Assembly: GCF_004376175.1 (NCBI RefSeq)
Contig: NZ_SNUY01000061.1
Location: 1 to 26,535 of the forward strand
From: Halalkalibacterium halodurans
Lineage (GTDB): Bacteria; Bacillota; Bacilli; Bacillales; Bacillaceae_D
DNA length: 26,535 bases
Direction: 5' to 3'
Below the pieces are notes generated by a model. That model saw only the letters and a list, made by a program, of their open reading frames with translations, was not told the DNA's origin and searched no databases. The number at the start of each line of letters is the position of its first letter. The stretch's first letter is position 1. Of the stretch, positions 1-26,535 are shown in pieces. The position numbers and the translations under genes were made by a program.

Positions 1-410
1 AGTTCATGTACTTTATCTAAAAGTTCTTGGTTAGCGTGATGTAATTGTTCAATGGACTCATGATCAAATCGTGTATAAAAGCGAGATAAACTTGGTTGAG
101 AAGCTAAGGAGTCAGTCCCAATCATTTGGGTGAAAACAGGATCATTCGTCAATTGATCGGCCGCATCATCCTCAGCATAACCAGCGATGAGTTGAAAAAG
201 CTTTTGACGAAGTAGATTTTCATTTGAATGAACATGGTATTTTCTCTCGTCGTTCAGATGCAGGTGTTGAACAAGAGTATCAGAGAATCCGATTTTTTCA
301 TCAAACTCTCGAAAAACGAATTCACCTGTATCAGAAGAAAGAGAGCCTCCATCAGTTGATAATTTAATTTGACGATTGAAATCTAGTGTTAATTGCGGTA
401 AAGTAGCCAT
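1..410 (-). mobile_element. IS1380-family DDE transposase gene, N-terminal ~136 codons; the ORF continues beyond the left edge
   Basis: Not in the ORF track because it is truncated. My translation from ATG at 410..408: MATLPQLTLDFNRQIKLSTDGGSLSSDTGEFVFREFDEKIGFSDTLVQHLHLNDERKYHVHSNENLLRQKLFQLIAGYAEDDAADQLTNDPVFTQMIGTDSLASQPSLSRFYTRFD... The pattern (S/T)xxGG, LLRQ..xxLIAGYxDxxDAxxLxxDP and ASQP(S/T)LSRF is what I recall for the N-terminal region of IS1380-type (DDE_Tnp_1 group) transposases. AAAGGA lies 9 nt upstream of the ATG. Element ends were not identified. Confidence 0.6.
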
Positions 411-547
411 TATAAGAATCCTTTCTGTGGTTATTTCATCGTTGCTTTAACCATATCAGAAATGGATTCTTTTTTCATTTATTTGATGCATGGACCATTT
501 AGCTCAATACCTTGATAGATAAGCATTATTTGGGCATTAAAGGTTTT

Positions 548-829
548 TTATGAATAATTCAGGTTTAATGCAATATTTTCATCCCTCAAAAAAACAGCCC
601 TGTATATAAATAAACCTATAAGTACAAGACTCACTATAAGAGGAAATGATATAATAACCGCAAAAAGTATATTTTGCCATAGAAGCGCGAAATACACCGA
701 TCGTTTACTCCATTGGTTCTCTTTCTTTATCTTCTGATAAAAAAAGCCGATCTCCGTCTTTCTTGCTTTTAATGTGTCTACAAATAGATGAATCAGCCTC
801 ATGATTGTCACCTTTATTTCAGATCCCAA
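548..829 (-). CDS. hypothetical small membrane protein (93 aa; the start could be the internal Met10)
   Basis: ORF-track ORF in an AT-rich segment. The C-terminal half has hydrophobic stretches (ALLWQNILFAVIISFPLIVSLVLIGLFIY) compatible with 1-2 TM helices. I recognise no family and see no clear RBS. Confidence 0.3.
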   Translation of the reverse strand: MGSEIKVTIMRLIHLFVDTLKARKTEIGFFYQKIKKENQWSKRSVYFALLWQNILFAVIISFPLIVSLVLIGLFIYRAVFLRDENIALNLNYS

Positions 830-1337
830 TTAAATCGTACCCAGCGAAAAAGTGGCTCGTGAACTACTTCGTTACCCACACTACCTTACTATTCCGACTA
901 AGCAATTCTCTCGGAACGAGATGTTTTACAAATGAGCGTAAAAAGTACGTGAGAAAAAAGAAATTGTCTTATCCACACCAAAGTCTCTATGCAAACTCTC
1001 GCAAGCAATCCTTCATTCCTTGCCATCGTTAGCATAGACCCCCTTACATGGATGACTTTGGATAAAACTACGTATCTATTGTACAAATTTCATATCGTGA
1101 AAGGAACCTTATCACAGCGATTAGGGTCTAAGGTCTTTAGATTATAAAAAACGAATAGGTGTATAGGTCTAATATGGGGGATGAGGTGAAATAAACAGGA
1201 GGGGTTTATAGTTCTTTTATAATTCTAGTGTTCCAATGAAAATATGCCATTTGGACCATATTCATCCTTTTACATGGCGCAACACTTAAACACGTTTGGT
1301 CATTTAAATCAATAGGAACGTTTTCCACAACAGATGA

Positions 1338-1379
1338 CCCCGCGCTTCGGTGCCGTACCGATACGCGGGGCTCTTTTCC
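1338..1379. terminator. strong hairpin immediately downstream of the moaA stop; orientation ambiguous
   Basis: CCCCGCG (1338-1344) pairs with CGCGGGG (1364-1370), with inner TCGGT/ACCGA pairing. The T-rich tail (CTCTTTTCC, 1371-1379) follows on the plus strand only. On the minus strand, the moaA sense, the hairpin is followed by TCATCTGTTG. Confidence 0.45.
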
Positions 1380-1380
1380 A

Positions 1381-2397
1381 TCAGCCACCGATATGTGACA
1401 TTTCAACTTTTTTCCGTTTGTTCGTATGGCTCGTTCGCTTGAGCGAGTATTGATCGTCACGCACATGCCAAATCGCGGCAAGCTTTTGCTGGATCGCCTC
1501 ATCCGATGCGCCGCTGCGAAGAAGCTCGCGGAAGTCGTGACCTTTTGTCGCAAAGAGGCATGTGTAAAGCTTTCCTTCTACAGATAACCTTGCTCGGTTA
1601 CACGTTGTGCAAAAGGCGTCGGTTACTGACGAAATGACGCCAATTTCCACCGAAGTTCCCTTATAGCGATACCGCGTCGCAACCTCGCTTGGATAATCCG
1701 ACTCGACCGGCTCAAGCGGATGGACTTTATGAATCATCTCGAGAATGTCTCGCTTTGCGACGACATCATCCATGCGCCAGCCATTGGAGTTTCCTACGTC
1801 CATGTATTCAATAAACCGGAGCGTGTACCCTTTTTCCTTAAAAAATTGTGCCATCGGCAATACATCCTGGTCGTTCACTCCTTTTTGCACGACCATATTT
1901 ACTTTTACGCCAAGCCCCGCCTCCTTTGCGGCCTCCATTCCGTCAAGAACTGGCTTCGTCCCGATCCCTCGACCATTGATCTTGCCGAAGCGCTCATCAT
2001 CCAAGCTGTCTAAGCTGACAGTCACTCGTTTCAGCCCTGCTTTTTTCAGCTTGTCAGCCATTTTCGGTAGCAGCGTGCCATTCGTTGTCATCGCTACATC
2101 CTCAATGCCTGTTGTTGCGGTTAGCATGGAAATGAGCTGATCTACATCTTTCCGCATGAGCGGCTCACCGCCGGTAATGCGGATTTTTTTTATCGGGGAG
2201 GTTTGATGAAATAAATGAACGAGCCGGTTGGTTTCCTCAAAACTAAGAATCTCAGTCTTTTTTAAAAAAGGATAGTCAGGTCCAAAAATGTCGGCGGGCA
2301 TACAATAGTGACAGCGAAAGTTACAACGATCAGTAACAGAGATTCGCAGATCTCGGAACGGGCGATTAAGTCGGTCGGTCATCGGTTGAGTTCCCAT
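1381..2397 (-). CDS. moaA: GTP 3',8-cyclase MoaA (molybdenum cofactor biosynthesis, radical SAM)
   Basis: 338-aa ORF with the radical-SAM CNFRCHYC (Cx3Cx2C) cluster near the N-terminus, a second C-terminal Cys cluster (CTTCNRARL...YTC) and a terminal GG. The ATG is 9 nt after GGAGG and 1 nt after the fdhD stop. Confidence 0.95.
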
Positions 2398-2398
2398 G

Positions 2399-3211
2399 TC
2401 ATTGAACCTCCTTTTTTGGTGTAAGAATCCGCTCTGGAACGGTGTAAATATTCATCCGTCCGTCACGGATAAAGCCAGCGGTCGTGACATTTAATTCCTC
2501 AGCCATCGTCAATGCCAGCTCGGTTGGTGCCGATTTGGACAGCATGATGCCGACGCCAATTTTAGCTGCCTTTAATAGGACTTCCGACGATATCCGGCCG
2601 GAAAACAACAGCACTTTATCGCGGACAGGTACGCCGTTCATTAGACAGTATCCGTACAGTTTATCTAACGCATTATGGCGACCAATATCGGTGCGGGAGA
2701 TGAGCATTTGTTCTGGGGTTGCAAGGGCGGCGTTATGGACGCCTCCTGTTTGCTGAAAAATGACGCTTTGCTCCTGAAGGGCTTCCATCAAGCGAAAGCA
2801 TTGTTCAGGCGTAATCGTCGTCCGGCTCGTGGACGTCTTAGCCGTTTTTGCGTCATTGTGAAAATAAAAGGATTGTCGGCTCTTTCCGCAGCAAGAACCG
2901 ATCATTCGTTTGGAGTAAAATTGCCATTCGGTTGGCAGCTCTTTCGTGAGAGAAACATAGGCAAACCCACGCGATTCATCGATGGAAAGGGAGGCGACAT
3001 CTTGTTTGTAAAATCGAATGAGTCCCTCTGAGCCTAAAAACCCAATCACCATTTCTTCTAGATCGGCCTGCGTACAGACCATCGTCGCAAACTCACGATC
3101 ATTTACATAGATCGTCAGCGGGTATTCACGTGCCACCTGATCCTCTCGATGTACAACGTTTTGATCGGTAATTGAAATAATTTTTCGCGTTGCTTGCATA
3201 GGGTTTGTCAA
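2399..3211 (-). CDS. fdhD: formate dehydrogenase accessory sulfurtransferase FdhD
   Basis: 270-aa ORF of FdhD/NarQ family appearance: cysteine loop [16 protein letters not shown] and GRHNALDKL motifs. The track start is TTG at 3211, 4 nt after GGTGAGG. An alternative start is ATG at 3199. Confidence 0.9.
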
Positions 3212-3248
3212 CTTTCCTCACCTTCCTCCACAGGTGAAATTAGCTTAC

Positions 3249-3277
3249 ATTTAATCATAGATTGAGAAAATTCACAA
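3249..3277 (-). promoter_or_regulatory. candidate sigma-A promoter for fdhD-moaA
   Basis: On the minus strand: TTGTGA, a 17-nt spacer including a TGn extended -10, then TTAAAT. It lies about 30 nt upstream of the fdhD start. Confidence 0.35.
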
Positions 3278-3381
3278 GTCTACTTCCAAGAGTAAATAAA
3301 AAAAGCTGGACGGGACATCGGTTTTTCCTTCCTCTGTTCATCTGGTACGTGAGTGACCCTATTCATCAACTAAAAAAGCTC

Positions 3382-3411
3382 TTGTCAATGTATCCGTTTT
3401 CATGATAGAAT
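3382..3411 (+). promoter_or_regulatory. candidate sigma-A promoter for the OFA transporter gene
   Basis: TTGTCA (3382-3387), an 18-nt spacer and TG-a-TAGAAT (3406-3411), which is an extended -10. The -10 sits inside the inverted repeat CCGTTTT-N12-AAAACGG (3394-3419). Confidence 0.5.
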
Positions 3412-3419
3412 CAAAACGG

Positions 3420-3651
3420 ATTTATTCACAATTTTGCAACATTTTGCTCGAGAAGGATGGACACGGGATAGCGAACCTGTCGCCGGTTATCCTTTCAGCA
3501 AATGGACATCAAACGCTCCGTTTGGTTCAGCAGCAGCGTACCTGTTTGTTGGCTAAACCGTCGTCTTCTTCGCACGTTATGTGCATTTGAAGCTCGGCGG
3601 TTTTTTGTTTTAATTGTAACCGAAAAAATGATGTTGGGGAGTGAATAATCG
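3420..3651 (+). promoter_or_regulatory. long structured 5' leader containing an intrinsic terminator (attenuator or riboswitch-like, unclassified)
   Basis: About 230 nt lie between the predicted TSS and the ATG at 3652. Elements seen: a hairpin at 3452-3495 with loop GAUAGCGAA; boxes AGCGAACCTGT (3470-3480) and AGCGTACCTGT (3535-3545); GGCTAA (3551-3556); and a terminator at 3555-3610. Confidence 0.5.
3555..3610 (+). terminator. intrinsic terminator inside the transporter leader
   Basis: AAACCGTCG (3555-3563) pairs with CGGCGGTTT (3595-3603, one G-U pair). Internal pairs are CTTC/GAAG and GCAC/GTGC. TTTTTTGTTTT follows. Confidence 0.55.
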
Positions 3652-4911
3652 ATGAAAACGACAAAAAACCGTTGGCTCATTGCGCTTGCGGCAGTTGGAA
3701 TCCACATTTCGATCGGCTCGGTCTATGCTTGGAGCGTCTTTACGAATCCATTGATTGAGCAATTCGGTTGGGGTTTGGGGGAAGTGTCCTTAACATTTAG
3801 TATCGCCATTGCGTTCCTCGGCGTTTCCGCAGCGTTTATGGGGCACTTCGTCGAAAAACATGGACCGCGAAAATCAGGGATGGTGGCTGCCTCGTTTTTC
3901 GGACTCGGTACCTTAGGCGCAGGGCTCGCCGTTTCTCTTGAATCTCTTTGGCTGCTCTATTTTTCCTATGGGGTCCTTGGCGGATTTGGACTCGGTGTTG
4001 GCTACATAACCCCTGTCTCTACCCTCGTCAAATGGTTTCCCGACCGGCGCGGCTTAGCGACAGGACTGGCGATCATGGGCTTTGGCTTCGCCTCCCTCGT
4101 GTTTAGCCCGATCATGAATGCGTTCATTACATCTGTCGGTATTGCTGCAACCTTTTTTATCCTTGGTGGCCTTTACATGATCATTATGTTTACCGCTGCT
4201 CTATACTTAGAGCCACCCCCTCAGGGCTGGGTACCTGCTGGTTTTATAGAAGCAAAAACGGAAATTGGTCGTTTGCAAAAGCAGGATCTCTCACAACTAA
4301 CGGCTAATGAAGCGGTAAAGACGAAACGGTTCTGGTTCCTATGGACGATGCTTTTCATTAACGTCACATGTGGGATCGCGATTTTAGCCGTTGCCTCGCC
4401 AATGGCGCAAGAGATTACGGGCATGACAGCAGCAACAGCGGCAACAATGGTTGGACTTATGGGGCTTTTTAATGGACTGGGACGAATCGGCTGGGCGTCC
4501 ATTTCTGATTACATTGGGCGACCGAACGTATACACTGCCTTTTTCCTTATTCAAATTGTCGCCTTCGTGATGCTCCCTTCGATCACGCACGTGCTATTGT
4601 TTCAAGTGGTGCTCTTTTTCATCATGACTTGTTACGGCGGTGGGTTTGCGTCGATTCCTGCTTACATTGGGGATCTGTTTGGTACGAAGCAGCTCGGTGC
4701 GATTCATGGCTACATTTTGACAGCCTGGGCATTAGCGGGACTCGTTGGACCTATGATTGCTTCGTATATTCGCGAGACGACGAATAGCTATGCAGGCACC
4801 CTTTACATTTTTACCGGCATGTTTATAGTCGCCCTTGCCGTTTCCCTTTTTATTCGTGTGGACATTCGTCAGTTGCGCGCACAAAGCAACAAACAGGGAC
4901 TCGTGAGCTGA
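3652..4911 (+). CDS. MFS transporter, oxalate/formate antiporter (OFA) family
   Basis: 419-aa ORF, hydrophobic throughout with about 12 spans. The N-terminal NRWLIALAAVGIHISIGSVYAWSVF and the WFPDRRGLATG loop are typical of OFA-family MFS proteins. RBS GGGGAG lies upstream of the ATG. Confidence 0.85.
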   Translation: MKTTKNRWLIALAAVGIHISIGSVYAWSVFTNPLIEQFGWGLGEVSLTFSIAIAFLGVSAAFMGHFVEKHGPRKSGMVAASFFGLGTLGAGLAVSLESLWLLYFSYGVLGGFGLGVGYITPVSTLVKWFPDRRGLATGLAIMGFGFASLVFSPIMNAFITSVGIAATFFILGGLYMIIMFTAALYLEPPPQGWVPAGFIEAKTEIGRLQKQDLSQLTANEAVKTKRFWFLWTMLFINVTCGIAILAVASPMAQEITGMTAATAATMVGLMGLFNGLGRIGWASISDYIGRPNVYTAFFLIQIVAFVMLPSITHVLLFQVVLFFIMTCYGGGFASIPAYIGDLFGTKQLGAIHGYILTAWALAGLVGPMIASYIRETTNSYAGTLYIFTGMFIVALAVSLFIRVDIRQLRAQSNKQGLVS

Positions 4912-4941
4912 TTGACAGAAAATGAAGGCGCAAGCTATGAT
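4912..4941 (+). promoter_or_regulatory. candidate sigma-A promoter for the DUF2294 gene
   Basis: TTGACA (4912-4917) starts directly after the transporter stop codon. An 18-nt spacer precedes TATGAT (4936-4941). There is no terminator between the transporter gene and this promoter. Confidence 0.5.
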
Positions 4942-4968
4942 GAAGGAGAAGAATACTAGAGGAAACGA

Positions 4969-5358
4969 TTGGGTCATAAAGGGCTGAAAAACATGAATAA
5001 ATACGAAGCTGAATTTAGTAATCTCGTACGTGCTTTCCGAAAAAAGCATATGGGCAAAGGCCCAAGTAAGATTAACACTACCTTTTGTAAGAACTGGGCA
5101 ATCTGTGAAATGGAAGGCAACCTCTCACCTGTAGAAAAATTTATTGCCAGCGCCGATGAAGGAAAACAAATGCTAAGAGCCGCTCGAACCGAGATGGTGA
5201 AAGAAATGTATCGAAAAAACCGCCCAGTGGAAATGGAAAGCTTCCTGGGCACCGAGCTTGTCGATCTTTTTGTTGACATTGATATTGAACGAGATTTCGG
5301 CATGTCTGTGTTTGTGTTTGCTGATAACATTGAAGAAAAATTTTCCAAAAAGCGTTGA
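4969..5358 (+). CDS. DUF2294 (MpsC-like) family protein
   Basis: ORF-track ORF of 129 aa. The core EAEFSNLVRAFRKKHMGKGPSKINT...LSPVEKFIA...GKQMLRAARTEMV...RP.ME matches my memory of the DUF2294 pattern (E.EI.N.I..F.KE..GRGP..I.T...L.P.EK.L...G...V...R). The start is either TTG at 4969 (AGAGGA 5 nt upstream) or ATG at 4993. Confidence 0.7.
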   Translation: MGHKGLKNMNKYEAEFSNLVRAFRKKHMGKGPSKINTTFCKNWAICEMEGNLSPVEKFIASADEGKQMLRAARTEMVKEMYRKNRPVEMESFLGTELVDLFVDIDIERDFGMSVFVFADNIEEKFSKKR

Positions 5359-5578
5359 GCCTGCGTCAATAGCGCTCCTGTTTGCGTCAGGATCGACCGC
5401 TTAACAGCTTAACTGGATTTTTGTTGTTGGTACTTGATAGCGCTCCTGTCAAAGGCTAACCGCTGCATATTCGACTTGAAGCTTCCTTCAGCGAATACCA
5501 GCGGTTTTTTTTCACTATCGAACACTTGCTTCACTTACGGTCGTAACCTTTACGAGCCATAAGAAAGGATGATCATGA
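5359..5578 (+). promoter_or_regulatory. intercistronic leader with an intrinsic terminator upstream of the molybdoenzyme gene (attenuator-like, unclassified)
   Basis: Boxes AGCGCTCCTGT occur at 5371-5381 and 5439-5449, GGCTAA at 5454-5459, and a terminator at 5458-5512. About 65 nt then follow before the ATG at 5579. Confidence 0.5.
5458..5512 (+). terminator. intrinsic terminator between the DUF2294 gene and the YdeP-family gene
   Basis: AACCGCTG (5458-5465) pairs with CAGCGGTT (5499-5506). Inner pairs are TATTCG/CGAATA and TGAAG/CTTCA. A run of eight T follows (5505-5512). Confidence 0.6.
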
Positions 5579-7927
5579 ATGGGAAAGACGAAACATGCTG
5601 GCCCGATGAAACTAGATAAAAAATGGGACCCGTCATTATGGGCGGGGAAAGTGCCCCTCGGCTTAGGAAAAGTGAAACCAAAACATATTCGCGATACGTT
5701 AAAAGTCGCACTCGAAAATCGCGACAATCTTGGCTATGCCTACCGTATTTTAACACAGGGGGTCTGCGACGGCTGCGCCCTTGGCGTTTCCGGCTTGCAA
5801 GACCAAACGCTCGCGGGACCACACCTTTGCACCACACGGTTAAATGTATTACGGTTGAACACCATGCCGGCCATCGATCCGAAATGGTTGGACGATGTGG
5901 AAGAGCTTAGGAAGCTTGATAGTACGGAGCTACGCAAGCTCGGCCGGATTCCGTATCCACTGTCGCGAAAGCCGGGAGAAAAAAGATTTACCCGCATTAG
6001 CTGGGACGATGCCTTGAACCGTATCGCCGCAAAAATAAAAGCGATTGACCCAAAACAGCTTGCTTTCTACTTAACGGCAAGAGGAATTACAAATGAAGTG
6101 TATTACACAGCGGCCAAGGTGGCTCGTTTTCTAGGAACGAACAACATCGATAATGCGTCAAGAATTTGTCATTCTCCAAGTAAAACGGCGTTAAAACGTT
6201 CTCTCGGTATCGGTGCGTCAAGCTGTAATTATCAAGATTGGATCGGTACCGACGTCCTCGTCTTTTGGGGCTCTGTTGCCGCCAATAACCAGCCAGTATC
6301 AACAAAATATATGTATGCCGCGAAAAAGGCAGGGACGAAGATCATTATGATTAACCCGTACCGTGAGCCGGCGATGGAAAACTATTGGATTCCTTCGATT
6401 CCTGAAAGCGCCCTGTTCGGCACACAAATAGTTGATGATGTATTTCAAGTAAACATTGGCGGCGATATTGCGTTCATGAACGGGGTGATGAAGCATTGGT
6501 TTGAAATGGAGAAAGAGCGGCCAGGATCTGCGATCGACCACGCGTTTATTGCGAACCATACGAACGGCTTTGCAGAGCTTAAGGAGCATGTGGAGCAATT
6601 AAACTGGAACGACATCGTGAAGTCTGCCGGACTTTCAAAAGAACGGATCCTCGAGTTTGCCAAGCTTCTAGCCAACTCACGATCGGGTGTGTTTATTTGG
6701 AGCATGGGACTTACCCAGCACCGATTTGCGACCGATAACATTTCCCAAGTCGCCAATTTAGCTCTTTTGCAAGGGTTTATCGGGCGAAAGCATTGCGGTG
6801 TGATGCCGATTCGCGGCCATAGTGGTGTGCAAGGCTCAGGAGAAATGGGCGCTGATCCATTTGTCTTGCCTGGCGGTGATTTTGAACCAGAACATAAAAA
6901 GCGGATCGAAGCGATCTGGGGATTCCACATTCCAGATTGGCAAGGGGACACGGTCGGGCAAATGTTAGAGAATGTCTTGCTTCCAGACGATCATGAACGA
7001 AAGGTGCGCCTTTTTTATACGAGTGGTGGTAACTTCCTTGAAACGATGCCGGACCCAGCGTTTATCCAACGCGTGTTGGAAAACGTCGAGCTTCGCGTCC
7101 ATCAAGACATCATTTTTAACACGTCCACTCTCGTAGATGCAAAAGAAGAAGTGATCGTTCTTCCAGCGATGACGCGCTATGAACAGCCAGGTGGAGGAAC
7201 GTCGACGAGCACGGAGCGAATGGTCTACTTCAGTCCGGAAATTAAAGGCCCGCGAATCGAAGAAGCACGGGCAGAATGGGACATTTACATCGAGCTCGCC
7301 AAACGAGTCGATCCAGAACGGGCTCATTTAATCGATTTTCAAACTGCCCAACAAATCCGTGATGAAATTGCCGTAGCTAATCCGAATTATGACGGAATCC
7401 AACACCTGAAAAATCGCGGAGATGTCTTTCAATGGGGAGGTGCATGGCTTTGTGAAGGGGGTGTTTGCCCAACACCTGATGGACGTGGAAACTTACTCCC
7501 TATCGACCTACCAGAGTTCCGCCGCACCGAGGGTCACTTTTACGTGACAAGTCGGCGAGGCAAACAGTTTAACTCGATGGTGTACAGTGAAACGGACCCA
7601 TTTAACGGAGCCGATCGTTATGACGTGATCATGAACGAAACGGACGGGAAGAAATTAAATATTCGTAACGGTGAATCGATTGTCGTCTACAACCAATATG
7701 GTACGTTCCAAGGACGCGCCTGCTTTGGCGACACCCAGACAGGGAACATTGCGGTTTATTGGCCTGAAGGAAACATGCTTCTTCCGAAAGGTGTTTACGA
7801 AACGCATGCGAAAATCCCTGAGTACAATACGACGGTGATCGTTGAAAAAGCCGAGAGCTTCCATGCGCAAAAAGACAGACGCTACCTCGAAAAACGGGTC
7901 GAGGAGCTGGAGCTTGAAGCGAACTGA
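5579..7927 (+). CDS. FdhF/YdeP-family molybdopterin oxidoreductase (formate dehydrogenase alpha-like, Cys type)
   Basis: 782-aa ORF with the size and N-terminal layout of the YdeP/Fdh-alpha-like family. It has an N-terminal Cys group (CDGCALG...C) and a SRICHSPS motif aligning with the SeCys/Cys-His active site of formate dehydrogenases (Cys197-His198, nt 6167-6172). There is no in-frame TGA. AAAGGA lies upstream of the ATG. Confidence 0.88.
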   Translation: MGKTKHAGPMKLDKKWDPSLWAGKVPLGLGKVKPKHIRDTLKVALENRDNLGYAYRILTQGVCDGCALGVSGLQDQTLAGPHLCTTRLNVLRLNTMPAIDPKWLDDVEELRKLDSTELRKLGRIPYPLSRKPGEKRFTRISWDDALNRIAAKIKAIDPKQLAFYLTARGITNEVYYTAAKVARFLGTNNIDNASRICHSPSKTALKRSLGIGASSCNYQDWIGTDVLVFWGSVAANNQPVSTKYMYAAKKAGTKIIMINPYREPAMENYWIPSIPESALFGTQIVDDVFQVNIGGDIAFMNGVMKHWFEMEKERPGSAIDHAFIANHTNGFAELKEHVEQLNWNDIVKSAGLSKERILEFAKLLANSRSGVFIWSMGLTQHRFATDNISQVANLALLQGFIGRKHCGVMPIRGHSGVQGSGEMGADPFVLPGGDFEPEHKKRIEAIWGFHIPDWQGDTVGQMLENVLLPDDHERKVRLFYTSGGNFLETMPDPAFIQRVLENVELRVHQDIIFNTSTLVDAKEEVIVLPAMTRYEQPGGGTSTSTERMVYFSPEIKGPRIEEARAEWDIYIELAKRVDPERAHLIDFQTAQQIRDEIAVANPNYDGIQHLKNRGDVFQWGGAWLCEGGVCPTPDGRGNLLPIDLPEFRRTEGHFYVTSRRGKQFNSMVYSETDPFNGADRYDVIMNETDGKKLNIRNGESIVVYNQYGTFQGRACFGDTQTGNIAVYWPEGNMLLPKGVYETHAKIPEYNTTVIVEKAESFHAQKDRRYLEKRVEELELEAN

Positions 7928-7958
7928 GAAAAACCGCCTCGATTTGAGGCGGTTTTCG
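7928..7958. terminator. bidirectional intrinsic terminator shared by the convergent molybdoenzyme and methyltransferase genes
   Basis: AAAAACCGCCTC (7929-7940), loop GATTT, GAGGCGGTTTT (7946-7956). A-runs and T-runs flank both sides. The hairpin exactly fills the gap between the stop codons at 7927 and 7959. Confidence 0.75.
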
Positions 7959-8621
7959 TTATTTGTTCCATGACGCAACCGTCACGACCGCTAAGCCGTC
8001 AAGGACGAGCTCATGGGTAACCACCCATGCTCCGTGTTTCTTAAAGAAATGCGTAAGCTGTTCAGCCGTATAACGATGACGACGTGTCGAGACATTGGAC
8101 CATTGCAATAGCGTTTTTTCTTCAAAGCCTGTGATCCCGCTCTTCTTGCAGTAAGCTTTTGCAGCGGCATGATTCATCTTGTTAGTCGGGTTTAGCATTC
8201 CGATCACACCTGCCCCATTTAGCACCCGAATCATTTCCTTCATCCCTCGCTCGGGCTCTGGCAGAAGGAACATGACACAAGTAGAGAGGCAAACGTCAAA
8301 CGATTCATCGGCAAACGGCAGATCATACGCGTCCCCTTGGACGACCGTCAGCCTTCCGCATTGCTTGTGTTCATGCAATCGCTCTTCTGTCGCCAATACC
8401 ATTTGTTTTGACAAATCCACTCCTGCTAAGTGGGCTGCCTCATGTACTCCTCTTGCCAACAAGCGCCCCGTTCCGCACCCTACATCTAATACGGCACGAT
8501 TCGCCCAGGATCCCGTCCCTTTTTTTAACCGATCGTGGACTGGACGAAGCCAGCTCGCCTGCGCCATCCCGTCAAAAAAAGAGACGAGTGGATCAAACTC
8601 TTCACCCGTCATTTTTCGCAT
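7959..8621 (-). CDS. class I SAM-dependent methyltransferase
   Basis: Motif I is VLDVGCGTGRL, followed by GVDLS and an acidic DAYDLPF segment (Methyltransf_11/25-like). The track ORF begins at TTG 8678. I prefer ATG 8621 (MRKMTGEEF), which is 7 nt after GGGGAGG. Confidence 0.8.
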   Translation of the reverse strand: MRKMTGEEFDPLVSFFDGMAQASWLRPVHDRLKKGTGSWANRAVLDVGCGTGRLLARGVHEAAHLAGVDLSKQMVLATEERLHEHKQCGRLTVVQGDAYDLPFADESFDVCLSTCVMFLLPEPERGMKEMIRVLNGAGVIGMLNPTNKMNHAAAKAYCKKSGITGFEEKTLLQWSNVSTRRHRYTAEQLTHFFKKHGAWVVTHELVLDGLAVVTVASWNK

Positions 8622-8678
8622 TCCATTGCCTCCCCTCTCCTTCCTTTTTAGCATACTAAGGTAGAAGGCAAATGACAA

Positions 8679-9311
8679 TTATTCGTTCATCCAACTTTGC
8701 GAGCTAGGATTTTCACGCCATTTCTGTAATTTTTGTAATTCTTCTTCTGAGATGTCACCACGTCTGATCGCAACATCTAGCAAAGTCGGATAGTCCGTTA
8801 ATACGTAGGAGGGAAGATTAGCTGCCTCTAGCTGATCCTGCCCTTTCTCTAGCCCGTATGTAAAAATCGCCACAACTCCAAGAACGTCAGCACCAGCTTC
8901 TCTTAACGCATCGGCTGCTTGAATGACACTTCCTCCAGTCGAGATAAGGTCTTCAATAATGACGACACGATCCTTGGAAGAGAGCTTCCCTTCGATTTGA
9001 TTTTGCTTGCCATGACCTTTTGACTTGCTACGAACATAAACCATTGGTGCTTGCAGTCGATCACTTACCCACGCAGCGTGGGGAATTCCCGCTGTCGCAG
9101 TTCCTGCAACAACGGTCACCTCTGGAAAATGTGAGCGAATCAACTGCTCAAATCCTTCCGCAATCGACTGGCGAATGTGCGGATAGCCCATCGTTAGACG
9201 ATTGTCGCAATAAATCGGCGACTTGATCCCAGAACTCCACGTAAAGGGGTCGTTCGGGCGTAACGTAACCGCCTCAATGTCTAACAAATGTTGTGCGATT
9301 GTCTCTTTCAT
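8679..9311 (-). CDS. pyrE: orotate phosphoribosyltransferase
   Basis: PRPP-binding motif [13 protein letters not shown]. The N-terminus [15 protein letters not shown] resembles B. subtilis PyrE. The ATG at 9311 follows GGGAGGG; the track start at 9326 gives a 5-aa extension. Confidence 0.93.
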
Positions 9312-9313
9312 CC

Positions 9314-11708
<2,395 letters not shown>

Positions 11709-11724
11709 CGGTCCTCCCCTTTCT

Positions 11725-14700
11725 CTATTGCATGACCGGCATGCTTTCAGCAGAAAACGTAATGGATTCTAGGACGCGGAGAAGCGCCTCGGCTGTGTCT
11801 AGTGATGTGAGACATACGACCCCGTTTTCGACCGATTCACGGCGAATTCGAAACCCGTCACGGGCTGGTTGCTTTCCTCTCGTTAACGTGTTGATGACAA
11901 ATTGAGCGTCACCTGCACGGATCACGTCTAGCAAATGGGGCTTTTCGTCGCTAATCTTGTTGACCGTCGTCACTGGAATGCCCTCCGCTTGCAGAATATG
12001 GGCTGTTCCTTCCGTTGCGAGAATCGAGAAGCCGATTTGATAAAAGCGTTTTGCGAGACTGATCGCTTCCTGCTTGTCTTTATCGGCGATCGTAAACAAC
12101 ACCGAACCGTGGGTCGGAATGCTCATTCCTGAGGCAATTAACCCTTTGTACAATGCTTTTTCTAACGTTTTGTCTCGGCCCATTACTTCACCTGTTGACT
12201 TCATTTCTGGTCCTAGCGTGATGTCCACCCGGCGCAATTTTGCGAACGAAAAGACGGGTACTTTTACAGAGACTTCTTTTGCCTCTGGATGGTAGCCTGT
12301 TTCATAGCCGAGCTGCGGCAATGTTTTCCCAAGCATCACCTTCGTCGCCACATTCGCCATCGGAACACCTGTCACCTTGCTTAAAAACGGTACCGTTCGG
12401 CTTGACCGTGGGTTTACTTCAAGGACGTACACATCGTCTTTATGCCAGACGAACTGAATGTTCAGCAACCCGACAATCCGCAACCCTCTAGCAAGCTCGA
12501 TCGTCCGTTCGATCAGCTTTTGTTTCAGCGATTCAGGAACGGTTTGCGGCGGATAGACAGCAATCGAGTCTCCCGAGTGAACCCCTGCCCGCTCAATGTG
12601 CTCCATAATGCCTGGAATATAGACGTTTTCTCCATCGGATATTGCGTCAACCTCTAGCTCTTTACCTGTCAAATAGCGGTCGATGAGCACGGGATGTTTC
12701 GGATTCACTTTGACCGCATGGGCCATATAGTTTAACAGTTCTTCTTCTTTATAAACGATTTCCATTGCCCGGCCGCCGAGTACATACGACGGTCTGACGA
12801 GAACTGGGTAGCCGATACGTTCAGCAATTTGGCGAGCTTCCTCAATCGAAGTTGCCGTATCGCCTAATGGTTGTGGGATGTTCAATTCAACCAATGTCTG
12901 TTCAAACTTATCCCGATCCTCGGCACGATCCATGTCTTCAAGAGCCGTTCCGATAATTTTCACGCCGCGTGCCGCTAGCTCGGACGCCAAATTAATCGCT
13001 GTCTGTCCCCCGAACTGGACGATCACCCCTTCTGGCTGCTCCAAATTAACAATGTGCATCACATCTTCGACGGTGAGCGGTTCAAAATAAAGTTTGTCGG
13101 ACGTGCTAAAGTCTGTTGATACGGTCTCAGGGTTATTGTTCACAATAATCGCTTCGTACCCTGCTTCTTTAATCGCCCATACCGTATGAACCGTTGCATA
13201 ATCAAATTCGATTCCTTGTCCGATTCGGATCGGGCCAGAGCCTAACACGAGAATGCTTTTTTTATCGGTTCGTTCCGATTCGTTTTCTTCTTCGTACGTT
13301 CCGTAAAAATACGGTGTCGCCGACGCAAACTCTGCTGCACACGTATCGACCATTTTATAGACTGGTGAGAGGCCATGGTTCATCCGGAGCTCATACACTT
13401 CCTGTTCGGATGTTCCCCATAGATCGGCGATGATCATATCGGAGAACCCACGCTCTTTTGCTTCTTTTAGTAGCTCTAAATCGCCTACGTTTTCCTTTAG
13501 TTGTTTTTCGAGCTGGATGATTCTTGCAAACGAACGGAGGAAGAAGCGATCAATTTTTGTTAACGCCCAAAGCTCTTCGATCGTATACCCTCTACGGATC
13601 GCCTCTCCTAAGGCAAACAATCGCTCGTCATCAGGCTTTGTCAGCTTTTTCTCGAGGCTTTCTTTATCAAGGTCATTTACATCTGGTTGATCTAAGTGAT
13701 AGACCCCGGCTTCTAATGAACGAACCGCTTTTAACAGAGATTCCTCCAAGTTCCGTCCAATCGCCATTACTTCCCCAGTCGCCTTCATCTGTGTACCGAG
13801 GAAACGGTTGGCTGCTTCGAATTTATCAAAAGGCCAGCGTGGAATTTTGCTCACGACATAGTCAAGAGCAGGCTCGAAGCTAGCATACGTCGTTTGGGTA
13901 ATCGGATTGAGCAATTCATCCAATGTATAACCAACGGCAATTTTTGCGGCAATTTTTGCAATCGGATAACCGGTCGCTTTCGACGCGAGGGCAGATGAAC
14001 GGCTCACCCGTGGATTCACTTCAATGATGTAATATTGGAAGCTATCCGGATCAAGGGCAAACTGAACGTTACACCCTCCTTCAATTCCTAGAGCGCGAAT
14101 AATCTTTAACGACGAGTTTCGTAGCATTTGGTATTCACGATCGGATAACGTTTGCGACGGGGCCACAACGATTGAATCCCCTGTATGAACGCCGACAGGA
14201 TCGATGTTTTCCATGTTACAGACGACGATCGCATGATCTTTTCCATCCCGCATGACTTCATATTCAATTTCTTTAAAGCCCGCGATGCTTTTTTCCACTA
14301 GACATTGGGTCACAGGGCTATACTTCAAACCGCTCGTTACGATTTCAACAAGGTCTTCTTCATTGTATACGAGACCCCCGCCAGTACCGCCGAGCGTATA
14401 CGCAGGGCGAACGATGATCGGGTAGCCGACACGCTCGACGAACGTGTACGCTTCCTCCAACGTATGAATGATCTCACTATCTGGCACAGGTTCATTTAAT
14501 TCTTTCATCAATGCTCGAAACAGGTCACGGTCTTCCGCCTGTTGAATCGAATCTAATTTCGTCCCGAGAAGTTCGACATTGTACTCTTTTAAAATGCCCG
14601 CTTGGTCTAATTCAACCGCCATGTTTAACCCTGTTTGGCCACCGAGTGTCGGCAAGATGCCATCCGGTCGCTCCATGCGAATAATTCGGCTCACAAATTC

Positions 14701-14913
14701 TAGCGTTAACGGCTCAATGTAGACACGGTCAGCCATTGTCGTATCGGTCATGATCGTGGCAGGATTGGAATTGACGAGAATCACTTCATAGCCTTCTTCC
14801 TTTAATGCTTGACACGCTTGCGTTCCTGCGTAATCAAACTCCGCCGCTTGTCCGATGACAATTGGTCCTGAACCGATGACGAGAATTTTTTTAATATCTT
14901 CGCGTTTCCCCAT
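11725..14913 (-). CDS. carB: carbamoyl-phosphate synthase large subunit (pyrimidine-specific)
   Basis: 1062 aa. The N-terminus [26 protein letters not shown] is duplicated at about residue 550 ([19 protein letters not shown]), giving two ATP-grasp halves. There is a C-terminal MGS-like domain. Position in the operon equals B. subtilis pyrAB. Confidence 0.97.
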
Positions 14914-14940
14914 GTTCTCTCACTCTCCCAATTTTATCTG

Positions 14941-16029
14941 TTATACCGTGAGCGCCCGATGCTTGTTTGATTCCATCAGCTTAATAAAACGATCGAATAG
15001 CACGTTTGAATCTTCCGGTCCTGGTGATGCCTCCGGGTGGTACTGAACGCTGAACGCTGGATGTACTTTGTGTGCCAATCCTTCAATTGTTCCGTCATTC
15101 ACTGCTTCATGGGTAACGATTAAATCCGTATTCACAAGTGAACCTTCCGTTACCGTATAGCCATGATTTTGTGCCGTAATTTCGATCAATCCCGTACTCC
15201 GTTCACGCACAGGGTGGTTCGAGCCGCGATGCCCGAAGCGAAGCTTTTCTGTTTTTGCTCCGCAAGCAAGTGCGAACAGTTGATGACCGAGGCAAATACC
15301 AAACAACGGAACTTTTCCTAATAGGTTGCGGATCATTTCTACTCCCTCAGATACGTCCTCTGGGTTTCCTGGTCCGTTGCTTAACAGGACGCCGTCAGGC
15401 CCTAAGCGGAGCACCTCTTCTGCTGATGTGTGGTAAGGCACAACAAACACTTCACAATTGCGGCGGATGAGCTCCTGTAAAATGTTATGCTTCATTCCAT
15501 AATCAACGAGGACAACGCGCTTACCAGGGCCTGGTACGTGGTATGGATCTCTCGTTGAGACGCGCGACACTTGATCGGTCGGTGTTGGTGTTGCTTTCAA
15601 CTCCTGAACGATTTGCTCTACGTCTACATCAAGTGGGCAGAGCTGGCCTTTTAACGTACCGTGCATCCGAATCAAGCGGGTGAGCTTTCGAGTGTCGATC
15701 CCAGATAGTCCAGGAATTTGCTTCGCTTTTAACAGGGAGTCTAATGATTCTTCACTTCTCCAGTTGCTCGGAATGTCACATGCTTCTTTGACGATTAACC
15801 CGTGTATCGCTGGATTCATCGATTCAAAGTCGTCGCGGTTAATTCCATAATTTCCGATCAATGGGTAAGTTAATGTCACAATTTGTCCGCAGTAGGATGG
15901 ATCAGAGAGCATCTCTTGGTAGCCTGTCATTCCCGTGTTAAATACCACTTCTCCTGACATTTCTCGATCGCTACCAAACCCTTTTCCTACAAACACACTG
16001 CCATCTTCTAAAATGAGTTGTCTTTTCAT
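14941..16029 (-). CDS. carA: carbamoyl-phosphate synthase small (glutaminase) subunit
   Basis: GATase catalytic motif GICLGHQL and the HRGSNHPV and QYHPE motifs. I prefer ATG 16029 ([10 protein letters not shown]), which makes an ATGA overlap with the pyrC stop and follows AGAGGTGG. The track start at 16104 adds 25 unlikely residues. Confidence 0.94.
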
Positions 16030-17312
16030 CTCGCCACCTCTTTCTCTTCCCAAACAAGCTTGCCACCTACAAGTGTTGCTACCGGCCACCCTTGGCATGT
16101 CCACCCAGCAAACGGTGTGTTGCGGCCTTTTGAAGCAAAATGTGCTGGATCGATCGCTCGTTCCACTTCTAGGTCAATGATCGTCACATCTGCTGGTGCC
16201 CCCTCTTCCAACCGGCCATACGGTAGCTGGAATGTTTCCGCTGGATCAATCGTCAACCAATCAACAAGTTGCTTTAGCGTAAAGGTCCCTTTTTTGACAA
16301 AATGAGTGTACAGAAGGGGGAACGCCGTCTCTAATCCGACAATACCGAACGGTGCGCGCTCCATTCCTTGCCCTTTTTCCTCTTCTGTATGCGGAGCATG
16401 GTCTGTCGCAATAAAGTCGATTGTTCCATCTAGCAATCCTTCAATTAACGCCTCTCGATCTTTTTTCCCACGGAGCGGCGGATTCATTTTATAGTGGGCA
16501 TCCAAACCTGGAATGTCTTCATCGCACAATAATAAATGATGTGGTGTCACTTCCGCCGTTACACGAATGCCTGCACGCTTAGCATCTCGGACAACCCGAA
16601 CCGATTCCTTTGTACTAATGTGACAGACGTGGTAGTGAACACCTGCCGCTTCGGCTAAAAGCACATCGCGAGCAATGTGAACGGACTCACAAACCGATGG
16701 AATCCCTGCAATCCCATGCTTTTTTGAAAATACTCCTTCGTGGACTGAACCGTTTTGGATCAACGTATTTTCTTCACAGTGGGCAACGATGGCCATCTCG
16801 AGCTTTGCCGCCTCTTTCATCGCTTCAAGCATCATCGCTGCCGATTGTACGCCTACACCATCATCGGTAAAGGCAAAGGCGCCTGCTTCCTTTAACTTGG
16901 CAAAGTCGGTTAGCTCCCGGCCAAGCTGTCTCGTCGTGATGGCTGCGTATGGTAAAACGCGGACAACCCCTGTCTCATCAATTCTACCTGTCAGCCAGCT
17001 CATTTGCTCAGCGCTGTCTGGAACCGGACGAGTATTTGGCATGGCCGCAACAGTAGTAAAGCCTCCTTTCGCTGCCGCCTTTGTTCCTGTTTCAATCGTC
17101 TCCTTCGCTTCACCACCTGGCTCCCGTAAATGAACATGTAAATCCACAAGTCCAGGGGTCACTAGCTTTCCATTCGCTTCGATTACATGGGCGTCCGTTT
17201 CTTCAAGATTTAAGCCAATGGCGGAAATCACGCCATCGTTCAACAATACATCTTGTGTTTTAACCGTTCCTTCCTTTGTGACGATGCTGCCATTTTTAAT
17301 CAACGTTTTCAT
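16026..17312 (-). CDS. pyrC: dihydroorotase
   Basis: Metal-binding [10 protein letters not shown] and the later DHAPH motif. The ATG at 17312 (MKTLIKNG) follows GGGGAGAGAG. The product is 428 aa, as I recall for B. subtilis PyrC. Confidence 0.95.
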
Positions 17313-17328
17313 GTTCTCTCTCCCCTTA

Positions 17329-18252
<924 letters not shown>

Positions 18253-18346
18253 TCACCTCAGATTATAAAATGAGAACCTTGCCTTACCGCCAAGTCATCA
18301 TGGCAGAATCGATTGGTTCTCTTATCTTTTTTTCTCTTAAGAGTGT

Positions 18347-18466
18347 AAAAAACACGCCCGATCGAGCAGCTTCGGGCGTGCAGAGGTAGAGAAAGGCCTC
18401 GCTTTACTGATTGCCTCTCTCAAACAAGTCACGCCTTTGAAGGCTCTCTGTCCTTCATTAAAGGTC
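18347..18466 (-). promoter_or_regulatory. pyr attenuator 3 (PyrR-binding-loop-like hairpin plus terminator) between pyrP and pyrB
   Basis: Read on the minus strand. The hairpin CCTTTaatgAAGGacagagagCCTTcAAAGG (18432-18466) has the same lower stem, UUUAAU bulge and upper stem architecture as the other two boxes. Terminator CACGCCCGaagctgctcgatCGGGCGTG plus TTTTTT lies at 18347-18380. Confidence 0.65.
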
Positions 18467-18480
18467 GATCCTTTCAGTTG

Positions 18481-19815
18481 TTATGCAGCTTGTTCTTTTT
18501 TTCTCACCGTCTTTTCATTTTCAAACATGCTCTTCGTTCCGTAGCTTACTTCCTTGTTCGGTAACACTAAGTGAAGAACAATCCCGATGATCGTCGCTAA
18601 CGCCATTCCTGGAATTTGGACATTTTCGTTTATCGGAACGAACGCACCGCCAATTCCGATGACGAGTATGACCGAGGAAATGATCAAGTTTCGTTTTTCT
18701 CCGAGCTGAATCTCGTTGTCAATCAACATCCGCAGTCCAGAGGAAGCGATGACCCCGAATAAGAGGATCGACACCCCTCCCATAACGGCTTGTGGAATCG
18801 TGGAAATGAGAGCTGAAATTTTGCCGCTAAATCCGAACATAATCGCGAGCAAAGCCGCACCTCCGATCACGAATACGCTAAACACACGAGTGATGGCGAT
18901 GACGCCGATGTTTTCCCCGTACGTCGTGTTCGGTGGTCCTCCAAGAAAGGAAGCGATCATTGTCGCAACCCCATCCCCTGCAAGGGAGCGATGCAATCCT
19001 GGCTTCTCTAAAAAGTTTTTCCCAGCAACTTTACTTAACACCATTTGATCCCCGATATGCTCTGCTAAGGTGACGGCGGCAATCGGCACCATAATCGCAA
19101 GCACGGTCCATTCAACCGTCGGTGTATAGGTGACGAATGGCACGATAAAGTCTGGAGCCACTAACCATTTCGCCTCATACACCGCTTGAAAGTCAATCAA
19201 GCCGACGAATAACGCGGTAACATAGCCACCTGCGATTCCAAACATCATTGGAACAAGTCCGAAAAATCCTTTAAAGAAAACAGCTGCAACGATTGTGATC
19301 AGCAATGTAATCATCGCCACTAGCATAAACGTACCGTTAAACACTTGTACCCCCTGTTCGATTGTCTCCATCATCGCCATATCGATCGCAACGCCAGCTA
19401 AGCCGAGACCAATCACCATAATGACTGGTCCAACGACGATCGGCGGCAAGACCGTCATCAGCCATTTTCTTCCTACGACTTTGATCAGTAGGGCGGCTAC
19501 TCCGTATACGAGACCGACGAAAAAGCTCCCGACCATCGCCGCCTCCGGTCCGCCAAACGCTGTCACTGCAATGATCGGAGTGATAAAAGCAAACGATGAT
19601 CCAAGATACGCCGGCACCTGTCCTTTCGTAATTAGCAAGTAGGCAAGGGTTCCGAGCCCACTTGAAATTAAGGCCACTGCTGGACTTAAGTCGACCAATA
19701 GTGGTACGAGAATGGTCGCACCAAACATGGCGCATAGGTGTTGTAAGCTTAAGATTAGCCATTTATGTGGTTGGGGAACTTCACGAATGCCGATATCTCT
19801 TTGTTGTTTTGCCAT
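18481..19815 (-). CDS. pyrP: uracil permease (NCS2 family)
   Basis: Polytopic membrane protein at the pyrP position. I prefer ATG 19815 (MAKQQRDIGIREVP), preceded by AAGGAGGAG. The track start at 19908 lies inside the upstream attenuator. Confidence 0.92.
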   Translation of the reverse strand: MAKQQRDIGIREVPQPHKWLILSLQHLCAMFGATILVPLLVDLSPAVALISSGLGTLAYLLITKGQVPAYLGSSFAFITPIIAVTAFGGPEAAMVGSFFVGLVYGVAALLIKVVGRKWLMTVLPPIVVGPVIMVIGLGLAGVAIDMAMMETIEQGVQVFNGTFMLVAMITLLITIVAAVFFKGFFGLVPMMFGIAGGYVTALFVGLIDFQAVYEAKWLVAPDFIVPFVTYTPTVEWTVLAIMVPIAAVTLAEHIGDQMVLSKVAGKNFLEKPGLHRSLAGDGVATMIASFLGGPPNTTYGENIGVIAITRVFSVFVIGGAALLAIMFGFSGKISALISTIPQAVMGGVSILLFGVIASSGLRMLIDNEIQLGEKRNLIISSVILVIGIGGAFVPINENVQIPGMALATIIGIVLHLVLPNKEVSYGTKSMFENEKTVRKKEQAA

Positions 19816-19842
19816 TGTTTTCTCCTCCTTGGTTATGCAAAC

Positions 19843-19955
19843 AAAAAACCTCCTTGCCCATGACAAAGAGGTTACACTACTCCTGTAAAAAAGCACACAG
19901 GTGCCCAAGAAAGAGTGTACCTCTTAACAGCCTCACGGGACTGATTTAAAGAGGT
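19843..19955 (-). promoter_or_regulatory. pyr attenuator 2 (PyrR binding loop plus terminator) between pyrR and pyrP
   Basis: Read on the minus strand. CCTCTTTaaatcAGTCccgtgaGGCTgttAAGAGG (19919-19955) starts 3 nt after the pyrR stop. Terminator AACCTCTTTGtcatgggCAAGGAGGTT plus TTTTTGTTTG lies at 19843-19872. Confidence 0.8.
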
Positions 19956-19957
19956 GG

Positions 19958-20548
<591 letters not shown>

Positions 20549-20555
20549 TTAAAGT

Positions 20556-20669
20556 ATAAAAACCCTTCTGTCCAAAGGGCAGAAGGGTATACGTTACCTA
20601 AAGTCATGAAAACGACGAGCGGCGTTTTCGTGATTCCTTCTTAGCCTCACTGGACTAACATTAAAGGAG
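20556..20669 (-). promoter_or_regulatory. pyr attenuator 1 (PyrR binding loop plus terminator) in the pyrR leader
   Basis: Read on the minus strand. CCTTTaatgttAGTCcagtgaGGCTaaGAAGG (20633-20669) resembles the PyrR box consensus ARUCCAGAGAGGYU. Terminator ACCCTTCTGccctttggaCAGAAGGGT plus TTTTTA lies at 20556-20588. Confidence 0.8.
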
Positions 20670-20718
20670 CTTATTCAATTCTCGCTTGGTGCAATTATGA
20701 CAAAATACGACGACCGTG

Positions 20719-21636
20719 TCAACGGTTATTTTGCAATTGCCTGATGAGTTTTTTCATCTCTTCTGGCATTTCTACTTTAAAGCGCATAAATTCACCGGTA
20801 CGAGGATGCTCAAACCCTAATTTTTGTGCATGAAGCGCTTGTCCATCAATTGATAATGTTTTTTTCGGTCCATATTTTGGATCACCTGCAAGGGGAAAGC
20901 CAATGTATTTAAAATGGACCCTAATTTGGTGGGTTCTCCCTGTTTCCAGTTGACATTCAACAAAGGTAAAATCACCAAATCGCTCAAGGACGGTAAAATG
21001 GGTTACTGCATCGCGGCTGTTTTCTTCTGTCACTGTCATGCTTTGTCGATCTACCTTATCCCGGCCGATTGGCGCATCAATCGTCCCATGATCATGGGGA
21101 ATGTTGCCGTGAACGATTGCTTGGTACACCCGTTCGGTCGTTTTTGCTTTTAATTGGTTCACTAACGATTCATGGGCTCTGTCATTTTTTGCGATCATTA
21201 ACAGCCCTGATGTATCTTTATCGATCCGGTGTACAATCCCTGGACGAACCACGCCATTGATCGACGAAAGATCGTTACAATGATACATGAGGGCATTGAC
21301 AAGCGTTCCTGTCGTGTGTCCAGGTGCCGGATGAACGACCATCCCTCGCGGCTTATTCACAACCGCTACGTCCTCATCTTCATAAATGATCTCAATCGGA
21401 ATATTTTCAGGAACCACTTCTAATACTTCTGGTTCTGGCACAAAAAGCTCTAGCGTATCGCCAGTTTCCACCTTGTAGTTCGATTTGATCGTTCGACCAT
21501 TAATTAACACATGGCCATCTTTAATCCACTGTTGTACTTGTGTTCTTGACCATTCTTCCCCTTGAGCAGTTAAAAACTTATCGATCCGCTCCCCTTGTTG
21601 CTGTTCCGAAATGGTCCACGTCAATTGCTCACTCAT
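20719..21636 (-). CDS. rluD: 23S rRNA pseudouridine synthase, RluA/RluD family (YlyB position)
   Basis: 305 aa with an N-terminal S4-like domain, the catalytic [11 protein letters not shown] motif and [13 protein letters not shown] overlap with the lspA stop. Confidence 0.9.
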
Positions 21637-22103
21637 GCATTCTTCTCCTTTTTTGCCTTTCGTTCGTCACGAATCATTTTCAAAAATAAAATGCCAACCC
21701 CGACGCAAAGCGCGGAGTCTGCCACGTTGAATATGGGGAAGTTGTATGTAAAAATGTACGTATTGACAAAATCAACCACTTCCCCACGAAAGATGCGGTC
21801 GATAAAATTACCGATAGCGCCCCCTAAAATCAGAGCTAAGGCCGTCGCAAATACACGATCATGCTTGGCCTCTTTTTCCATGTAATAAACAATCCCAATC
21901 ACTACAATGGACGTAATGATGTAGAATAGCCACATTTGTCCTTCTAAAATCCCGAATGCTGCTCCTTTGTTTCGATGGGATGTTAAGTAAAGTACAGAAT
22001 CAATTAACGGGATGCTTTCTCCAATTTCCATATGGCGAACGACTAGCCACTTTGTCCATTGATCCAGCAAAATAATCACTAACGCAACAATGTAATAAAT
22101 CAA
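21633..22103 (-). CDS. lspA: lipoprotein signal peptidase (signal peptidase II)
   Basis: 156 aa with four hydrophobic spans, NKGAAFG and the FNVADS catalytic Asp motifs. TTG start 7 nt after GGAGGA. Confidence 0.93.
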
Positions 22104-22143
22104 CGTCCAGTCCTCCGATCTCCTGCTTCATCTCTACGTTAGC

Positions 22144-22180
22144 ATTGTAGCACAAAAAGGAGGGGAATGTCCCTCCTTCA
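22144..22180 (-). promoter_or_regulatory. candidate promoter for lspA-rluD overlapping the upstream terminator
   Basis: Minus strand: TGcTACAAT extended -10 (plus-strand coordinates 22144-22152), with a weak -35 GGGACA 18 nt upstream inside the terminator loop. Confidence 0.35.
22153..22178 (-). terminator. intrinsic terminator after the YteA/YlyA-like gene
   Basis: Minus strand: AAGGAGGGacattcCCCTCCTT followed by TTTGTG. It begins 9 nt after the stop codon. Confidence 0.55.
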
Positions 22181-22186
22181 TCCTTC

Positions 22187-22849
22187 CTAACGCAAGTGAT
22201 TCATATACTGATCGTAATGAACATTTCGTTGAAACTGGACATTCTCTGCTCCACTATAGCCTTCGATCCCCGTCGACACAAATCCTTCAATTTCCTCCAC
22301 GTAGCCAATGAGCTCGTCCTCTTCATCCAAGGATGCATCTTCAAACACCATATCGAGTTCATTGAAGCGTCCGACGGCTTGATACGCATCCTCAGCGTCA
22401 AACTCGGTTTCATCATCCGATTCATCAAAGTTGTACCGATCAAACGACTCCAGCACATCCTCCTCCACCGGTCTGTTGGCTGGAAGTTGGCCATTTCCAT
22501 AGGCAACGGTCGTCCTTGCCGTTGGATTCGCCTCTAAACGCTCATATGGAATTTGTTCCCCCGTTCTTTCACAGATTCCATATGTTCCATTTTCCATTCG
22601 ATCTAAGGCTTGTTTAATCTCTTCATACTCTCGACTCATCTGTTCGTAGAGGGCGATGTCTTTCTCTCGCTCGTAAAGATCGGTCGCCGTATCGGCCGGG
22701 TGATTATCGTACTGCGACAGCTCTCCTGTCGATCCAGAGAGCGTGCCTTTTTCCTCTTGCATTCCTAGCTCGCCCGACTGCTTGAGGCGCTGTTCAAGAG
22801 CGGCTTTTCTCTCTGTTAAGCGCTCCCGTAGTTCCGCGTATTGTTGCAT
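22187..22849 (-). CDS. YteA/YlyA-like DksA/TraR-family protein (sporulation-associated family)
   Basis: 220 aa with an N-terminal coiled-coil, the motif SQYDNHPADTATDLYEREKD typical of the yteA family, and a C-terminal acidic tail. It sits between ileS and lspA, where B. subtilis has ylyA. RBS GGGGAGGAG lies upstream. Confidence 0.75.
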   Translation of the reverse strand: MQQYAELRERLTERKAALEQRLKQSGELGMQEEKGTLSGSTGELSQYDNHPADTATDLYEREKDIALYEQMSREYEEIKQALDRMENGTYGICERTGEQIPYERLEANPTARTTVAYGNGQLPANRPVEEDVLESFDRYNFDESDDETEFDAEDAYQAVGRFNELDMVFEDASLDEEDELIGYVEEIEGFVSTGIEGYSGAENVQFQRNVHYDQYMNHLR

Positions 22850-22917
22850 GCTCTCCTCCCCTTTTTCAGCGCATCGTTAGACGATCATGTCCACTTTTAA
22901 GCGGTCAGTTTCCCAAA

Positions 22918-23020
22918 GCACGCCTCCCTGCGGCATCGGCTGTATTAGCACGTCCTGTGCGTCCACTGCCTATAGCGCCACGTCCTGTGGCATCGGCTGT
23001 ATTAGCACGTCCTGTGCGTC
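22918..23020. repeat. intergenic tandem repeat (57-bp period, perfect 32-bp core in two copies, built from GCACGTCCTGTGC mini-palindromes)
   Basis: GGCATCGGCTGTATTAGCACGTCCTGTGCGTC occurs at 22932-22963 and again at 22989-23020. The submotif (G/C)CACGTCCTGTG occurs at 22948, 22978 and 23005, with a degenerate copy at 22918. Confidence 0.85.
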
Positions 23021-23206
23021 AAAAAACTACAGATTGTAGCTTTTCATTTGTAGTCTGTCCTTAAAAAGGTGACGATAGCCCGAGCAACATTTGTCAAGAG
23101 TTTTCAAGCATGCAAAAACGATGATCCTGTATAATTTTTTAAATTTTAGTTGCATAAGGTCATTATTCGTTTGCCATTATAGATGCTAGAACTTTAAATC
23201 CCCAAA

Positions 23207-23240
23207 CAAAAAAACGAGGTCAATGACCTCGTTTTTTTGT
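23207..23240. terminator. bidirectional intrinsic terminator directly after ileS
   Basis: CGAGGTC (23215-23221), loop AAT, GACCTCG (23225-23231), flanked by A7 and T7 runs. It ends 5 nt from the ileS stop codon. Confidence 0.8.
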
Positions 23241-23244
23241 TTGA

Positions 23245-26010
23245 TTATTTTGTTACATAATACGTCGCCACTGTCTCCGCACAATCCGCACAAAGGGTCG
23301 GATGCTCGTTGTTTGTACCGACCGTTGGGCTCACAACCCAACAACGTTCACACGTTTCGCCTGCTGCTTTTTCAACAACGATCGCTAAATCGCCATATGA
23401 CTCGGCTTCTTTTGGCGCATCCGCGACAGAGCCAGCCACTTTTACAGCGGACACGATGAACAACTTATCTAACGGCCCAAGCTCTTCTAAAAGCTGGCGG
23501 ACGTCACCATCAGCGTAAAGCGTAATGGCCGCCGTTAAAGATTTGCCGATCACCTTTTCATTTCGCGCATTTTCAAGTGCCTTTAGAACATCGTCACGAA
23601 CGTTGATAAACGCATCCCATTTTTGTTTTAATTCACTCATGTCCCCAAGCTCGATCGGTTCTGGCATATCCGTCAGCTGGACACTCTCCTCTTCAACACC
23701 TGGGATATGTTTCCACACTTCATCCGCCGTATGGGGGATAATTGGGGACAAGAGTTTGGCCAACGCTACGAGCACATCATACATGACCGTTTGCGTAGCT
23801 CTTCGATCCGGATGGTCAGCATGCTTCACATAGAGGGTATCTTTCGCAATATCCATATAGAACGAGCTTAACTCAATCGTACAGAAGTTGTGGAGCTCGT
23901 GATATACGGTTGAGAACTGGTACTCGTCGTATGCCTTTTTCACACGATTGATGACATCGTTTAATTTTGCAAGCATGTAGCGATCAAGTCCGTTTAACTG
24001 ATCAATGGCCACACGGTGCGTTGCTGGATGAAAATCGTGTAAGTTTCCAAGCAGGAAACGATAGGTGTTGCGAATTTTCCGATATACTTCCGATACTTGC
24101 TTCAAAATTTTATCCGATACGCGTACATCTGCTTGATAGTCGACAGATGCGACCCAAAGGCGTAAAATATCGGCTCCAAGCTGTTTCATTACATCATTCG
24201 GAATGACGACATTTCCGAGTGATTTACTCATTTTCTTTCCTTCACCATCAAGGGTAAAGCCATGGCTTAACACCCCTTTGTAAGGTGCTTTTCCTGTGAT
24301 CGCTACACTTGTTGATAACGATGAGTTGAACCAACCGCGATACTGGTCTGAGCCTTCTAAATAAAGATCCGCAGGTCGATCTAACTCCTCACGCTCTACA
24401 AGCACCCCTTGATGGCTAGAGCCAGAATCGAACCAAACGTCCATAATATCCATTTCTCGTGTGAATTGACCATTCGGACTTGATTCATGGGTAAATCCTT
24501 CTGGAAGTAAATCTTTCGTCTCCCATTCAAACCAAACATTTGATCCGTGCTTTCTAAATAGCTCTGATACGTGGTTGATCGTTTCATCCGTAATGATCGG
24601 TTCTCCATTCTCTCCATAGAAAATCGGAATCGGCACACCCCATACGCGTTGACGTGAAATACACCAATCACCGCGGTCACGTACCATGTTGTAGAGGCGC
24701 GTTTCCCCCCACTCTGGAACCCACTTCACTTCCTGAATCGCTCTCAACAATTCGTCACGGAAGTTTTCAATCGATGCGAACCACTGAGCCGTCGCCCGGT
24801 AAATGACCGGCTTTTTTGTCCGCCAGTCATGGGCATAAGAGTGGGTGATAAACGTTAGCTTTAGGAGCGCACCGCACTCATCTAACTTTTGCGTGATCGG
24901 TTTGTTCGCTTCGTCATAAAATAATCCTTCAAAGCCAGGTGCTTCAGCGGTCATGTACCCTTTGTCATCAACTGGACATAACACGTCTAAACCGTACTTT
25001 TGGCCGACAATGTAGTCTTCTTCCCCGTGTCCAGGCGCTGTATGGACGCATCCTGTACCGGCATCTAACGTGACATGATCCCCTAAAACAACCAAGGAAT
25101 CTCGGCCGTAAATCGGATGTTCAGCGACGACGTATTCTAAATCTACCCCTTTGATCGTTCGCAAGATTTCTGGATTTTCCCATTCAAGAGCGGATTCGAG
25201 TGTTTCCACAAGTCCTGACGCGACGACGTATTTTTCGCCTTTCACAGCGACAACGCTATATTCAAGTTCAGGATGAACGGCAATTCCTAAGTTTGCTGGG
25301 ATCGTCCACGGAGTTGTCGTCCAGATGACGATTTTTTCATCTTGTTGTAATACGTTCTTTCCATCTTTCACTGGGAAAGCTACGTAAATCGACGGTGAGC
25401 GTTTGTCATGATATTCGATTTCCGCTTCCGCTAACGCTGATTCTGACGATGGTGACCAGTAGACAGGCTTTTTTCCTTTATAAATGTAGCCTTTTTTCGC
25501 CATCTCCCCGAACACTTTTACTTGCTGGGCTTCAAAGCCTTTATCTAAAGTGACGTAAGGGTTCCACCAGTCCCCGCGCACACCTAATCGCATAAATTGT
25601 TCACGTTGGCGGTCAATTTGCTTCCGTGCAAATTCTTCACAAAGCTTACGGAACTCGGCGACACTCATCGATTTGCGATCAACACCAGATTTCGTTAACG
25701 CTTGCTCAATCGGCAGGCCGTGGGTGTCCCACCCTGGAACATACGGAGCATGAAAACCTGCCATGGACTTATAGCGAACAATCATATCCTTTAAAACCTT
25801 ATTCAGTGCATGCCCCATATGGATGTCACCATTGGCATAAGGTGGTCCATCATGAAGCACAAACAGTGGACGACCTTTCGTCCGTGCTTGCACCTTCTCA
25901 TAAATATTCATATCTTTCCATTCTTCCTGCATTTGCGGCTCACGGTTTGGCAAATTTCCCCGCATCGGGAAATCCGTTTTTGGCATGAGCAATGTTTCTT
26001 TAAAATCCAT
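23245..26010 (-). CDS. ileS: isoleucine--tRNA ligase
   Basis: Class I signatures [11 protein letters not shown] and KMSKS, plus C-terminal zinc-type CERCW...CADC. I prefer ATG 26010 ([21 protein letters not shown]), 7 nt after GGAGG, giving 921 aa. The track start at 26016 is only 1 nt from the RBS. Confidence 0.97.
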
Positions 26011-26016
26011 TTCCAT

Positions 26017-26358
26017 TCCTCCTAATGATTTGCAACTCCATTACAGCCAGCCTTGTGGCGGAAATGATTGTTTTCAATGGAACAAATAAAAACCTCCCCA
26101 TCCCCATTAGGGACGAGAAGGTATTCCCGCGGTACCACCCTAGTGAACAAACGACATTCTTTGCTTGTTCCCTCGTGTCATTGTTAACAGGCATGACCTG
26201 TTGCAGCCTACTGAATCAACGATCGTTCGGTGCAAAAACTAAAGGGTGATTTTCCACATTCACGTTCCATCAGGCTTCCACCATCCCTGACTCGCTTTTG
26301 GAAGGGGTGACGTGTACTGTCCCTCTCATCGTCCATTGTATGTTCGCTTTTTTAATTA
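26017..26358 (-). promoter_or_regulatory. T-box riboswitch leader, isoleucine-specific
   Basis: Read on the minus strand: stem I start GAUGAGAGGGACAGUA; specifier loop GGAAAAUCACCC with the AUC Ile codon (26250..26248); T-box sequence AGGGUGGUACCGCGGG (26141..26126); terminator CCUUCUCGUCCC/GGGGAUGGGGAGG plus UUUUUAUUU (26084-26121). Confidence 0.88.
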
Positions 26359-26364
26359 AAATTC

Positions 26365-26393
26365 ATTATATGCGAGAGCTAAAAAGAACGCAA
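26365..26393 (-). promoter_or_regulatory. candidate sigma-A promoter of the ileS T-box leader
   Basis: Minus strand: TTGCGT, a 17-nt spacer, then TATAAT (plus-strand coordinates 26365-26370). Confidence 0.55.
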
Positions 26394-26535
26394 GTAGATC
26401 TAAGCTGCTGATTGTGTCAACCTTTTGTGGGAGGAGTATTTTCCATCCTCATATGTGTAAGCGAATTCAGGATTTTAGGGTTCTCCTCGTTGAGAATCTT
26501 ATGGTTTTTAAAAGCCTTTCAAGTCTTTCAGTGCT

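Follow-up and report, generated by a model that had tools for sequence, protein, structure and literature searches.

In RAT-type leaders, the targets of the BglG/SacY/LicT/GlcT proteins, an imperfect hairpin of roughly 30-40 nt with internal loops overlaps the 5' arm of the terminator by a few nucleotides with its 3' side. This otherwise weaker antiterminator is stabilized by a protein, the gene for which often lies just upstream (glcT-ptsG). The targets of the ANTAR proteins EutV, NasR and AmiR consist of two similar, adjacent hairpins, each closed by a hexaloop in which the conserved positions 1 and 4 are A and G, and the hairpin closer to the terminator competes with it. PyrR sites are protein-bound leader hairpins that control a terminator and are repeated within one operon; here, protein binding promotes termination via an anti-antiterminator. 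In the hut operon of Bacillus subtilis, the small regulator gene comes first and is followed by a regulated intrinsic terminator and the catabolic genes. The regulator, HutP, the structure of which is present in the PDB, is expected to require a small-molecule ligand, and its RNA sites, which are single-stranded NAG triplet repeats, are duplicated into two sets of three triplets, with four bases as spacing. Guanidine-II (mini-ykkC) riboswitches are built from two small hairpins with CG in the loop, a variable linker and an expression platform downstream.

The locus compared with these systems resides in Halalkalibacterium halodurans (GCF_004376175.1, contig NZ_SNUY01000061.1, positions 1-26,535 of the forward strand; this whole stretch of 26,535 nucleotides is termed the window). 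On the + strand, its operon comprises a gene for an MFS monocarboxylate/oxalate-formate-family transporter (3652-4911, Pfam MFS_1), a DUF2294/MpsC-family gene (4993-5358, Pfam PF10057, 1.8e-33) and a gene for an FdhF/YdeP-family molybdopterin oxidoreductase (5579-7927, identified by Pfam), a putative formate dehydrogenase. A terminator scan placed the operon terminator 3' of the latter at 7930-7956. The transporter matches NCBIfam NF049980 (SfMCT) with 467 bits (cut-off 320) and falls below the cut-off of the OFA family model TIGR00890; the enzyme matches TIGR01701 with 1034 bits (cut-off 582). The DUF2294 reading frame is open from 4969 and has a conserved start, MNKYEAEF, at 4993; its product is the only protein without assigned function in the operon. 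Divergent fdhD (2399-3211) and moaA (1381-2397) genes, identified by Pfam, occupy 1381-3211 on the minus strand as conserved neighbors outside the RNA element, and a divergent fdhD is also found in metagenome and genome loci. A sigma-A-type promoter-like site of the operon (3382-3411, + strand; TTGTCA, 18 nt, TG-n-TAGAAT) was detected by a consensus scan with 10 of 12 consensus matches and an extended -10 TG, at a position that matches promoters found upstream of the conserved leader at other loci. A further site directly 5' of the DUF2294 gene (4912-4941, + strand; TTGACA, 18 nt, TATGAT) matches the consensus at 11 of 12 positions and presumably acts as an internal promoter; extended -10-like TGnTAnAAT motifs are present at the equivalent position in several other lineages.

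A preliminary description of this DNA had pointed to four short boxes, arranged in pairs in the leaders of the transporter and dehydrogenase genes (leaders 1 and 2). All four were located on the + strand: AGCGAACCTGT at 3470-3480, AGCGTACCTGT at 3535-3545 and AGCGCTCCTGT at 5371-5381 as well as 5439-5449. Exact matches to the strict box AGCGNNCCTGT occur five times in the window compared with 0.21 +/- 0.41 expected from 100 dinucleotide shuffles of the window, none of which reached five. The fifth copy, at 21302, lies within a minus-strand ORF and is not matched by the covariance model R1, which was built from loci of the main DUF2294 clade only. The reported spacings of 65 and 68 nt are correct for the window's leaders. 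Homologous first leaders (n = 65) have their boxes 60-75 nt apart, with 62 nt as the most frequent value. Across species, the box consensus is AGCGNN(N)CCTGY, and at the last position of the terminator-proximal box C is more frequent than T. Two statements needed to be narrowed. The pairing of boxes in both leaders applies to the window, but in most species the second leader has a single box; two-box second leaders were found in this window, in Halalkalibacterium ligniniphilum and in Brevibacillus. Likewise, the sequence between the boxes is not conserved when the window's two leaders are compared, but across species the first leader retains GAAAGCGATTACTGTTGG. A GCGAUUA linker is likewise conserved.

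The boxes are not linear motifs. Each of them consists of the end of a 5' stem arm, a loop of 5-6 nt and the start of the 3' arm, and caps an RNA hairpin with the stem ..RUAG/CUGY.. and the loop CGNN(N)C. In the core unit, a helix P1 (5'-GUUGG(U) / (A)CUAAC-3') encloses a hairpin with the conserved top ..G-R-U-A-G [C-G-N-N-(N)-C] C-U-G-Y-Y.., with a small internal loop between the two. The terminator-proximal box of each leader is nested inside P1 (GUUGG/CUAAC). Folding of leader 1 (all features on the + strand) yielded a distal domain at 3443-3502, a long irregular hairpin with box 1 at its tip (-25.5 kcal/mol, z = -3.8); the same long-stem shape with other lower-stem sequences was seen in 14 of 14 further species inspected. 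Within it, RNAalifold with 56 leaders defined a distal box hairpin (3464-3485) of 8 bp containing box 3470-3480, a bulged G3482 and the loop CGAAC at 3472-3476, with 97.8% paired cells and double changes at five of the eight pairs (for example, one pair is G-C in 25 and A-U in 22 cases). The proximal unit, the predicted antiterminator (3520-3558), contains box 3535-3545 and GGCTAA. It folds into P1, pairing 3520-3526 with 3552-3558 (GUUUGGU / GCUAAAC), and an inner hairpin, pairing 3528-3536 with 3542-3551 around the loop CGUAC (3537-3541), and is matched by R1 at 3510-3573 (31.5 bits, E = 9e-5). In leader 2 (+ strand), the distal hairpin (5360-5391, -11.8 kcal/mol; box 5371-5381, loop CGCUC at 5373-5377) begins 2 nt 3' of the DUF2294 stop codon. 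Equivalents with different lower stems exist in Brevibacillus and are missing in most genera. The proximal unit of leader 2, again a predicted antiterminator with box 5439-5449 and GGCTAA (5423-5463, -13.2 kcal/mol, z = -2.3), has P1 formed by 5426-5431 with 5455-5460 (GUUGGU / GCUAAC) plus 5423-5424 with 5462-5463, and an inner hairpin formed by 5434-5440 with 5446-5452 (loop CGCUC, 5441-5445); the R1 match is at 5413-5475 (45.8 bits, E = 1e-8).

These folds are backed by covariation. In 56 first leaders, 97.6% of the cells are paired, with at most 52.5% in slid controls, and 85 double-change cells were counted versus 20.8 +/- 6.3 in shuffles (0 of 500 reached 85). For the proximal units of both leader types (n = 89), 89% are paired, with 56 double changes versus 18.8. 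P1 itself covaries (G-C 36 / A-U 18 and G-C 39 / A-U 8), and both helices do so over more than 80 genomes of Bacillaceae, Brevibacillus and Paenibacillus plus 14 metagenome contigs. U.G and G.U wobbles are conserved in 50, 48 and 45 of the 56 leaders, and as these are compatible only with RNA of that strand, the element acts as RNA of the sense strand. The conserved bases are located mostly in the helices. The loop measures 5 or 6 nt and is free in its middle bases, the junction sequences differ between the leader types, the internal-loop sequences vary, and the hairpin behaves as a module present in one or two copies per leader.

As had been described, the second box of either leader is followed by GGCTAA and then, in the window folds, by a long hairpin and a U-tract. 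The intrinsic terminators predicted by folding are AAACCGUCG...CGGCGGUUU plus U-tract in leader 1 (3555-3607, + strand), the 5' arm of which has 3555-3558 in common with the 3' strand of P1, and AACCGCUG...CAGCGGUU plus U8 in leader 2 (5458-5512, + strand), which also overlaps the P1 3' strand. Thus, GGCTAA does open the terminator arm, but this is not its only part, since it is also the 3' strand of the covarying P1. It extends only 3-6 nt into the terminator 5' arm, which makes P1 an antiterminator and renders P1 and the full terminator mutually exclusive. In 76 of 89 homologous units the terminator 5' arm begins 1-4 nt inside P1, and the median terminator stem energy across homologues is -24 kcal/mol. 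The leaders hence combine what is expected of an attenuator, a strong hairpin with U-tract and a mutually exclusive upstream helix backed by covariation, and we conclude that the element is very probably a structured antiterminator/terminator switch.

The preliminary description had proposed a search for the element in related genomes. It was found upstream of orthologous genes in more than 80 genomes, and this conservation disfavors a local duplication or chance. Among the first 80 loci, the strict box gave 76 matches on the + strand versus 3 on the minus strand. R1 gave about 130 matches in 1.37 Mb, all on the + strand and confined to positions 5' of the transporter gene (of the DUF2294 gene if there is no transporter) or just 3' of the DUF2294 gene. 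An independent metagenome scan with a two-hairpin pattern returned 14 true matches, all of them in the arrangement fdhD <-> leader-MFS-DUF2294-FdhF/YdeP. In the loci found, the element always has a DUF2294 gene directly 5' of it or elsewhere in its operon. Conversely, no element was detected in six lineages (B. paralicheniformis, B. methanolicus, Thermaerobacillus, Anoxybacillus, Peribacillus deserti and B. pakistanensis) that have an orthologous enzyme (77-82% identity) but no DUF2294; B. paralicheniformis keeps fdhD <-> MFS-enzyme without DUF2294 and without both leader elements. The co-occurrence could in part reflect shared descent of one operon type.

To our knowledge, the DUF2294/MpsC family (PF10057) is without an assigned molecular function. 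The protein encoded here (115.4 bits against PF10057, cut-off 23) is 80-91% identical across genera. Related proteins form a sister clade with about 50% identity to the main clade, the genes for which lie 140-220 nt upstream of a formate dehydrogenase gene in five of five loci. The enzymes concerned are FdhF/YjgC-type or NAD-dependent formate dehydrogenases, both unrelated to FdhF/YdeP. All five gaps contain P1, the internal loop and a hairpin GGUAC-loop-GUGCU, which differs from the stem described above by inversion of the apical pair. The loop comprises 3-7 nt of unrelated sequence. R1 had its top match within the gap in three of the five loci, and no Rfam match was obtained in the sister-clade gaps. 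In three of the five gaps P1 overlaps a clear terminator, and the downstream terminator is unconvincing in two staphylococcal-type loci. The DUF2294 genes of the sister clade are preceded by a promoter of their own and not by the element. The RNA variant changes with the DUF2294 clade (apical pair G-C vs C-G, loop conserved vs free), a behavior expected of co-evolving partners. A third clade (C. horneckiae) is associated with a hairpin and terminator leader that R1 does not recognize, and its DUF2294 gene is directly followed by fdhD. The previously suspected link to formate was strengthened by these findings, as formate dehydrogenases of three unrelated classes are preceded by the element or a closely related version of it.

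Arginine and lysine residues are conserved in both DUF2294 clades (R13, R16, K17, K22 and R65, with K70 in at least 90%). The AlphaFold model has a pLDDT of 89. Neither phmmer against PDB sequences nor Foldseek against the PDB at E <= 0.001 revealed a relative (best TM 0.46, E > 0.01), and HutP was not among the top 50 Foldseek matches to the model. DUF2294 was therefore not assigned to the hexameric HutP-fold proteins, as these searches matched it neither to HutP nor to another solved structure. MpsC, after which the family is named, is dispensable for MpsAB, its deletion is without phenotype, and its name derives from an operon to which the protein does not functionally belong (PMC6689103).

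On comparison with the described systems, the preliminary view that the element lies outside known classes was borne out when the leaders were scanned against Rfam. At gathering thresholds, cmscan of the whole window with Rfam 15 gave matches only outside the two leaders, and region 3300-5650 had only two chance snoRNA-like matches at E <= 10. Neither leader matched the T-box (RF00230), Moco riboswitch or mini-ykkC families, and the PyrR site (RF00515) matched only at 19840-19956 and 20555-20671. Among the eight genes that flank the leaders, Pfam detected no ANTAR, PRD/CAT, PyrR or HutP proteins. An ANTAR target was rejected on the basis of the loops (CGNNC/CGNNNC), the distance of 60-75 nt between the hairpins and the one hairpin of most second leaders; unlike ANTAR sites, the element also has sequence-conserved stems. 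RAT elements, with which it shares the overlap of hairpin and terminator, were rejected because no CAT/PRD protein is encoded in the operon or its flanks and the consensus, compared by description, is unrelated. In addition, leader 1 has a second, distant hairpin copy and the signal is not PTS-linked. In contrast to HutP sites, the conserved features are a helix within a helix instead of triplet repeats, and a second regulated leader is present here 5' of the regulator gene. Guanidine-II is set apart by its ACGR loops, which the element does not have, by the absence of an Rfam match, by the conserved stem sequence of the element and by leader 2, which more often has a single hairpin. By analogy, the succession of regulator gene, regulated terminator and target genes would be the layout of hutP-hut or glcT-ptsG.

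On balance, we interpret the boxes as an undescribed class of transcription-attenuation leader RNA with DUF2294 as the factor and formate as the signal, a reading held with slightly better than even confidence. It is weakened by the short overlap of P1 and terminator, the unconvincing terminators of the two staphylococcal-type loci, the third-clade leader that R1 does not recognize, the stand-alone DUF2294 genes of Cytobacillus firmus-type loci (see below) and the conserved GCGAUUA linker. By default, the far more stable terminator would win, and transcription would end within the leaders, ahead of the transporter gene (leader 1) and of the formate dehydrogenase gene (leader 2). Once a trans-acting factor held P1 together with the hairpin, the terminator would be deprived of its base, and RNA polymerase would read through. 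The second hairpin of leader 1, at the tip of the long stem about 62 nt upstream, would offer an extra binding site for affinity or cooperativity. The candidate factor is most likely the DUF2294/MpsC-family protein encoded between the leaders, which would bind the leader RNA and for which the internal promoter probably provides basal expression; the signal, and the presumptive ligand, is most likely formate. The preliminary description had left open the choice between a ligand-sensing and a protein-bound RNA. The conservation of the helices, the variable loops, the modular hairpin and the co-occurrence with DUF2294, which that description had mentioned merely as a neighbor, lean to the protein-bound alternative, since conserved helices with free loop bases and differing junctions fit protein recognition better than a small-molecule pocket. 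We thus consider it likely that the element is protein-dependent and not a riboswitch. That DUF2294 is the RNA-binding protein has about an even chance, and much the same can be said of DUF2294 representing a new family of ligand-responsive RNA-binding antiterminator proteins.

The alternative that survives best, although we judge it unlikely, is a riboswitch in which the hairpin/P1 unit or both hairpins bind formate or a related molecule and stabilize P1, DUF2294 being merely co-regulated. Competition between P1 and the terminator is an ON riboswitch architecture, formate is the sole common denominator of the downstream genes, the two hairpins with their self-complementary loop CG may recall guanidine-II, and the structure model of DUF2294 matches no solved RNA-binding protein. 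However, the conserved nucleotides are paired, while loop length, middle bases and internal loops vary, and with loops of 3-7 nt in the sister clade little is left for a selective pocket. The single hairpin of most second leaders means that loop-loop dimerization is not general. Moreover, the element was never seen without DUF2294 and is missing from the six orthologous operons that lack it; B. paralicheniformis lost both elements though leader 1 is 1.3 kb from the DUF2294 gene. In its specific form, a first riboswitch for a simple carboxylate anion (formate) with the P1/hairpin unit as minimal aptamer and DUF2294 as a co-regulated accessory, this explanation is disfavored and appears still less probable.

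Equally improbable is another trans-acting factor, protein or RNA, that is encoded outside the operon and binds the hairpins, with DUF2294 in an unrelated role, for example as an accessory or formate-binding protein. It draws on the lack of a recognizable RNA-binding fold, on the third-clade gene directly 5' of fdhD and on 13 Cytobacillus firmus-type loci, in which no element was found within +/-8 kb of a stand-alone DUF2294 gene adjoining fdhD. The protein of these loci belongs to the main clade (about 87% identical) and has either its target elsewhere in the genome or another role. Yet, in four loci DUF2294 and the element precede NAD-dependent formate dehydrogenases, which are without molybdenum cofactor, so that a maturation role of DUF2294 does not fit. 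Furthermore, RNA variant and DUF2294 clade vary in concert, and no further conserved gene is found with the element throughout. It is highly improbable that the element belongs to a known class, be it a PyrR site, an ANTAR target, a RAT, a T-box or a Moco riboswitch, that it is a DNA operator, or that it arose by chance or as a local repeat. PyrR sites and a T-box do occur elsewhere in the window and the general logic is like that of RAT and ANTAR systems, but the Rfam, loop, flanking-gene, covariation and conservation results contradict these readings, and compensatory changes and G.U pairs argue against a DNA site.

If the proposed attenuation by DUF2294 is true, it provides a molecular function for DUF2294/MpsC and a new protein-RNA antitermination pair beside HutP, TRAP, PyrR, GlpP, the BglG family and ANTAR in Firmicutes. 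The formate-responsive regulator known to us is FhlA of enterobacteria; under this model, formate sensing could be addressed directly by experiment in Bacillaceae, Brevibacillus, Paenibacillus and staphylococci. The cassette, found in front of three unrelated formate dehydrogenases and of formate/monocarboxylate transporters, is compact (a protein of roughly 120 aa and an RNA of roughly 40 nt) and could be a formate-responsive expression switch for C1 biotechnology. If the element were a riboswitch instead, it would represent a new ligand class.

Leader 1 contains a further conserved 5' element, TTCACAATTTTGCAACATTT (3425-3444, + strand; consensus AGTTCAYAAANNTGTAACATTT in alignment A1), the 3' part of which is the base of the long distal hairpin. 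A similar element is retained in the hairpin-less leaders of B. paralicheniformis and B. methanolicus, and it may therefore act as a signal in its own right, such as a DNA operator.

All four copies of the 11-nt box AGCGNNCCTGT lie where the preliminary description had placed them, on the plus strand with starts at 3470, 3535, 5371 and 5439, and in each leader the second box is followed by GGCTAA and then by a long hairpin with a U-tract. Exact copies of AGCGNNCCTGT number five in the window compared with 0.21 ± 0.41 expected from dinucleotide shuffles. The fifth copy (21302-21312, plus strand) is located within a minus-strand ORF (20719-21636) and was taken as a chance occurrence because it has no P1 helix (see below), no terminator context and no covariance-model match. 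The two leaders belong to an operon encoding a transporter of the MFS monocarboxylate/oxalate-formate type (3652-4911), a DUF2294/MpsC-family protein (4993-5358) and a molybdoenzyme of the FdhF/YdeP family (5579-7927), from which moaA and fdhD diverge on the minus strand. A near-consensus promoter-like site (TTGACA, 18 nt, TATGAT; 4912-4941; 11/12) begins immediately past the transporter stop codon, upstream of the DUF2294 gene, and extended -10 motifs of the TGnTAnAAT type are present in the same gap in other lineages.

Starting from the DUF2294 protein, we collected 80 genome loci, most of which have the gene order transporter-DUF2294-molybdoenzyme. The box recurs in two syntenic positions, one about 150-200 nt 5' of the transporter gene and the other directly 3' of DUF2294, and its strict form gave 76 matches on the sense strand versus 3 on the opposite strand of the 80 loci. 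When 56 first leaders were aligned (alignment A1) and analyzed with RNAalifold, every box proved to be the apex of a hairpin. The distal box forms the top of a stem of 8 bp, in which a single base is bulged, and the proximal box caps a 5-7-bp stem inside a 6-bp helix termed P1 (GUUGGU/ACUAAC). Pair counts on A1 showed 97.6% of cells paired compared with at most 52.5% in slid controls, and 85 double-change cells versus 20.8 ± 6.3 in shuffles, with clean pair switches (G-C 25/A-U 22, G-C 36/A-U 18 and G-C 39/A-U 8). Wobble U.G and G.U pairs were retained in 45-50 of the 56 first leaders, and the element is therefore an RNA on the sense strand. The same two helices were backed by alignment A3, which comprises 89 proximal units drawn from leaders of both types (89% paired, 56 double changes versus 18.8). 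For these units RNAalifold gave the inner hairpin alone, and P1 was imposed manually and then tested by pair counts. GGCTAA, previously read as leading into the terminator, keeps its position after the second box, and its role is corrected to that of the 3' strand of P1. A long stem carries the distal hairpin, and the lower part of this stem varies in sequence among genera and is constant in shape.

The P1 helix overlaps the terminator. In leader 1 of the window, P1 (3552-3558) has AAAC in common with the terminator arm starting at 3555, and in leader 2, P1 (5455-5460 plus 5462-5463) has AAC(CGC) in common with the arm starting at 5458. Among the homologous units, the terminator 5' arm starts 1-4 nt within P1 in 76 of 89, with a median stem energy of -24 kcal/mol. 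Because P1 and its hairpin are far weaker (-9 to -16 kcal/mol), termination would be the default, and read-through would require something that stabilizes P1. We conclude that the element is very probably a structured antiterminator/terminator switch. The original observation of a shared leader architecture is confirmed, and its interpretation as a ligand-sensing or protein-bound RNA is supported in part and sharpened to a hairpin/P1 antiterminator.

R1, a covariance model built on the proximal unit, gave about 130 matches when 1.37 Mb of fetched sequence was searched. Every match was on the sense strand and at one of the two syntenic places; those in the window are 5413-5475 (45.8 bits) and 3510-3573 (31.5 bits). 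The window DUF2294 falls into a tight clade (at least 75% identity), whose closest outside relatives are about 50% identical. Five genes of this sister clade were looked up, and each lies 140-220 nt 5' of a formate dehydrogenase of a type other than that in the window. In Kyrpidia this is an FdhF/YjgC-type enzyme (TIGR01591, 853 bits), and in Staphylococcus capitis, Mammaliicoccus sciuri, Peribacillus muralis and Paenibacillus faecalis it is an NAD-dependent, cofactor-free enzyme; of the latter four, two were scanned and scored 544 and 477 bits with NF005750. All five gaps fold into P1, a small internal loop and a hairpin. Here P1 is GGUUGG/CUAACC-like and continues into the next hairpin. This hairpin has the clear form of a terminator at three of the five loci and is not convincing as one at the two of staphylococcal type. 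The inner stem GGUAC...GUGCU is that of the main clade (GGUAG...CUGCU) with the apical pair flipped, and neither the length nor the sequence of its loop is fixed. With R1, a model trained on the main clade alone, the best match fell exactly in the gap at three of the five sister loci (E = 5e-4, 4e-3 and 0.02). The sister DUF2294 genes have their own promoter, and no element is present 5' of them. In a third clade, Cytobacillus horneckiae has the arrangement FDH <-> DUF2294-fdhD ... FNT channel. The leader of the divergent YjgC-type FDH (L111, 4660-4790, minus strand) contains a hairpin closed by UGGU...ACUA and, immediately 3' of it, a very strong terminator (z = -6.7); R1 found no match in this leader. 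The arrangement is possibly another form of the system. A gap of 320 nt (L111, 6165-6483) separates DUF2294-fdhD from the FNT formate channel gene in this organism.

Six lineages encode an orthologous molybdoenzyme (77-82% identical) and no DUF2294, and the element is present in none of the six. The most telling case of joint loss is Bacillus paralicheniformis, where the promoter, the conserved 5' element AGTTCAAAAAATATACAC and the arrangement fdhD <-> transporter-enzyme are all retained and DUF2294 is missing together with both hairpin/terminator leaders. At 13 Cytobacillus firmus-type loci, a main-clade DUF2294 gene stands alone beside fdhD and near a YjgC-type enzyme, and neither R1 nor a relaxed regular expression found the element within 8 kb. 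The stand-alone proteins (L041, L047, L048, L052, L053, L055-L058, L070, L072, L074 and L038, around position 8000) are about 87% identical to the window protein; their genes are monocistronic and divergent from fdhD, have their own promoter and terminator, and neighbor genes for a YjgC-type formate dehydrogenase and DUF1641.

The features common to all versions of the element are helical, namely P1 UUGG/CUAA and the hairpin GGUA/UGCU with wobble pairs. In the main clade the hairpin loop has 5 or 6 nt, of which the middle bases are free; sister-clade loops consist of 3-7 unrelated bases. The leader types have different junction sequences, and a leader contains one or two hairpin copies. Conserved helices, free loops and a modular hairpin are the pattern expected of a module recognized by a protein and offer little on which a selective pocket for a small molecule could be built. 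In addition, the RNA variant varies in step with the DUF2294 clade. The switch is therefore likely to depend on a protein, and the chances that DUF2294 is this protein appear even. Counting against the protein model are the element-free C. firmus-type loci, the R1-negative third clade and the lack of solved relatives of DUF2294. A direct riboswitch, in which the leader RNA itself would sense the signal, seems unlikely. Comparison with the PDB revealed no relative of DUF2294 by sequence and no usable fold match for its confident AlphaFold model (pLDDT 89), the best matches being designed proteins and TRAPPC3/bet3 (TM about 0.4), which were not relied on; RNA binding by DUF2294 thus gains no support from homology. 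Basic residues conserved in both clades (R13, R16, K17, K22, R65; K70 in at least 90% of sequences) surround the FRKxxxGKGP and ARTxxxK motifs and could contact RNA or bind an anion. The literature gives no function for the family; deletion of MpsC is without phenotype, and MpsAB activity does not need MpsC (PMC6689103). The genes behind the element encode three unrelated classes of formate dehydrogenase and monocarboxylate/formate transporters, and formate, as their only common denominator, would be the signal.

Translation-coupled attenuation was considered, since P1 in many loci adjoins the stop codon of DUF2294, and was dropped because leader 1 has the same P1-hairpin unit without an upstream ORF in its transcript. 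Mimicry of tRNA by the box unit was rejected, as the flanks form no D-arm. Metagenome contigs were scanned with a two-hairpin DNA pattern, independent of the protein, which matched 17 places. Fourteen were true, all with the arrangement fdhD <-> leader-transporter-DUF2294-molybdoenzyme, and three were chance matches, two of them in tRNA genes. The sequence GGTAGCGCACCTGC, which fits the proximal-box pattern, is a D-arm/anticodon-stem segment of tRNA (L086, 4448-4480; L089, 4300-4335), so that tRNA genes are the main source of false positives in simple pattern scans.

In the hutP-hut and glcT-ptsG systems, a regulator gene is followed by a regulated terminator and catabolic genes. The DUF2294 locus has the same layout of small gene, regulated terminator and catabolic genes. 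In its working the element resembles RAT and ANTAR antiterminators, and in its arrangement hutP, but membership tests placed it in none of these three; hence we file it as a new class within a known kind, the terminator/antiterminator leaders under a trans-acting effector. Rfam 15 gave no relevant match for the window at gathering thresholds, for the leader region 3300-5650 at E <= 10, or for the sister-clade loci. No description of the element was found in the literature on DUF2294/YbcI/PF10057, formate riboswitches or antiterminators, or ydeP riboswitch candidates, and the fhsA motif (PMC11109978) is unrelated.

Several further features were observed. A perfect 9-bp inverted repeat, ATCCGTTTT-N12-AAAACGGAT (3392-3400 and 3413-3421), straddles the -10 hexamer of the operon promoter and is a possible operator site for a DNA-binding regulator; as it was not seen in the other loci read, it may be confined to this genome. 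Directly 3' of the promoter is a conserved AGTTCAYAAANNTGTAACATTT (3425-3444; also L082, 4560-4590, and L083, 5890-5915). Its retention in leaders of B. paralicheniformis and B. methanolicus that lack hairpins and DUF2294 suggests a second, independent control element of the formate dehydrogenase operon, possibly a DNA operator or a 5'-end signal. The GCGAUUA linker between the hairpins of leader 1 (consensus GAAAGCGATTACT; A1 columns 130-137, window about 3508-3516) is strongly conserved in Bacillaceae and diverged in the window and in Brevibacillus. Two alternative pairings of the linker, to UAACCGU where P1 meets the terminator and to the terminator arm, were 82% and 64% paired, covaried weakly and kept a persistent A.C mismatch. 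The linker might serve to extend the antiterminator or to contact a protein. In some Fredinandcohnia/Bacillus loci (L006, 8376-8540; L012, 8379-8610; L013, 8379-8535) an insertion of 150-250 nt beginning ...GTTCAAAAAGGAGGATGGATAGGACCGAGAGTTTCAAGGCGGCGCAGC... separates the DUF2294 stop codon from the second leader and resembles a small repeat or mobile element. Elsewhere in the window, Rfam gathering scores were reached by a T-box leader (26106-26338, minus strand, 107 bits) upstream of a 923-aa ORF (23245-26016), by two PyrR binding sites of the pyr operon (19840-19956 and 20555-20671, minus strand) and by a Bacillaceae-1 sRNA (22954-23018, plus strand).
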